Virus record (IMG/VR): IMGVR_UViG_3300023106_000002
Span: 1 to 64,000 of that record
DNA length: 64,000 nt
Source: a virus
Direction: 5' to 3' (one strand)
A program made the translations under genes and the position numbers. Position 1 is the first letter of the stretch. Each line of letters opens with the position of its first letter. Below are positions 1 to 64,000 of this stretch, in pieces. Below the pieces are notes generated by a model, which was given only the letters and a program-made list of their open reading frames with translations, ran no database searches and had not been told where the DNA came from.

Positions 1-2
1 TT

Positions 3-1703
3 GGAGGTTTCAATTTGATTGTAGGTAAGTCAAGACGTAAAGGATATTCATATAAGAATGCAGCAGTAGCAGTTAAGAACTACTTATGTTATCCTAAATC
101 ATTAACTATCTTTGGAGCATACGAAAAGAAATACCTTTATCCTGAAGGTATCTTTACTATGGCGAATAACTACATCAACTTTATTAATAGTAATACAGCT
201 TGGGTTATGCCTAAAGATGTTATTGATAGAGAAGGTCACGTTAAAGCTAGTTACATTACATATAAGAATGGTGTAAAGATTGAAGAAGGATTTAAGTCTC
301 AAATCATGGCATTATCATTCAAAGATAATGCGGATGCTGCGCGTGGAAAAGATGCTTATGATATATTCTTTGAAGAATCGGGAGCATTTGGTACACCTGA
401 ATTGTTGAAGAACTCTTATGCTGCAAGTGAAGATTGTGTTAAGGCGGGTAACATTAAGACAGGTATGATTACTGTGTTTGGTACATCAGGAGATATGTTT
501 GGTGGTACTGCGGATTATGCTGACATGCATAGTAGACCATTAGCATTTGGTATGTTACCATTTCAAAATACATGGGATGATGATAGAGAAGATACTAAGT
601 GCGGTTTCTTCCACCCTATTAACTGGAACATGGAAGGTTTCTACGATGCTATGGGTAATAGCGATGTAGCGGGTGCTAAAGCTGTTGAGAAAGCAGAACG
701 TCAATTATTAATTGATAATGGTGCTAGTACAACAGATATACAGAAAAGAATGCAAGAGAAACCATTTGGTCCTTTTGAAGCATTTGGTATGGTATCTTTC
801 AACAACTTTCCAGTACTTGAGTTGAAACGTCAACTTGATATGGTTAAGAGTAAGAAGTTACATTTAAGTAAAGGAACTCCAGTTAATCTGTTTTATGATG
901 GTGTTGAGAAGAGAGTAAGAGCAGATGCTATTTTAGATGGTAGTGCGAATCCTATTTATCACATGAAACCTGAAACAACTTCATTAACAGGTTGTCCTAT
1001 TATATATGAATACCCAGCATTCCAAGCACAACAAGAAGCATACAAGATAGGATATGATCCTTATCGTCAAGAGAAAGGAACATCTTTAGCAGCTATATAT
1101 GTTTACAAAAGTGTTATCAAAGGTTCATTTACAAAGAACATTATTGTAGCTGAATACGTAGGTAGACCTGAAAGTGCTGATGATGTCAATTATATTGCTC
1201 GAATGTTTGCTGAGTTGTATAATACCAAGGTGATGCATGAAAATGAAGTCACCCATGTTAAGGATTACTTCAGAAGACGTAAATGGTTGCAGTATCTTGC
1301 ATTACAACCTGATGCAGTAATTAAAGCAAATGTTAAGAACAGTAGAGTAAACAGAATCTTTGGTTGTCACATGAATGACAAAATGAAAGATGCTGGAGAA
1401 AAGTACATCAAAGATTGGTTACTTGAAATAAGTGATTATGATGAAGATGGAAATCCTATCAGAAATTTAGATAAAATCTTTAGTATTGGTTTACTTGAAG
1501 AATTGATTGCATACAACAGAAAAGGAAACTTCGATAGGGTTATGGCATTGATGCAAGTTATGTTTCAAGATCAAGAACCTTTAGTAGGAAAAGAATACGA
1601 ACAGAAAGCAACCATTACAACTACAGGTAAAAGATTGCTCGATATGCGTAATAATATGTTTGTAAAAAATAAAAGTACTCAATTTAACCAAAGAATGAAT
1701 TAA
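3..1703 (+). CDS. terL: Terminase large subunit (5'-truncated by window edge)
   Basis: Frame open from position 3 (GGFNLIVGKSRRKGYSY, crAss-type Walker A); Walker B-like DIFFEESG; RNase H nuclease motifs IGYDPY and GNFDRVMA; directly upstream of portal. Confidence 0.93.
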   Translation, partial: GGFNLIVGKSRRKGYSYKNAAVAVKNYLCYPKSLTIFGAYEKKYLYPEGIFTMANNYINFINSNTAWVMPKDVIDREGHVKASYITYKNGVKIEEGFKSQIMALSFKDNADAARGKDAYDIFFEESGAFGTPELLKNSYAASEDCVKAGNIKTGMITVFGTSGDMFGGTADYADMHSRPLAFGMLPFQNTWDDDREDTKCGFFHPINWNMEGFYDAMGNSDVAGAKAVEKAERQLLIDNGASTTDIQKRMQEKPFGPFEAFGMVSFNNFPVLELKRQLDMVKSKKLHLSKGTPVNLFYDGVEKRVRADAILDGSANPIYHMKPETTSLTGCPIIYEYPAFQAQQEAYKIGYDPYRQEKGTSLAAIYVYKSVIKGSFTKNIIVAEYVGRPESADDVNYIARMFAELYNTKVMHENEVTHVKDYFRRRKWLQYLALQPDAVIKANVKNSRVNRIFGCHMNDKMKDAGEKYIKDWLLEISDYDEDGNPIRNLDKIFSIGLLEELIAYNRKGNFDRVMALMQVMFQDQEPLVGKEYEQKATITTTGKRLLDMRNNMFVKNKSTQFNQRMN

Positions 1704-1708
1704 TTTCA

Positions 1709-1716
1709 TAGTTTTG
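1709..1716 (+). promoter_or_regulatory. Putative Bacteroidota sigma-A -7 element (TAGTTTTG) upstream of portal
   Basis: Matches TAnnTTTG in the 40-nt intergenic gap; no convincing -33 element. Confidence 0.45.
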
Positions 1717-1743
1717 TAATAATCTCTCATTTACATATAAACA

Positions 1744-4170
1744 ATGGCTACAACAACAGGAAACAGGATAACCACAGACCAACATAGACTTACTCGTTCC
1801 CAAAAGGAAGCGAATGAATTTGCTTGGTATAAAACTGAAATTGACCGGTATGATGCAGAATCTTTGCGAAGTGCTAATGGTTTCGGAGATATTAGTGAAT
1901 ACAAAAGGATAAAAGTTAACTGTGACTTATATAATGATAAGTTAGATATGTCAGAACTTGCTTATGTATGTACACCTTTTGGAGCAGAAGCAGGAGAACT
2001 TCCTGCTACTATGGCAAATAGAGATATTGTATCTTATCGTATCAAGGCATTACTTGGTATGGAATTAAGGAGACCTTTTGGTTATAAGGTACTTGCTACT
2101 AATAGTGAAGCTACTACTCGAAGAGAAGAAGAAGAAACTAATAGAATTCGTGAATATGTTATTGAGCAGATTATGATTCCTGTTAGGCAAACTGCTGAAT
2201 TAAAATATCAAGAAGAACTTGCAGGAGAAGGATTAACTCCAAGACAAAGACAAGAGATACAACAAAAGATTGAACAAGAGATAGTCAATCAAACTCCAAA
2301 AGAAATACGTAAGTATATGGAACGAGATCATCAAGACCCATCTGAGGTACTTGGTCATCAAATCATGGAATACTTAATTAAAGAACAAGACCTCAAACGC
2401 AAGTTTAACAATGGTTGGAAATATGCATTACTAAGTGCTTATGAAGTTTACTTTGTAGGTATCTTGAATAGCAAACCTATTATGAAGGTTGTCAATCCAA
2501 TCAGATTCAATTGTGATAAATCACCTGATATTGATTTTATTGAAGATGGTTCATGGGCAGTAGCTGAATACAGAATGTCACCAGCAAATGTTGTAAGGAG
2601 TTTCAAACTTGAAAACAAGGAGATTGACAGTATATATAAAGATCACGAACATTATGTATCTCGTAAATCAGAAGATGTACAATTCTTTGCTGAGAATCAA
2701 GATGCTTTCTATAATGAGTATGTTGATACAGAAAACACTATCAGAGTAATACATACTCAATTTACAGGATTACGTAAAGTAGGTTTTCTTGATTACATTG
2801 ACGAGAATGGAGTATTGCAAACTAAGTTCTTAGTAGATGAGAACTATAAGTTTAATGCTGCTCATGGAGATGTAGCTATACTTTGGGAATGGGTTCCTGA
2901 AGTATATGAAGGATGGAAGATTGGTGCTGACATATATAAGAATATGCAACCTGTTGAAGGGCAGTCTAAAGACATTGATACTATGTGGGAAACTAAGTTA
3001 TCCTATCATGGTGCACTTTATGATAATACAAACTCTGCTCCTACAGCACCAATGGACAGAATGAAAGGTTATCAGTACTACCATAACATTGTATTATATC
3101 GTCTCGAACTTTTATTAGCTTCTGATAAAGGTAAAAAAATTATGATGAATATTAATAGTATTCCTGAAAGTGCAGGTATTAATGTAGAACAATGGCAATA
3201 CTTCTTTGAAAGTACACCTTTCATGTGGTTTAATCCTGATGAAGAAGGTACAGGACAGCAAGATGTAAATACAATTGCTAAGGTACTTGATATGTCATTG
3301 GCATCTGATATACAACGTTACATCGATCTTGCTGAATACCTTGAACAGAAATGTGGTAAAGCAGTAGGTATTACAGATGCAGTATTAGGTCAAACAGCAG
3401 CTAGTAAATCAGTAGGTAATAACCAACAAGATTTAGTTCAAACTTCACATATCTTAGAACCTTACTTTGCACTTCATAATAGTGTGAAGAAGAATGTAAT
3501 GAATACATTGTTGAATGTAGCTAAGATTGCATATAGAAATTCAAACCTTAAAGTACTTAACTATGTTCTTGATGATATGTCAAGACAGACATTGAACGTG
3601 GATATTTCTCTCTTAGATAATGCTACATTAGGTTTATTTATTGAGGATTCAACAGAAGCACAAGAAACAAGGGACTTAATCAAATCATTGGCACATGCTG
3701 CTATGCAGAATCAAGCTATTGAATTCTCTGATATATTAAGTGTTGTGAAAGAGAAAGGTACTCAAGAAGCTGAAGAAGTACTTAAAGCATCTGAGAAAGA
3801 ACGTCAACAAAGAGAGCAAGCTGCTCAACTTAGAGATCAAGAATTCAAAGCTGCTGAAGAAGAAAAGAAACGTGCACATGATAAAGAAATGCATCAATGG
3901 GCACTTGATGAAATTATCGTTAAAGAAGAAGAAAGACGTAAAACAGTTGTACAAACTCAAGCTATGTTATCAGTAGGTTTTAATGAAAATAAAGATTTTG
4001 ATAATGATGGTGAATTAGATGTAATGGAAATTGCTAAGTTCTCTACAGAAGCTAATATCAAAGTAAGAGAACTTGATCTAAGAGAAAAGGAGTTTGCGCA
4101 TAAAGTAAACGATGATGCCATTAAGAATAAATTAGCAGAAAAGCAAATAAATACGAAAAAAACAGCATAA
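1744..4170 (+). CDS. Portal protein
   Basis: 808 aa between TerL and scaffold/MCP; crAss-portal-like WEWVPEVYEGWKIG and LASDKGK motifs, C-terminal coiled coil and DFDNDGELD motif. Confidence 0.88.
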   Translation: MATTTGNRITTDQHRLTRSQKEANEFAWYKTEIDRYDAESLRSANGFGDISEYKRIKVNCDLYNDKLDMSELAYVCTPFGAEAGELPATMANRDIVSYRIKALLGMELRRPFGYKVLATNSEATTRREEEETNRIREYVIEQIMIPVRQTAELKYQEELAGEGLTPRQRQEIQQKIEQEIVNQTPKEIRKYMERDHQDPSEVLGHQIMEYLIKEQDLKRKFNNGWKYALLSAYEVYFVGILNSKPIMKVVNPIRFNCDKSPDIDFIEDGSWAVAEYRMSPANVVRSFKLENKEIDSIYKDHEHYVSRKSEDVQFFAENQDAFYNEYVDTENTIRVIHTQFTGLRKVGFLDYIDENGVLQTKFLVDENYKFNAAHGDVAILWEWVPEVYEGWKIGADIYKNMQPVEGQSKDIDTMWETKLSYHGALYDNTNSAPTAPMDRMKGYQYYHNIVLYRLELLLASDKGKKIMMNINSIPESAGINVEQWQYFFESTPFMWFNPDEEGTGQQDVNTIAKVLDMSLASDIQRYIDLAEYLEQKCGKAVGITDAVLGQTAASKSVGNNQQDLVQTSHILEPYFALHNSVKKNVMNTLLNVAKIAYRNSNLKVLNYVLDDMSRQTLNVDISLLDNATLGLFIEDSTEAQETRDLIKSLAHAAMQNQAIEFSDILSVVKEKGTQEAEEVLKASEKERQQREQAAQLRDQEFKAAEEEKKRAHDKEMHQWALDEIIVKEEERRKTVVQTQAMLSVGFNENKDFDNDGELDVMEIAKFSTEANIKVRELDLREKEFAHKVNDDAIKNKLAEKQINTKKTA

Positions 4171-4218
4171 CTCGGATAAAGCTATTACTCACATAATGCA
4201 TAAGAGTTCATATTCATA

Positions 4219-4249
4219 CTTGGAAATAATAAATAATTAATTAAATTTG
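4219..4249 (+). promoter_or_regulatory. Putative host sigma-A promoter for the capsid operon
   Basis: TTG at 4220-4222, 19-nt spacer, TAAATTTG at 4242-4249, 7 nt before the ATG at 4257. Confidence 0.6.
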
Positions 4250-4256
4250 TATCACT

Positions 4257-5432
4257 ATGTCAAAAGAACAAGATAATTTTTGGGAACAAGGTGGTCAAGC
4301 AGAGGATGTTTCATTCTTTGATATGACAGCACCTGAAACAACTACAGAAGATGTAGTTGAAGCAGCAATTGAAGATGATATTGCTACTCCCGCTGAACCA
4401 GCAAAGAAAGATGCTGAAGGTAATGATATTGTGGAGGAGGTCGATCCTCTAAAAAATGTATCCTTCTTCGCAGAAGATGACAATGAATCTGATGACGATG
4501 ACGAATCATCTGTTGCTGGTACTGGAGATGAGAATAAAGCAACAGTAGTTAAAACTTCAGCAGTATCAACTTTAGAATTCCTTAAAGAAAAAGGACTTGT
4601 AAACTACGAACTTGAAGATGGTGTAACACTTACTGATGACCTTGCAGCAGAAATCTTAGAAGATAACTATGAAGATTCAGTAGATGCCGCAGCAGCAGAT
4701 AAGATTAAAGGTTTACCTGATTTCTTGAAAACTGTTATTCAAGTTGCATTAAATGAAGGAGATGTGATTGGTACTTTGCAACAAGTTATCAATGCTAAGA
4801 AAACAGGTATTACTAAAGATCTTGATATGGAAGTAGAAGCCAATCAGATCAAAGTAATGGAGCAGAACTTGAGTAACTTAGGTTATGATGCAGAAGATAT
4901 TGCTCAACATATCGAAGTACTTAAAGACAATGGTAAATTGAAAGCAATGTCTGAAAAAGCAAAAGACAAGTTCATTGCTGATGATACTAAGAATCAAGAA
5001 GCTGCTGTAAAAAGAGCAGCAGAAATGAAAGAAGCAGACAAAGAAAGTAAACGTCAATACAGAGCAGATATTGCTGAACTTGCAACTACTACTAAAGTAG
5101 CTAAAGGCATTGTACTTAATAAGAAAGATCAAGAAACTCTCCCAGCATATATAGCAGATGCTACTATTAAATTGAAAGATGGAAGACAGATCACTCCTTT
5201 ACAAGAAGCTATATTCAGCATCTATGCTAAAGGTAATGAAGAGAAACTCTTTGCAGTAGCTAAGTTGTTTGCATCAGACTTTGATTTAAGTTCAGTAGAA
5301 CGTAAAGGAGAATCAGCAGCAACTCGCACAGTTAGAGATACAGTACAAAACAATAAAGGTAAAAATATTACAGGGTCTAATACTGGAAGTTCACGTCCAA
5401 ACAAAGCAAGAAATCTTGCGGATATACTTTAG
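4257..5432 (+). CDS. Putative capsid scaffolding protein
   Basis: Very acidic disordered N-terminus plus helical body; position between portal and MCP as in crAss-like phages. Confidence 0.65.
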   Translation: MSKEQDNFWEQGGQAEDVSFFDMTAPETTTEDVVEAAIEDDIATPAEPAKKDAEGNDIVEEVDPLKNVSFFAEDDNESDDDDESSVAGTGDENKATVVKTSAVSTLEFLKEKGLVNYELEDGVTLTDDLAAEILEDNYEDSVDAAAADKIKGLPDFLKTVIQVALNEGDVIGTLQQVINAKKTGITKDLDMEVEANQIKVMEQNLSNLGYDAEDIAQHIEVLKDNGKLKAMSEKAKDKFIADDTKNQEAAVKRAAEMKEADKESKRQYRADIAELATTTKVAKGIVLNKKDQETLPAYIADATIKLKDGRQITPLQEAIFSIYAKGNEEKLFAVAKLFASDFDLSSVERKGESAATRTVRDTVQNNKGKNITGSNTGSSRPNKARNLADIL

Positions 5433-5466
5433 ACTTAATCATTAATTCAATAACAATTAAACAACT

Positions 5467-6921
5467 ATGGCTACATTAGGAAACAGGTTGCTTATCAAAG
5501 AGATGGAGTGGCAGTCAAATATGACTGAACAATCTCACTTAGGTAGAGCATTACTTGCCAGACCCGCAAAGGTTCAGAGTACTATGGATAAGTTGTTCTC
5601 TGCGCAGAACTACTATTCAGACAATCCACTTGGTTCAGCACTTATGGGTACACCTCATGGTGAAGAAACAATTGGTACTACCTCATGGGAATGGGATTTA
5701 AAAGGTGCTGATACGCGACCACTTATTGTGGTTGAGAACATCGAACCTGCTGCTACCACTTACGGTAAGTTCAAGAAAACATTTAAACTGAAGCTCGATG
5801 AGAACTGGTACTTGCCAGGAGATGTACTAAGTCCGGGAACTTCTGATAAGAGATTCCAAGTACGTGTACAGAACCAAGTACAGAAACATGGTGATGGATT
5901 CGTGTATGTTGTTCGAGTTAACTCGGATGATAACCAAGCAAACATCCCTGCTAAGTACTTGAATGCAGGTCAACAATGGGGGAAACTCTTCTCTCAATAC
6001 GAGGAAGCTGCTGAGCAATCAGGTTCTACTGTATTCAGTATGCCAATTGCATTCACCAACAAGATGTCTAAATACAGAAAAGAGTATCGTATTACTGACT
6101 ATGCTTCAACTGAAGTATTGGCTGTAAAGATCGCTGACTCAAAAGGAAAGCTACAAGATTCATGGATGCGTTATGCTGATGTTGAATACTGGATGCAATG
6201 GTACAGAGAACTTGAAAGAGGTCGTTGGTATTCAAGAAGTGCTGAAACAGTAATTGGTGGTAATGGTAGACCAGTACGTATGGGAGCAGGAGTTCAAGAA
6301 CAACTTGAAGATTCTCACCAACACCGTTACTCTCACTTGACTGCTAAGTTGATTGAGGAGTACTTAATGGACATCTTCTATGGTCGTGTAAAACCTGGAA
6401 AAGGACGTAGAATTAAAGGTTATACTGGTGAATACGGTATGATTCAATTCCACAGAGCGATTCAAGACTGGCAGAACAAGAATGGTTTTATCAAGAATGT
6501 AGAGTTGTTTACCAATAAAGTACAGTCTGATATTCATACCAATGCTCTTGAAACTGGGTATCAATTCGTAAGATATAACATGGCAAATGGTTCTTCTTTA
6601 GAACTTGTACATAATCCTATCTACGATGATAGAAGTTTGAACTTTGAGATCGATCCTGTTACAGGATTCCCAGTTGAATCTCAACGTATTACTTTCCTTG
6701 ATTTTACAGGAGAAGGTGGTAAGTCAAACATCAAGATCATGAAGAAAGAGAATGGTTCAGCCTTTACATACGTTGAAGGTATGTATGGACCTTATGGACC
6801 AAAAAGTGGTGGTAGTTCAGCACATGCTGGGTCTTACTATGAAATGCACGTAGAGCAATCTGAAGGTATTCATATTGAAGACATCACCAAATGTGGAGAA
6901 CTTATACTTTCACGTAACTAA
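5467..6921 (+). CDS. Major capsid protein
   Basis: 484 aa; crAss MCP-like motifs (WEWDLKG, LVHNPIYDD, HIEDITKCGEL); followed by a strong terminator. Confidence 0.88.
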   Translation: MATLGNRLLIKEMEWQSNMTEQSHLGRALLARPAKVQSTMDKLFSAQNYYSDNPLGSALMGTPHGEETIGTTSWEWDLKGADTRPLIVVENIEPAATTYGKFKKTFKLKLDENWYLPGDVLSPGTSDKRFQVRVQNQVQKHGDGFVYVVRVNSDDNQANIPAKYLNAGQQWGKLFSQYEEAAEQSGSTVFSMPIAFTNKMSKYRKEYRITDYASTEVLAVKIADSKGKLQDSWMRYADVEYWMQWYRELERGRWYSRSAETVIGGNGRPVRMGAGVQEQLEDSHQHRYSHLTAKLIEEYLMDIFYGRVKPGKGRRIKGYTGEYGMIQFHRAIQDWQNKNGFIKNVELFTNKVQSDIHTNALETGYQFVRYNMANGSSLELVHNPIYDDRSLNFEIDPVTGFPVESQRITFLDFTGEGGKSNIKIMKKENGSAFTYVEGMYGPYGPKSGGSSAHAGSYYEMHVEQSEGIHIEDITKCGELILSRN

Positions 6922-6935
6922 GGAGTGTTTTAGAT

Positions 6936-6970
6936 AACTACATGCTCAGTAAGATGAGCATGTAGTTTTA
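6936..6970 (+). terminator. Intrinsic terminator after MCP
   Basis: Perfect 13-bp stem AACTACATGCTCA / TGAGCATGTAGTT, 6-nt loop, followed by TTATAT. Confidence 0.8.
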
Positions 6971-7000
6971 TATAAATGTCAAAGACTAAAAAAGAAGATT

Positions 7001-7861
7001 ATGACAGACTTAACAGAAGATGTAACACAAGAAGTTACTCTTAATAAAAGAAAATACTTGCCTAATAAAACTACATTAGTTGAGGTAAGACCTATTGAAA
7101 GAAAGAAATGGCATGGTAAGAATGGTGCTGAAAGCTTCCAAAGAGCGAAGAAATTTCAAGTACTTGTTGATCCTGCATCAATGACTTATGCTACAGGATT
7201 GAATGAAGATGAAATTGTAGAACTTAGTAAGAAAGTTAACTATGATTTATCTAATAACTTCAACTCAGAAGAACAACATCCTTTTTGGGATTCACCAATG
7301 GGAATGTTTAAGTTGGAGAACTATACAATGTTCTTTGATATTATGCAGCCTCTTAATTATATTAAGATTAAGAACATGCTTGCAAGTAAATACGTTGCAA
7401 ATTCAATGAAGGAATACGAAGAAGGTTTATTTCCTGAAGCAACACATGTTATTTTCGATGAAGCATTAGCAGCAGAAGAAGAAGCATCTAAAGTTGAATT
7501 GAAAGATAGAGCAGTTGTTGCAAAAGTAGCAATGACTAAAGACAGAAAGATTGAAATTATCTTGGCTATCGATCACAAAAATTTGAAAGGTCAAAGCGAT
7601 AACTTCGTTAACGTAGCACTTGACAAACTTATTCAACGTGACGCACAAGCTTTCTTGCACTATGCAGATATGAACAATGAACAACTTGCCCTTTATGCCC
7701 TAGTATTGGAAGCGTTACAAAAAAGTGTATTACGTAAAGATGGTCATAAAATCCTTTACCATGAATCACAGATTGGTACAGATGAAATGGATGTAGCAAG
7801 ATACCTGCATAATCCTGAAAATCAAGATTTGAAACTTAGATTAATGGCTCAAGTAAACTAA
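7001..7861 (+). CDS. Conserved crAss-like capsid-module protein
   Basis: 286 aa immediately after MCP; HPFWDS motif; syntenic position. Confidence 0.6.
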   Translation: MTDLTEDVTQEVTLNKRKYLPNKTTLVEVRPIERKKWHGKNGAESFQRAKKFQVLVDPASMTYATGLNEDEIVELSKKVNYDLSNNFNSEEQHPFWDSPMGMFKLENYTMFFDIMQPLNYIKIKNMLASKYVANSMKEYEEGLFPEATHVIFDEALAAEEEASKVELKDRAVVAKVAMTKDRKIEIILAIDHKNLKGQSDNFVNVALDKLIQRDAQAFLHYADMNNEQLALYALVLEALQKSVLRKDGHKILYHESQIGTDEMDVARYLHNPENQDLKLRLMAQVN

Positions 7862-7866
7862 GAGTT

Positions 7867-8577
7867 ATGTCAATAGCAAGTATGCATTACGACTTCAAGA
7901 TGAAGTTTAACAAAATAGACAGTCAATCAAACAGGAACTTTTTAGTTCCTGAGATTGATTGGATGTTAAATGAAGCAGCAGGTATATTTGTAAGTTTGAT
8001 TGCAGAACCTCGTAAGAGAACTGCACTAGGTTTTGAAACAAGTGAAAGAAGTATCGAAGACATATATAGCATAGTTGTCAGTAATGATAATCTTTGGCTA
8101 CCAGTAGTAAACAATGTAGCTGCTTTACCAGCAGATCATTGGTACACTATAAAAGCTAGAGCAAGAGCAACTAAAGGAAAATGTATCGATAAAATAGGAA
8201 GAGTATTTGTTGTTCAGCATGATGATATGACAGAAGAGTCTTCCTTATATAATTCATCTTTTGAATGGAGAGAGTTTAATGCTCATCGATTTAATGGAGG
8301 ATTGAAGTTCCTAACTGATGGAACATTTACTATTAATGATGTTTGTGTCAATTATATTCGCAAGATGAGTTATATGCATTATGCACAAGGTTTCGGTAAC
8401 GGAACTTATAACTCTCCTTTAACTGGGTTGCCTTTAACAGGGTCTGTAAATTGTGAACTTCCAGTAACCACCCATTCAGAAGTTGTGGATATAGCTGTTA
8501 TGATTGCTTCAGGCAATATTCTTTCATCATACTACCAACAGAAGTTGGCAAAATTAAATTTTAATCAATTAACTTAA
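7867..8577 (+). CDS. Putative head-tail connector ring protein
   Basis: KFNKIDS...PEIDWMLNEA, GFETSERSIEDI and CELP...HSEVVDIAV motifs typical of crAss ring proteins. Confidence 0.65.
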   Translation: MSIASMHYDFKMKFNKIDSQSNRNFLVPEIDWMLNEAAGIFVSLIAEPRKRTALGFETSERSIEDIYSIVVSNDNLWLPVVNNVAALPADHWYTIKARARATKGKCIDKIGRVFVVQHDDMTEESSLYNSSFEWREFNAHRFNGGLKFLTDGTFTINDVCVNYIRKMSYMHYAQGFGNGTYNSPLTGLPLTGSVNCELPVTTHSEVVDIAVMIASGNILSSYYQQKLAKLNFNQLT

Positions 8578-8588
8578 ATTAAATTATT

Positions 8589-9806
8589 ATGAGCAATAGA
8601 AACAACGATGTGTTTCAGGTACTCGTGACTTCAGGTAATCAAGCATTACTTGCTGCTGGTGCTACAGAAGATACACTTGCTGTAGGTCAACTTGGCTGCT
8701 TCGATGCTGATACTGGTCTTTCTGTAACAACTGCAACGAAGAGTTTCTACTTTGCTGTTGGTTTAGGAGCAAGTGGAGGTACTCTTGAAGACATTAGAAG
8801 GTCTGCTGGACAGTTCATTCAAAGGAAAGGCATTAGCGCTTTGTCTTTTAAACCTCATACAGCAGGTAGACCTAATGTGTGGAAAGTATCAGGATACAAA
8901 GCAACATGTGATACTGATTATGCTGTTAAGGTAGAATTCAGAAACTCACGTATTTACAAGCTTCAAGGCTTTAGCAATTTCACTAAAACTTACGCTGTAA
9001 GAAGCGCATGTTGTGATGGTTGTGGAGATGGATGTGATACAGGTGCATCAAATGACTTGACAATTAAATTGTTTAACGAGATCAATAATGACGTTAAGCA
9101 AATGCTTACTGCTCAAATTACTGCTCGTCAAGCTGTGACAAGTGCAACTCATGGTACATCAGTTAACTATGCTATCAATGCAGTTATGACTGTAGCTGAT
9201 GCTAGAGCACTTGATACGTATAATGCGTTATCAACTACAACTGATGCTCAAAAGGTATATACAGATTTGGTTATCATTTCTAAACCTTTAGCTATTCCTG
9301 CATCAAACACTACACCAAACTTGCATTTCCACAAGTTTATTGAAACAGCTATCATTGTATCATTGGTAGATGGTTTCTTATGCGCTGGAACTGCAACTGA
9401 GGCACAAACTTTAGCGCTTGAAGAAGGTACTGGAAACAGCATCAGACAGAAAGAGTATCATGCATCAGCATGGAATGGAGCAGGACCTTATGTAGTATCT
9501 GATACAACAAGTACAGGAAAAGACATTCCTCTTTATGCACTTAACGCAGGGAAGTATGATCAATTCGCACTTGAATATTTCTTCACTACTGAATCAGGTT
9601 GGTTAGAGTATTCAAATACTTTGAGTACAATCTTTGCAGTTCCTGAAGCAGATACAGTAACACGTAATGCATTAGCAACATTGCTTGATTTGGAAACAGT
9701 TACATTAGGATTTGAAGCATTAGCAGATGATGCTGCTGCGGCAAGTGTAACACCTACTGTAATTGAACCTCAACCAGCAAATGCAACTAAAGATGGTATA
9801 GCGTAA
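8589..9806 (+). CDS. Putative auxiliary capsid/structural protein
   Basis: 405 aa Ala/Thr-rich, EEGTG motif, followed by a terminator-like hairpin suggesting high expression. Confidence 0.55.
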   Translation: MSNRNNDVFQVLVTSGNQALLAAGATEDTLAVGQLGCFDADTGLSVTTATKSFYFAVGLGASGGTLEDIRRSAGQFIQRKGISALSFKPHTAGRPNVWKVSGYKATCDTDYAVKVEFRNSRIYKLQGFSNFTKTYAVRSACCDGCGDGCDTGASNDLTIKLFNEINNDVKQMLTAQITARQAVTSATHGTSVNYAINAVMTVADARALDTYNALSTTTDAQKVYTDLVIISKPLAIPASNTTPNLHFHKFIETAIIVSLVDGFLCAGTATEAQTLALEEGTGNSIRQKEYHASAWNGAGPYVVSDTTSTGKDIPLYALNAGKYDQFALEYFFTTESGWLEYSNTLSTIFAVPEADTVTRNALATLLDLETVTLGFEALADDAAAASVTPTVIEPQPANATKDGIA

Positions 9807-9830
9807 GCTATATCATCTTTCCCTTCGGGG
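9789..9830 (+). terminator. Hairpin with stop codon in a GUAA loop, followed by a C(UUCG)G mini-hairpin
   Basis: AAAGATGGTATAGC-GTAA-GCTATATCATCTTT (14 bp, one G.U) then CCC-TTCG-GGG. Confidence 0.5.
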
Positions 9831-9852
9831 CAATAACATTAATACTTATATC

Positions 9853-10311
9853 ATGGGAAACATCATAGAGAAACTAGGTAGACAAATTACAGATTTGTAC
9901 TCAAGAATTAGAAAACTTGAATTGTCAGGAGGAGGAAGTGGAATTCCTGATGCTCCTAGTGATGGGCAAATGTATGTAAGACAAGGTGGACAATGGGTAG
10001 TGTTATCTGCATCAGGAGTAATACCTACACTACAACAAGTATGTGAGGCTAGTACAACAGAAAGTTTGTATGCTGAAACAACACTACCAATGAGAGTTAC
10101 TTTTAATGGAGGTAGTACTACATTATCAGGTATAGAAGTAGAAACGATTTCAGCAGGAAAAAGTGTAGCAATAACACCAAGTACTTTAGAATATAGAGGT
10201 ACTGGACAGAATGCTGTACTTAAAGACAATGATGATATAGATACTGAATCAGGAGCAAGAACATTTGTATTTAATGGATTTGCTCAAGGACAACTTGCTT
10301 TAGAACCTTAA
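9853..10311 (+). CDS. Small trimeric fibre protein with fibritin-foldon-like motif
   Basis: N-terminal coiled coil, GGG linker, GIPDAPSDGQMYVRQGGQWVVLS resembling the T4 foldon [24 protein letters not shown]. Confidence 0.65.
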   Translation: MGNIIEKLGRQITDLYSRIRKLELSGGGSGIPDAPSDGQMYVRQGGQWVVLSASGVIPTLQQVCEASTTESLYAETTLPMRVTFNGGSTTLSGIEVETISAGKSVAITPSTLEYRGTGQNAVLKDNDDIDTESGARTFVFNGFAQGQLALEP

Positions 10312-10316
10312 AACTT

Positions 10317-10826
10317 ATGAGTACAGAACTTGATAAAATGAGAAGACAAATTGTTGATCTTTATAGTAAGATTGATAAAATGTCACAAGGTGGAGGTGAA
10401 GGAGGAATACCTGAAGCACCTGAAGATGGAGAACAGTATGGAAGACAATCAAATGAATGGACACTTATTGATAATACTATAGGTAATGTAAGACCTTATA
10501 AATCATTTACTGCAAATATAACACAAGATGGTACAGACTCACCAATAGTAATTGATTACATTCTTGAAAATCAGTTTAACTCAGAAATTACTACACAGAG
10601 AATTGTTCAAGGTCAACATAAAATAACTTGTACAGAGTGGATTGTTGATAATGAAAAGGTAAGAATATATCCTGAATATGTTGTTAATGGTGCAGGTAAT
10701 GTAGGTTTGACAGCAAGTACAGGATTTGATTCTAGTACAGGTTCTATACAAATATTTGCGAATCAAAATGGAACACCAAGTGATTACTTTGGATTTGAAA
10801 GAATAGAACTAAGAATTTACGATTAA
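10317..10826 (+). CDS. Small trimeric fibre protein, N-terminal paralogue of 9853-10311
   Basis: RQIVDLYSKI...GGG..GIPEAPEDGEQYGRQSNEW; unrelated beta-rich C-terminal domain. Confidence 0.65.
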   Translation: MSTELDKMRRQIVDLYSKIDKMSQGGGEGGIPEAPEDGEQYGRQSNEWTLIDNTIGNVRPYKSFTANITQDGTDSPIVIDYILENQFNSEITTQRIVQGQHKITCTEWIVDNEKVRIYPEYVVNGAGNVGLTASTGFDSSTGSIQIFANQNGTPSDYFGFERIELRIYD

Positions 10827-10840
10827 TAATAACTATCATT

Positions 10841-11869
10841 ATGGCAGTAGCTTATACATATAAGAAGTACAAAGATGTTTATACGTTGCAAAACATCAAC
10901 TCAAATAATATCAGTTATATTTTTGAGAAGGTAGATTGTGATAATGTTGAAAACATTGAAAGCGGAGTATTAGTAGCAAATGCTATTTATACATTACCTC
11001 TTAATAGAATTGATGGTACTTATCAATTAAGATTAAGTGATGGTAATTTAAATACAGCATTAATAATTAAGTATTATAACAACTTGCTTATTAGCGTTAT
11101 TAATAGTGTGGAAGTAACTATCTGCAAATGCTGTCAAGATTGTGATGAATGCGATGAAACAGATTATTGTGATGTACAGTTAAGTGCAATCCTAAGTACA
11201 TTAAGTTATTCAATATTAATGAATCCTGAATATGCTCGATACATTAATATCATTGCTGAAAGCATTAAATGTAAGATTGATGATGTGCTATTATTTTCAT
11301 TAACTAATAAGTTAATCAATGGTGAAGAAGATCAGAAAGACTTAGTTCTTAAACTAATAGGTATGTACTATCTTGCATACTATGTCAAAGATGTTCTTGC
11401 AGCAGAAGATGAAGAAGAAGCTGAATACATTAAACAAAAATATAACTATTCTAAAATTGTAAAGTGCTTGAGAAAACTAAGTATTGATATTGATGAAACA
11501 AATGATGGATTCTTAGATACTCCTTCAATTAGAGTACATTACTGGCAAGGAACATTGGGTCAAACTTTTGCTCAAATACAAGCTTTGTTTTCATCTGCGT
11601 TTGTTGCTAGCAAACCTTATCAATTATTCGATACTTTTGAACAAGGATATACAGTACCTTATACTGTTGCAGGAGGAAGACCTTGCTTTGCAATTGTAAA
11701 TACAGATGATATTAACTTTCAATTGAAAGATCAATTCAATGGAGATGTTACTGACGAGTTTGATTCTATTTATTCAACTATGTTAAGAACTACTCTATTT
11801 GTTGCTAAAGAACCTAAGGGTATAAGTGAAGTCTACTTTAAATTTAAAAAAATAACTTATGGCATTTAA
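10841..11869 (+). CDS. Putative tail hub/fibre-attachment protein
   Basis: Beta-rich N-terminus, Cys cluster CKCCQDCDEC, helical middle; overlaps the next fibre gene. Confidence 0.45.
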   Translation: MAVAYTYKKYKDVYTLQNINSNNISYIFEKVDCDNVENIESGVLVANAIYTLPLNRIDGTYQLRLSDGNLNTALIIKYYNNLLISVINSVEVTICKCCQDCDECDETDYCDVQLSAILSTLSYSILMNPEYARYINIIAESIKCKIDDVLLFSLTNKLINGEEDQKDLVLKLIGMYYLAYYVKDVLAAEDEEEAEYIKQKYNYSKIVKCLRKLSIDIDETNDGFLDTPSIRVHYWQGTLGQTFAQIQALFSSAFVASKPYQLFDTFEQGYTVPYTVAGGRPCFAIVNTDDINFQLKDQFNGDVTDEFDSIYSTMLRTTLFVAKEPKGISEVYFKFKKITYGI

Positions 11870-13508
11870 TGATATTATTACAGGACTTCGTGTTGTAAAC
11901 CAAGAACCTTTAGATCCTAAGAAGTGGTCACCAAGTGAAAATATATTATCATCACTTGGTGCATCAAATACATTAGCATATACTTATTATGATGGTATGC
12001 GAGTAGACTGCGCAGCAGAAGGAACTGTATGGGAGTGGAGAGAAAAGCAAGAAGATGAAAACGGACTTACTATTGACTTTGTGTATCCTGCTAGTTGGAT
12101 AGTTAATGGTATTGATTATTCATCTAAAACTTATAACTTTTTTAAAGTACTTCAAGCAATTGATGTTGATGTAGATATTGAAACAACTACTTTAATTATT
12201 ACAAAAGAAGTTGATAATGGTAAAATAACATTTACTATTGATACACCTGCTATATCAGATTTAAGACAGTTTGTTGTAAACAATGCTTATACAGGAGATG
12301 AAGAAATAGGTACAAATGCAAAACCTTTTAAAGATATACCTCAAGCATTGACTACGTTTATTGGTACAGGAACATTACAATCTCCTCAATATGCAGGAGC
12401 ATTTATTGATGTGCAGCCAGGAAATGCTCCTTATAATGTTGTACAGCATTTTACAATTAATAACTGTAGAGTACTTGTAAGAAATGGAGCAACTGTAAAT
12501 TCAAATCCTACTATAAACTGGTCAATTGATTATGAACTGTTACCTATAGGTGTTGCTTCAAATACTATTATTGATGTTGAAGAAGGTGGTAATTTTATTT
12601 GCTTTAAAAATGGTTGTAGAAACAAAGGTACAAATGTAGCATCGAGTAACTATGAGATAAGTAAAACAATCTATATAAAAGGTATGGGTCAAATGAAACT
12701 GGCTCCTGCTTCTTCAAGCAATCCAAATCAATATGTATTATTTGATTGTAATGCTGATAAAAGTGTAAGAGGAAATGATGGTGGTGCATTGCTTAATATA
12801 GAAAATACAAGTATTAATACAGAAGATCAACCTATTATTAAAGCAGGTAGCAATTTCATTGATTTTAAAAACGTTAAGTTTGGAATTAGTAGTATAGGTA
12901 GAGCAGTATCAGAAGATTTAGTTGCATTTCAATTTGCAGGATCAAGTTCTATCAGAGCATCTAATTGTACATTTTATTATTATGGTACTAATAATATTAA
13001 AGTGGGTATGACTTTAGACAATACTTGTCGTGTTGTTCTTACTAATCCAATTCTTAATGGAAACTTAACCACCTGTTTCGCAAAGAATTTATCAACTACT
13101 CAAAAATCTGAACTTACAATGCTAAGTAGTACGACTATTGATGGGTTTTATATTGTTGATTTAAATAATGGTACACCTTTATCAACTCCTAGTAACTTAC
13201 TATTAAGTAATTTGCTTTCAGGTAAGTGGGATACATTACGAATTAACAACTGTTATATTAACAGAGCATCAATTGATTCTACAAAGATTGATTTAACTAA
13301 TGCGAACTTTCAAGGATGCATCAACTTTTTTGGAAATCCAATCAATAATGTCATTCAGGTGAGAGAAGATTTACCTATTAGAACAGGAAGAACAACTGGT
13401 TCGATTCCTGCAACAGACTTACCAAAGAATACGAAATTTATTAATACAGCAGGAGCAGCAGTAAATACAACTCCTACATTAAGTTGGTTTATTGATATAA
13501 ACATTTAA
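11859..13508 (+). CDS. Tail fibre/spike with probable beta-helix
   Basis: N-terminal anchor (EPLDPK), GTNAKPFKDIPQAL motif preceding Asn/Ile-rich beta-helix-like sequence. Confidence 0.6.
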   Translation: MAFNDIITGLRVVNQEPLDPKKWSPSENILSSLGASNTLAYTYYDGMRVDCAAEGTVWEWREKQEDENGLTIDFVYPASWIVNGIDYSSKTYNFFKVLQAIDVDVDIETTTLIITKEVDNGKITFTIDTPAISDLRQFVVNNAYTGDEEIGTNAKPFKDIPQALTTFIGTGTLQSPQYAGAFIDVQPGNAPYNVVQHFTINNCRVLVRNGATVNSNPTINWSIDYELLPIGVASNTIIDVEEGGNFICFKNGCRNKGTNVASSNYEISKTIYIKGMGQMKLAPASSSNPNQYVLFDCNADKSVRGNDGGALLNIENTSINTEDQPIIKAGSNFIDFKNVKFGISSIGRAVSEDLVAFQFAGSSSIRASNCTFYYYGTNNIKVGMTLDNTCRVVLTNPILNGNLTTCFAKNLSTTQKSELTMLSSTTIDGFYIVDLNNGTPLSTPSNLLLSNLLSGKWDTLRINNCYINRASIDSTKIDLTNANFQGCINFFGNPINNVIQVREDLPIRTGRTTGSIPATDLPKNTKFINTAGAAVNTTPTLSWFIDINI

Positions 13509-13517
13509 TAATAACAG

Positions 13518-15374
13518 ATGAAGAACTTTGAACTAAAGGTATCAAAAGATTTAAATATTTTATTCGCAGAAGTAAGATGTTTAAAAAAGAACATAGGATG
13601 TTCTGATTCATCAGTTGCTTATGTTAAGACAGTAAACAATATGTCACCTGATGAATTCGGGAATGTGAATGTTGAAGGTGGTGGAGGTTCAGGACTTGAA
13701 TTAGGGATTACTTCTGATACTGCTTTTAGAGGGGACTACGGGCAAAACGCCTATGTTCATTCTTTGCTGGTATCAGGTAATCCTCATAATGTTAATAAAA
13801 CTGAAATAGGTTTACCTTTTGTTGATAATACATCAGATGTAGACAAACCTGTGAGTACTGCTCAACAAGCTGCTATTGATTTTGTTGAGTTTACTATAGG
13901 TATGCATACCTCAAATACATCTAATCCTCATAATGTTACAGCTACACAAGTTGGATTAGGAAATGTTAACAATACTTCAGATGCAAATAAACCTTTATCT
14001 ACTGCAAGCATTAGTGCCTTATCAGGTAAAGCAGATTTAGATGGTAATGGTAAAGTACCTTTAAGTCAGATTAATGATGTATTACTTGGTAATGTACATT
14101 ATAGAGGACTTTATAATGGGACTATAGTTACAGCTTCTCCTGATCCTTCTTTAATAGGTAATCCTTTACCATCAGCAAGTAATGTAGGATATTATTTCAT
14201 ATCTACAGGAGTATTTACTCTTAGTGGAAACTCTTACAATGTAGGAGACTGGCTTATTGCAAATGGTACAGCTTATGATAAAGTTGATAATACTGATGCA
14301 GTATCAACTGTAAATGGACAAACTGGAGTTGTAGTTATAGGTAAGAGTGATGTAGGATTATCTAATGTAGATAATACTTCAGATATAAACAAACCTGTTT
14401 CATCAGCGCAAGCAACAGCAATAGCATTAAAGCAGAATCAATTAAATGGTACAGGTCTTGTCAGAATGACAGGAACAACTGTATCTTATGATACAGCAGT
14501 ATATCTTACTTCTGTATCGAATGCTAATGTAACAGTAGGAGCAAACATTGATGCAGCTAAAATTGGTACAGGTATAGTATCTACAACAGAATTTAATTAT
14601 TTAGATGGAGTTACATCATCAATACAAACTCAGATTGATAATCAATGGGGAACAACAGGTAATGCTCTTCCCGATGCAACTAAAGTATTAGGTAGTACTA
14701 ATAATGTTAACTTTAGTATCATAAGAAACAATGCTCCACAGTTTATTTTTAATAATGGATCAATAGGAGTAAGTGGAAATACTATGCTTATTGGAGGTAA
14801 TGTTGGAAACAATGGTAGTTTATTTATTGGTAATGGTTCAGGTGGAGGATACTTTACTAGAAACATTACTGGTTCTGCATCAGTATTTAAGTTCTCTAAT
14901 TTATTTTCAACATCAACAGGTAACATTCTTGACTTAGAAAGTAATATTGGAGGAACTATAGCTGTAAGAGCAGCTTTCCAAAATGATGGAAGATTGACTA
15001 TACCTAATGGAACACAACCTACAGATGCGGTTAATTTAAGTCAGGTTACTACACCTGTTGTAGAAGTTGTTACAGCTTCTCAACCTATGAATGTGAATAC
15101 AAAATATATCGCAAACTTAGGAACTTTAGTTACTTTACCTTTACCTGCAACAGCAGCACAAGGACAACAGATTCTTGTAAGAGGTAAAGGTTTAGGAGGT
15201 TGGAAGATTACTCAAAATGCAGGACAAGTAATACATGGTGCATCAGATACAACAACTGGTACAGGAGGTTCTATTGCATCTCAATCAAGATATGATACTG
15301 TAGCACTTGAATGTATTACAGCTAATACTGACTGGATCATTATTTCTAATAGAGGAACTTTAACAATAGTATAA
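13518..15374 (+). CDS. Fibre protein with phage tail repeats
   Basis: Three GLxNVDNTSDxxKPVS repeats, FNYLDGVTSSIQTQ repeat, TDAVNLSQ neck motif, C-terminal VTLPLPATAA domain. Confidence 0.75.
   Translation: MKNFELKVSKDLNILFAEVRCLKKNIGCSDSSVAYVKTVNNMSPDEFGNVNVEGGGGSGLELGITSDTAFRGDYGQNAYVHSLLVSGNPHNVNKTEIGLPFVDNTSDVDKPVSTAQQAAIDFVEFTIGMHTSNTSNPHNVTATQVGLGNVNNTSDANKPLSTASISALSGKADLDGNGKVPLSQINDVLLGNVHYRGLYNGTIVTASPDPSLIGNPLPSASNVGYYFISTGVFTLSGNSYNVGDWLIANGTAYDKVDNTDAVSTVNGQTGVVVIGKSDVGLSNVDNTSDINKPVSSAQATAIALKQNQLNGTGLVRMTGTTVSYDTAVYLTSVSNANVTVGANIDAAKIGTGIVSTTEFNYLDGVTSSIQTQIDNQWGTTGNALPDATKVLGSTNNVNFSIIRNNAPQFIFNNGSIGVSGNTMLIGGNVGNNGSLFIGNGSGGGYFTRNITGSASVFKFSNLFSTSTGNILDLESNIGGTIAVRAAFQNDGRLTIPNGTQPTDAVNLSQVTTPVVEVVTASQPMNVNTKYIANLGTLVTLPLPATAAQGQQILVRGKGLGGWKITQNAGQVIHGASDTTTGTGGSIASQSRYDTVALECITANTDWIIISNRGTLTIV
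13779..14430 (+). repeat. Three intragenic phage-tail (NTSDxxKP) repeats
   Basis: Units start near 13779, 13923 and 14340; AATCCTCATAATGTTA is exactly repeated at 13779 and 13923. Confidence 0.75.
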
Positions 15375-15375
15375 T

Positions 15376-15900
15376 ATGGCTTTAGTAACTAGACGAGAAA
15401 CGAGTAGAGGATTTTCCCTTACTGAGACAGGAGGTAATACTTTAACTAATAGTACTGTTGAAACCAGTCTCTTTAGTTACGTTATTCCAGCAGGAAAGAT
15501 GGGTACAAGTAAAATTCTTAAATTTGAAATCATTTGTCATATTACTACTCCTGCATTAAGTATTCCTTCTTTAACAATCAAGATAAAACTTGGTGCAGCG
15601 GTATTGACTATTGTATCAACTGCTACATTAGGAGCAGCAATAGCAGATAAACCTATTAAGATAGAAGGAACTATTGCAAATCTTAGCGCAACAAATGCTC
15701 AATTCGTATATGCTCAACTTACAAGTGCAAGTGGTTCAGGATTAATTTTTTCATTACTGTCTGCATCTACTGTTGTAACAGATGCAGCATGGACAGTAGA
15801 TACTACATTAGATCAAACTTTTGCTGTGACAGGACAGTTTGGTGGTTTATCAGGGACAACAAGCATAACACCTAAATTAGTATCAATCGATTTATCTTAA
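15376..15900 (+). CDS. Putative fibre-associated beta-sandwich protein
   Basis: 174 aa Thr/Ser/Ile-rich beta-type sequence, 1 nt after the fibre gene. Confidence 0.45.
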   Translation: MALVTRRETSRGFSLTETGGNTLTNSTVETSLFSYVIPAGKMGTSKILKFEIICHITTPALSIPSLTIKIKLGAAVLTIVSTATLGAAIADKPIKIEGTIANLSATNAQFVYAQLTSASGSGLIFSLLSASTVVTDAAWTVDTTLDQTFAVTGQFGGLSGTTSITPKLVSIDLS

Positions 15901-15904
15901 TACT

Positions 15905-16492
15905 ATGTCAATATTTAGCAACATATTTTTATTTTTTGTTAGAAACATTTATCTGATACATCAGGGTTCTTTATCTATAAAGTTAAAAGCAGTAGCTAAA
16001 CTATCACTTGCTGTTAGTCCTGTTGCTTATATCATAGAGAAGGTGACATTATGGTCTTTACTTAATCAAGATTTCATGGCAGGTATATTGGCTGCTATTA
16101 TTATTGATTATATCATAGGTTGTATGTATCATGGATTTAAGAAAAGAGATTGGGATAACAAAAAGAATATACAAGGTCTTCTTACAAAGATAGGTTTTGC
16201 TGCAACTGCTGCTATCTTGTTTGAAATACTTAGTGGTATGACTATCAAACATCAAAATATATATGACTACTTACAACTTATAACAAGGTTGATGGTATTC
16301 TTATATCCTGCTGGTTCAGCATTCATGAACATGAGTGCACTAACAGATGGAGCATTTCCACCTACAGGATGGATCAATAGAATTAAACGTTTCAATAAAG
16401 ACTTGGATGTTGAGAAACTTACAGGCAGTCAAGTTCCTCGTCAAGAACCAGCATCAGAAGATGATGTGATGCCTAAACCGCCTCAGGATTAA
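15905..16492 (+). CDS. Putative holin
   Basis: Three to four hydrophobic segments, IIIDYIIG motif, charged C-terminus; end of the fibre block. Confidence 0.6.
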   Translation: MSIFSNIFLFFVRNIYLIHQGSLSIKLKAVAKLSLAVSPVAYIIEKVTLWSLLNQDFMAGILAAIIIDYIIGCMYHGFKKRDWDNKKNIQGLLTKIGFAATAAILFEILSGMTIKHQNIYDYLQLITRLMVFLYPAGSAFMNMSALTDGAFPPTGWINRIKRFNKDLDVEKLTGSQVPRQEPASEDDVMPKPPQD

Positions 16493-16503
16493 AATTTGAA
16501 AAA

Positions 16504-16537
16504 TTGGCTGTACCATTTAATTTTTTGCATATATTTG
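16504..16537 (+). promoter_or_regulatory. Putative host sigma-A promoter, possibly leaderless
   Basis: TATATTTG at 16530-16537, only 4 nt before the ATG at 16542; upstream TTG at 16504-16506 gives a long 23-nt spacer. Confidence 0.5.
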
Positions 16538-16541
16538 TACA

Positions 16542-17309
16542 ATGGAAGCAATTAAATCTAAAATCCAATCTCAGTTCAGTCAATTAGAATTTGATGAGGC
16601 TGCGCATACCTATAAGGCTCAGGGATTAAAATATCCTTCAGTATCATCTCACATTCATAATTTTGAAGAAGCTGTAAATTGGGAAGAGAAAGCAGGACAT
16701 GTAGCAAGAAGAGATGGTAAGACTACAGAACAAGTGCTAGGAGAATGGAAAGAAAATAATGAAGAGTCAACAGATAGAGGTCATAGAGTTCACTTGTTTG
16801 GTGAACTTTATCCATTTAATAGAAACTTGAAACCATTCATTATGAAGGATGGTAAACCTTGTCCTCAAGAATTAGCAGTTATGAAGTTTTGGAATGATCT
16901 TCCAGCACATATAATTATAGTATCACTTGAGATAAGAATGTTTCATCCTTTGTTAAGATATGCGGGAACAAGTGACATTCTATTATACAACATTAAAGAT
17001 GGTACTTTTATCATAGCAGATTATAAAACAAACAATGATCTGTTCAAGAACTTTAAAGGTAAAAAGTTACTTGCTCCATTTGGACACTTACTTGATTGTC
17101 CTTTAAACAAATATCAAATTCAATTATCACTATATCAGATACTCTTTGAACAAACTGGATATAAAGTTTCACAAAGAAAGATTATATGGTTATTGAAAGA
17201 AGACATGGTTGTAAACAAGGTACAGTACAAAGCAGGAGAATATGTTATGTTCGATGCTGAAGATTTGACAGATACTTTGAGAAATTATCTATCTAAACAA
17301 TTAAATTAA
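16542..17309 (+). CDS. PD-(D/E)XK exonuclease-like protein
   Basis: YPSVS, RGHRVH, YAGTSDILL, IADYKT and YQIQLSLY motifs. Confidence 0.82.
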   Translation: MEAIKSKIQSQFSQLEFDEAAHTYKAQGLKYPSVSSHIHNFEEAVNWEEKAGHVARRDGKTTEQVLGEWKENNEESTDRGHRVHLFGELYPFNRNLKPFIMKDGKPCPQELAVMKFWNDLPAHIIIVSLEIRMFHPLLRYAGTSDILLYNIKDGTFIIADYKTNNDLFKNFKGKKLLAPFGHLLDCPLNKYQIQLSLYQILFEQTGYKVSQRKIIWLLKEDMVVNKVQYKAGEYVMFDAEDLTDTLRNYLSKQLN

Positions 17310-17310
17310 T

Positions 17311-18021
17311 ATGGCTGCTATAACTATTGGTGAGATGATTGACAGAGTTCAAACTCTTTATAATAAAGGAGTGAAGAGTGATGATACTCGTTTAAAAGAT
17401 CGCTATGTTTATAGCAAACTTAAAACAGTATGGGGAAAGTTAATAACTCAAAAGATCATTAAGAAACAATTCATTAGTGATTGGAGTTATACTGTATTAC
17501 CATGTGTAGAACTTATACCTGTTGCTAATCATGAATGTCCTTGTATTCCTGACTTAGGATGCAAAGTATACAGAACTCGTTATTCATTACCTAAATCATT
17601 AAGCGATTTGAATGAACATATCATTAGATATGTAATGAACATTACAAGTGGTAGTATAATTAGTCCTAGCACTAGAGAAACTTATATACACAATCAAGGA
17701 AATAAATTTACATCTCAAGGATTAAGATACATCATTGAGAAAGGACATATATTTGTGTATGGTAAAAACGTACCTACTTTGATTAAGATTAAATATCTTC
17801 CTGAAGATCCTATTGAAGCACTTGCATATCCATCTTTTTGTGGTGACTGTAAAGATTGTGATGATTGTATTGCTATACGAGATATGGTATTTCCTATTGA
17901 TGGAGATATGATTGATGATGTTATTGAAATGACAAACATTGAAATCGCTAAATACTTTGTACAAGGTAGAGAAGATCTAAGTAATAATGCAGTTGATTCA
18001 ATAAGAGAAGAAGCGAAGTAG
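17311..18021 (+). CDS. Putative tail ring protein
   Basis: LPCVELIPV..C, PEDP and FPIDGDMI motifs and C-terminal DLSNNA as in crAss ring proteins. Confidence 0.6.
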   Translation: MAAITIGEMIDRVQTLYNKGVKSDDTRLKDRYVYSKLKTVWGKLITQKIIKKQFISDWSYTVLPCVELIPVANHECPCIPDLGCKVYRTRYSLPKSLSDLNEHIIRYVMNITSGSIISPSTRETYIHNQGNKFTSQGLRYIIEKGHIFVYGKNVPTLIKIKYLPEDPIEALAYPSFCGDCKDCDDCIAIRDMVFPIDGDMIDDVIEMTNIEIAKYFVQGREDLSNNAVDSIREEAK

Positions 18022-18022
18022 T

Positions 18023-18496
18023 ATGGACAAAACAGAAGCTAGTACAAGAGAGAGTTATGCTGCTTATCGTAAAGCTGTTGATAAACCTCAGAAGATTGAA
18101 GTTTATACAAGATTAGCTAATGCTTATAATAAATTTCTATTCGATAAAGTATTCGATGGAGAAGAAGTGACTCTTCCTGCAAGGATGGGAACTCTAATGA
18201 TTGTTGGTAAGAAACATGGAATTCATTTTTCAGAGAAATCAGGAAGACCTTTACTAGCACCTCATTGGAGAAAGACCAAAGAACTATGGGAAACAAGTGA
18301 TGTAGCAAGAGCAAATAGAACCGTGGTTTATTGTACTAATGAACATAGTGGAGGAGTAAGATATAAATTTTTATGGTCAAAGAATAAAGTGGCTATTGAA
18401 AACAAGTACTTATACACACTAAGAGTAACACGAACAAACAAGAGAAGATTGTATAGAGCAATAATGGCAGGAACTGAATATTATGTAAAACAATAA
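18023..18496 (+). CDS. IHF/HU-like DNA-binding protein (crAss type)
   Basis: GEEVTLPARMGTLMI motif, W..TKELW, YKFLWSK; basic; syntenic before the tail tubular gene. Confidence 0.7.
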   Translation: MDKTEASTRESYAAYRKAVDKPQKIEVYTRLANAYNKFLFDKVFDGEEVTLPARMGTLMIVGKKHGIHFSEKSGRPLLAPHWRKTKELWETSDVARANRTVVYCTNEHSGGVRYKFLWSKNKVAIENKYLYTLRVTRTNKRRLYRAIMAGTEYYVKQ

Positions 18497-18500
18497 CGAT

Positions 18501-18764
18501 ATGGCAGCAGACTTAAAATCAGCAAGTTTTGAAGGCAAGAAAGAATTTACTTTACCTAAAGGAGCAAAGGTAATATCTAAAGAAGTTAGATTAACTGTAA
18601 AGGAAATTGAAAATGGATTCATCTTGTGTAAGAGTTACGATATAAGATATACAGCAGGAGATCATACTGATTATGTTTACTTCAGTAAAGAATGGTACTC
18701 AGCAACAAATCCTATTGAAGTTAAGATTGATAACAAGGAGATGTCCTTAGCAGATAAATTATAA
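18501..18764 (+). CDS. Hypothetical protein
   Basis: 87-aa ORF tightly packed in the operon. Confidence 0.6.
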   Translation: MAADLKSASFEGKKEFTLPKGAKVISKEVRLTVKEIENGFILCKSYDIRYTAGDHTDYVYFSKEWYSATNPIEVKIDNKEMSLADKL

Positions 18765-18768
18765 TAAG

Positions 18769-19743
18769 ATGCAAAAGTTTCAATTCGCAAAAGCAGATTC
18801 GATATTAGCAAAGTTCAATAGAGATTTCAAAGGTCTTAATATTTCAGAACTCGATGCTGTAGAATGGATTGGTGAAGCACTTGGTTTCATGAAAATTGTA
18901 ACTGCATCAGAACACGCAGTTGCTTTTTATGAAGTTAAGAACTATCATACAGAAATTCCATTTGGTATGCATTACATTACTCAAATTGCTAGAAACAATG
19001 ATTGGGAAGGTGAGCAATCAAATCAGTTATGTGTAATTGATACTATTGATTCACTTACTGGTGAATGTGACTTTGAAGATAATCGTTGTATTGATAACTT
19101 AGTCAATGCTCATACAGATTGTCAAGGTAAGTTAATAGGTGATTATGAACCCGCTTATTATAGACCTTTCTTTGATCTTCAATATGAATATCTTGGATGG
19201 GCACATTCTCGAACAAGACAATCTAAATACTCAACTGTAACTTTAGCCAATCATACCTTTTTTAATACATTAGTTTGCAAAGAAGAAGGTATGGAAGATT
19301 TATATACAGATGGATGTAGAGGAGATGAATATACTATTGCAGGAGATTCACTACGATTCAATTTTGAATCAGGTTTCGTAGCAATTGCATATACTCGTAC
19401 AATGCTGGATAAAGATACAGGTTATCCTATGATACCTGATGATGAGTCAGCAAGAGCAGCTATTACATATTATCTTGGATGGAAATTCAAAGAACAAGAA
19501 TGTTGGAATCATAGAGAAGGTTCTTGTCAGCTTGCTGATAGAGCAGAACAACATTGGTTGAAGTATGTGAAACAATTTAAGAATAAAGCAAAGATGCCTA
19601 CAGGAGTAGATCAACATCAAAGACTTGCTAATCAAGGTAATTATCTTATACCTCCTCGTAACAGAACATTTGGTTTCTTTGGGAACTTAGGTTCACCTGA
19701 AAAAAGAAGATTTAATACTCCTAACAGAAGAACATACTACTAA
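18769..19743 (+). CDS. Tail tubular/ring protein (P22 gp4-like position)
   Basis: EWIGEAL, DKDTGYPMIPDD and AITYY motifs; TAATG-coupled to the muzzle gene. Confidence 0.72.
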   Translation: MQKFQFAKADSILAKFNRDFKGLNISELDAVEWIGEALGFMKIVTASEHAVAFYEVKNYHTEIPFGMHYITQIARNNDWEGEQSNQLCVIDTIDSLTGECDFEDNRCIDNLVNAHTDCQGKLIGDYEPAYYRPFFDLQYEYLGWAHSRTRQSKYSTVTLANHTFFNTLVCKEEGMEDLYTDGCRGDEYTIAGDSLRFNFESGFVAIAYTRTMLDKDTGYPMIPDDESARAAITYYLGWKFKEQECWNHREGSCQLADRAEQHWLKYVKQFKNKAKMPTGVDQHQRLANQGNYLIPPRNRTFGFFGNLGSPEKRRFNTPNRRTYY

Positions 19744-22700
19744 TGGAAAACGAGAAACTTAATGTTATACAGCCAGGAAGTTTATCTACAGATACATCTC
19801 TTGTACTACAACCTAAAGGTAGTACAAGATTTGTGCTTAATGGTGTTAACGAAACAGATGAAGGAGATAAAGGATTTATAGCAAACGAAGAAAGTAATGA
19901 AATTTGTTATGAACTTCCAATCAATACTACACCTATTGGTAAGTTGAATGTAGGAAATGAAGATAAGTTATTATTCCTCGTTTCCAATTCAGGAGATTCA
20001 TTAATTGCTATTGCTGATAAGGAATGTAATCTAAGAGTATTATTTGATGATTCAAATCAAGTTGACAAACTTGGTTTTAAATTAAGTCATCAAATAGATG
20101 CTGTATTCAGATTGAGGAGAGGATGTGAAAGAATTGCTTATTGGGCAGATCCTAAAGTAAGATCATTAAACATTGACAAACTTGAAGAGTACAAAAACGA
20201 TTTAGGTGAATGGGATATTAATAGATTCAGTTTATCTAAGACATATAACTTAGTACCTAATATAGAAAGTATAACAGTTGCTGAAGGAGGTTTACTGCCA
20301 CCAGGAAGTTACAACATTAGTTTGCAATATATAGATGAGGACTTGAACTCTACAGAGTGGGTACTTACAACAAACACAATTAAAATATATAATGATAGTA
20401 TCAACAATACTTATAGTGAAATAAGAGGTAGTACTAACAAGGAAACTGTATATCAGAACTTTGGTAATACTAACAAAAGTATTCGTGTCGAATTGAGTAA
20501 TTTAGATCCTTCTTATGTCTTTTATAGGTTAGCTTTCATTGAGGCTACATCAGGAACAGGACTTATTACAGCAGTTAAATATACGCAGGAGATTCCTATT
20601 GAAATAAATAACTTTACATATACAGGTAATAACTTTGAATCAGAAGGAACAATCAATGAGATACTTGCCTTCAGAGAAATCATTGATGAAGCAGATCACA
20701 TTGAACAATTAGAAAATAAGTTATTGCTTGCTACTACAAAAGGAAGTCAAGTAAACTATTGTAATTTACAGAAGTATGCTTCTAAGATTACTGCTGATTT
20801 AGAGTTAAGAGAGATCGAACTTAATACTATTGCTCCAAGTAATCCTAAGAATCCTACAGTAGATATTGATGGAGTTGGGTATATGCCAGGCGAGATATAC
20901 TCAAAAGGTGTTGTATATGTTTTTGAAGATAATAGTATTAGTCCAGTATATCATATTCCTGGCAGGAACATTGCATACATTTCTAATATGTCATCAGATA
21001 ACAAATGTTTAGATAGCCTTTATACTGATAACAATAGTTGTGAATCAGGAGACTACTGGGGAGTTGACTCAGAAGGTGCTCCTTTAGTCAATCAAAAAGT
21101 AAGACATCATAGATTTCCATTAAGAAGTGATTTAAACTTACCTTTATTTCAACAGCAAATACTTAATAGTTCTACTACAAATGTAAACAAATTGTTTGTT
21201 AGAATTCAAGGTACAGTAACTTATACTACAGGTGAAACATATAGAGGAGTTGTATTCTTCGATGTTACTTATTCTATTGGTGGTACAAATACAACTAAGA
21301 GAGTTTCAGTTTCTTATGTTTATACCATGTCTGACTTTAACCCAGCGCCACAAGTATTCAAAGAATTTCTAATCGTAGAAAGCGATCAAGTTATTACTTT
21401 AGTATCTATGATAGAAGTTTATATAGAAGTTGATGAAGTAACAGAAGTAGCTGAAGCATCAGGTTTAGCAATTACTCAAACTGATGATGCATCTACTATA
21501 GATAAGAATATCATTAGATACTATACTCAAATCATGGGTATTAAGTTTGGAAACATTATTAAGCCTAGCTTAGAAGATACTAATGGTCTTGAAGTAATTG
21601 GATATTATTTTGTAAGGAATGAGAGAACTCAAGAAGAAAAAACAATACTTGATTCTGCTGTACTTACCCCATTACTAGAAGCACCTTTCTTTGTAGCTTC
21701 AGGACAGATCATGCCAAACTTTGAACAAAGAGATGTTGGTGGAGCAACTACTGCTGTAGAGAAAAGTATTAAGAAAGATATGTTTGGAATGATTCACCCT
21801 GAACATAAGTTCTTGGGTACAGAAGCAAAAAATGCTACACAGATAATTAAGCAAGGTGTATTCATCTTAACTGATGGTGACAGTCAAACAAAATCTTCAG
21901 TAGTTATTGAAGACGTTATGGCAGGAACTTCTTATGATAGAGAGATAGCATCAAGGAAAGAGAAAGATGGAGATGGATTTTCATTACATACACTTACAAG
22001 AGATTCCTATGTTAACTACAATTATGTAAATGAACCATTTGCTTCTGATGCTGGTATAAAAGAAATCTTTTACTTGGATGCGCTTAACAGTAAAACTATT
22101 ACTGATTCGCAAAATGTAAAGAAAGAAGTGTTCAATACATCTTCTGATAATAAGATAGGCATAGTATCCATTGCTACTGAGAAAGATCAGAATGAAACAT
22201 ACAAAAGATTACCTTATGTAATACTTAAAAGACAGAGTAGCAATCCTTATGCTAACTTCAGAGTATTACCTTATTATAAGTCATCAAATAACTTACATAG
22301 TTTTGATGAAGAACCTGTAATATTTAATGGAGATAGTTATGTTACTCCTATGCGTTATAGTACTTCTAATTACTATGATTTAAGATTGAGAAGAAGAGCA
22401 ACAAAAGGAGGAATCTTAAATATTGTGTTAGGTGCTATTGCAGTAATTGTAGGAGTCATACTAACAATCTATGGAGGTGGTGCAGCAGGAGGACTTTTAA
22501 TATCTTATGGTGTATCATCCATTTCATCGGGTATATCAAAAGAGAATATTTCACGTGTATATAATGAACTTTATGAAGCAGGTCTAAGAGAATGCGTAAA
22601 AGATGTAGATGCAGTTTATGTCTTTTCAGCAAATCCTGATGATGATGAGTTTCAATGGATGGGTGATACAGTAACTAATCTTTGGTTTGAAAGTTCTATT

Positions 22701-24551
22701 AACATGGGACTCAGACAAGGAAGTAGTATAGGTATGCCTGATTTCTTGAACTCACCAGTAGAACAATCACCAGCAGGATTGTTTGCAAGTTTCTTAAATA
22801 GCTTCAATGACTTAATGAACTTCTCATCGACTTCTCCCCAAAACGATCTTGATAAATATCTTCTTGATAAGTTGACTGTACTTGATGCAGAGAAAGGTAA
22901 TGGAAGATTGTATAAAGGATATGCTAGTTCAGAGATATATGAAATTAATCTCGATTACATGCGTATTAACAAAGAGAAGATATTTAGTCATCTTGGACTT
23001 GAGTATGATTGTTGTTCAGATTGTAATGAAAACTTTCCTCACAGATGGTATTGGTCACTTGATTCTTTTCAAGAAGAACTTACTGATAACTATAGAATCT
23101 TTTTACCTAATAACTACAAAGACCTTGAAGGTGATACTGGAAAGATAACTGATCTGTTTAAGATACAAGATAAGTTATTCATTCATACTGAAGATGCATT
23201 ATGGGAAGTACCTGTAAGCAGACAGGAAAGAGTTACAGGTGAAATTATATCTTATATAGGTACAGGTGAGTTTGCATCATTACCTGCTAGAAAGATAGTA
23301 GATGATAATAATAGTTCAGCAGGATGTTCACATAAATGGGCAACACTTAAAACTAAGTATGGAGTATTATTTGCATCGCATAAAGAAAAGAAATGGTATA
23401 TCTTTGATGGTCAACAACTAAGTGCTATATCTGATTCAATGATGTTTAACTATTTTAAACAGAACATGAAGTTTCTTATTGAAGATGCATACTATAAAGC
23501 AAACAAGAAGAACTATCCTTATATTAATAATCCATCTAATCTCTTAGGTACAGGATACATTTCAGTATATGATACTAAGAAAGAAAGATTGATTATTACT
23601 AAGAAAGATTTCATAATTGAAAATTTACCAGCATCTGATTATGAACTTTGTAATGAAGGAGATGCTCCAGTAATCTTTAAGAACTTCTCATCTATAATTG
23701 AGAATATGCTTGCAGATGATTTTATATACACAGGTATCATAAACTGTCAGATGGTATTTAGAAAAACTACAACTGTAGATGATGAAATAATTACAGAATA
23801 TGACTATGTAGATGGAGAACCTATTGAAGGTAATACTTATGATAACAGTTTCACTTTAAGTTATTCATTGAAAGATAAGAAGTGGGTATCATGGCATAGC
23901 TACTTACCTAATTTTTATTTATATGTACAAGAGAAGTTTTATTCTTGGAAGACAGGATTGTCTGCATTATGGAAACATAACAGACTAAATCATTATCAGA
24001 CTTTCTATGGAGAATTCAAACCTTTCATTGTTGAGTATGTTGATGGTAACAATCCATTGGTTACTAAAGTATGGGAGAGTTTGAAACTTAATACAGAAGC
24101 TAAACAATGGAATGAAGATACTGAATCATTTGTAGATAAACGATATGTTACTTTCAATAAAGTATTAGTATATAATACAGAACAGATAAGTGGTATATTA
24201 GATTTGATGTATAAAACAGAAGATGCAAACTATATTAATAATCAGATCACAAACTCAGCAACATCTATTCCTATTGATAGGAATGAACGTGACTGGTCAT
24301 TAAATGAGTTGAGAGATATAAGCGTAGATGCATCAGTACCTATGTTCAATAAAAACTTAATAGAAATTCAGAATGATTATTTCATTGATAAAATTGTCAA
24401 TCCTAATCGAATAAATTATAATAAAGACTGGATGCAAATGACAAGTTTTAGGGATAAATTCTTGGTTATTAGATTAATATTCGATACTTTTGATGACACA
24501 AGATTAATTATGAATTTTTCTATTCAAGATACAGAAGTATCAGAAAGATAG
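19743..24551 (+). CDS. Tail stabilization/muzzle protein (P22 gp10-like position)
   Basis: 1602 aa; GYMPGEIY, VRHHRFP, FTLSYS...WVSWHSYLP and FRDKFLVIRL motifs typical of the crAss muzzle. Confidence 0.78.
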   Translation: MENEKLNVIQPGSLSTDTSLVLQPKGSTRFVLNGVNETDEGDKGFIANEESNEICYELPINTTPIGKLNVGNEDKLLFLVSNSGDSLIAIADKECNLRVLFDDSNQVDKLGFKLSHQIDAVFRLRRGCERIAYWADPKVRSLNIDKLEEYKNDLGEWDINRFSLSKTYNLVPNIESITVAEGGLLPPGSYNISLQYIDEDLNSTEWVLTTNTIKIYNDSINNTYSEIRGSTNKETVYQNFGNTNKSIRVELSNLDPSYVFYRLAFIEATSGTGLITAVKYTQEIPIEINNFTYTGNNFESEGTINEILAFREIIDEADHIEQLENKLLLATTKGSQVNYCNLQKYASKITADLELREIELNTIAPSNPKNPTVDIDGVGYMPGEIYSKGVVYVFEDNSISPVYHIPGRNIAYISNMSSDNKCLDSLYTDNNSCESGDYWGVDSEGAPLVNQKVRHHRFPLRSDLNLPLFQQQILNSSTTNVNKLFVRIQGTVTYTTGETYRGVVFFDVTYSIGGTNTTKRVSVSYVYTMSDFNPAPQVFKEFLIVESDQVITLVSMIEVYIEVDEVTEVAEASGLAITQTDDASTIDKNIIRYYTQIMGIKFGNIIKPSLEDTNGLEVIGYYFVRNERTQEEKTILDSAVLTPLLEAPFFVASGQIMPNFEQRDVGGATTAVEKSIKKDMFGMIHPEHKFLGTEAKNATQIIKQGVFILTDGDSQTKSSVVIEDVMAGTSYDREIASRKEKDGDGFSLHTLTRDSYVNYNYVNEPFASDAGIKEIFYLDALNSKTITDSQNVKKEVFNTSSDNKIGIVSIATEKDQNETYKRLPYVILKRQSSNPYANFRVLPYYKSSNNLHSFDEEPVIFNGDSYVTPMRYSTSNYYDLRLRRRATKGGILNIVLGAIAVIVGVILTIYGGGAAGGLLISYGVSSISSGISKENISRVYNELYEAGLRECVKDVDAVYVFSANPDDDEFQWMGDTVTNLWFESSINMGLRQGSSIGMPDFLNSPVEQSPAGLFASFLNSFNDLMNFSSTSPQNDLDKYLLDKLTVLDAEKGNGRLYKGYASSEIYEINLDYMRINKEKIFSHLGLEYDCCSDCNENFPHRWYWSLDSFQEELTDNYRIFLPNNYKDLEGDTGKITDLFKIQDKLFIHTEDALWEVPVSRQERVTGEIISYIGTGEFASLPARKIVDDNNSSAGCSHKWATLKTKYGVLFASHKEKKWYIFDGQQLSAISDSMMFNYFKQNMKFLIEDAYYKANKKNYPYINNPSNLLGTGYISVYDTKKERLIITKKDFIIENLPASDYELCNEGDAPVIFKNFSSIIENMLADDFIYTGIINCQMVFRKTTTVDDEIITEYDYVDGEPIEGNTYDNSFTLSYSLKDKKWVSWHSYLPNFYLYVQEKFYSWKTGLSALWKHNRLNHYQTFYGEFKPFIVEYVDGNNPLVTKVWESLKLNTEAKQWNEDTESFVDKRYVTFNKVLVYNTEQISGILDLMYKTEDANYINNQITNSATSIPIDRNERDWSLNELRDISVDASVPMFNKNLIEIQNDYFIDKIVNPNRINYNKDWMQMTSFRDKFLVIRLIFDTFDDTRLIMNFSIQDTEVSER
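24462..24492 (+). promoter_or_regulatory. Putative host sigma-A promoter for ejection-protein genes (inside muzzle 3' end)
   Basis: TTG 24462-24464, 20-nt spacer, TACTTTTG 24485-24492. Confidence 0.45.
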
Positions 24552-24574
24552 TATAACTTTATAAAACATCACAC

Positions 24575-26011
24575 ATGAAGAAGAAATATGGTAATGGTAC
24601 AGGTAGATTAGGTTCTTCATATATTGAAGACCCTGCTACTGCATTAGCAAAGAACAGCATCAACATTGCTAAAGCACAGCAAAGTGCTGCTGATAATAAT
24701 TTACTTCCAATACTTACAATGATGGGAGGATTACTATCACAAGGAGCAAGTATGTTTGGTAAGAAAGAAGGTGAAGATTCATCAACTGAGAATCCATTAC
24801 TTACATCAACACAACAAGGTATAGCTGCTTTTGGTAGCAATGGTAACAGACCTATTGATGAAGTTGAAGGAGGAGAAGTAGTTGAAACACCTGATGGACA
24901 AACTAATAAGATCAAAGGTGCTTCTCATGAAAATGGTGGAGTAGATGTTACTATGCCTTCAGGTACTCGTGTATATTCTAAACGATTAGAGAAGTTTGGT
25001 GAAAGCATGGCTGACAGGAAACTTAAACGTGAGAATCGTAAAGCTAATCTTGAGAAGTTATTAACTAAGAGTCCAAATGATTTAGCGTTAAAGAACAGCC
25101 ACAGTAGAAGCGTATCAATATTAGATGCTGAAGAAGAAGAAGATTTAAGAATGCAAGAGATGTATGGAATGCTTGCAGGAGTTGCTGAGTTTGCTTATGG
25201 TACTGGTCCTGATGGAACAGATGATGATTTACTTGGTGTACAAGATGATGATCTTATTAATAAGTATAATAGTGGTAACCCTATCTTATCAGACTTTCTC
25301 GCACCAGCACAGAATGATATTAGTGGTGATGCTGCTTCAGGGTCAGAATCCCCTAATAATCTGAAATCTTCTCTTGCTGGTTTGATGCCCATGCTTGGAA
25401 ATGCTGTTGGACTTGGTGGTAATATGATTAGTACTTTTGGTCCAATGCGTAACACTTTAGCAAGTAGAGCATCAGATACACCTAACATCAATGCATTTGA
25501 AAACTTTGGTAAAGATGCTATAGATGCTAATTTAGAATCTATGGAATTTGCTGCTTCACAGAAAGCAAGTTCACTTAATAGAATTCGTTCACAAGCAAAT
25601 GGTGCTAAGAGAGCAGGAAGAAATTCAGCAAGAGGAGTAAATCAAATGCGAGCATTGGACTTAGCTACTGAGATGAATGTCAATGAAGCTAATCAAGGTG
25701 CTAATGATAGTTTTTCAAGAACTATGATGGAACTCATGAATGCTAAATCTCAACTTGAAAACATGCAGGACTCAGCAGTGATGCAAGGAGAAGCTGCTCG
25801 TGATATGAATGACAGGAAAGATAAAGATAACTTCTATACCAATAGAGGTAAAGACATTGCTACTATGGGTGAAGGTATTCAACGTACTGGTAAGGACATA
25901 AATGCTGTTGCTCAAAACGAAATGATTATGAAGATGATAAATCAGTTATCTAAATATGGTATTGGTTTTGATAAAGAAGGAAACTTAATCGATCAAAATA
26001 AAACGAAATAA
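24575..26011 (+). CDS. Internal virion cargo/ejection protein
   Basis: EVEGGEVV...GASHENGGV motif, Gly/Met-rich amphipathic segments; first gene after the muzzle. Confidence 0.62.
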   Translation: MKKKYGNGTGRLGSSYIEDPATALAKNSINIAKAQQSAADNNLLPILTMMGGLLSQGASMFGKKEGEDSSTENPLLTSTQQGIAAFGSNGNRPIDEVEGGEVVETPDGQTNKIKGASHENGGVDVTMPSGTRVYSKRLEKFGESMADRKLKRENRKANLEKLLTKSPNDLALKNSHSRSVSILDAEEEEDLRMQEMYGMLAGVAEFAYGTGPDGTDDDLLGVQDDDLINKYNSGNPILSDFLAPAQNDISGDAASGSESPNNLKSSLAGLMPMLGNAVGLGGNMISTFGPMRNTLASRASDTPNINAFENFGKDAIDANLESMEFAASQKASSLNRIRSQANGAKRAGRNSARGVNQMRALDLATEMNVNEANQGANDSFSRTMMELMNAKSQLENMQDSAVMQGEAARDMNDRKDKDNFYTNRGKDIATMGEGIQRTGKDINAVAQNEMIMKMINQLSKYGIGFDKEGNLIDQNKTK

Positions 26012-26014
26012 CAG

Positions 26015-28171
26015 ATGGGTCAATTTTATGATACTACAGCAGGTAGATTTGTAGATGATAAGATGTTTCAAGCACCTTATCAATTAGCACAAGCTGTTAT
26101 TGGAAACAAAGATAAAGCAATAGATACTGAAATAGCATCTGCTGTTTCTTTGTATGATAAACTTTCCGCAGATGTATTACAACAAGATAATCCACGAGCA
26201 AAGGAAATTGTAGCAGGATATGAATCAAAGATAAATGATATAGTAACCAACATACAAAAGAATCCACTAGAATTTAGTAAGTATGGAAGAGACATCAGAG
26301 GGATGGGTAGAGCAATCAACAAGGATTGGAACATGGGTGAAATTCATACTATGCAAACCAATAAAAAGAAACTTGTTGATTATTACAATGAACTTGATGA
26401 TTTACATAAAAAAGATCCGAATCAATTTGATGGAACTTATATTACTTCGATGAAAGCAAATGCTCTCAAAAATTATCAAGAAGGAGCAGGATATAATGTT
26501 AATAGAGGAATAGCTACTAACAACATAAATGTTGATAACGCAACAGCACTTCCAAACTTATTTGAAACTTTTTCAAAGGCAGCAGATAAGATGACTGCTG
26601 ATGGCTACAAGATTGAGAAAGCTAGTAAAGGAGATGGTTATATATATAAGGTAGGAAATGAAACAAAAGAACTCACAAAACAAAAACTTCTTGAAGCATT
26701 TAGTTCTTGGGCACAAGGACAAGATGGTGCTAATGCTGCTATTCAACAACGTAAATCTTTAGGACTTGCTGGATTTGAAGATGCAGATGTAAATAATATT
26801 ATCAAGTATGGTAAAGATGCTAAAGGAAATACTATTGTAAATCCTTCAGATAACTACTATGGTAGAAATGCTGAAGCTATTGCAAATACTTTCTTTAGTA
26901 AGAATACTACTCATGAAGAAGATATTAACTCAGATGCAACATGGTTAGCTAATCGAGCAAGAGCAGATAAGAAAGAAGAAGATGCTTATGAAACTGTAGA
27001 TACTTCTTTTGATAGAGTGTATACAACTGATGCTGGTAGCTTACCTGCATTTAGAACAGCACTTGATAAAACAAATACTGCACTTGTATCTGTTAAAACA
27101 GAAGCAGGACAAATGGCTCAGCAACTTGGTATTAAGCCAGGTAGTCAGGCATACAATGAAGTACAAAATGGAAACTTTGCTGTACTTGCTGCAAGAGGTG
27201 CTACTAAAGAATGGATTGATGAAAAGACATCTCAATATAGACAGAACTCTGCTAGAAAAGTTGTGCTCGATGCGCAGATGATTTCTTTTGCAGATTATGC
27301 TAAAAAGAATAAACTTCAAAATGCTGATAAGATTGGAACACTAGGTTGGTCAAATGATAAAAGACTTAGTGAATCTTATAAAAAATACATTGAAGATAGT
27401 AATATCAAGAAAGAAACTGATGTAAACTTGAAACTTACATTCAATGGTATGAATATGAATAAAGCATTGCACAAAGAATATAGAGATACCTTTATGCAGA
27501 ATGCTGATAATCTTGTTTACAAAGTTGAAGGTACTGCTAAGGGTGGTGAAGAAGTTAGAGAAAGAATGGATGGTACTAAAATTGTTTATACAAATGATCC
27601 TAAGAAAGCTAATCAATTCAAGAACTATAAAGATAAAGGTGGTAAAACTTTATATAGTGCGCGATACTACTATGTACCTGATGGACAACTTACAGTAGGT
27701 AGGATGGTACAAGATGGTGTGCTTACAAAAGAGATTACTCAAAAGCAAAGTGCTTCAGGAGACGATGAAGAAGAACAAACAGTATATCAAGGATTTAGTG
27801 GAGGTAAGAAAGTAGGGTTTACTATTGATGAAAAAACATTAGGATTAGTAAGTGGATATGATGATTCAGGAAAAGCTAATCTTGGCGCTAAAGTTATCTT
27901 TGGTAACAATAGCGGTACTCTTACTTTTGATGCTAAACAACTTAATTCACCTACACTTCGTCAAGGAATACAAGATAGACAAGAAGATTTTGAATTTGAT
28001 TTGTTAGATAATCAAACAAATTGGAAAGCACTTAATGTATCTAAGAACATTGAAGGAAATGTTTATAGTGTAAAAAACGGTAAAGCCTATATTGATGGTA
28101 GAGCAGTTGGTAGCGCAGCAGATACAAGAGCAGTTAAAATGATAGTATTAGGATATTACTCAAAACAATAA
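26015..28171 (+). CDS. Internal virion cargo/ejection protein
   Basis: 718 aa, helical N-terminus, between cargo gene and vRNAP. Confidence 0.55.
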   Translation: MGQFYDTTAGRFVDDKMFQAPYQLAQAVIGNKDKAIDTEIASAVSLYDKLSADVLQQDNPRAKEIVAGYESKINDIVTNIQKNPLEFSKYGRDIRGMGRAINKDWNMGEIHTMQTNKKKLVDYYNELDDLHKKDPNQFDGTYITSMKANALKNYQEGAGYNVNRGIATNNINVDNATALPNLFETFSKAADKMTADGYKIEKASKGDGYIYKVGNETKELTKQKLLEAFSSWAQGQDGANAAIQQRKSLGLAGFEDADVNNIIKYGKDAKGNTIVNPSDNYYGRNAEAIANTFFSKNTTHEEDINSDATWLANRARADKKEEDAYETVDTSFDRVYTTDAGSLPAFRTALDKTNTALVSVKTEAGQMAQQLGIKPGSQAYNEVQNGNFAVLAARGATKEWIDEKTSQYRQNSARKVVLDAQMISFADYAKKNKLQNADKIGTLGWSNDKRLSESYKKYIEDSNIKKETDVNLKLTFNGMNMNKALHKEYRDTFMQNADNLVYKVEGTAKGGEEVRERMDGTKIVYTNDPKKANQFKNYKDKGGKTLYSARYYYVPDGQLTVGRMVQDGVLTKEITQKQSASGDDEEEQTVYQGFSGGKKVGFTIDEKTLGLVSGYDDSGKANLGAKVIFGNNSGTLTFDAKQLNSPTLRQGIQDRQEDFEFDLLDNQTNWKALNVSKNIEGNVYSVKNGKAYIDGRAVGSAADTRAVKMIVLGYYSKQ

Positions 28172-28178
28172 TAATTAT

Positions 28179-31100
28179 ATGCTTCAACCTAAGTTATTTA
28201 ATAGAAAATTAGCGGAAATTCAAGGAAAGTCTCAAAGTGGTTTATCAATTGAGAGTGCTGCAGGAGCAGTTGGTTTAGATCAAGAAGAAATCAATTCTTC
28301 TGATACTAGATATGGAAACGTTGATGCTACAATTTTAAGTCAATTTATGTCTACTGCTGATAAGCAAGCATTAGACTATCAGAATTCTGTTGCTAAACAA
28401 GAGATTGATTTAGTAAATAAGAAAGAAGTTGACGATGCTGTAAAACAACTTGATGATACAGATAAGACTATTAAAGAACTTGAATCTAATAAAGACAATT
28501 ATGATACTATTACAAATCCTTTAGAAGTAAGTTCTATTGGACCAAAGAGTACATTAGGTTCACAGAAGATTAAGCCTGAAGTACAACAACAAATTGATGC
28601 TCTTAAATCACAGAAAGCAGAACTCGCTACTCAATTTGAAGGACATCCTGAACTTGAAAATATTACTCAGAAGATTGCGACTCTTGAAAACAAGTATCGT
28701 AACTATAAAGGTGCTCAAACAGATACTGATTTTACAAGCAATCCTTTCATGTGGGCACAAGAAGGAGTTCAAAACACTACTGCAAACATTGTAAACGCAT
28801 TCACTAATCCTGAGAAGTCAATGACACCTAAGGAGAAGATTGAATACAATAAACTTATTTCACAAAGAGATACTTTTTACAAACCTATTGCTGCTAAAAA
28901 AGCACAGGAAAGAGAGAATGAAGCTATTAATTTAGGTGCTGCTCTATATGAAGCAAACACTTCAGGAGGTAGAACTGTAGGAGATAGAATTAGATTGTTT
29001 ACTGCAAAGCGTAAAGCTGAATTAAGTAAACAAGAACTTGATGCTTATATTAATGGTGAAGGAGGTAGTGATGCTTTCTTTAGAAAACTTGGTATGTACA
29101 CAGCTTCTTCTCAAGGAGGTGGTGCAGAAGATGCTGTTCAAAATATATCAGATTATGTATTTAAGAATGAACTTCAAGAGAAATCTGACAAGGTAGGATA
29201 TGATAATTTAAGCAAAGAAGAAAAAGACTTGTTATATACTTATGCTTCAACAGATGAAGATAAATCTTTCTTAGCAGATAAACAGAAATGGTCTTATGGT
29301 TTGGTAGATCAAACTATGCACTCTATGGGATTTGTTAGAGACATTGTATTAGCAGATGCTTTATCAGGTGGTTTACTTACAGCAGTATTACCTGAAGGAA
29401 GTGCAGCATTAGGAGCAGGAAGAATTGCTTTGGAAGCAGGTGCTAGAGCAAGAAGAGGAGGAATGCTTCAAATCGGAGGAGCAAGAGTAGCAGCTAATGT
29501 AGTTGCAACAGGAGCAAAAGCTGCTAGATTTGGTGCATCTACTTTATTACAAAATCACATGAATCCTGAATATCTTAACAACGAGATGATGAAAGGATCT
29601 TATGTTGAGAGAGATGAAGATGGTAATGTAAAAAACATCTTAGTAAAAGATGGTTATTATAATTACATGAAAGATGTATATAAAGATACTGCTATTGCTT
29701 ATGATACAGAAGCTAAACAATTAGAACAAAAAGAAAACAAAACAGCAGAAGATCAAGAAAGATTAAACTATTTACAAGTCAAATTAGGTATTACTAACGA
29801 TGTTGGTGAACACAGTTTAGCTGAAGAACTTGAAACATTCAAACCTTTATCAGGTGCTAGTGCTGAACTTGCTGCATTTGGTAAGATGGGTTCAGAAAGA
29901 ATTGCTGAAATATATACAGAGAAGTTGTTAAGAGGACTTGGTAAACAAGTTGTAAAACTTCCAGGAGTAGGTAAGTATGCTACTAAACTTGAAACAAAAC
30001 TTAATGATGTAAACTCAGCTTTTAAAAACACTAAAGTTGGTAGATTATATAATTCATTAAGTGCTAATACTCGTAGAGTACTTAATGATGGTAATGGAAA
30101 TCCTATAGTAAACTCTTTACCTACTGAGGTAATAGAAGAGTATGTTACAGCAGGATTGAATTCTGTACAAGACAGAGATTTAAAAGAGTTGCATGATATG
30201 TTTGATGTACAAGCAAATGTTGACATTGCTGCACAAACATTTCTTATGACAAGTATGTTTGGTTTATCAGGTAATGTTCAAACTAATTCTAAGTTAATGT
30301 TGAACAAACTTGCTAACAAAAGAATATCAGAAGCTGAAGCAAGAGTTAAATCAATGGATAAGACTTCACCTGAGTATGCTGATAAAGTTGCTGAACTAGA
30401 AGAACTTAAAAAGAATCCTTATGTAGGATCATCTGCTGTTAAGTTAATTGCTGGAACAGATGATGCTTCTTTTCAAGGAACTCGTAATTATATTGATACT
30501 CGTAATCAAGTAAGAAATAGTATCAAAGAACTCAAAGCAGCTAATCAAGATTCAGATGTAAATCGAATAGTTGATTTGATGAGTACATCAGGTTTCTCAT
30601 CATCTGAAATAAAAACTAAGATAGCAGCATTGAAAGCTGAAGGTAAAGATAAAGAAGCTAAAAGTCTTGAATCAACTATGTTTCAAACATTAGTATTTGA
30701 TGCTTTTAAAGGAGGAGTTCAAGATGAATTGCAAACTGCTTTAGGTAAGATGCAAAAGAATACAAAGCTTTCAGAAGATACTAGATTAGCAGCAAACAAA
30801 GCAGAACAGAACTTAGATGCTTTAAGCAAAGTATATGAAAGATATAAAGATAAACCTAATATTGGAGCAATCACTAACTTTGCTTATGAAAAATTAGTTT
30901 TACGTCAAGGTGCTGATGAAGTATCTACAGAACAAGCAAATATTTCAGAACAAGTTAATGATGAGATAAAAGCATATACTCAAGCTACAGGAAATTATCC
31001 TCCTGCTGGTACATCATTAAGTAATATGTTTACTGCTACTTTTGAAGATGCTACTCAACAAGCACGATATGATAAGTTTCTTGATGGATTGTTAAACTAT

Positions 31101-34100
31101 AACAATACTATTATCGATACTTACATTGGTCTTGAAAATTCAAAGAATACTTTGAATCAACAATTATCAAATTCGATGATGGCTTTTAATGAAGCAGTTA
31201 CTCCTTCACAAGCTACATTGAACAGAGAAACATTCTTAACAGATTTGCAAAAGTTATATGAAGCTGTTGATAGTGGAGAACATACTATTGCAGAAGCTAC
31301 TTTTAATTATAACAATGATCTTCAACAAACACCTGAACTTATAGATGCTTTGTTTGAACAGATGAAAAGTCGTGTAGGAAACATTAAAGATGGTAAAATA
31401 TCTAATGATACATTCGAGAAATTAAAAACTAAATTCAAAAATCAAATTGAGGACAGGAAGAAGTTGGAAAATCTTAAAGCGTTGCTTCAAGAACAAGCTA
31501 ATGTTAATGCTTTACGAACAGAAGAAGAACAAGCAAATGAAATAATCATTGCTCCTACAGTAACAATTATTGATACTGAAGCAGAAGATGATTTCAAAGA
31601 TGCATTGGTTATAGATTTAGGTAATACAGCAAATTTGTTTGAAGATGATAACTTAGGTGATCCTTCAAATGATGTTGCTGATAGTGAATTTGATTTACAG
31701 ATTGGAAACACATACAGTCCTGAGCAAATCAAAGCTATAACAGCATTTGTTAAAAAGACTGTAGAGAACATTGAAACTAAGTTAGATAGAAGACCTAGCT
31801 TCAGAGAATTTATGTCTCAAACATATAAGTATGCAGAAGATAAGAATCAAGTAAAGAAAATATTCAATGCTTCTATTGAAGGGTGGAAAGCAAATGGATA
31901 TGAAGCAGATAACTATCAGGAAGTGTATAATGATTTATTCAATCCTTTTCAAGAAGATGTTACTGCATATCTTGAAGCTGTTACTAACATGTTTGAAACT
32001 GAAGTACCAGCACAAGAAGTTACTACTTATGATGAATTAGATACCAAAACTGAAGAGATTGAAGAACAAGTTGCTAGAGTTGAACAAGTAACTGTAGCTT
32101 ATGATGAAGAGAATGTTCCAATAGTAAGAACTATTGTTGATGACATTTCTAGTCAACGTACATTAAACATTGAACCTAAGTTAGGTTTCTCAGCAATTGT
32201 ATATGATGAAGTCATTGAGAATGGCGTATTGATAAGAAAGTCAAGAGGTTCTGTATTGAACATATCACCTGATAGTCTTATTGATTTCAGAGATCTTCTT
32301 AACCCTGATACATATAAGACAGGTGATAAACTTAATATCGAAGTTGCTGATGAAAGTTTATGGTCAGGTATTACTGTATCTAATGGTAGAGATGCTAATG
32401 ATGATGTACAAACTACATCATTTGCTGCGTGGGTTTCTGAACGCGAAAAGATAGATTCTAACTTTAGAAGTTCTCAAGAGTTTAGAAATAAAATGCCAAT
32501 CTTCTATTCATCTGATGCTGGTAAAAGACTAGCCTATGTACAAGATACAGATTGGTACAATCCTTTCAATGTAGGCAATCCTTTTGGTGAAAGTAAAGAC
32601 CCTAACAATGCAACACAAGCATGGTTAGATCATATACAAGAAGGTAAGAATAATACTCAAGAACTTCGTAATAATATTGCTAGAGGACTTAAACAAGTAA
32701 CTATCAATAAACCTGAAGATGGTAAGTTCTACAAGATACCTGAAGAAGAACCATTGATTACTGTTAATGAAAGTAATCCTCAAAGCGTAATTGCAGTACA
32801 ACGTGGTACAGATTTGAATACTTCATTTGCTAATCAATTTAGTGAAGGTGTATTATTGAATACTAATTTCAAAGGTGAACGAGGATTTGATAGTAAAACG
32901 AATAGTCATACATGGATGATTAATCGTATAGGATTTACTACAAATGATAAAGGAGAAGTTGTACCAAGTTACAGAGCATATCCAGTATTACGTTTAGTAA
33001 CTAATGATCAAATTGAAACTGTTAAATGGGCATTAGCAGCACACTTGACATTGAAAGGTTGGACACAAGAGTTATCAGGAGTCAATGCAAAATATGCTAT
33101 GACTATAGATCAAGCTAAGAAGTTACAACGTGACATCAATACAAACATGTCATTTAATATTGAGAATCCAAAAGAGATTATCAACTTTATGAAAGTGTAC
33201 TTTCAAACTAAAGTTGATAGTGATATACTTGGACCATATAGAAACGCATTATTTAATACAACTGAAACACATGCTTTAATACTTCAACATACAAGTCTCA
33301 AAGCACTTGACAACAAGAACATTAAAAGCATTGTTCATATCAATAATGGAGTAGTTACTCCTTTGAATCAAAGATATGAAGAATACTTAAAGAATAACTT
33401 GCGTACCAATATCAAATCATTTGATGTGGGTACTAATGCAAAACCGGTATATGCTACAGTTATTCAACCTATTATCAATGTATCTTATACAGAAGTAAGT
33501 GAAACAATTAGTCCTAGACAAGAAGCTGCTAATGTTATCATTGAACAATTACAAGAAGAAGCTAAAGTAAATGCACCATTTGATTTATCAAAACATACTG
33601 AATTTTTAAACAGTATAGGAGTTGATATTGATTCTTTTGAACAGAGTGATGCTATGATTGATAATACAGATAAGTTATCAAACATCTTCAAATTGCCAGG
33701 GAACTTAAACATTCTTCAAGAGAAAGCTATCAGACAGTTCATTGTACATAGTATTGGTGAGAAAGCAAGTTTTGATTACAAATCATTATCTAATCCTGCT
33801 AAGATTAAAGCTGAGACTTTATCAGAACTTAAATTATTAATTAATCCTGTAGTTAAGCAGATAGAAAATTTAATCGCAGAAGTAAATGGACAAGATAATT
33901 CTACTGGTAAATACGATGTATTACTTGATGCTTATAATAGTACTCTCAAAAACATTAAAGTTGTTCAAAGTAATTTCTCATCAATCTACGAAAAAGGTTG
34001 GAAAGATGTTCAGAAACAGACTTCACTTGTCCTCAACGAAGATGAGAATATTGATGAATCAGAAGATGATGTAAATTTATCTATCAAAGATTATAACAAA

Positions 34101-37100
34101 GATTCTATTGAAGAATCAGGTAAATCAAAAGCATCATATAGATTGAGAAGATTCTTGCATAAAATACCAACTTACAATGTAGATGGTACTATTGCAAAAA
34201 CTTACTTAGGTCTTCCGCAGTATATGTCATTTAATGATGTGTACAATGAACTTAGTAAGGTACTTGCTATGGGAAGTGATGTTGTATCTGATTATAAATT
34301 GATTATTAAGAAATTAGAACAAAGTCCTTCACCTTTTATTAAAGATGTATTAAGGAAATTAGAAACTGCTGATGAACAGATCAAGAATGAATTTGTTTAT
34401 AACTTTGTTAGACATAGTTTGACTTCTAAGTTTGCTATGTTTGATATGGGTAAATCAGGTACATCATTGAAAGTATATGATACAAACTCAAATGAAGCAT
34501 CTCGTGTAATACGAGGAATATGGTTGAACAATAATAAGGCATCTGAGTTATTTACTTTGAATGGTAAACTCAATGCAGATGTAGCACAAGATTTAATTAC
34601 TGAGTATGAATCATGGGATAAGGATTATACTAAAGTACCTCAACAAGAGTTAAGAAATTGGTTAGATAAAATCGGTTATACTTTTACAGATGGAGCATGG
34701 CAACAAATATACACTAGCGGTGTATGGAATGCACAGAAACAGAATAATTTTAATGCTCTTTACACTCAAGATAAAGGTGGTTTATTTGTGCCACTTGTTA
34801 AGTATCTTAGAGGTGCAATCACAAACCCTAGTGAATTTGATTTTGATAACAAGAAAAATATATTTAGTAATCTTACTGGTGTGACAAATGCATTATCACT
34901 TGTAGAAGCACAGTACAATGCTAACTTAATTGCATTGTCATTTAGAGATTCAGGTAAGAACATATCAACTCAAGTACCTACTAAGTTTGTTACTGATATG
35001 ATTCAAAAGTTGAAAAGAAGTTTGAATGAACAAGGTAACACATACATTGATGATTTACAAGCAATCTCTTTTTCAAGTGAGTCTACTACTCTTGAGTTGT
35101 TAAAGAACAATTCTGAGTTTGCTCGATTAATGGAAATATCTCATTTAAGTTTAACTGCTGTTAAACAACGTGGTGATAATCCATCAAAAGCAGGTATTAC
35201 TGATTTAGGAGATATCGATTATGATCTTGCAGTACTTACAGGTTTCCAAGACAGAAAAGGAGTACAGTTTGGTACTGACAACAAAATCAATGGTATCCCT
35301 GTTAGAATGGCACACATGTTATTCCCTACCATGTCAGATAAGACAACAGGTCTATTTATGAGAACATCAGTATTTGATTTCTTAAAAGATAGTAACTTGT
35401 TATTTGAAACAGCAGAAGATGGTAAAGTTACAGGACTTGATGATAGTGTAAAGGATTTGCTTTTCACTCAACTTGTTATGCCTGAACTTAAACGTATAAT
35501 TAATTTTCATCAAAAAGTAAAAGCTACAAATATTAAGAATTATGATAATGGTGCTATGTTATTTCATTTCATACCAGCACTAAATACTCTTACTGATGAA
35601 AGTGGTGTCAGGTTGATTGAGAAATTAGCTACTATTGAAAACTATACAATAGAAGATATTGTTGCTCAGTATGGTAAAGCAATGAAAGATACTATTGAGA
35701 GAGTAATTAAGAAAGAAGTTGCTTTTAAAATGCAACAATGGAATGGTTATTCACGTACTGATAGAAATGGTAATGCTATACTTGATGCTAATGGTAATAC
35801 TACATCAACTATGTTTGATAATGATTACTTTACTGAAGTAGGTAAAAGTCCTTCTAAAGATTATGAAATTGGAGTATATGACTTTGTTATGAATAGTTTA
35901 CTGTTTAATGCAGAAGTATTTAAAATCTTCGCAGGAGATATAGCAAACTATAGTCAAGATAAAGTATTCAAAGAAAAAGGTGCTAAGAAGTTACCATATC
36001 AAATTGAAGAACCTTCAACTTATTTATCAATCAATAAAGAGATAGGAGTTAACTTAGGTAAACGTCTAGCACTTCTTATAGCACCTGGAAATAAAGTTGC
36101 AAACTCATACAATGAAAAATACAATCAAATCTTTTTAGAAGATGCTGTTGATATTTCAGAGAATGCTTCCTACCTTGTAAAGAACTTTTATGGTCAAAAC
36201 ATAGATGAAGAAATTGCTAAGTATAGATCATTAGAAGATGCTATTAATATTGCAGAACAATCTAAAACAGATTCTAATCCTGAAAAGATAAATAAGATTA
36301 AAGATCAAATGTTGGATATGCGTAGAGATTGGGCTAAGAGATTTCCTGATTTAGATGCTTACTTTGATATTGAATCTACTGATGCTCAAGAATATTCTAC
36401 ATGGGCAGAACACTTATCTTTAATGGAAAGAATGGGTAGAATTACTGATAGTGAAAGAAATAACATCTATAATAAGTTATTATCTTTCCAAGACTTGACT
36501 AAAGAAGAATTGAACTTAGTATTGCAACCTATTAAACCAGTACACACAGGTAGCTATATCAACCAAGACTTTGATGTTAATCAAATGGTTTATATTAAGT
36601 CATCATCTTTTCCATTGATTCCTCAACTTACTGCGGGTACTAAACTCGATGAGTTAAGAGTTGCTATGGAAACACTTGAGGTAATATCAGGAAGATATAC
36701 ACGTGCTTCTTTTCAAACTGCTAATAAAGTTGGTGCTACTAAAAAGACAGTTAATCCATTCGATTATAACTCAATTCTTGCTGGTGTCAGAGAGTATGAT
36801 GAAAACGATGTTAACTCTACAGTAAGAGTACTTGACAGAAATAACTTCAGAATTCAACAAGATGTACCTTTCAAATCAGATAAGAAGAAAACTGATACAG
36901 TATCTATGGGTACTCAGTTCTTTAAATTGTTATTTGGTGATGGTATGTATAATATTGAAGATTTTAACTTGAATGGCAGAACTGTTACAGGTAAGAAATT
37001 ATATGAACATTATAACTATCACTTTAGTGAGATAGTAAACAATAAGAAACAAGAGTTGTTTATGGACTTAGGACTTGACTCAAATGGTCAGGTATTAAAT

Positions 37101-40100
37101 CAAGTACAATTCATTAAAAGCTTACAGAATCTTTTGATTACTGAAGCTACAAGTAGAGGTTATAGTTTAAAATCATTAGCAGGATTGAAGATAGAACAAC
37201 TTCAAGCCAAAGCAGGATATTACTATGAGTTCAAAACTCCACTATGGTTATCGTCAGATAGCAACAGATATGAATCATTACTTAATGCTATTATCACAAA
37301 CAGGCTGATGAAGCACAAGATGCCAGGAAATGGATTTATTGCTGGGTCAGAAAGTGGATTTAGATATACAGAAGATCTTAATAGTGTTGATAAGTCACGT
37401 ATTATTTACTTAGATTCTTGGAATGGTAGAGAACTTCAAGGTGCTCATACAACAGATACAGAAGGAAATGTTTCATTCAATTCTGCACAAGTATTTGTAC
37501 CTGCTAAGTTTAAGAACTCAAAGAATGAATTGATTGATTTGTTTGAAGGTTTTAATAATAAAACTAAAGAAGGTAAGTATGTTTACAGAAGAGACAATGG
37601 TACATTAGGACTTAAAGAAGGTTCTATTGATAAAGAGTTAATGAATTTGTTTACATTCAGAACTCCTACATCTTCTCACGTATCAGGTTCATCTGTAGAA
37701 ATTGCAGGTATATTGCCTCCTGAAAGTGGAGACTTGATGATTGTACCTAAGAACTTTACTAAACAGAAAGGTCTTGATTATGATATTGATAAGGAGTCTG
37801 CCTATGCATTAAATCACTATGTAGATGATAATGGCGCCATTAGAGTACTTGATGGTAATGCTGTAACAGATATGTTACAGAAATATCAAAACGCTATAGA
37901 CAAGATCAACAAAGAAAGTAATGCTATTGAGAGTAAAACTCAAGCATTAACTATCTTAAAAGAGATGTCTAATAGTTCAAGATTTCCATTGAGTGAAGAA
38001 GACTTGTTAGAATTTACAAACCCTGAGATAAGTGTGCAAGACATTGCTACACGTGCTATGTGGAAATTGAAAACTAAGTTATCAGAGAATGAGTTTATCA
38101 GAACTCACTTAGTTGTATTCAATAACCCTAATCCTGTTGTACAGAACAAGATCAATAAAGTCTTATCTATTGATTTTGCAAAAGAACAAGCTGCAGCAAT
38201 TGAAAAATTAGAGGCTGAGGGAGAAAAAAATAAAATTATTGCTCAATATATCAAGCAAGGATTATCACCTCTCGAAGCAGATAAAAAGTACCAAACTGAG
38301 GCTATGGATTATACAATGCTGACTTATTCTTATCAAAAAAATAAGATGAGTTTGGGTAGTATCGGGAAGATTGCTATTGGAGTATATGCAAACTATACTA
38401 CATTCAATGGACTACTTCAACAAACTGAGGAACAAGTCTTCATGCGTAACAAAGAAGGTGATCCTACAATAATTAAGATTGGTAAATATGAAAGCAACGG
38501 TATATTAGGTGCAGAAAGAACACTTGATGGTGAGAGAACTACTGCTGAAGTATTTGCTGAAAAGGAAAATACTGCAACAGATAATGAGAAAGAACAAGTA
38601 CTTGGTAGAGTAGGTGTGAATGAATCGACTATTAATGTTGATGCTCACATGACTTTACGTGGTTTTGATAAAGATGAAAATGGAAACTCAATATCATACA
38701 TGTTACTGTCTCAACCTTTAGTTAAAGAACTTAATAAAAGACGTAAAGATAGTAAAGGTATTCTTGGTGAATATATTGATGATAACAGTCTAATCAAATC
38801 AATGATTGAATCGTTATCAAATAATACTATTACTTATATTCAATCAGGAGAAGGTATGGATTTGGAGTATTATTTCACCAATAAGTCTGACATGTCACAA
38901 GTTATTATTGATGGTGGTATGTTAAGTGGAAATAATATGCTTGATGGTATAACGTATAATGGTGAAAACTTAGATGTACAAAGAGAAGCATTCATGACTT
39001 ATATTGAACTTGAAAAAGAAGCTAAAGCAGTATCAAGCATTCAAAAAACTATCAATGTTAATACACTTGGTAAGTCAATGATTGAATCTCAATTGAAATA
39101 TGAAGGACTTAAAGTATTAGCTGAAAACAAAAAAGTATCAGGAGTTCATAATTTACTTGGTAATTTCTTAACAAAGAAACCTGAAGATGTTAACAATGGA
39201 TATTGGATAGGAGATTACTATGTAGTTCCTACTACACCTCAAGGACAGATTGTTATCAATGGTTTACATTTAGGTAATACTTTGTATAAAGACTTCTTTC
39301 CTTATCAAGATAAAGCAATACTTGATGTTGTAAACGAAATACTTTCAGCTAAAGGTAAAGATAGTGTATCAGATGCTACAATGATTGATAACTTTGAAAC
39401 CATTGTGGAAGGTATCAGAAAGTATATTAATTCTCGTCAAGGAAATAACATCTTTAATGTATCTCCTAAAGCTAAGAGATTTGATTTGTTTAAAGATACA
39501 GAAGATAATACTTCTCTTTCTACTTACATGTTAACTATACTTAAAGGAGATACTACTGGATATAAAAAAGGATTGAAGTTCTTGAAAAATAATTCATTGA
39601 TTAAAAGCTTTACTTATGATACTGGTATTGGTAACAATGAAGTATCTACTATTAAGTATAACAATGCTGCTACTGATAACTTAGATGAAGAAGATTTATA
39701 CAATGCAATACCTGAATTAGTATTAGCTAATTTACCATTGCCTGAAAGAAATGGACAACCATATTCTACTATGCAACTTGCAGAAGATTTGGTAGCATAT
39801 TCATTCCTTGAAGGAGGTGTACAAGAAGCTACTCAGTTTATCAAGTATGTACCTGTTGAGTTCTTAGAATCAATTGGGCAGATGGAAAATGATGTATTTG
39901 TACCAGCAAACAGAAAACTTCAGGGATTTAACTCCAAGAAGAATAGTGGTATTAATATTTTTGCTATAGCATTAGGAATGAAAGAAAATGAAACAAGTAC
40001 ATTTACTAAGCAGTACTTTCAACACAATCCTTCAGATGCTGCAAGGGTTTCATTTAAAGATACTCGTGGTCAAAGTAGTTTCAAATACGTAAACACTATT

Positions 40101-41276
40101 GGTAAAAGTCCTTCTTTTGTTAGCATGAAAAACAAAGCAAAAGATGAAATGAACAAGTTCACTTTGTATCAAAACATGGGTAATGGTAATTATCAAGAGA
40201 TTGATACACTTGGTAACTTTGGCATCAGTGAATATGAATATAAAAATGATGCGGTTGCTTCATTAATGACTAATAAAGTTAATGTTACTCCTGTAGCTAG
40301 TGTACAAGAAACAGAACTTGCTGATCCATCTATTACTACTGCATTGAATATTGATAACAATACTTCGATTAAAGCAATACTTGGACAAATATCATCAATG
40401 AATTTTGCTCCTGAGTATGCTCACTTATCTACTGCTGCTGAATGGTTAGCACCTTTAGCTAAAAATAAAGGAGTATTTAGTTTTGATAATACTATTCGAG
40501 GAGCAGGTTTAGCAATGAGAGAAAGTCTTGATATAAGATTAAATCCTTCAATGACTATTCAAGAGAGTGATGAAAAAACAGCATTGATATTCTTACATGA
40601 ATTTATTCATACTGTAAGTACTAATGAGTTATTACAATACTTTAACAATGATGGTTTAACATTGAAAGAAGGTTTAACAGTACCTTCTTATGTTTCAAAC
40701 TTGTTAACAGTATTTAATGAGTTCAGAAGATTACATTCATCTGAAATCAATCTCTTGGTTAATAAGATGAATGGTAAAACAGATGCATCATTGAGTAATG
40801 AGTTTAGTGATAGAGAGAAAAATGTTATATATGCAGGTACAAATATATTTGAGTTTGTAACAGTTGCTATGACATCTCCTATGTTCCAAGAAGAGATGAA
40901 TAAAGTGTCATATAAGAAATCAGGTTTATCATTAATTGAAAAACTTAAAGATGCCTTGATGAGATTATTTAAACATATCTATCCAAACATTGCTGAGAAC
41001 TCAGTTGCAGAAGCATCTATTTTAGCATCTTTGGATTTTGTTCAAGAAGAAGCTAGTAAACGTAGAAGTATTGAACAAGAAGACTTGTTGCCTGCTGATA
41101 TTATGTATGAACTTGAAAGAGAAGATGCTGAAAGACTTCAATATGGAGGATTGACAGAACCTGATATAGTCAATGATGTTGAATTATCAGACCCTGATAG
41201 TCAAAATATTACAGGAGAAACTATCGATTTAATGATTGATAATTTAGAAAATTTGCCTAACTTTGAACCATGCTAA
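28179..41276 (+). CDS. Virion-packaged DNA-dependent RNA polymerase polyprotein
   Basis: 4365 aa; TDAQEY, FRTPTS and catalytic GLDYDIDK (37776-37790), TDNEKE; C-terminal zincin-like LHEFIH (40596-40610). Confidence 0.9.
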   Translation: MLQPKLFNRKLAEIQGKSQSGLSIESAAGAVGLDQEEINSSDTRYGNVDATILSQFMSTADKQALDYQNSVAKQEIDLVNKKEVDDAVKQLDDTDKTIKELESNKDNYDTITNPLEVSSIGPKSTLGSQKIKPEVQQQIDALKSQKAELATQFEGHPELENITQKIATLENKYRNYKGAQTDTDFTSNPFMWAQEGVQNTTANIVNAFTNPEKSMTPKEKIEYNKLISQRDTFYKPIAAKKAQERENEAINLGAALYEANTSGGRTVGDRIRLFTAKRKAELSKQELDAYINGEGGSDAFFRKLGMYTASSQGGGAEDAVQNISDYVFKNELQEKSDKVGYDNLSKEEKDLLYTYASTDEDKSFLADKQKWSYGLVDQTMHSMGFVRDIVLADALSGGLLTAVLPEGSAALGAGRIALEAGARARRGGMLQIGGARVAANVVATGAKAARFGASTLLQNHMNPEYLNNEMMKGSYVERDEDGNVKNILVKDGYYNYMKDVYKDTAIAYDTEAKQLEQKENKTAEDQERLNYLQVKLGITNDVGEHSLAEELETFKPLSGASAELAAFGKMGSERIAEIYTEKLLRGLGKQVVKLPGVGKYATKLETKLNDVNSAFKNTKVGRLYNSLSANTRRVLNDGNGNPIVNSLPTEVIEEYVTAGLNSVQDRDLKELHDMFDVQANVDIAAQTFLMTSMFGLSGNVQTNSKLMLNKLANKRISEAEARVKSMDKTSPEYADKVAELEELKKNPYVGSSAVKLIAGTDDASFQGTRNYIDTRNQVRNSIKELKAANQDSDVNRIVDLMSTSGFSSSEIKTKIAALKAEGKDKEAKSLESTMFQTLVFDAFKGGVQDELQTALGKMQKNTKLSEDTRLAANKAEQNLDALSKVYERYKDKPNIGAITNFAYEKLVLRQGADEVSTEQANISEQVNDEIKAYTQATGNYPPAGTSLSNMFTATFEDATQQARYDKFLDGLLNYNNTIIDTYIGLENSKNTLNQQLSNSMMAFNEAVTPSQATLNRETFLTDLQKLYEAVDSGEHTIAEATFNYNNDLQQTPELIDALFEQMKSRVGNIKDGKISNDTFEKLKTKFKNQIEDRKKLENLKALLQEQANVNALRTEEEQANEIIIAPTVTIIDTEAEDDFKDALVIDLGNTANLFEDDNLGDPSNDVADSEFDLQIGNTYSPEQIKAITAFVKKTVENIETKLDRRPSFREFMSQTYKYAEDKNQVKKIFNASIEGWKANGYEADNYQEVYNDLFNPFQEDVTAYLEAVTNMFETEVPAQEVTTYDELDTKTEEIEEQVARVEQVTVAYDEENVPIVRTIVDDISSQRTLNIEPKLGFSAIVYDEVIENGVLIRKSRGSVLNISPDSLIDFRDLLNPDTYKTGDKLNIEVADESLWSGITVSNGRDANDDVQTTSFAAWVSEREKIDSNFRSSQEFRNKMPIFYSSDAGKRLAYVQDTDWYNPFNVGNPFGESKDPNNATQAWLDHIQEGKNNTQELRNNIARGLKQVTINKPEDGKFYKIPEEEPLITVNESNPQSVIAVQRGTDLNTSFANQFSEGVLLNTNFKGERGFDSKTNSHTWMINRIGFTTNDKGEVVPSYRAYPVLRLVTNDQIETVKWALAAHLTLKGWTQELSGVNAKYAMTIDQAKKLQRDINTNMSFNIENPKEIINFMKVYFQTKVDSDILGPYRNALFNTTETHALILQHTSLKALDNKNIKSIVHINNGVVTPLNQRYEEYLKNNLRTNIKSFDVGTNAKPVYATVIQPIINVSYTEVSETISPRQEAANVIIEQLQEEAKVNAPFDLSKHTEFLNSIGVDIDSFEQSDAMIDNTDKLSNIFKLPGNLNILQEKAIRQFIVHSIGEKASFDYKSLSNPAKIKAETLSELKLLINPVVKQIENLIAEVNGQDNSTGKYDVLLDAYNSTLKNIKVVQSNFSSIYEKGWKDVQKQTSLVLNEDENIDESEDDVNLSIKDYNKDSIEESGKSKASYRLRRFLHKIPTYNVDGTIAKTYLGLPQYMSFNDVYNELSKVLAMGSDVVSDYKLIIKKLEQSPSPFIKDVLRKLETADEQIKNEFVYNFVRHSLTSKFAMFDMGKSGTSLKVYDTNSNEASRVIRGIWLNNNKASELFTLNGKLNADVAQDLITEYESWDKDYTKVPQQELRNWLDKIGYTFTDGAWQQIYTSGVWNAQKQNNFNALYTQDKGGLFVPLVKYLRGAITNPSEFDFDNKKNIFSNLTGVTNALSLVEAQYNANLIALSFRDSGKNISTQVPTKFVTDMIQKLKRSLNEQGNTYIDDLQAISFSSESTTLELLKNNSEFARLMEISHLSLTAVKQRGDNPSKAGITDLGDIDYDLAVLTGFQDRKGVQFGTDNKINGIPVRMAHMLFPTMSDKTTGLFMRTSVFDFLKDSNLLFETAEDGKVTGLDDSVKDLLFTQLVMPELKRIINFHQKVKATNIKNYDNGAMLFHFIPALNTLTDESGVRLIEKLATIENYTIEDIVAQYGKAMKDTIERVIKKEVAFKMQQWNGYSRTDRNGNAILDANGNTTSTMFDNDYFTEVGKSPSKDYEIGVYDFVMNSLLFNAEVFKIFAGDIANYSQDKVFKEKGAKKLPYQIEEPSTYLSINKEIGVNLGKRLALLIAPGNKVANSYNEKYNQIFLEDAVDISENASYLVKNFYGQNIDEEIAKYRSLEDAINIAEQSKTDSNPEKINKIKDQMLDMRRDWAKRFPDLDAYFDIESTDAQEYSTWAEHLSLMERMGRITDSERNNIYNKLLSFQDLTKEELNLVLQPIKPVHTGSYINQDFDVNQMVYIKSSSFPLIPQLTAGTKLDELRVAMETLEVISGRYTRASFQTANKVGATKKTVNPFDYNSILAGVREYDENDVNSTVRVLDRNNFRIQQDVPFKSDKKKTDTVSMGTQFFKLLFGDGMYNIEDFNLNGRTVTGKKLYEHYNYHFSEIVNNKKQELFMDLGLDSNGQVLNQVQFIKSLQNLLITEATSRGYSLKSLAGLKIEQLQAKAGYYYEFKTPLWLSSDSNRYESLLNAIITNRLMKHKMPGNGFIAGSESGFRYTEDLNSVDKSRIIYLDSWNGRELQGAHTTDTEGNVSFNSAQVFVPAKFKNSKNELIDLFEGFNNKTKEGKYVYRRDNGTLGLKEGSIDKELMNLFTFRTPTSSHVSGSSVEIAGILPPESGDLMIVPKNFTKQKGLDYDIDKESAYALNHYVDDNGAIRVLDGNAVTDMLQKYQNAIDKINKESNAIESKTQALTILKEMSNSSRFPLSEEDLLEFTNPEISVQDIATRAMWKLKTKLSENEFIRTHLVVFNNPNPVVQNKINKVLSIDFAKEQAAAIEKLEAEGEKNKIIAQYIKQGLSPLEADKKYQTEAMDYTMLTYSYQKNKMSLGSIGKIAIGVYANYTTFNGLLQQTEEQVFMRNKEGDPTIIKIGKYESNGILGAERTLDGERTTAEVFAEKENTATDNEKEQVLGRVGVNESTINVDAHMTLRGFDKDENGNSISYMLLSQPLVKELNKRRKDSKGILGEYIDDNSLIKSMIESLSNNTITYIQSGEGMDLEYYFTNKSDMSQVIIDGGMLSGNNMLDGITYNGENLDVQREAFMTYIELEKEAKAVSSIQKTINVNTLGKSMIESQLKYEGLKVLAENKKVSGVHNLLGNFLTKKPEDVNNGYWIGDYYVVPTTPQGQIVINGLHLGNTLYKDFFPYQDKAILDVVNEILSAKGKDSVSDATMIDNFETIVEGIRKYINSRQGNNIFNVSPKAKRFDLFKDTEDNTSLSTYMLTILKGDTTGYKKGLKFLKNNSLIKSFTYDTGIGNNEVSTIKYNNAATDNLDEEDLYNAIPELVLANLPLPERNGQPYSTMQLAEDLVAYSFLEGGVQEATQFIKYVPVEFLESIGQMENDVFVPANRKLQGFNSKKNSGINIFAIALGMKENETSTFTKQYFQHNPSDAARVSFKDTRGQSSFKYVNTIGKSPSFVSMKNKAKDEMNKFTLYQNMGNGNYQEIDTLGNFGISEYEYKNDAVASLMTNKVNVTPVASVQETELADPSITTALNIDNNTSIKAILGQISSMNFAPEYAHLSTAAEWLAPLAKNKGVFSFDNTIRGAGLAMRESLDIRLNPSMTIQESDEKTALIFLHEFIHTVSTNELLQYFNNDGLTLKEGLTVPSYVSNLLTVFNEFRRLHSSEINLLVNKMNGKTDASLSNEFSDREKNVIYAGTNIFEFVTVAMTSPMFQEEMNKVSYKKSGLSLIEKLKDALMRLFKHIYPNIAENSVAEASILASLDFVQEEASKRRSIEQEDLLPADIMYELEREDAERLQYGGLTEPDIVNDVELSDPDSQNITGETIDLMIDNLENLPNFEPC
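41236..41265 (+). promoter_or_regulatory. Putative host sigma-A promoter inside the vRNAP 3' end
   Basis: TTG 41236-41238, 19-nt spacer, TAACTTTG 41258-41265, 23 nt before the next ATG. Confidence 0.5.
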
Positions 41277-41288
41277 CTAAATAAAATT

Positions 41289-44200
41289 ATGAGTTGTATA
41301 GGAGATAAAATAACAGAAGACTTAATAGGTAATGTAACTCATCCAAAGAAAGGGAACTTTACTATAAAAAAAGACAGTATCTTTATACCTGATACCGTCT
41401 TATCAGAAAATGGCAGCACTTATGGTGTTGTCAAATATGTTGAGCAACAACTTAATAAAAGATATGCAGAACTTTATGGTACTCTTGCTAATGACAACTT
41501 AGGTCAATTGACTTCATTAGTACCTTTTAATGATGGAATCAGAATTGATGTTGTTCCTTCTAAATCTGTAGAGAAAGCTATAGAGTACAAACAAGGTGAA
41601 GCCACAAGAGAAGAACTTAAAGAGATGATTGCTCAGGAATTGGCTGAAAATGAACAGAGTGATTTTGAAGTAAGAGATCAAGAAGGAAATCAATTCTTCG
41701 ATCAAGAAGGAAATGTATATGCTACATTAGATGATGCTATTGCTGCATTTGAAAGAGAAGATCAATCTTATGATAGCTTCTTTCCATTAGCAGCACAAAC
41801 TGTTATTCAACCTAACTACGAAGACTATATTATTCGTAAGCAAGAGTTGATTAAAAGAATGGATAAACAAGTTGAGAAGTTATATAATGAAAAAAGGAAT
41901 CTTAATACTCATGGTATCAATAAAAGGATTTCACGGTTTACTAAGATTAAGGAACAGCTTGAATTAGACGTAGCAAGATTTACATCAAACAATGATAAGC
42001 ATTCACTTATTCAAGAATTCTTTAATAAAGACTTTGATTTAATCAACAGCTTACTGGAAGAACCTAGCTTAGATAATCTTTTCTTAGCTAAAGACTTATT
42101 CAAATATATCAAAAATACAGCAGATATACGATTAGCTAATATAGAGAATAAGTTATTTACACCTAAGGCTAATACAACTTATAGTCCTGAAGTATTAGCA
42201 CTGATTGCAAGTGTACATGAAAGAGTAAATCTTCAAGAACGTGATATAGAAGAAGCAGTTGATAAAGTGTTCATGACACTTCTTGAGAAAAATCAACAAA
42301 AACTTGAATCTTTATATCCTGATAAGAATCTTGAAGAAATTAAAGAAGAGTTATTGAAAAATCTTCAGGATATTACTTGGATTGAATCAATGTTTTTCGG
42401 ACAAGGAGAAAATGTAACTTCTTCCAATAACATCATAGAGAACTTGATAAGAGTTGAATATGAAAAGGAAGTAGTTAAACAAGAAGGTAAAGCACAAACA
42501 ATTATTGCTGACATCAATGCTTCTCTTCCAGCAGTTGAAAAACATCTTGCATTATTAGGGAAGAAGATTAAATCTACTTTAGGAGGAATTGTATATAGTG
42601 GATATGATTATCGTTTTCTATATCAAGTAGATAAGAAAGGTGATTATAAGTCATCGCTTATTGGTAAGTACTCCTTGCAATGGGAGAACTTCATATACAA
42701 CTTAAACAAAAATCATAACAATAATATTTATCTTGCAAGACAAATGAAAGACTGGGCAGAAGTTGAAAAACTTTTGATTGGTAAGTTCAATGACTTGAAT
42801 GATAAATCAAATTTTGTAAACTTTACATTGCTTCACGATATATTTAATGATCCAATCTATGATGAATTTAAGAAAGGTACTGATGTAGAAGCTAAAGCAT
42901 ATAAAGATAGTCTGATTCGTAACATTGGTTTTGATGAATATCAGAATGTTATTGAGGAACAACGTAATCTTTTAGATAACTATCTTGAAGAAGTAGATTT
43001 GATTACAGAACAGAAGCTATTAAGTGAAGGTGTTGCAGATGTAAATGATTTAAGTGATGCAGCAAGACAGAACCTTAATTTGAGCATTGCAAGGTTGAAT
43101 CCCGCCACATTTCTAGAATCATTTCTTGCTGGTAGAAAAGGAATGATTGAATACACTATAGGAACTCAATCAAATGAGAAACCATCTTATTTGAAATACA
43201 ATACTGTAGTACCTGCGAGAAAGTCTTTAACAGGTAAAGATACAGGATTCTATGATGCAAACTTCGATATGATTGAAGATAGTCCTGCTTTATATGCATT
43301 GTGGGCAGCTATTAAAGATGGTACTAAACTTATCAATGAGAATTTAATTGATTCTAATATAAGTGTAAAGAAAAATTCATTACTCTTATGGAAGAAACAA
43401 TTTGCTGAAGAGAGTGTTAACAAGGATGCTAAGTCTGTTATAAAACAAGGTTTAGGAAATATGTTGAATTTAAAACAGTTTATTAAAGATATAGGAAGTG
43501 CTAAGTTACCTGATTATACTGCTAAAGATACTGTAGTATTACCAGCAGAAGTCAAATCTTTCAATGCAGCAGTTCATAATGACTTTGAAATAAATAAAAC
43601 AGAACTTGCTAATATCTTAGGTACTCGTATAACTGATGAAACTAAAGTTGCATATAAAACTCTCTCGTTAGACCAGCAAAAGAAGATTTATGAATTATTC
43701 GGATTTACAAATTCTCCTGATTTTGAAAGAGCATCAGGTGGATTATTTAAAGTAGAAGCACTTAAGCGTTTTTCAGAGAAGAAGATCATGGATCAGCAAA
43801 CTTTGAATACTCCTTTAATGATTAAAGCATTACTTGAATTCTCAGCAGAACATAGAGCAAAGACTAATTCTCTAAACGAAGTAAATATTTACAGAGAAAA
43901 GAGTAATAATATACGCAATCAAGAAAATACTTTATTCAGTAAGGAAGGTACTACAAGAAAGAGTGAAGTAGAAAGAAGTGATTTCTTCTATAAAACAGTA
44001 CTACTTAATCAAAGAGAGAAAGACCATTCAGGAAACATTACTAAAATATTGACAAAGTGGGCAGATAAGAATGAATGGAACTTTGTTGGTAGACATTTCT
44101 ACAAGAACTTTAAGAAAGATGAAAAAGTAATATATGATTCCGCTACTAAGCGATTAGCTAAAATAGAAGAAGAACTTGCTGACCCTGCTATCAATGATAA

Positions 44201-46100
44201 AGTTGCAGCAGCACTTCTCAAAGAACAAGAAGATTTAAATGCTCGTATTAGGTTGCTTGGTAAAGACTACTTAGCAAGTGCTGTATTTGATAATGTAGTT
44301 AATAAGTTAAGTGTACAAGTTGGATTAGGATTTAATATCTTAGCTAACATTAAGAACAGAATGCAAGGACTTACTTCTCTTATTACAAGAGATGGTGAGT
44401 TTTGGCAACGAGGAAATATATATCCTGTTAATCACTTTATAGGACTCAATAAAACTCGATTCGTCAATCCTTCATATAAAGAAGAATGGGACAAAGCTAA
44501 CTTGTTTATCAGACAGCTTAATCTTATACAAGATGGTACTAATGAAATACAACGTGCTGAAAATAAAATAAAATCGAAAGTGAGGTTTTTAAATCCTATG
44601 TATGGTACAGAAGTTGTGGAATGGTATAATCAATCTTCAGGTATTTTAGCTATGGCTATGGATGTTGAAGTGACAGGTACGAATAGTAGAGTACCTTTAT
44701 TTGATGGTTCTACTTTTCCAGCATTTGATATTGTAGATGGTACACTTAGATTAAAAGATGAATTCAGAAATCCTGAAAACATCGCTCATTTTGAAGATGT
44801 AAGTTCAGAGGAAATGATTAATTGGAAAGCTAAAGTGGAAGATATGACACGTAGCTTAAATGGAGATTACTCTAAGACAGGAGTTACACGTATTAAAGGA
44901 AGTATCTTCACTACTCCAATTATGATGTTTAAAACATGGATTCCTAAATACATATCATCAAGATATAGAATAGAACAGAAAAATATATTGACAGGAGAAA
45001 CAGAAACTGGTTACTTAGTTTCTACTTTCTTAAATAAGAAAACGTCTTTCTCAGGAGGAATGATGCTAGCAGTAACAGGACTACTTGGTATTCTAAGTAG
45101 TTCTCCTGCTATTATTGCATTGCCTATTTTTACAGGAGTTGCTGCTATGGGATTAGCAAGACATCATTTATCTAAGAAAGCAAGAGTAAATCAGTCAGCA
45201 CCTTTTGTAGATGATACAGAACCTATTGCTATATTACAACAAGCAATGTATGTGTTGAAATCTTTAACACCTTGGCAATTGGCAGAGATGCCTGTTAATT
45301 CAATACTTGGTAAACAGTTTATCAAACCTGTTGAATTCAAAGGTGATTTAACTCCAAAAGAACAAAGTGATGTAAGACTGATGATGCGTAATATGCAGAA
45401 TGCAGCATTACTTATGTTGACTAAACTTGCAATTCAAGCCTTTCTTAGATTCAATGATGAAGATGAACCTAAAGGTAAAGCAGGAAGTGAACAACGTAAA
45501 CGTTATGAAAAACAGCAAGAAGAAAAAGAAAAATGGCAAGCAGAACATAACTTTCTTGAAAATTTAGTTACAGGACTTTATCAAGAAACTTCACTTGCTG
45601 TAGAACCTACTTCATTACTCACTACTATGGGAAGTAAGAATGGATTACAAGGTCCAATAGATAAGATTATCAAAGCAAGTACTGCACTAGCAAACTACAA
45701 CAAAGATGAAATACAAAAAGGAGCGAGAGCGGGGCAGTCTAAGACTGGTAATGCATTTCGTAAATGGTTGTTACCATCATTGTTTAGAGATTTAGGACAT
45801 GATACATGGAGAGCAGGATTTGAATCATCTATGGAGAAAGAATGGGTTAACAATGAAGGAATTGATGGAGTATTCGATTCTCAATATAAAATTGATAAGA
45901 AAGAAGCTACTGGTAAACGTTCATTAGAGAAGTTACATTATCTTCAGGAATATGAAGAAAAGAACAATGTAAACATGGAAGACTTATCTACAAGTAAGCA
46001 AGATAAGATCGAGAAGAAAGCTAATAGAACAGCTAAGAAAGCAAGTCCTAATCCTGATCGAAAAGATTATGATGAAGAGCAAGAACTTAAAGATGAGTAA
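41289..46100 (+). CDS. Large internal virion/ejection protein
   Basis: 1603 aa mostly helical; LNGDY...MMFKTWIP motif; hydrophobic hairpin near 45055-45160; follows vRNAP. Confidence 0.68.
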   Translation: MSCIGDKITEDLIGNVTHPKKGNFTIKKDSIFIPDTVLSENGSTYGVVKYVEQQLNKRYAELYGTLANDNLGQLTSLVPFNDGIRIDVVPSKSVEKAIEYKQGEATREELKEMIAQELAENEQSDFEVRDQEGNQFFDQEGNVYATLDDAIAAFEREDQSYDSFFPLAAQTVIQPNYEDYIIRKQELIKRMDKQVEKLYNEKRNLNTHGINKRISRFTKIKEQLELDVARFTSNNDKHSLIQEFFNKDFDLINSLLEEPSLDNLFLAKDLFKYIKNTADIRLANIENKLFTPKANTTYSPEVLALIASVHERVNLQERDIEEAVDKVFMTLLEKNQQKLESLYPDKNLEEIKEELLKNLQDITWIESMFFGQGENVTSSNNIIENLIRVEYEKEVVKQEGKAQTIIADINASLPAVEKHLALLGKKIKSTLGGIVYSGYDYRFLYQVDKKGDYKSSLIGKYSLQWENFIYNLNKNHNNNIYLARQMKDWAEVEKLLIGKFNDLNDKSNFVNFTLLHDIFNDPIYDEFKKGTDVEAKAYKDSLIRNIGFDEYQNVIEEQRNLLDNYLEEVDLITEQKLLSEGVADVNDLSDAARQNLNLSIARLNPATFLESFLAGRKGMIEYTIGTQSNEKPSYLKYNTVVPARKSLTGKDTGFYDANFDMIEDSPALYALWAAIKDGTKLINENLIDSNISVKKNSLLLWKKQFAEESVNKDAKSVIKQGLGNMLNLKQFIKDIGSAKLPDYTAKDTVVLPAEVKSFNAAVHNDFEINKTELANILGTRITDETKVAYKTLSLDQQKKIYELFGFTNSPDFERASGGLFKVEALKRFSEKKIMDQQTLNTPLMIKALLEFSAEHRAKTNSLNEVNIYREKSNNIRNQENTLFSKEGTTRKSEVERSDFFYKTVLLNQREKDHSGNITKILTKWADKNEWNFVGRHFYKNFKKDEKVIYDSATKRLAKIEEELADPAINDKVAAALLKEQEDLNARIRLLGKDYLASAVFDNVVNKLSVQVGLGFNILANIKNRMQGLTSLITRDGEFWQRGNIYPVNHFIGLNKTRFVNPSYKEEWDKANLFIRQLNLIQDGTNEIQRAENKIKSKVRFLNPMYGTEVVEWYNQSSGILAMAMDVEVTGTNSRVPLFDGSTFPAFDIVDGTLRLKDEFRNPENIAHFEDVSSEEMINWKAKVEDMTRSLNGDYSKTGVTRIKGSIFTTPIMMFKTWIPKYISSRYRIEQKNILTGETETGYLVSTFLNKKTSFSGGMMLAVTGLLGILSSSPAIIALPIFTGVAAMGLARHHLSKKARVNQSAPFVDDTEPIAILQQAMYVLKSLTPWQLAEMPVNSILGKQFIKPVEFKGDLTPKEQSDVRLMMRNMQNAALLMLTKLAIQAFLRFNDEDEPKGKAGSEQRKRYEKQQEEKEKWQAEHNFLENLVTGLYQETSLAVEPTSLLTTMGSKNGLQGPIDKIIKASTALANYNKDEIQKGARAGQSKTGNAFRKWLLPSLFRDLGHDTWRAGFESSMEKEWVNNEGIDGVFDSQYKIDKKEATGKRSLEKLHYLQEYEEKNNVNMEDLSTSKQDKIEKKANRTAKKASPNPDRKDYDEEQELKDE

Positions 46101-46146
46101 AAAAGTAAAGCCAGGAATTTTGATTAGTCCCTGGCTTTAATTTTAT
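46101..46146. terminator. Bidirectional terminator between convergent modules
   Basis: TAAAGCCAGG (46106-46115) / CCTGGCTTTA (46130-46139), with an A-run on the left and a T-rich run on the right. Confidence 0.75.
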
Positions 46147-46470
46147 TTATCTGCTGTACTTCTCAAGTATAGCTTTCAAGTTCTCAATTGATATACATTC
46201 TACTTCATCTCCTTCAGTAGTTTCAAGCCATTCAGTATTTGCTGCAATCTCTTGACGCATAAGGAAAGTTCTATAAGGTGCAATCAATTTTGCAACGTCA
46301 TCTACAACTTTTGTATCAGACATTTCTCTTTCAAGATTAGTCATTTCATCGAGTATCTTACTATCATTTTCTGAAAAATAATGATTTGTTGCTTCACAAT
46401 CATCTATAGAACATCTTCCACAACAGTCAAAGATTTTCCATAAGTTCTTGGCTACATCTTTAAATAACAT
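46147..46470 (-). CDS. Hypothetical protein
   Basis: 107-aa ORF, TAATG overlap with upstream gene. Confidence 0.6.
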   Translation of the reverse strand: MLFKDVAKNLWKIFDCCGRCSIDDCEATNHYFSENDSKILDEMTNLEREMSDTKVVDDVAKLIAPYRTFLMRQEIAANTEWLETTEGDEVECISIENLKAILEKYSR

Positions 46471-46949
46471 TATATCTCTTTAAATTTAAACTTTTCAAGC
46501 ATCTCTTCATCGGTAGCAATTACTCCTTTTACATTACGAAGATATTGAAAAGCATGTTGTTTGTTATTGAACTTAATTGGTTCTCCATCATCTCCTCGAA
46601 GAATTTGAATACCACCATCAGCAGGTCTTCCTACAATGATTTTAACAGCTTGTGCAAGTTCCCAAAGACCTTCCATTTTAGCAAGTTGTTTACTAATACC
46701 GTATTCAAGCGCATCATCATGTGTAGGAAATTCAATACTCTTGTTGTTATTGTCTGACATCATTCCAATACCAATACAGTAACACCAATAGATATTGATT
46801 CGTTTCATGAAAGTACATTCAACTGGATACTCAACTTCCCTTAACCAATATTGAATATCGGTTAAAGTAGATCCTTGTTGTCCATCAAAACCTAACTTAA
46901 TAGCTAGATTTACCATAGCTTCGCTAGCTATCTTCTGTCTTTGTACCAT
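46470..46949 (-). CDS. Hypothetical protein
   Basis: 159-aa ORF with LAIKLGF...IQYWLRE motif seen in Bacteroidota phage proteins. Confidence 0.6.
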   Translation of the reverse strand: MVQRQKIASEAMVNLAIKLGFDGQQGSTLTDIQYWLREVEYPVECTFMKRINIYWCYCIGIGMMSDNNNKSIEFPTHDDALEYGISKQLAKMEGLWELAQAVKIIVGRPADGGIQILRGDDGEPIKFNNKQHAFQYLRNVKGVIATDEEMLEKFKFKEI

Positions 46950-46950
46950 A

Positions 46951-47244
46951 TTACAGACCTTTATTATTGCGTTCTTCTAGTCTCACAAGTCTGTCAATTT
47001 CAGCAGCAATTAATCCGCCTGCTGTAGCAAGTTCATCAATTCTATCATCATATTCTGAAGCTTCTGATTCAAGATATTCCCATGCTTCTACTTCATGTTT
47101 CATTTGTTGAGGCATAGCATAAACTGCTGCTCTTGTAGCCAACATTTCATCTGTTTGTTTATCATCTATTTCATTACTATGACCATGTTTAGTAACTTGT
47201 TCGATTCTTTTTTGAGCAATTAACTCACTTCCTGATTGTCTCAT
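46951..47244 (-). CDS. Conserved phage hypothetical protein
   Basis: ELIAQKRIEQ..KHG....DD and AGGLIAAEIDRL pattern common in phage small proteins. Confidence 0.6.
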   Translation of the reverse strand: MRQSGSELIAQKRIEQVTKHGHSNEIDDKQTDEMLATRAAVYAMPQQMKHEVEAWEYLESEASEYDDRIDELATAGGLIAAEIDRLVRLEERNNKGL

Positions 47245-47618
47245 TTTAAATTGTGTTTTAAGTTGAACTTCTTTAAGGCTTCTATAACGATATTCAAATC
47301 TATTGATTGTTTGACAAGAACTCGTTTTTTGCCAACTTGTCTTCGTGCCACATAACTTTTACCATTACCATGTTTACTTATGTGTTTAGGTAATCTTTCA
47401 GCAGGTAATTCAATTTCTAAAAGATTGATTATTTTGTCAACAATTGCTTTATCTTTAACAAGAGTATTGTAACACATGTCATCAAGTTTAGATACTATGT
47501 GAAATACTTTTCTTATAAAAATAGTATCTTCTTCATTCAATATATCAAGTTCCTCTTCAGATAAATTATTCATTAAGGAGTTGTATATTTCTTCTTCCAT
47601 ATCTAGAAACTTAACCAA
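47241..47618 (-). CDS. Hypothetical protein (basic C-terminus, possibly DNA-binding)
   Basis: 125 aa; LPKHISKHGNGKSYVARRQV. Confidence 0.5.
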   Translation of the reverse strand: MVKFLDMEEEIYNSLMNNLSEEELDILNEEDTIFIRKVFHIVSKLDDMCYNTLVKDKAIVDKIINLLEIELPAERLPKHISKHGNGKSYVARRQVGKKRVLVKQSIDLNIVIEALKKFNLKHNLK

Positions 47619-48394
47619 TTAGGGGAATACATAATTCCCACTCCTATGAAACCTTGTATCACAGTAAAGTTACCTGTTCCTACACCTAATGCTCCAACAG
47701 GACCAATATGTATGTGTTTAGTAGGAGGAAGTTTTGTTTTCCATACACGAAGTTCTGTTACTTCATTGTAAGGATTGCCAAGTTTTACATCACTATAAGG
47801 TTTACCTTTACCAAGTCCTAGAAAACCAGTAGGTTCAATACCAATAACAATATCAAGTTCTTCTTTAAATTTAAAAGATATACCTGTACTATCTTTATTC
47901 ATTTGAACCTTTCCTTTTACCCAACTGATAGTATCAGTCTTTCTAAATTCTTTGAAATCAAATGGAGTTATATAGGTAGGATTACATGGTTCATCTTTGT
48001 TGACAACTACTTCACCTGTAGTAAGAGTAGTATCAACAGATGCTTCTGTACTGATTACAGCAGCGATACCTTCGTTCTTGAGAGACTTCTTATTCTTTTT
48101 TACAAGTTCTTGAAGTCGTTTAATATCTTTCTTATCAGTTTCTAATGCAAGTAATTGATCTGCATTTTCAGTTTCCAAAGTAGTGATTCGACCATGATTT
48201 TTACCATCCTTATCTTTATAGTTAAGTAATGTATCATTAACTGCTTTATACAATGTGTCAGCCATAGCAGCATCTCTGTTAGCTTCACAAGTTCTGACAC
48301 TTAGCAGAATGATAATAATCAATGCTACGATTCCACCTATGTAAAAACGCTGTTTCCATTTAAAACTATACTGGTTAATTTCGCTTTCAGTCAT
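47603..48394 (-). CDS. Membrane-anchored coiled-coil protein, spanin-like candidate
   Basis: N-terminal TM segment, coiled coil, C-terminal Gly-rich amphipathic beta hairpin ending in Phe. Confidence 0.5.
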   Translation of the reverse strand: MTESEINQYSFKWKQRFYIGGIVALIIIILLSVRTCEANRDAAMADTLYKAVNDTLLNYKDKDGKNHGRITTLETENADQLLALETDKKDIKRLQELVKKNKKSLKNEGIAAVISTEASVDTTLTTGEVVVNKDEPCNPTYITPFDFKEFRKTDTISWVKGKVQMNKDSTGISFKFKEELDIVIGIEPTGFLGLGKGKPYSDVKLGNPYNEVTELRVWKTKLPPTKHIHIGPVGALGVGTGNFTVIQGFIGVGIMYSPNWLSF

Positions 48395-48418
48395 TCTTTG
48401 CTGGTATTAGATAACCTA

Positions 48419-48742
48419 TCAAAGGTTACAGATTAATAATAGTTCATATTCTTGTTGAGTAAAGCATTCATCAGGTCTTAAAGGACGCTCAAATCTTTGA
48501 TGAGGATTTTCTCCATACTTCAACATTAACAAATCTTGTGTGGTTATCCACATACTTACATTATTAATTTTCATCATTACTACATCATGAGAATTCGTTT
48601 CAGTATTGTAAGGTATATTTATCTGATGGATAATAGCCATCATAAAAAACAATTTCTTTTCTCTGAGTTCAAGTAAATGATTTGACTCATTCATGTTTGC
48701 ATGCCATAAACCTTCTTTGTAAACTAGACCTCTTGCTTTCAT
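48419..48742 (-). CDS. Hypothetical protein
   Basis: 107-aa ORF, ATGA overlap with upstream gene. Confidence 0.55.
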   Translation of the reverse strand: MKARGLVYKEGLWHANMNESNHLLELREKKLFFMMAIIHQINIPYNTETNSHDVVMMKINNVSMWITTQDLLMLKYGENPHQRFERPLRPDECFTQQEYELLLICNL

Positions 48743-49401
48743 AATTTACAACACATTAAAAGTTCATTTTCATCAAAATCATCATCTCCAAGATAGTAAA
48801 GTTCTTCTTTATTTGAAGTAGGTCTGAAATCACGTATTCTTAAATTGTGAAAGTTTCCTCCACAATATTCAAGATGTATGAAAGCATCTCTTAAATTAGC
48901 TTGTCTTACAATAATATTACAACCACTTGCTTTATACTCTTCAATTACGCGATGTATTTGTCGCATAAGTTCTTCATCAGTTCTTCTTGTATCGAGAAAA
49001 GTAGCAGCATGATCTGAAAGATAAATACGTTCTCTTGTTTCAAGTGCTAAGTCAACTAAAATTTGTGCTTGTAAACGAGTTCTTCCTGATCTTCTGAAGT
49101 CTCTTCCATAGAAAGCTTTTAACTTCATTGCAAAGTCTTCATCATTTGCAAAATTATAATCATTTTCTTTCATAGGAGTTTGTTTTAAAGGTTCATTAAA
49201 TACAGCATATTCAAAAATACGTTGTGAAACCATTTTGCCTGAATATTCTCCATGTCCTTGAGGTACTTTATATCCTATTCGTTTACCTGTAACAGGATGT
49301 AGAATTTCATCAGCAGTACCCGTTACAGTACGAATTTGAGGTAATGAAGTACCTCTAACTTTAGAAGGTACTCCATTATCATCTATATCTATAAGATACA
49401 T
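48739..49401 (-). CDS. Hypothetical protein
   Basis: 220 aa; degenerate P-loop-like FRRSGRT. Confidence 0.55.
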   Translation of the reverse strand: MYLIDIDDNGVPSKVRGTSLPQIRTVTGTADEILHPVTGKRIGYKVPQGHGEYSGKMVSQRIFEYAVFNEPLKQTPMKENDYNFANDEDFAMKLKAFYGRDFRRSGRTRLQAQILVDLALETRERIYLSDHAATFLDTRRTDEELMRQIHRVIEEYKASGCNIIVRQANLRDAFIHLEYCGGNFHNLRIRDFRPTSNKEELYYLGDDDFDENELLMCCKL

Positions 49402-49976
49402 TATTCCTCAGTTTTTTCGAGTTGTTCTCTCTCAGCATCTAAGTTTCTATTCAATGCTGCATCTTCTGTAAACTTCTGAGGGTATCTCACCATTAACTTT
49501 GTAATGTTATTGGTAAGTATTTGAAAGAAATCTAATTTCCAAATATGACAAATGAAAGCATAAAAAGCTAAGTTCTTTTCAGCAGCTGATTCGTCATATT
49601 CACTTACAAATACACGAGCAATTTCAAGAGTATATATGAGATTTATTTTCTCATTGTTTCTGTCTGTTACATCTTCATTGTACAACCTAATATAAAGGTC
49701 GAGGTCTTCTGCAAAGTAAAGATCATTGATAGGAATGTTTTTCATTCTCAAGTCATTTACTTCATACCATACAGCATCTGCAAGTTCTTCACCTACATTC
49801 ACTAAGTCAAGAGGTTTATTATAAGCAAGCTTCTTTTTAAAAGGATCGAGCATTTCACCCATTTCTGTTTGAATACCTGCCCACATGTGTAAGTCGTTTT
49901 CAACTTTTCCTAAATCAGGACAAGTTCTTGATGCAAGTTGTTGATATTCTGCAAGTGTTTTAATTTTTGGTATCAT
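49401..49976 (-). CDS. MazG-like nucleotide pyrophosphohydrolase
   Basis: YQQLASRT, GIQTEMGEMLD, EELADAVWY, NITKLMVRYP; start reassigned to ATG 49976, 1 nt after the thyA stop. Confidence 0.82.
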   Translation of the reverse strand: MIPKIKTLAEYQQLASRTCPDLGKVENDLHMWAGIQTEMGEMLDPFKKKLAYNKPLDLVNVGEELADAVWYEVNDLRMKNIPINDLYFAEDLDLYIRLYNEDVTDRNNEKINLIYTLEIARVFVSEYDESAAEKNLAFYAFICHIWKLDFFQILTNNITKLMVRYPQKFTEDAALNRNLDAEREQLEKTEE

Positions 49977-49977
49977 A

Positions 49978-51084
49978 TTATTCAGTTGGTGCGAACATGT
50001 CCGCTTTAAGTGGTGGAAATGATTGATAGTTCTCGAAGATAAAATCTTCATGTGTCAATCTTGATATGAATTCATCAAAGGTTTGTCTACCTTCTTTGTA
50101 TTCTTTTAAGTGTTCAAGGTAATGTTCTGAGAAAGATAATTGACATCCTGAAAAAGCATGTGGATTATTACTCAACTGTTCTCTTACAACTTCAATGTGA
50201 GGTTGATAAAAGTGAACATTTGATAAATCTCCTATAATGCTCATAGGTATCATATCAACTATACTACCTATGATATAAGATTGTAATGCATAACTTGCAA
50301 TGTTAAAAGGAAGACCTAAAAAAGTATCAACTGAACGTTGATGCCATTTAAGTGTGAAACCATATAATGGAACATGCACAAGTTCTTCTAACAAAGTAGC
50401 TTTTGCTTCTTCATCTTTGTTTTTACCGAAACCTTCTAACCACAAAGCATTCAAATACTCTTGGTCTTTACCTGAATATTCAATACGTTGTGAATAAGAC
50501 AATGGTCTTGGTAATACTTCAAATGCCCAATGACAAGGAGGCAAAGCTGTTTGATCAAGTTCTGATGGATTCCAAGCAGTTACAATGTGTCTTCTTGAAA
50601 TAGGATTTGATTTGCGAAGGTTGTGAAGAAGTTCTATGATTTGATCAACATTAGAAGGTATATATCCTATTTTAGTACCTTGAATATTAGTCCAATCTCT
50701 CCATTGAACACCATAGTTTCTACCTACATCTCCCCATAGTAAATCATTTTCAAGATCAACTTGAAATCCTTTTTCATCCCCCTTATACATAGGATGCTTT
50801 TTCTTATGATAAGTCAATGCATCTTTGTTCCATATAGTAACTCCTTTTTTAGCTAAAGAAGATGCTTTTGTATCTCCTCGAAGAAACCATAACAATTCTT
50901 CAACAATTCCTTTAGTAAACATCTTCTTTGTAGTAAGTAAAGGAAATTCTGTCAATGGAAGTTCCAAGTTAACAGATGTTAACTGTCTACATGGAACATT
51001 AGGTCTGTTTTCTGTGGTATATTCATACCCTGTATCAAGTATAGCATTAGCTAATGCATGATATTGAACATCTACTTTAGCCAT
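49978..51084 (-). CDS. thyA: Thymidylate synthase
   Basis: FPLLTTKK, EELLWFLRG, YGVQWR, ALPPCH, QRSVDTFLGLPFNIASY. Confidence 0.96.
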   Translation of the reverse strand: MAKVDVQYHALANAILDTGYEYTTENRPNVPCRQLTSVNLELPLTEFPLLTTKKMFTKGIVEELLWFLRGDTKASSLAKKGVTIWNKDALTYHKKKHPMYKGDEKGFQVDLENDLLWGDVGRNYGVQWRDWTNIQGTKIGYIPSNVDQIIELLHNLRKSNPISRRHIVTAWNPSELDQTALPPCHWAFEVLPRPLSYSQRIEYSGKDQEYLNALWLEGFGKNKDEEAKATLLEELVHVPLYGFTLKWHQRSVDTFLGLPFNIASYALQSYIIGSIVDMIPMSIIGDLSNVHFYQPHIEVVREQLSNNPHAFSGCQLSFSEHYLEHLKEYKEGRQTFDEFISRLTHEDFIFENYQSFPPLKADMFAPTE

Positions 51085-51281
51085 TATAAAGAGGTGTTAA
51101 CAGTTGCTTCAATTAATGTCACTCCAAATGGAACATTGTCATCAGGAGTACTCTTAAATTGAACAGCCTTTTGTTTATTGCTTGTTTCAAAAGTCAAACT
51201 AACACCTTCAATAAGTAACTCTTTACTGAGTACTTCAATTTTAGCTAAATGTTCTCTTAGCTGTTGCACTTTTTCTTTCAT
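51084..51281 (-). CDS. Hypothetical protein
   Basis: 65 aa, overlaps both neighbours (TAATG/ATGA). Confidence 0.55.
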   Translation of the reverse strand: MKEKVQQLREHLAKIEVLSKELLIEGVSLTFETSNKQKAVQFKSTPDDNVPFGVTLIEATVNTSL

Positions 51282-51490
51282 GAATTTGATTTTAGTTGTA
51301 AATTATTATCGTCATCATAGTAGTAACATTCACTACAATAATGTTTGTCTCCTTGGATTACAAAATCAGCATCAGATGCAATATCTAGCGCTACTGATTT
51401 ATCACACCATGCTGCATATTCAGTTCCTTGACAACTGTCTTTTTGACAATTATCACAAATAACTGTGTACATTGTTACTTCTTGTATCAT
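51278..51490 (-). CDS. Small zinc-finger protein
   Basis: CDNC...HYCSEC. Confidence 0.6.
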   Translation of the reverse strand: MIQEVTMYTVICDNCQKDSCQGTEYAAWCDKSVALDIASDADFVIQGDKHYCSECYYYDDDNNLQLKSNS

Positions 51491-51493
51491 GTT

Positions 51494-53014
51494 TTAAGGA
51501 ATTAAATTAACGTCTTCTTCATCTACTGTATCTCTTAGATTCAAGTAGTAAAGTTCTTTCTTTGCTCGTGTTCTTGCTACGTATTTAAGATTACGTTCTT
51601 GTTCAAGCTGCATTGGTGATTTGGCAAATTTAGAAGGGATCAGAAACTCGTTTAAAATGTAAACGATGTCTGCTTCCAAACCTTTGGATTTGTGGATTGT
51701 ACACAGCGTGATGGCTTCTTCATCAGGGATTTCGTGAAACATTGAGTTTAAGGACTGCAACATTACTTCGACTTTATCATCCCCTATCACAATATTTTCA
51801 ACAAGGAGTGTAAAGTTAGCTAAATTTTGCTTCATACGATAATATTTGAAGCGTTGTTCATCTGATTTATCCTTCACTTTATCGAGTTGCAGAAGTTCAC
51901 TAGTTAGTTTGCGTTTTGTTTCACTAACTGACTTATAGTTATAAGGTTTCAAGAACTTAGTTAAAGAGTTTAATATATCTTCTCCTTTTAAGTAAACTTT
52001 GCGTTTTTGTGCAAGAAGTTGAAAATACAAAATGATAAGAGGACTCGTATTTCTACATATAATCATAGAACCTCCTTGTATATCATCAATAAATGATAGT
52101 CTTCCTACAATACCTGCTTCTTCTTTGAACCCTTCCATAACATCATAAACAGCATTAGCTTCATCTATGATTAGTTGAGGACACCTGTAACAGATACTTA
52201 ATGGTAGTTCAACAGTATTAGGTTTTTCAATGAACATATCAAATGAATTACCTGAAGCACCGCTGAAGCCATAAATAGATTGATTTCGATCACCAACTGC
52301 TATCATTTTCTTAATATCACCTTGTCCAACCAGCAAAGAAATGAATTGATGCTGGGCAATATTCAAATCTTGGCACTCATCTACAAGTAGATAATAGGGA
52401 TCAATAGGTATTCGCATTTGTTCACGAACTGGTAAGAATATCATATCGATAAAATCAACTTCTACCTTACCATTATACCTTTCTTCTCGCAAGGAAATAA
52501 ACTCTGTCCATAATTCGCTTAATTGTGGATGGTCAAAGAAGTACTTATCCATTTCACTCATTGCTTTGAAGATCTCTTTAACGTCATTAGTCATGAACAA
52601 CCTAGATATGTCATTCATTTCTATGATAGTCATATTAATCTTAGCCTTGTCTTCCCATATCAATGACTTAAAGATACGTCTATTAAAACGTTCTAAGTCT
52701 TTAAGGATTTGCCATGACTTGTTTGTATTGACTGTCACATTCTTCTGACCATAGTGAGCAATTACAGCTTTCAACCCTAAGGCATGAACTGTAAGTGCTT
52801 TACCATGTTTGAAACCTTTTGCTTCAATCTTAGCTTGAATGTCTTCTTGTATCGACTTATTGAAAGCTAAAAACAAAGTTTTATACTGAGAACGCTCTAA
52901 GATACCAAGCAATGTAGATGTCTTACCTGAACCTGCTACAGCCTTGATAACAATGTTCTCATCAGTAGTTGTCCAAGCATCATAAATAGCTTGTTGTTTA
53001 TTACTCGGTATCAT
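51494..53014 (-). CDS. UvrD/Rep-family SF1 helicase
   Basis: AVAGSGKT, LVDECQD, VGDRNQSIYGF, YRCP, TIHKSKGLE, YVARTRAK. Confidence 0.93.
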   Translation of the reverse strand: MIPSNKQQAIYDAWTTTDENIVIKAVAGSGKTSTLLGILERSQYKTLFLAFNKSIQEDIQAKIEAKGFKHGKALTVHALGLKAVIAHYGQKNVTVNTNKSWQILKDLERFNRRIFKSLIWEDKAKINMTIIEMNDISRLFMTNDVKEIFKAMSEMDKYFFDHPQLSELWTEFISLREERYNGKVEVDFIDMIFLPVREQMRIPIDPYYLLVDECQDLNIAQHQFISLLVGQGDIKKMIAVGDRNQSIYGFSGASGNSFDMFIEKPNTVELPLSICYRCPQLIIDEANAVYDVMEGFKEEAGIVGRLSFIDDIQGGSMIICRNTSPLIILYFQLLAQKRKVYLKGEDILNSLTKFLKPYNYKSVSETKRKLTSELLQLDKVKDKSDEQRFKYYRMKQNLANFTLLVENIVIGDDKVEVMLQSLNSMFHEIPDEEAITLCTIHKSKGLEADIVYILNEFLIPSKFAKSPMQLEQERNLKYVARTRAKKELYYLNLRDTVDEEDVNLIP

Positions 53015-53982
53015 ATAATACCTGCTTTAGTTAACACCTTCTCAACTTGAACAACTAAATCTTCTATACTACCATCGTTATAAATAGTGTAATCTGTTAT
53101 AGCTGCATCTAATCCTGTTTCACTTTCATGTTGATTTGGATAAAATTCTTTTAAATAAAAAAGATAAGCATCATGTTTTGTATGCCTAGAGGCATTCATT
53201 GATATAGCTTTCTCACCATCAACACTCTTCCACCAATGAGCCATACCATCATTATGATACATAACTCCTCTTACTACACGAATAGTAATTCCTTCTCGAT
53301 CTTTCACAGCTTTCATCTCATTTGGAAATCGCATATCTGTAATAATCCAGTTAGGATAGATAAGTTCTTTGCAACATTCTTCACATCGAGTCTGTCTTTT
53401 ATCTACTCCTGACATAGAGATGTTGCATTTTTGACATTTTCCCATGTAATCTCCTTCGTGAAATGCAACTTGAATTGTCTCAAAGTCATATCTAGCAAAT
53501 AAAGCATTTACCCAAATATTAGGATGAATAATTTGTCTTCCACATTCAGTCCCAAGTAATTGAAGAAGTAATCGATAAGTAAGTCTTCTTTCTTGCAAAC
53601 TTCCATTTGTTAAAATTCTAACAGCTTTTCTTGCTTCTTCTATATCTGTAAACAGTAAAGGACTTTCAACATTGTCTTCATCATGATTAACTTCCCAACA
53701 ATTCCAATCTTCTCCAATCTCCTGATTCTTAAAATCAGCATCTTCAAGTTGTTCTCTTGTACAACCAGTAAGTAAACAAACAGCATCTTTCAATTTATCT
53801 GCAAACTTCTTTATATCATAAGGATACATCCAAGTCCCATCTTCATTTTGAGCATCATTATAATACTCAAGAAAACCTTCTATACTATCGTATTGATTAT
53901 AACCACCTGTAAGGAGAAAGTTAATGATTTTCCCTACTGTATCTTTACCACTCGAAATTTTTCCGTTGATTCCTATAATCAT
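53011..53982 (-). CDS. Deoxynucleoside monophosphate kinase with insertions
   Basis: IIGINGKISSGKDT, FADKLK, LLQLLGTECGR, ITDMRFPNE, HESET. Confidence 0.88.
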   Translation of the reverse strand: MIIGINGKISSGKDTVGKIINFLLTGGYNQYDSIEGFLEYYNDAQNEDGTWMYPYDIKKFADKLKDAVCLLTGCTREQLEDADFKNQEIGEDWNCWEVNHDEDNVESPLLFTDIEEARKAVRILTNGSLQERRLTYRLLLQLLGTECGRQIIHPNIWVNALFARYDFETIQVAFHEGDYMGKCQKCNISMSGVDKRQTRCEECCKELIYPNWIITDMRFPNEMKAVKDREGITIRVVRGVMYHNDGMAHWWKSVDGEKAISMNASRHTKHDAYLFYLKEFYPNQHESETGLDAAITDYTIYNDGSIEDLVVQVEKVLTKAGII

Positions 53983-53985
53983 AAC

Positions 53986-54360
53986 TTAATCTTTAGAGTA
54001 AAACCATTCACTTAACCATCCAAAATGTACAAGTACATTATCTTGATACCAATGCCATGTCAACATAGCTGTTATTGCACCAAATAATGCAAATAACCAT
54101 GTAAAGAATACATCCCATTCATCAAAGGGTGTTACACCACCACTTTTACGTTGCTTTTCATTCTCTCTAATCCAAGCGTATGTAGTAATAGGAATAGTTC
54201 CTACAAGTACTGTTAATAAAAATGGAATATCCATTTGTAAAAAAGTTAGCATGAAGATAGTAAATATCCATCCTCCTAGATAACCATAAAAGCTATGCAA
54301 ATGATAGCGTTGTTTTACAAAGTATTTGCAAAGTTCTTTAATCTTGTTCCAAATTTTCAT
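53986..54360 (-). CDS. Small membrane protein
   Basis: Three hydrophobic segments, FDEWDVFFT motif. Confidence 0.6.
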   Translation of the reverse strand: MKIWNKIKELCKYFVKQRYHLHSFYGYLGGWIFTIFMLTFLQMDIPFLLTVLVGTIPITTYAWIRENEKQRKSGGVTPFDEWDVFFTWLFALFGAITAMLTWHWYQDNVLVHFGWLSEWFYSKD

Positions 54361-54372
54361 AATTGATTTGTT

Positions 54373-54612
54373 TTAATTAGTACTTGAGTTCCCTTTTGGT
54401 TTTGGTCTTATATCCTTTAATATGTCATCTCCTCTCATAATAGAAATTGACCATCTCACATCAGCTACATTTAAAGCAATCATTGCTCCGCTGAAGAATT
54501 CTGCTTGAAGTTCTAAATACTTAATATGTGTAGGTTTGAGTTTTGGATATATGCTATTCATTCTATGTAGAAAAGTTTCTTCTACTCTACTTCTTATTTG
54601 TTCATCGATCAT
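54373..54612 (-). CDS. Hypothetical protein
   Basis: 79-aa ORF in operon. Confidence 0.55.
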   Translation of the reverse strand: MIDEQIRSRVEETFLHRMNSIYPKLKPTHIKYLELQAEFFSGAMIALNVADVRWSISIMRGDDILKDIRPKPKGNSSTN

Positions 54613-54614
54613 AA

Positions 54615-54857
54615 TTAAAGTTCTATATAAGTTATTCCTTCATGTTTCATATATTCTATGATAATACAATCTTGATTAGTCATTTCATCATGTATCATAA
54701 CAAGCTTTTCTTCTACATGTTCCAAATAATATTGATTTGTTAAATCTTTATCATCTGATATAGCTTTCAAAGAAGGACTACAATTGTTTTTAATAAAATT
54801 AGTTGTTTCTTCACTAAAATCGGGTAAGTATCCTACATGTATTGTTGTTCCCCACAT
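54615..54857 (-). CDS. Hypothetical protein
   Basis: 80-aa ORF in operon. Confidence 0.55.
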   Translation of the reverse strand: MWGTTIHVGYLPDFSEETTNFIKNNCSPSLKAISDDKDLTNQYYLEHVEEKLVMIHDEMTNQDCIIIEYMKHEGITYIEL

Positions 54858-54871
54858 AATGTATTCGATTT

Positions 54872-54905
54872 AAAAAAGAGAGTGAGGTTAAACATCACTC
54901 TCTTT
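54872..54905 (-). terminator. Intrinsic terminator with upstream stop codon in the loop
   Basis: Minus strand AAAGAGAGTGA-9nt-TCACTCTCTTT followed by TTT. Confidence 0.7.
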
Positions 54906-55493
54906 ATAATTAAAAAATTCTTTCTTTTTCTCTAATGGAAAGTCGAGTTCCATGTTTTCATCATTGATGTCTTTCAAAGTAATTGTTGTTCCTAATGACG
55001 TGTTAAGTTTATCGCGAAATAATTGCTTCATGATCTTTTCTTTTGTCATGATTGCAATAGCTACTTCTCTAATAGGATGAACTTTCATATCAAATAACTT
55101 ATCAATGTCAGCAGAAGAATACATTTCACTATATCTTCCTTCTCTGAAAGCATCATAAGCATTAATATGTTCTTCAGGAATTTTAAGCACTATCATGTGT
55201 TTTCTACCATGTAACATATCATCATAAGGATAATCTGTTTCATAATAGTCTTGATGTTGTACATAGTTTAAGAAGTTAAGAAATTTAGCTTTCTGATATG
55301 CTTTGTCACATAACATATATATCAACTTCTTTTCTTCCATCTTTGTACCATCAAAATAACAATCGTGAATACCAAAAGCAAGTTTATGTACAGTTGACAA
55401 TTTCGCTTGAAAAGTATCTCCATAAACCTTCAAGCATGGTATTAAATACTTGAAGGTTTTGTTGAGATATACTTTTCCTATTTGGATATTCAT
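54888..55493 (-). CDS. Conserved crAss-like hypothetical protein
   Basis: NKTFKYLIP...F..GRYSEMYS motif; follows the exonuclease. Confidence 0.6.
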   Translation of the reverse strand: MNIQIGKVYLNKTFKYLIPCLKVYGDTFQAKLSTVHKLAFGIHDCYFDGTKMEEKKLIYMLCDKAYQKAKFLNFLNYVQHQDYYETDYPYDDMLHGRKHMIVLKIPEEHINAYDAFREGRYSEMYSSADIDKLFDMKVHPIREVAIAIMTKEKIMKQLFRDKLNTSLGTTITLKDINDENMELDFPLEKKKEFFNYKESDV

Positions 55494-55497
55494 AGTT

Positions 55498-56781
55498 TTA
55501 TACTTGTTCGCTTACTTCTTCAAAAAAATCTTCACGTTCTACAAGTCCATTCCAATCAATGAGTAAACAGTTTTCATTAGCATCTGCTACTTGAACTTCT
55601 TTTTCAGCTTCCCAACCATTTTCTTGATGCCATAAGTAAGTATCAAGTAATTGTTCATATCCTAAGATTGGATAACCAACAACTATAGGTGTAATCAACG
55701 GTTGCATCACATCTTCGTTCATTGGTATTTGGATGATTTGTTGTCTTCCACTTTTACCAATATGAAGTAGAGATTTTGTTACCTCAAAGATAAGTGGTTT
55801 TCCTTGAAAAGTCGAAGATTCTACAATAAATTTAAATGGTTTTATGATTCCTCCATCTAAACCTACTGCATAATAATATGACAATGCAAGTGTGTACCAT
55901 GCTGCTTGAATGTCATAACGATAACTTCTTACAGATGATATAAAATCAAATGTATTACCGTTCATAGTTTTCAAGTCAATAGGTTGAATCCACATGATTC
56001 TACCTTGTTCATCACGACATACAATTACCATGTCAAGTAACGCCTTACATTTAATACCTCTGTGCTCAAAATAAACAGGTAACTGAAGTAAAACAGTAAG
56101 TTGTGTATATTCTTGTTGAGCATCTCGATCAAAATATTTGCGAGTTCTCAAGTTTGTTCTTAATGATTCAACAATAGATTTAATACTATTGTTGGTATTA
56201 CTGTCAATAATCATTTTACCATAAGAATTGATTAAGTCCTTAAAATAAATGACTGCATCTGACTTAGTTACTGCATTGAATTTTGCATCATCTCCCCATC
56301 TTGATTGATAGTTATTAACTAAACATCCTTCAAGAAGATAATCTCTCCAATTAACTAAATCTCCTGCAAACTCGACAAATGTTGCTTGTGCAACTGGTTC
56401 TTCTAATGTATCATTATCTAATACCATAGATTCACCATCATCTTGTAGTTCTTCTACATGATGTACAGGTGCTGTCTCAATAAGATATGCTTCATAATCT
56501 TCCTTCACAAGATTGTGTACCATTTCAATGATTGCAGCAACTGCATCAGTAGGTTTCTTTTCAGCTTCACTAATGTGAAAGTTCTCTTCAAATTCCCCTT
56601 CTTCCCCTGTTAAAATTGTATCTACTGCTTTACCAAGCACGATATATGATTGAGTAGAGATGTCTTTATCTTCACGCTTGAAGTTTTCGATCCCTTTAAG
56701 TAATTTCTTCGCTTGTGATTGACTCATGTCATCTGATGCATAGTATGCATCAATTTCTGCTTTTGGTGTTATAATTAACAT
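55498..56781 (-). CDS. Exonuclease VIII/RecE-like PD-(D/E)XK nuclease
   Basis: MSQS, LGKAVD, CKALLDMV, IDLKT, YRYDIQAAWY. Confidence 0.82.
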   Translation of the reverse strand: MLIITPKAEIDAYYASDDMSQSQAKKLLKGIENFKREDKDISTQSYIVLGKAVDTILTGEEGEFEENFHISEAEKKPTDAVAAIIEMVHNLVKEDYEAYLIETAPVHHVEELQDDGESMVLDNDTLEEPVAQATFVEFAGDLVNWRDYLLEGCLVNNYQSRWGDDAKFNAVTKSDAVIYFKDLINSYGKMIIDSNTNNSIKSIVESLRTNLRTRKYFDRDAQQEYTQLTVLLQLPVYFEHRGIKCKALLDMVIVCRDEQGRIMWIQPIDLKTMNGNTFDFISSVRSYRYDIQAAWYTLALSYYYAVGLDGGIIKPFKFIVESSTFQGKPLIFEVTKSLLHIGKSGRQQIIQIPMNEDVMQPLITPIVVGYPILGYEQLLDTYLWHQENGWEAEKEVQVADANENCLLIDWNGLVEREDFFEEVSEQV

Positions 56782-57294
56782 TTAGATGTAGTGTTTTAAA
56801 ATAATATCATTCTTAAAAACTTCAAATGTCATGGAGACAATAGTGAGAAATTCTGATTCAGTATCAAATCTTGCTGTTCTAATACTGTCGTATTTGAAAT
56901 CAGGATTCATCTGCTTAAATTTTTCATATTGTTTCATAGACATATACAATCTTTCATGTTGTTCAGTTCTTCTCCTCTCGCCTTCACCAAGTGGTAAGTA
57001 GTGTACTAACAATAAAGGTTTTGTAAAAACCGCATCTTCTTTAGGAAACATCAAGTTTATGCAACATTCCATTGCAAATAACTCTTTTCCTGGACTTAAA
57101 CTTTTCTGTTTTCCAGCTTTGATTTGAAGATTGAAAGGAATATTAATCAAATCAATCTTCGCATCATCATGCTGTTTACTTCCTGCACGGGATGTAATGC
57201 AGAACTCAAACTTTCTACCAAAGTCTTGAAAGACTTTAGCATAGTATCGTTCTGCATTATGCCCTATTTTTCTGTTTTTTGCTCCTTCTCCCAT
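56782..57294 (-). CDS. Holliday-junction-resolvase-like PD-(D/E)XK nuclease
   Basis: NRKIGHNAER...DDAKIDL...NLQIK. Confidence 0.65.
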   Translation of the reverse strand: MGEGAKNRKIGHNAERYYAKVFQDFGRKFEFCITSRAGSKQHDDAKIDLINIPFNLQIKAGKQKSLSPGKELFAMECCINLMFPKEDAVFTKPLLLVHYLPLGEGERRRTEQHERLYMSMKQYEKFKQMNPDFKYDSIRTARFDTESEFLTIVSMTFEVFKNDIILKHYI

Positions 57295-57340
57295 TATAGG
57301 TTTTCAATTGAGTTATTACTCTTCTAAAAACGCGTGTTTA

Positions 57341-58645
57341 TCAGAAAGGAAGTGGTTCTTCCTCTGCTGTATTATTTGTCATATTTTGCTCTTCTCTGAC
57401 AGCTTCTTGAATAAATTCATCAAGTTCTTGCTGTTGATTAACTTGTACTGGTGTATCAGATCTTTCTGAGGATGGAACTGTGTATGTATCTGCACCCATA
57501 GTATATCTTCCAGTTTCACTAACTCTGAGTCGATCAATTTCTGATTCACCCATAGTAAGAATTGTACTTGTACCAACTGAACTTGAATTCCAAGTAATAC
57601 TAGAACCATTTGCCATATCAATAGTTGTACTACCAGTAGCAATACTATGTTCTGTATCATCAATCAATGTTACATCACTAGCTAATTCTATTGGAAAAGG
57701 TCCTGATTCTTCTGTGAAAGTGATTCCAAAGTCATCATCATTGACTGATGTTACTACTGGATCAGGATATTCAAGTTGAACACTTTGTTGATACATACCT
57801 GATAATGCTTCTCTTATACGAGCAGGATCAACACTAGCATCCAAATCTACAGAAATGCTTTGTACTTCAGTATCTTCTGTTGCTGGTACAAAATGAGTAT
57901 CTAAGCTTGGATTAATGTTACGAAAGTCAATTGCATTCACATCCATTACTGCGATACGAGGAATATGAACTTTCATGTGAAGTAACAATTCATTCAATGA
58001 AGCATAATCAACTTTGAAGTTATTAGAAAAGCAAAGTTTTTCAATTTTACTACTACTCATATAACGTACTTCAATCTCTTGTTGATATGCTTTTTGAATG
58101 TAATCTTTCTCAAACTTTACCCAAAACTTCTTGTATTTTTCTGAAGTTGCTAACTCAGTTGATACAAGCATGACAAGTTTCTTCAAACCTTCATCATGTT
58201 CTGCATCAATATAGACATTCTCTCCATTTTCTCCTCTTGTTCTTGTAGGATTAGTATAAACTATATCCTCAGGTTTTCTCATACACATAGTAAAAAGAAC
58301 ATTGCTCTCCTTATCAGTAATATAAAACTTACCAGCTACTAAAGAAGTATGAGTGACTCCTTTTGTATCACTTAAAATGATTTGATGCAATGATTGATGT
58401 CCATTGAAAACTTCTACAAACCTTTCATAAGTAGTGTATTTCCTATTGTTTAAAAAATCAGGTTTAGGTTTATGCCACGATCTCATCAATACATTTTCAT
58501 ACCTGCTACCAATAGTATTAGCACGATAAATGTTTTTAATATTTTGCGCATTGATTATTGGTATAAACTTCGATCCAACAGTTGCCCCTATTTTAAAAGG
58601 ATCGAACTTAAATGTGTTAGCAAAGTCCCACGATAACTTTATCAT
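57341..58645 (-). CDS. Unknown protein coupled to E1; acidic tail ending EEEPLPF
   Basis: Starts 2 nt after the E1 stop; globular N-half, low-complexity acidic C-half. Confidence 0.6.
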   Translation of the reverse strand: MIKLSWDFANTFKFDPFKIGATVGSKFIPIINAQNIKNIYRANTIGSRYENVLMRSWHKPKPDFLNNRKYTTYERFVEVFNGHQSLHQIILSDTKGVTHTSLVAGKFYITDKESNVLFTMCMRKPEDIVYTNPTRTRGENGENVYIDAEHDEGLKKLVMLVSTELATSEKYKKFWVKFEKDYIQKAYQQEIEVRYMSSSKIEKLCFSNNFKVDYASLNELLLHMKVHIPRIAVMDVNAIDFRNINPSLDTHFVPATEDTEVQSISVDLDASVDPARIREALSGMYQQSVQLEYPDPVVTSVNDDDFGITFTEESGPFPIELASDVTLIDDTEHSIATGSTTIDMANGSSITWNSSSVGTSTILTMGESEIDRLRVSETGRYTMGADTYTVPSSERSDTPVQVNQQQELDEFIQEAVREEQNMTNNTAEEEPLPF

Positions 58646-58647
58646 AA

Positions 58648-59334
58648 TTATATCTCATTGTTAGTAAGACTTAACGGGATGAAGAATTCATAATAGAAAG
58701 GTACATCTCTATCTTTACTTCTTTCATATATGTTAGTCATGTGGTTAGTAAAAAACGCTGTCATAAGTGTAGCAATCATTGCTGCACTATGTGATGTTTG
58801 TTTCATGGTACATGGTGCATCTTGCACTTCTCCATCATCAAACAAGTTCTCTTCATATTGTGAAATAAGATCAGGAGTAACGCAAAAAATCTGCAATTGC
58901 TCCATCTCAAGTCTTCCATCAATAAAGATTGGTGTAACTGGACAATTAGGTACAGACCTTTTCCACACTTCAAATAAATCTTTCCTCGCTTTCATGTTAT
59001 CGAAAGCGGAAAACATGAAGTGATGTGTTGGAGAATCTATTGTAATAGGTCGAATATCAGTATTGATACTCTTGTTATTAAACTCCATAATGACATCTTG
59101 TAAAGCTTGTACCTTAAACTTACCAATATCACTATGTCTGAATAACTGACCTCCTAAATTGTGCTCTTCGATTCTGTCAAAATCGAATATGTTTATATCG
59201 AAACCAGCACGAGTAAGGAAGATGGCTAACCAACTTCCTATACCTCCTGCTCCTCCAATCATAACTGTTTCATCTTCTTTAGGAAACCACGGGGCATCCT
59301 TGAATCTATTAAACTGTTGTAGCATTGTGTTCAA
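58648..59334 (-). CDS. ThiF/MoeB/E1-like adenylyltransferase
   Basis: IGGAGGIGS, FDFDRIEEHNL..Q, DIGKFK, AFDNMKAR, FIDGRL, candidate catalytic Cys in DAPCT (58810-58812). Confidence 0.92.
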   Translation of the reverse strand: MNTMLQQFNRFKDAPWFPKEDETVMIGGAGGIGSWLAIFLTRAGFDINIFDFDRIEEHNLGGQLFRHSDIGKFKVQALQDVIMEFNNKSINTDIRPITIDSPTHHFMFSAFDNMKARKDLFEVWKRSVPNCPVTPIFIDGRLEMEQLQIFCVTPDLISQYEENLFDDGEVQDAPCTMKQTSHSAAMIATLMTAFFTNHMTNIYERSKDRDVPFYYEFFIPLSLTNNEI

Positions 59335-60508
59335 ATTCTTTAACCATTCCGCGAATTGCTTGAACAGTAACGTTAATAAATGGGTAATCTGCTACTTTCT
59401 CTTCCAAAATATAAGCAGCTTCTTCTGAATCAACGATGAATTCATCATCTGTTGAATCAGGGAAATGCCTTTCATACACATCTGTGAAATAAGACAATGT
59501 TTTCTCAGCTAAATCATAAGCATCTATCTCTAAATCTTCAAGAGTACTTAGAACTGTATCTAAATCTTCTTTAGGTTCAAGAGGAACACTAATTTTCATC
59601 ACTTCTGAAATAAACCTTACAATAGGATCACCCATATCATTTTCTGTTAAATCTTCATAAGTAGTGAATGGAAGATTGCTGATTAAAGCATCTACCATCT
59701 TACTTCTTTCTGAAAGTTTCGATTTGTCAAGAGGAGTTTTCATCTTCTCAACAATTTTCTTCTGTTCAGGTTTCAACTGTATAACAGGTTTCTGATATGC
59801 AGGTAAAGCTTTAACAGGTTCAGGTTTTGGAGTAGGTTTAGGTTTCATAATCTCAGCTACTGCTGAAGAGAAATCTGAAGGTACTGAGTAACGTTCTTCA
59901 GGAACAATAACATCGCATTGATAAACAAATACTTTGTTTTCTTCATAGTTAAGGTCAGTAACAAAAGAGTTATAAGACTTACCATTTTCATCTAAAGAAG
60001 TATATGGTACTTTGCCAAAGTTTTTAGCAATCTTTGCTGTGAATCCAATCTTTGCTTCAAAGTCCATGTAATTGTTTACAATCAATGAAACGTAGTAATT
60101 GTGATTTGGTGCATTTTCGATTAATTCATCTTGATCTACACCTGAAAAGAAAACTCTCATGCAATGATGTGAATGAATATGACCAACTGACCAATCCATT
60201 CGTTCTTCATTTTCCATCAAGTAATCAGTAAACCTATCATCAAGAGTGTATTCAGTATATCCTGCATTCCCCATATCTAATGGTAAAATATCTTGCAGGA
60301 TAATCTTCATTGTTTCAGGTTTCTTGATAGAACCTTCAACTGTGTAAAAAAGTGGACCAGACCATTCAACAGTTCTTATGTTAGAACACAAGTGCTTCAC
60401 TTTGTTCAGGAACGCTGTTGACATTATCATTGCTATTTGACAATGCGTAAATTCCTGCACCATTGACGCAAGTTGCATAGAGGTGTATTTCGAGTTGTTC
60501 AGAGACAT
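59309..60508 (-). CDS. JAB/MPN+ metalloprotease with C-terminal extension (start uncertain: 60508, 60478, 60463 or 60430)
   Basis: Catalytic Glu in VEWSG; GHIHSHH.M..FFSGVD JAMM motif (60134-60181); SLIVNN. Confidence 0.88.
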   Translation of the reverse strand: MSLNNSKYTSMQLASMVQEFTHCQIAMIMSTAFLNKVKHLCSNIRTVEWSGPLFYTVEGSIKKPETMKIILQDILPLDMGNAGYTEYTLDDRFTDYLMENEERMDWSVGHIHSHHCMRVFFSGVDQDELIENAPNHNYYVSLIVNNYMDFEAKIGFTAKIAKNFGKVPYTSLDENGKSYNSFVTDLNYEENKVFVYQCDVIVPEERYSVPSDFSSAVAEIMKPKPTPKPEPVKALPAYQKPVIQLKPEQKKIVEKMKTPLDKSKLSERSKMVDALISNLPFTTYEDLTENDMGDPIVRFISEVMKISVPLEPKEDLDTVLSTLEDLEIDAYDLAEKTLSYFTDVYERHFPDSTDDEFIVDSEEAAYILEEKVADYPFINVTVQAIRGMVKEFEHNATTV

Positions 60509-61631
60509 AATTTAAAAATTTAGGATAAACAATACATTCCTGAAGGTTAACCTCTTCAGTAGGTTGGAGTTCTGTGATAGTGAAATAAATTCTCTTACCA
60601 CTAATATAAACAAATGGAAGTTCTCCATTTATCATCATTTTATTAAGTGTTTCTTTTGGATTGAATTGAGCACCTTGACTGATTTTGTAGAAACTTCTAT
60701 CACTACCTTGTTTACATAGTACTTGTTCAGAATGATCTTTCAGATAATCTATATAAAGGTTTTTTATACCTTCTTTAAAGAATTCATCATGTTTGATTTT
60801 AAATCTTTCTTCACTATAAACAAAGTTTGCAGGAATTGGCATACCTTCACTTCTCATCATTGCAAATAAGTCATCAAACCTATGCTGCATTCTGTCTTCA
60901 CTCATGTTGAATTTTCCTCCTGCTGCTTGAAGTACAATGTTTCTCATGTATCTAAAAGGTCTGCCTTCTTCACTCTCCCATCTAACATAGTTATCAAGAG
61001 TCATGAATAAAAGTTCAAACTTTTGAATATCAAATGGATCTGCATTGATTTCAATAGTAAGTTCACTCATATCTTCTGAACCAAGGCAGAATTCTCTCAA
61101 TTTAAAGATTTCTTCTCTCTTGTCCCATGCTGAATAAGTAGTGTTTTCAAATTCTAAGCCAGGTAAGTGACTATGTAAGTAACCATTTGACCACTCATCA
61201 TGTTTGACAGTTAATCGAGTTCCTTTCATAGTACTCAAATTAATACCTGTAATATCATAACTCAAGTCAAAATATACAAGTAAATTTTCAAGTTCTCTTT
61301 CATTACTAGTACTATTAGTGATTGTAATTTTATCATAGTTGATAATAATAGCAGGACAATAAAGTTTTCTATCTGTAACAGTCATGTGAATATCCCAATT
61401 ATCACCATAATGATTATTCATCAAAGTTATCAATTGACAAAGTTGTTCATAATAAACTGTTGCATCATCTCCTATAACTTTAGTAAATCCACGAGTACTG
61501 GTAGCAATTTTACCTTTATCAAACAACCTCTTTAACCATTTTGGATCTTTAGTAAGAGCCATTTGTCTAGCATTGTTAATGAATTGCTGTCTCCTGCTAG
61601 TAGAGTCATGCATACTATTGCTTAAATTCAT
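60381..61631 (-). CDS. Putative prokaryotic E2-like (UBC-fold) protein
   Basis: Beta-meander followed by YLHSHLP (61167-61175) and FCLG (Cys 61086-61088), then helices ending WES.EGRPF; sits between Ubl and JAB. Confidence 0.65.
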   Translation of the reverse strand: MNLSNSMHDSTSRRQQFINNARQMALTKDPKWLKRLFDKGKIATSTRGFTKVIGDDATVYYEQLCQLITLMNNHYGDNWDIHMTVTDRKLYCPAIIINYDKITITNSTSNERELENLLVYFDLSYDITGINLSTMKGTRLTVKHDEWSNGYLHSHLPGLEFENTTYSAWDKREEIFKLREFCLGSEDMSELTIEINADPFDIQKFELLFMTLDNYVRWESEEGRPFRYMRNIVLQAAGGKFNMSEDRMQHRFDDLFAMMRSEGMPIPANFVYSEERFKIKHDEFFKEGIKNLYIDYLKDHSEQVLCKQGSDRSFYKISQGAQFNPKETLNKMMINGELPFVYISGKRIYFTITELQPTEEVNLQECIVYPKFLNYVSEQLEIHLYATCVNGAGIYALSNSNDNVNSVPEQSEALVF

Positions 61632-61637
61632 ATATTT

Positions 61638-61677
61638 AAAAAAATTAAAGAGTTCCGCATATAAATGCAGAACTCTT
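61638..61677 (-). terminator. Intrinsic terminator between Ubl and E2 genes
   Basis: Minus strand AAGAGTTCTGCAT-TTAT-ATGCGGAACTCTT (one U.G pair) followed by TAATTTTTTT. Confidence 0.7.
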
Positions 61678-61687
61678 ATTAAACTTC

Positions 61688-62296
61688 TTAGTTTCTAAAG
61701 CCTCTTTCCATGTCAGCAGCTTCTTTGGCTAACCTTTTGGTTTCTGCTTCATCTGTTTCCGCTGCAATATCATCTGCACCTTTTTTTGATGCAGGTTTAG
61801 TTGAAGCTTTTGGCGCAGGAGCAACTTTAGTAGCTGTTTTCGCAGGAGTTGCTTTTTTAGCTGCTGTTGTTTTAGCAGCAGCTTTAGCAGGTGCTTTCTT
61901 TCCTTTAAAAGATTGCACTTTACCACGCAACTCTTCAATTTTCATTGAAGAGTAACCAGTATAATGCTCTTTTGCATTGTCAAATGCAGCAATGTCTTCT
62001 TTGACAAGTGCTTTCAAACCTTTTAAATCGGCTCCTGCTCCACGTTTTGCAGCCATACCTGATTTGGTTTTCTTTGGTCGCATAAATACAGTAAAAGGTT
62101 CTTCAGGTAAAGCAGCTTCTACATGGACAAGGTCAAGTTTTGACCCTCCAATAGTTGAATGTAATTGATCAACTTCGTAACCTTGTGCTTTCAACAGCGG
62201 GATAAGTCCTCCCCATGTTGTTGCATCAGATTCGATCTTCGCTTTCTTGTTACCTCTTGTTGAATAAACTGTAATTGTTCTTTTTGTTGCGCTCAT
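61688..62296 (-). CDS. Ubiquitin-like (beta-grasp) precursor fused to a basic Lys/Ala-rich tail
   Basis: Residues 1-80 show a beta-beta-alpha-beta-beta-beta pattern ending VFMRPKKTKSG; first gene before E2-JAB-E1. Confidence 0.68.
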   Translation of the reverse strand: MSATKRTITVYSTRGNKKAKIESDATTWGGLIPLLKAQGYEVDQLHSTIGGSKLDLVHVEAALPEEPFTVFMRPKKTKSGMAAKRGAGADLKGLKALVKEDIAAFDNAKEHYTGYSSMKIEELRGKVQSFKGKKAPAKAAAKTTAAKKATPAKTATKVAPAPKASTKPASKKGADDIAAETDEAETKRLAKEAADMERGFRN

Positions 62297-62318
62297 AATA
62301 AAAATGTGTTGTTTTAAA

Positions 62319-63053
62319 TTACCAATTAATTGTGTTTAGAGACAACTGCTCTAAAAGTTTGTTAACAAAATAAAAATGATTGCATCCAAAAAACCCTGCA
62401 TTTGATGAGTATGCTTCTGCTGCGGGATGTGCTGCTGTCAATACATAGTTCTTTAATGGGTCAATAGGTATCTGCTCAATTGTCTGTTTTGTATATCCTT
62501 TAACTCGGATTATCGATTTTGCTGACATATATGTTGCATAGTCCTGTGCTTTTCTCCCCCAAAGTAACCATATACAAGGATGTTGTTGACTAATGTAGTA
62601 AACTACTCGCTTAGTAAATTCATCCCAGTATCGTAAATGACTGCCTGCTCTACCCGATTCAACAGTTAGCGCAGTATTAAGTAAAAATACTCCTTGTTCT
62701 TCCCAATGCTCCAAAGTCTGCCAAGTACCAGCAAAGAATGATGGTGGAGGTGTATGCTCGAAATTGAGCAAAAGTTCTTTTCTAATATTCGCAAGCGAAG
62801 CAGGAACTTTATTACCTTCATTGACAGCAAATGCTAATCCATTAGCATAGTTTGGTATAGGGTAAGGGTCTTGTCCAAGTATCACTACTTTGATAGAACT
62901 TAATGGTTGTCTGAATACTCGAAAAATGTTTTGTTTTTGTGGATACGCTGAAATGTTAGGAAGTACTTCTAAATTCAGCTTCAATAGTTTCCCATGATGA
63001 AGTTCTCCAAGAAGAGGCTTCCATGATTCATGGATAATGTCAGTAGGATTCAT
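62319..63053 (-). CDS. ung: Uracil-DNA glycosylase, family 1
   Basis: KVVILGQDPYP, GLAF, PASLANI, QGVFLLNTALTV, LLWGRKAQ, HPAA, GFFGCNHF. Confidence 0.95.
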   Translation of the reverse strand: MNPTDIIHESWKPLLGELHHGKLLKLNLEVLPNISAYPQKQNIFRVFRQPLSSIKVVILGQDPYPIPNYANGLAFAVNEGNKVPASLANIRKELLLNFEHTPPPSFFAGTWQTLEHWEEQGVFLLNTALTVESGRAGSHLRYWDEFTKRVVYYISQQHPCIWLLWGRKAQDYATYMSAKSIIRVKGYTKQTIEQIPIDPLKNYVLTAAHPAAEAYSSNAGFFGCNHFYFVNKLLEQLSLNTINW

Positions 63054-64000
63054 GTGTTTTGATTTAGGAATTGTTGTAATACAGGTTGTCCTTTCTTTAA
63101 GTATAAATCTGATGGATCACTTATTCCCTTAGGATTAAGTTCTTCAGGCAACCATAAAGATGTTGCCTTATCACGAAAGTGATTGTTTATAATAGGAACA
63201 AGTTTTTCAGAAGATGCGATACCTTGAGTATCATTATCATACCATACAATGACTTTACGAAAGCCTTTCACTATATTCATAAGTAAAGCTTCTGAAGGAA
63301 TCATCCCTTCATTCTGAAGGTAGATTGCATACTTTCCATGATTAGTAAGTACTCTCCAATCTTTGTATGATTTAGTAATGATTAGCTGATGACCAAATGG
63401 TGGTAACAAATGTAATCCGCCTATGTCATCTTTACGACATGTTGTGACGAATCTTCCCTTACCTTTTCGATGCGGAAAATAAATCTTTTTCCTCCCATCT
63501 TCATAATTTGTATCAGCATACGCAATATCATATACTCTGCTAGCTGTGTTCCCGTTCTTTCCATCTACTATATAGAACTTACTTACTGCAAATTGCTTAT
63601 CATCAATTAAGTTCTGTTTACTTATACCATAACTTCTCCAAAACTTAGCATCTTGGAATGTAAATGCTCGTGAATCAAAGTTAAGTGTGGCATACTTTCT
63701 TTCAATAGACTCTAACTTAAAAACTCCCTTAGTCTTTATCTTGTTCTTGATAAGTCTCTCGTAGACAAATTCAAGGGTTTGATAAAAATTAGGGAGTTTA
63801 AAGTAAAGTTTAACAGCATCAAAGCAGTCAAGTGGCTTATTATGTAATTGCTTACTTCCGTAATCAACAAACCTTAGCTTACCTGTAAAAGATGTAGTTC
63901 TTTCAAACCAACATCCTGCTCTGTTATCTGTTCTAAAAGGTGATGTAACGTAAACATATTCAACTGGTTGATAACCAAACACCAATTCAAAAATCTCTTC
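63050..64000 (-). CDS. DNA primase (Toprim, crAss type; 5' end beyond window)
   Basis: SPFRTD, IITKSYKD, VWYDND..G, SDPSD motifs; frame open to position 64000. Confidence 0.8.
   Translation of the reverse strand, partial: EEIFELVFGYQPVEYVYVTSPFRTDNRAGCWFERTTSFTGKLRFVDYGSKQLHNKPLDCFDAVKLYFKLPNFYQTLEFVYERLIKNKIKTKGVFKLESIERKYATLNFDSRAFTFQDAKFWRSYGISKQNLIDDKQFAVSKFYIVDGKNGNTASRVYDIAYADTNYEDGRKKIYFPHRKGKGRFVTTCRKDDIGGLHLLPPFGHQLIITKSYKDWRVLTNHGKYAIYLQNEGMIPSEALLMNIVKGFRKVIVWYDNDTQGIASSEKLVPIINNHFRDKATSLWLPEELNPKGISDPSDLYLKKGQPVLQQFLNQNT

Follow-up and report, generated by a model that had tools for sequence, protein, structure and literature searches.

Conjugation of ubiquitin-like proteins (Ubl) has so far been studied only in cells and, for prokaryotes, in the bacterial anti-phage defence systems Bil, Bub and CBASS (Cap2/Cap3). 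Here the situation is reversed, in that a phage encodes what looks like a complete kit, and a very large clade keeps it at a fixed place among the replication genes. In the literature we found no paper describing a phage-borne Ubl-E2-JAB-E1-X cassette, X being the fifth gene, and in GenBank the cassette genes of the Crassvirales are labelled 'ThiF' and 'metalloprotease' only, the rest being 'hypothetical'. In the Bil system, a conserved glycine of BilA is exposed by the JAB peptidase BilC (PMC10557695), which matches the precursor pattern of the phage Ubl.

The window, a stretch of 64,000 nucleotides, belongs to the complete 95.6-kb genome of a crAss-like phage from leaf litter. An earlier note on this DNA had reported five co-oriented genes at 57341-62296, and all five ORFs were found there on the minus strand, among the DNA-replication genes and in the order Ubl, E2-like, JAB, E1 and X. 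The motif positions of the first four products were verified by translation, and the E1 is the only member of the cassette recognised by Pfam (ThiF, 6.7e-17). The features are the following:

61688..62296, minus strand, Ubl precursor gene, 202 aa (AF2 model, VIA, Foldseek, alignments)
62057..62071, minus strand, KTKSG motif of the Ubl, residues 76-80 (translation; homologue alignment)
61638..61677, minus strand, terminator-like hairpin between the Ubl and E2-like genes, 13-bp stem and 4-nt loop, with a T-run
60381..61631, minus strand, E2-like protein, 416 aa (model, VIA, family alignment)
61167..61175, minus strand, H153-S154-H155 motif of the E2-like protein (139 representatives)
61086..61088, minus strand, Cys182, candidate catalytic cysteine of the E2-like protein (139/139 representatives)
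59309..60508, minus strand, JAB/JAMM metallopeptidase, 399 aa as longest ORF (invariant residues, Prok-JAB, hhalign)
60365-60367, minus strand, Glu48 of the JAB, upstream of the JAMM motif (translation)
60134..60175, minus strand, JAMM motif HSHHCMRVFFSGVD (HxHx7Sx2D), residues 112-125 (translation; 35 relatives)
58648..59334, minus strand, E1, single-domain ThiF-family adenylating enzyme, 228 aa (PF00899, 6.7e-17)
58810..58812, minus strand, Cys175, candidate thioester cysteine of the E1 (52/53 sequences)
57341..58645, minus strand, gene X, 434 aa (position after E1 in relatives)
57344-57364, minus strand, EEEPLPF, the C-terminal end of X and of its acidic Ser/Thr-rich extension

The arrangement far exceeds what chance would give, as 74 of 80 independent viral loci of IMG/VR carry the first four genes in this order, the six exceptions having the appearance of contig ends. 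The order Ubl-E2-JAB-E1 recurs in crAss001, where the cassette corresponds to gp79-gp75, and in DAC15, cr128_1 and bajarodcaudo virus 1, and in every case the neighbours are primase and UDG. The conservation in crAss-like phages that had been thought possible is therefore strongly upheld by the IMG/VR loci, crAss001 and DAC15. Likewise, the fifth gene, left as 'unknown', is in fact a conserved member of the cassette, with homologues located directly 3' of the E1 gene in at least 40 of the 80 loci, often with an overlap of a few bases. Its product consists of a conserved core of about 220 aa and an acidic Ser/Thr-rich extension, the long forms ending in an SSB-like acidic tip, and is weakly linked to crAss001 gp75; the family displays no invariant residue.

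Residues 1-79 of the Ubl are modelled by AF2 as a ubiquitin fold (VIA Z 9.4, rmsd 1.9 Å over 70 residues), all 50 rows of the VIA list are ubiquitin-like folds, and Foldseek agrees with this picture. Residues 6-78 of the model align with residues 1-75 of ubiquitin, which places G80 at the position of the ubiquitin C-terminus. This domain (residues 1-80) is followed by a 122-aa tail with helices, a stretch rich in K, A and P, and, at the C-terminus, an acidic helix whose last residues are GFRN. The motif K-[TVI]-K-[SA]-G is near-universal, being present in most of 65 distinct homologues and likewise in crAss001 gp79 and DAC15; the residues after the glycine are unconserved and number from one to more than 200, and the long Ubl tails possess a conserved acidic-aromatic C-terminal tip of their own. 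A conserved glycine followed by a variable, unconserved tail is the pattern of a precursor, and G80 is the predicted mature C-terminus and cleavage site of the JAB. The Ubl gene is closed by its own terminator-like hairpin, and thus the Ubl is probably made in larger amounts than the enzymes; in 51 of 63 non-redundant loci this intergenic position likewise holds a strong hairpin followed by a T-run, of differing sequence.

The residues E48, H112, H114, S122 and D125 of the JAB (E...HxHx7Sx2D) are invariant across 35 relatives, and thus the metal site is intact, as in the Bil peptidase. Weak, sub-threshold matches to Prok-JAB (PF14464) are displayed by 31 of the 35 relatives, and crAss001 gp77 is annotated as a metalloprotease. 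The protein carries a C-terminal helical domain, and its probable start is M29, at 60424, the start used in public gene calls. In the E1, the glycine-rich motif reads GGAGGIGS, and G28, G30, G31, S34, D51, D53, N59, Q63, K74, D112, R117 and R141 are invariant in 53 relatives. C175 is present in all of these sequences except one, which has gaps only over that stretch of the alignment, and aligns with a cysteine of PRTRC ThiF and with one of the Cap2 E1 domain; the PADLOC Cap2 'E1-E2' models match the phage E1 (1e-10).

These results support three entries of the parts list in the earlier note, namely a ubiquitin fold with a Gly-terminated domain, a JAMM protease and a ThiF/E1 with a conserved cysteine, whereas the basis of the fourth, the E2, is a moderate fold match (Z 4-6, UEV/UBC/RWD) together with an invariant cysteine and the gene context. 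This assignment is the weak link of the conjugation reading. The 'HxH...CLG' pattern, presented as a signature of prokaryotic E2s, is not established as such and represents a motif of the phage family itself, in which the spacer measures 12-37 residues. The model of the protein (pLDDT 73.8) comprises a predicted UBC-like core at about residues 50-235 and a C-terminal alpha/beta domain. Both VIA lists are dominated by UEV, UBC, RWD, UFC1 and Cap2-E2 chains at Z 3.4-6.0, among them UbcH7, Ube2S, UFC1, Atg10 and the Cap2 E2 domain (7tqd_B, Z 3.4), and BubB (9eav_D) is found at Z 4.3, values of 4-6 being, by the tool's own guidance, such as may reflect a mere common arrangement. Foldseek returned no match for the model, none of 110 members is matched by a Pfam model, those of the Prok-E2 families included, a profile search of the PDB gave no link of the family to any E2, and hhalign against PRTRC-B and Cap2 was negative. 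The family is large, with 3205 clusters at 50% identity in public data, and a single scan by pattern, covering 185,579 genomes of prokaryotes, yielded no relatives. C182, S154 and H155 are each present in 139 of 139 representatives and H153 in 132, and in the predicted structure Cys182 lies on the loop joining the beta-meander to the next helix. A Bub-like oxyester route is as open for this protein as a thioester, because its family also has an invariant Ser-His pair (PMC11601596).

It is possible, if unlikely, that the cassette performs processing and activation only, with the JAB maturing the Ubl and the E1 adenylating it for transfer to a non-protein acceptor (lipid, nucleotide or DNA end), or as an activated intermediate in another replication-linked reaction, in which case the Cys/Ser-His protein would be a new kind of transferase. 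The constant position among DNA-replication genes is in line with such a role, as are the lack of a match to any E2 sequence model, the extra C-terminal domain, and two further invariant polar residues, E219 and S220, which exceed the needs of an E2; on the other hand, the predicted core is UBC-like, the gene order is that of the protein-conjugating Bil and Bub operons, and we know of no precedent for non-protein Ubl chemistry in phages. We find it quite unlikely that the cassette is a module for maturation only, comparable to that proposed for the lambda tail assembly protein I and the JAB domain of protein K, a phage precedent for Ubl plus JAB (PMC1779556). In such a module the JAB would free a chaperone or scaffold with a ubiquitin fold, along with a tail peptide that has a function, and the E2-like protein would be catalytically different or a structural partner of the UEV/RWD type. 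In fact, the UEV domain of TSG101, which is non-catalytic, gives the top fold matches of its model (Z 5.8-6.0), and the conserved tip of the long Ubl tails suggests a function for the released tail. However, an E1 in which all adenylation residues and the cysteine are conserved would then be pointless, the invariant Cys and Ser-His of the E2-like protein argue for catalysis, and some homologues have a tail of one residue, therefore the tail cannot be the main product.

A sulfur-carrier system, in which the E1 would adenylate the Ubl to form a ThiS/MoaD/Urm1-like thiocarboxylate supplying sulfur for modification of DNA, tRNA or a cofactor, is in our view very improbable. In NCBIfam the E1 is indeed matched best by ThiS adenylyltransferase ThiF models (5e-19), which also match all 53 relatives, MoaD chains appear among the fold matches of the Ubl (VIA Z 8.0-8.3), and the E1 gene is named 'thiamine biosynthesis protein' in GenBank. 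Nevertheless, these ThiF scores are far under the family cut-offs (68.7 against 159 bits), and the absence of sulfur-transfer partners, noted earlier for the window, holds for rhodanese, cysteine desulfurase (Aminotran_5) and MoaE across the whole 95.6-kb genome. Moreover, a long C-terminal extension past the glycine is unusual in sulfur carriers, and to our knowledge these are not accompanied by an E2-like protein.

The ubiquitin fold, a conserved glycine with a variable stretch behind it, the residues of the JAMM site and those for adenylation, a Cys and a Ser-His pair that do not vary, and a gene order that stays fixed are all computed observations, and based on them we consider it rather probable that the cassette is a phage-borne Ubl conjugation system built like the Bil and Bub operons. 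That conjugation occurs, what it targets and the 'lytic' lifestyle ascribed to the phage are what we infer, and the chemical steps and the biological role are likewise put forward as a proposal. The Ubl would be translated as a 202-aa precursor, and the JAMM peptidase would cut behind Gly80 (KTKSG|M), separating a ubiquitin-fold protein of 80 residues from its tail. The E1, which is small, of the ThiF type and probably homodimeric, would adenylate Gly80 with ATP and probably transfer the Ubl onto Cys175, from which it would pass to the UBC-like protein, either to Cys182 as a thioester or to Ser154, beside His155, as a Bub-like oxyester. The UBC-like protein would then join the Ubl to lysines of target proteins, possibly chosen with the aid of its C-terminal domain or of protein X, and the JAB probably also strips the tag. 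As the cassette is always beside primase and UDG, the targets are most likely phage or host proteins of the replication stage.

More tentatively, we may hypothesize that a large crAss-like clade, comprising soil, water and gut phages such as crAss001 and DAC15, runs its own Ubl tagging during DNA replication, modifying replisome partners (e.g. protein X) or host defence proteins, as a viral mirror of Bil and Bub that uses a new E2 family with both Cys and Ser-His sites. Some gut members of the clade can be cultured and have hosts in the laboratory. Should the cassette conjugate, one would ask what a bacterial virus tags, whether for replication or counter-defence, and how the phage kit is related to the host systems; a new sequence-orphan family of E2-like proteins would be added, and four or five 'hypothetical' genes of the Crassvirales would gain a function.

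Among the known systems, the ThiF/ThiS and MoeB/MoaD pairs share with the phage a small single-domain adenylating enzyme and a Gly-ending beta-grasp protein, but have no E2-like protein, JAB or precursor tails; the phage E1 is below the equivalog cut-off, and rhodanese, cysteine desulfurase and MoaE are absent from the phage genome. Type II CBASS Cap2/Cap3 resembles the cassette in its chemistry of E1, E2 and JAB. In CBASS, however, E2 and E1 form one fused protein, the C-terminus of the CD-NTase is conjugated in place of a separate Ubl, and a CD-NTase and an effector are always present, whereas the phage E2-like protein and E1 are separate genes, and no nucleotidyltransferase or effector was found in the cassette ORFs or family scans. 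The PRTRC system, or operon type 6d of Iyer, Burroughs and Aravind 2006 (PMC1779556), is also borne on mobile elements beside replication genes, following a replication initiator on the Polaromonas plasmid, and has the order protein C (Ubl), protein B (E2), protein A (JAB) and ThiF. By hhalign, the JAMM motifs of the phage JAB and of protein A can be aligned (E 0.0016), but the Ubl profile gave a negative result against protein C, and no phage protein attains the cut-off of any PRTRC model: PRTRC_ThiF weakly matches all 53 phage E1s (34.5 against 144.75 bits for the E1 of this cassette), and the other four proteins have no PRTRC match.

BilABCD (Chambers et al., PMC10557695; PMC11601596) shares with the phage cassette the order Ubl-E2-JAB peptidase-E1, observed at this locus and in the 74 loci, a beta-grasp Ubl whose conserved glycine is followed by unconserved residues, which in Bil the JAB removes, and the lack of an E3 gene, the Bil E2 being thought to select targets itself. 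In contrast, Bil tails have at most nine residues and phage tails reach more than 200, the phage E2-like protein of about 400 aa is unrecognisable by sequence, and the phage cassette adds gene X and lies in a replication module instead of a bacterial defence island. The Bil E2 has a UBC fold and a catalytic Cys; the phage family has the invariant Cys182, and UBC-superfamily chains lead its VIA lists at Z 3.4-6.0. The Bil E1 has the architecture IAD-AAD-CYS (PMC11601596), whereas the 228-aa phage E1 has one adenylation domain with its Cys in the core; the CYS and ubiquitin-fold domains that stand apart in the E1s of Bil and of eukaryotes are missing from it. Type I Bub (formerly 6E.1/DUF6527; BubAB, BubCD, BubE; Ye et al., PMC11601596) differs in fusing Ubl-E2 and JAB-E1, which in the phage are four separate ORFs with the terminator-like hairpin between the first two, in having no catalytic cysteines, its E1 using a Tyr where the phage conserves Cys175 in the E1 and Cys182 in the E2-like protein, and in its BubE, a Ser-His protease of the DUF6527 family; in X no residue is invariant, and a Pfam scan of 31 members listed no DUF6527 match. 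Nevertheless, Bub shares with the phage cassette the gene order Ubl, E2, JAB, E1 with one further gene, an E1 with a single adenylation domain, homodimeric in Bub, and a JAB that cuts the Ubl free of its downstream part, as predicted for the phage. The Bub E2 works through a Ser/His pair, and the phage family has Ser154-His155 as well as both cysteines invariant.

The window belongs to a virus record that is complete at 95,559 bp, has direct terminal repeats and derives from leaf-litter metagenomes. Giant ORFs of 4365 and about 1600 aa on the plus strand, together with the nearest cultured relatives, are consistent with a crAss-like phage. The closest of these relatives are the Flavobacterium psychrophilum phages FpV4 and Fpv1-3, with merely 73% protein identity in E1, followed by the Bacteroides phages DAC15 and crAss001 (Crassvirales, Steigviridae) with 33-37%, and a megablast search returned no match for the cassette region in phage records. 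The minus-strand block comprises, in order, a primase, a UDG, the five cassette genes, a 170-aa protein and a PD-(D/E)XK-like exonuclease. All five ORFs reported in an earlier note are present as described, and the motifs quoted for them were verified by translation:

61688-62296, minus strand, Ubl precursor (202 aa; KTKSG ends at G80)
60381-61631, minus strand, E2-like protein (416 aa)
59309-60508, minus strand, JAB (399 aa)
58648-59334, minus strand, E1 (228 aa)
57341-58645, minus strand, protein X (434 aa)

A profile search of IMG/VR yielded 80 related loci, with identities to the window protein as low as 21%. In 74 of them, HMM searches of the ORFs located Ubl, E2-like protein, JAB and E1 in this sequence and all on the same strand; for the majority of the remaining six, the position of the absent gene would coincide with a contig end or lie past it. 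In the Steigviridae the order is primase, Ubl, E2, JAB, E1, X and UDG, from which the window differs in that UDG sits between primase and Ubl. The conservation in crAss-like phages that the earlier note had thought possible is strongly supported. We consider it fairly probable that these genes constitute a phage-borne Ubl system, in which JAB would trim the Ubl precursor, E1 would adenylate the Ubl, and the latter would then pass to the UBC-like protein, to be conjugated by it to targets.

In the AF2 model of the Ubl a strand-strand-helix-strand-strand fold is followed by disordered residues 79-81 and a separate tail. An exhaustive comparison of this model with known structures gave a Z score of 9.4 and an rmsd of 1.9 A over 70 residues, with ubiquitin-like folds in 50 of 50 rows (ubiquitin, FAT10, ISG15, SUMO, UBX, MoaD) and ubiquitin 1-75 aligned with model residues 6-78; Foldseek agreed, and the beta-grasp Ubl proposed earlier is supported. 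The Ubl profile was negative against PRTRC protein C. K-[TVI]-K-[SA]-G occurs in most of 65 distinct Ubl homologues encoded on viral contigs, and crAss001 gp79 and the DAC15 Ubl have KKIKSG. An alignment of nine close homologues and FpV-type sequences contains an invariant ...F-x-x-F-x-R-...-S-G block, directly past which conservation drops off, and the tail beyond the Gly can be as short as one residue (KSGE*, KSGK*, KSGI*) and elsewhere exceeds 200. A conserved Gly followed by a variable tail is, at the level of sequence, the classical pattern of a precursor, and the same pattern is present in BilA, whose Gly was shown experimentally to be exposed by the JAB peptidase BilC (PMC10557695).

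Most of the long Ubl tails, in which nothing else is conserved, terminate in an acidic helix and then [ML]-x-x-G-[FY] or M-F, as seen in homologues of loci L014-L078, in DAC15 and in crAss001 gp79 (…EINKMFDFVD); the window tail ends in …EAADMERGFRN (61691-61780). Such an ending resembles a short docking motif, situated on the peptide that would be set free by trimming. One Ubl lineage (locus L022, 1873-2664, and the related sequence P0142) has an extra N-terminal segment repeating the first-strand motif (…RTITVVST… then …KEITVIATG…), possibly reflecting a partly duplicated beta-grasp start. The intergenic stretch that separates the Ubl gene from the E2-like gene contains a 13-bp hairpin with a T-run (61638-61677), and a strong hairpin with T-run, unrelated in sequence, occupies the same spot in 51 of 63 non-redundant loci (L011-L090). 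It is predicted to be a conserved terminator or attenuator parting the Ubl from its enzymes, and its recurrence after the Ubl gene points to more transcription of the Ubl than of these enzymes.

E1 is the sole cassette protein recognised by standard libraries (Pfam ThiF, 6.7e-17; PADLOC Cap2-type 'E1-E2' models, 1e-10; several NCBIfam ThiF/MoeB/PRTRC/6A-MBL models, with every score far under the model cut-off), and the other four belong to PHROG families of unknown function. It is a single domain, with neither a rhodanese domain nor the Cys and ubiquitin-fold domains that larger E1s have as separate units. Across 53 relatives the glycine-rich loop, both Asp of DxD, an Asn, a Gln, a Lys, DN..R and another Arg are invariant. 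Cys175 is present in 52 of the 53, the remaining sequence consisting only of gaps across that stretch of the alignment, and the Cys of PRTRC ThiF and that of the Cap2 E1 domain align with it, in agreement with the earlier identification of a ThiF/E1 with a candidate catalytic Cys. The E1s of Steigviridae possess an added, poorly conserved N-terminal extension of roughly 90-150 residues ahead of the ThiF domain (crAss001, locus L008, 7158-8309; DAC15, locus L002, 5719-6729), absent from the 228-aa E1 of the window.

At 50% identity the E2-like family comprises 3205 clusters, of which 2984 reach E<=1e-10, yet by sequence it is an orphan. Its profile was negative against PRTRC-B and Cap2 (hhalign), the ESM Atlas gave no usable result, and a single-pattern scan covering 185,579 prokaryote species, with one genome per species, found no relatives, which is not proof of absence. 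In 139 representatives S154, H155, C182, E219, S220 and P225 are invariant, H153, Y151, F181, G184 and W218 are nearly so, and the spacer from HSH to Cys is 12-37 residues long. The invariant Ser-His is significant because the E2s of Bub act via Ser333/His335 oxyesters (PMC11601596); in the phage family either Cys182 or Ser154 may be the nucleophile. The model (pLDDT 73.8) displays a long helix, a beta-meander, an HSH-bearing loop, Cys182 right before the next helix, and a separate C-terminal domain. Two VIA structural comparisons of this model returned mostly UBC-superfamily chains (TSG101/Vps23 UEV, UbcH7, Ube2K/S/W, UFC1, RWD domains, Atg10, Atg3, the Cap2 E2 domain and BubB) over 110-137 aligned residues; their Z scores of 3.4-6.0 fall in a range flagged by the tool as possibly mere common arrangement, and for this reason we regard a UBC fold as likely. 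The E2 assignment of the earlier note is the least secure: it agrees with the prevalence of UBC-superfamily chains and the invariance of Cys182, but Foldseek found nothing in the PDB for the whole model, no PDB profile matched the protein and no Pfam entry matched any of 110 members.

None of the more than 225 JAB relatives carries a precomputed Pfam domain. The JAMM Glu, HxH, Ser and Asp are invariant across 35 diverse relatives, as expected from the intact JAMM protease noted previously, and 31 of these 35 match PF14464 Prok-JAB weakly (best 0.0029). Over the motif, hhalign aligned the JAB with PRTRC protein A at E 0.0016, and an archaeal Rpn11-like chain gave a weak alignment. In GenBank, crAss001 gp77 is annotated as a metalloprotease. 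The longest JAB ORF shares 128 nt with the end of the E2-like gene (60381-60508), or 44 nt from the M29 start, as in public gene calls; overlapping longest ORFs recur in most related loci, so that JAB may start at either position and its translation may be coupled to that of the E2-like gene. In Fpv1 (locus L095, KU599877.1 65072-67877, locus 217-2509) the JAB gene is split exactly within the JAMM motif (…DWYVGH | IHSHNTM…) by an insert of about 1 kb, in which a LAGLIDADG homing endonuclease is encoded on the other strand. The insert matches no intron model in Rfam; it may be spliced out, or the JAB may function as two pieces. The same interruption occurs in several sister phages, and the FpV4 gene is uninterrupted. 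A few loci contain 0.5-1.4 kb of additional DNA in the JAB-E1 or the E1-X interval (L016 9311-10577; L063 6407-6873; L064 9057-9523; L090 8162-9585; L033 9846-11145), which may represent mobile insertions like that of Fpv1.

A homologue of X directly follows E1 in at least 40 of 80 loci, often with a few-base overlap. The family has no invariant residue and X no recognisable domain, Pfam, PDB profile and Atlas searches being uninformative; a weak link to crAss001 gp75 was obtained (hhalign E 1.7e-4). Long forms have at their end an acidic stretch followed by D-[LI]-[PE]-F (EEEPLPF in the window, 57344-57364; also noted in L011, L012, L015, L020, L029 and L032), a tip that resembles the C-terminus of bacterial SSB and is missing from short forms. 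PF00436 SSB has no match in the whole phage genome. For X as a gp2.5-type SSB the acidic, F-terminal tip is the sole support, since hhalign found no profile similarity to T7 gp2.5.

A sulfur-carrier system is a weak alternative, as it leaves the E2-like protein and JAB without a role; the earlier argument against sulfur transfer from a missing MoaE holds for the phage genome, which also lacks rhodanese and cysteine desulfurase. A module restricted to Ubl maturation fits poorly with the full conservation of E1 and with Ubl tails of one residue. The Ubl may, on the other hand, be transferred to a non-protein acceptor. The observation of the earlier note was confirmed and its interpretation partly supported, and conjugation to targets is the reading we prefer.

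No published description of the cassette emerged from literature searches on ThiF, JAB, ubiquitin and E1-like proteins in crAss-like phages; a gut-phage UBA5-like E1 receives a brief mention in one preprint. GenBank records label the genes of the cassette 'thiamine biosynthesis protein/ThiF' or 'metalloprotease domain', in one case 'E1 enzyme family protein', and nothing more specific. The putative Ubl system, which is borne by phages and includes an orphan E2-like family, is of particular interest in that cultured relatives permit direct tests.

The gene order of the phage cassette is the same as in BilABCD, BubAB-BubCD-BubE and the plasmid PRTRC cassette (operon type 6d, PMC1779556), and the PRTRC cassette of Polaromonas adjoins a replication initiator much as the phage cassette sits by replication genes. 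In contrast, the architecture of the phage E1 is unlike that of the Bil E1, the fusions and BubE of Bub are absent, and the phage proteins reach no PRTRC model cut-off; while sharing its order with Bil, Bub and PRTRC, the phage cassette belongs to none of them.
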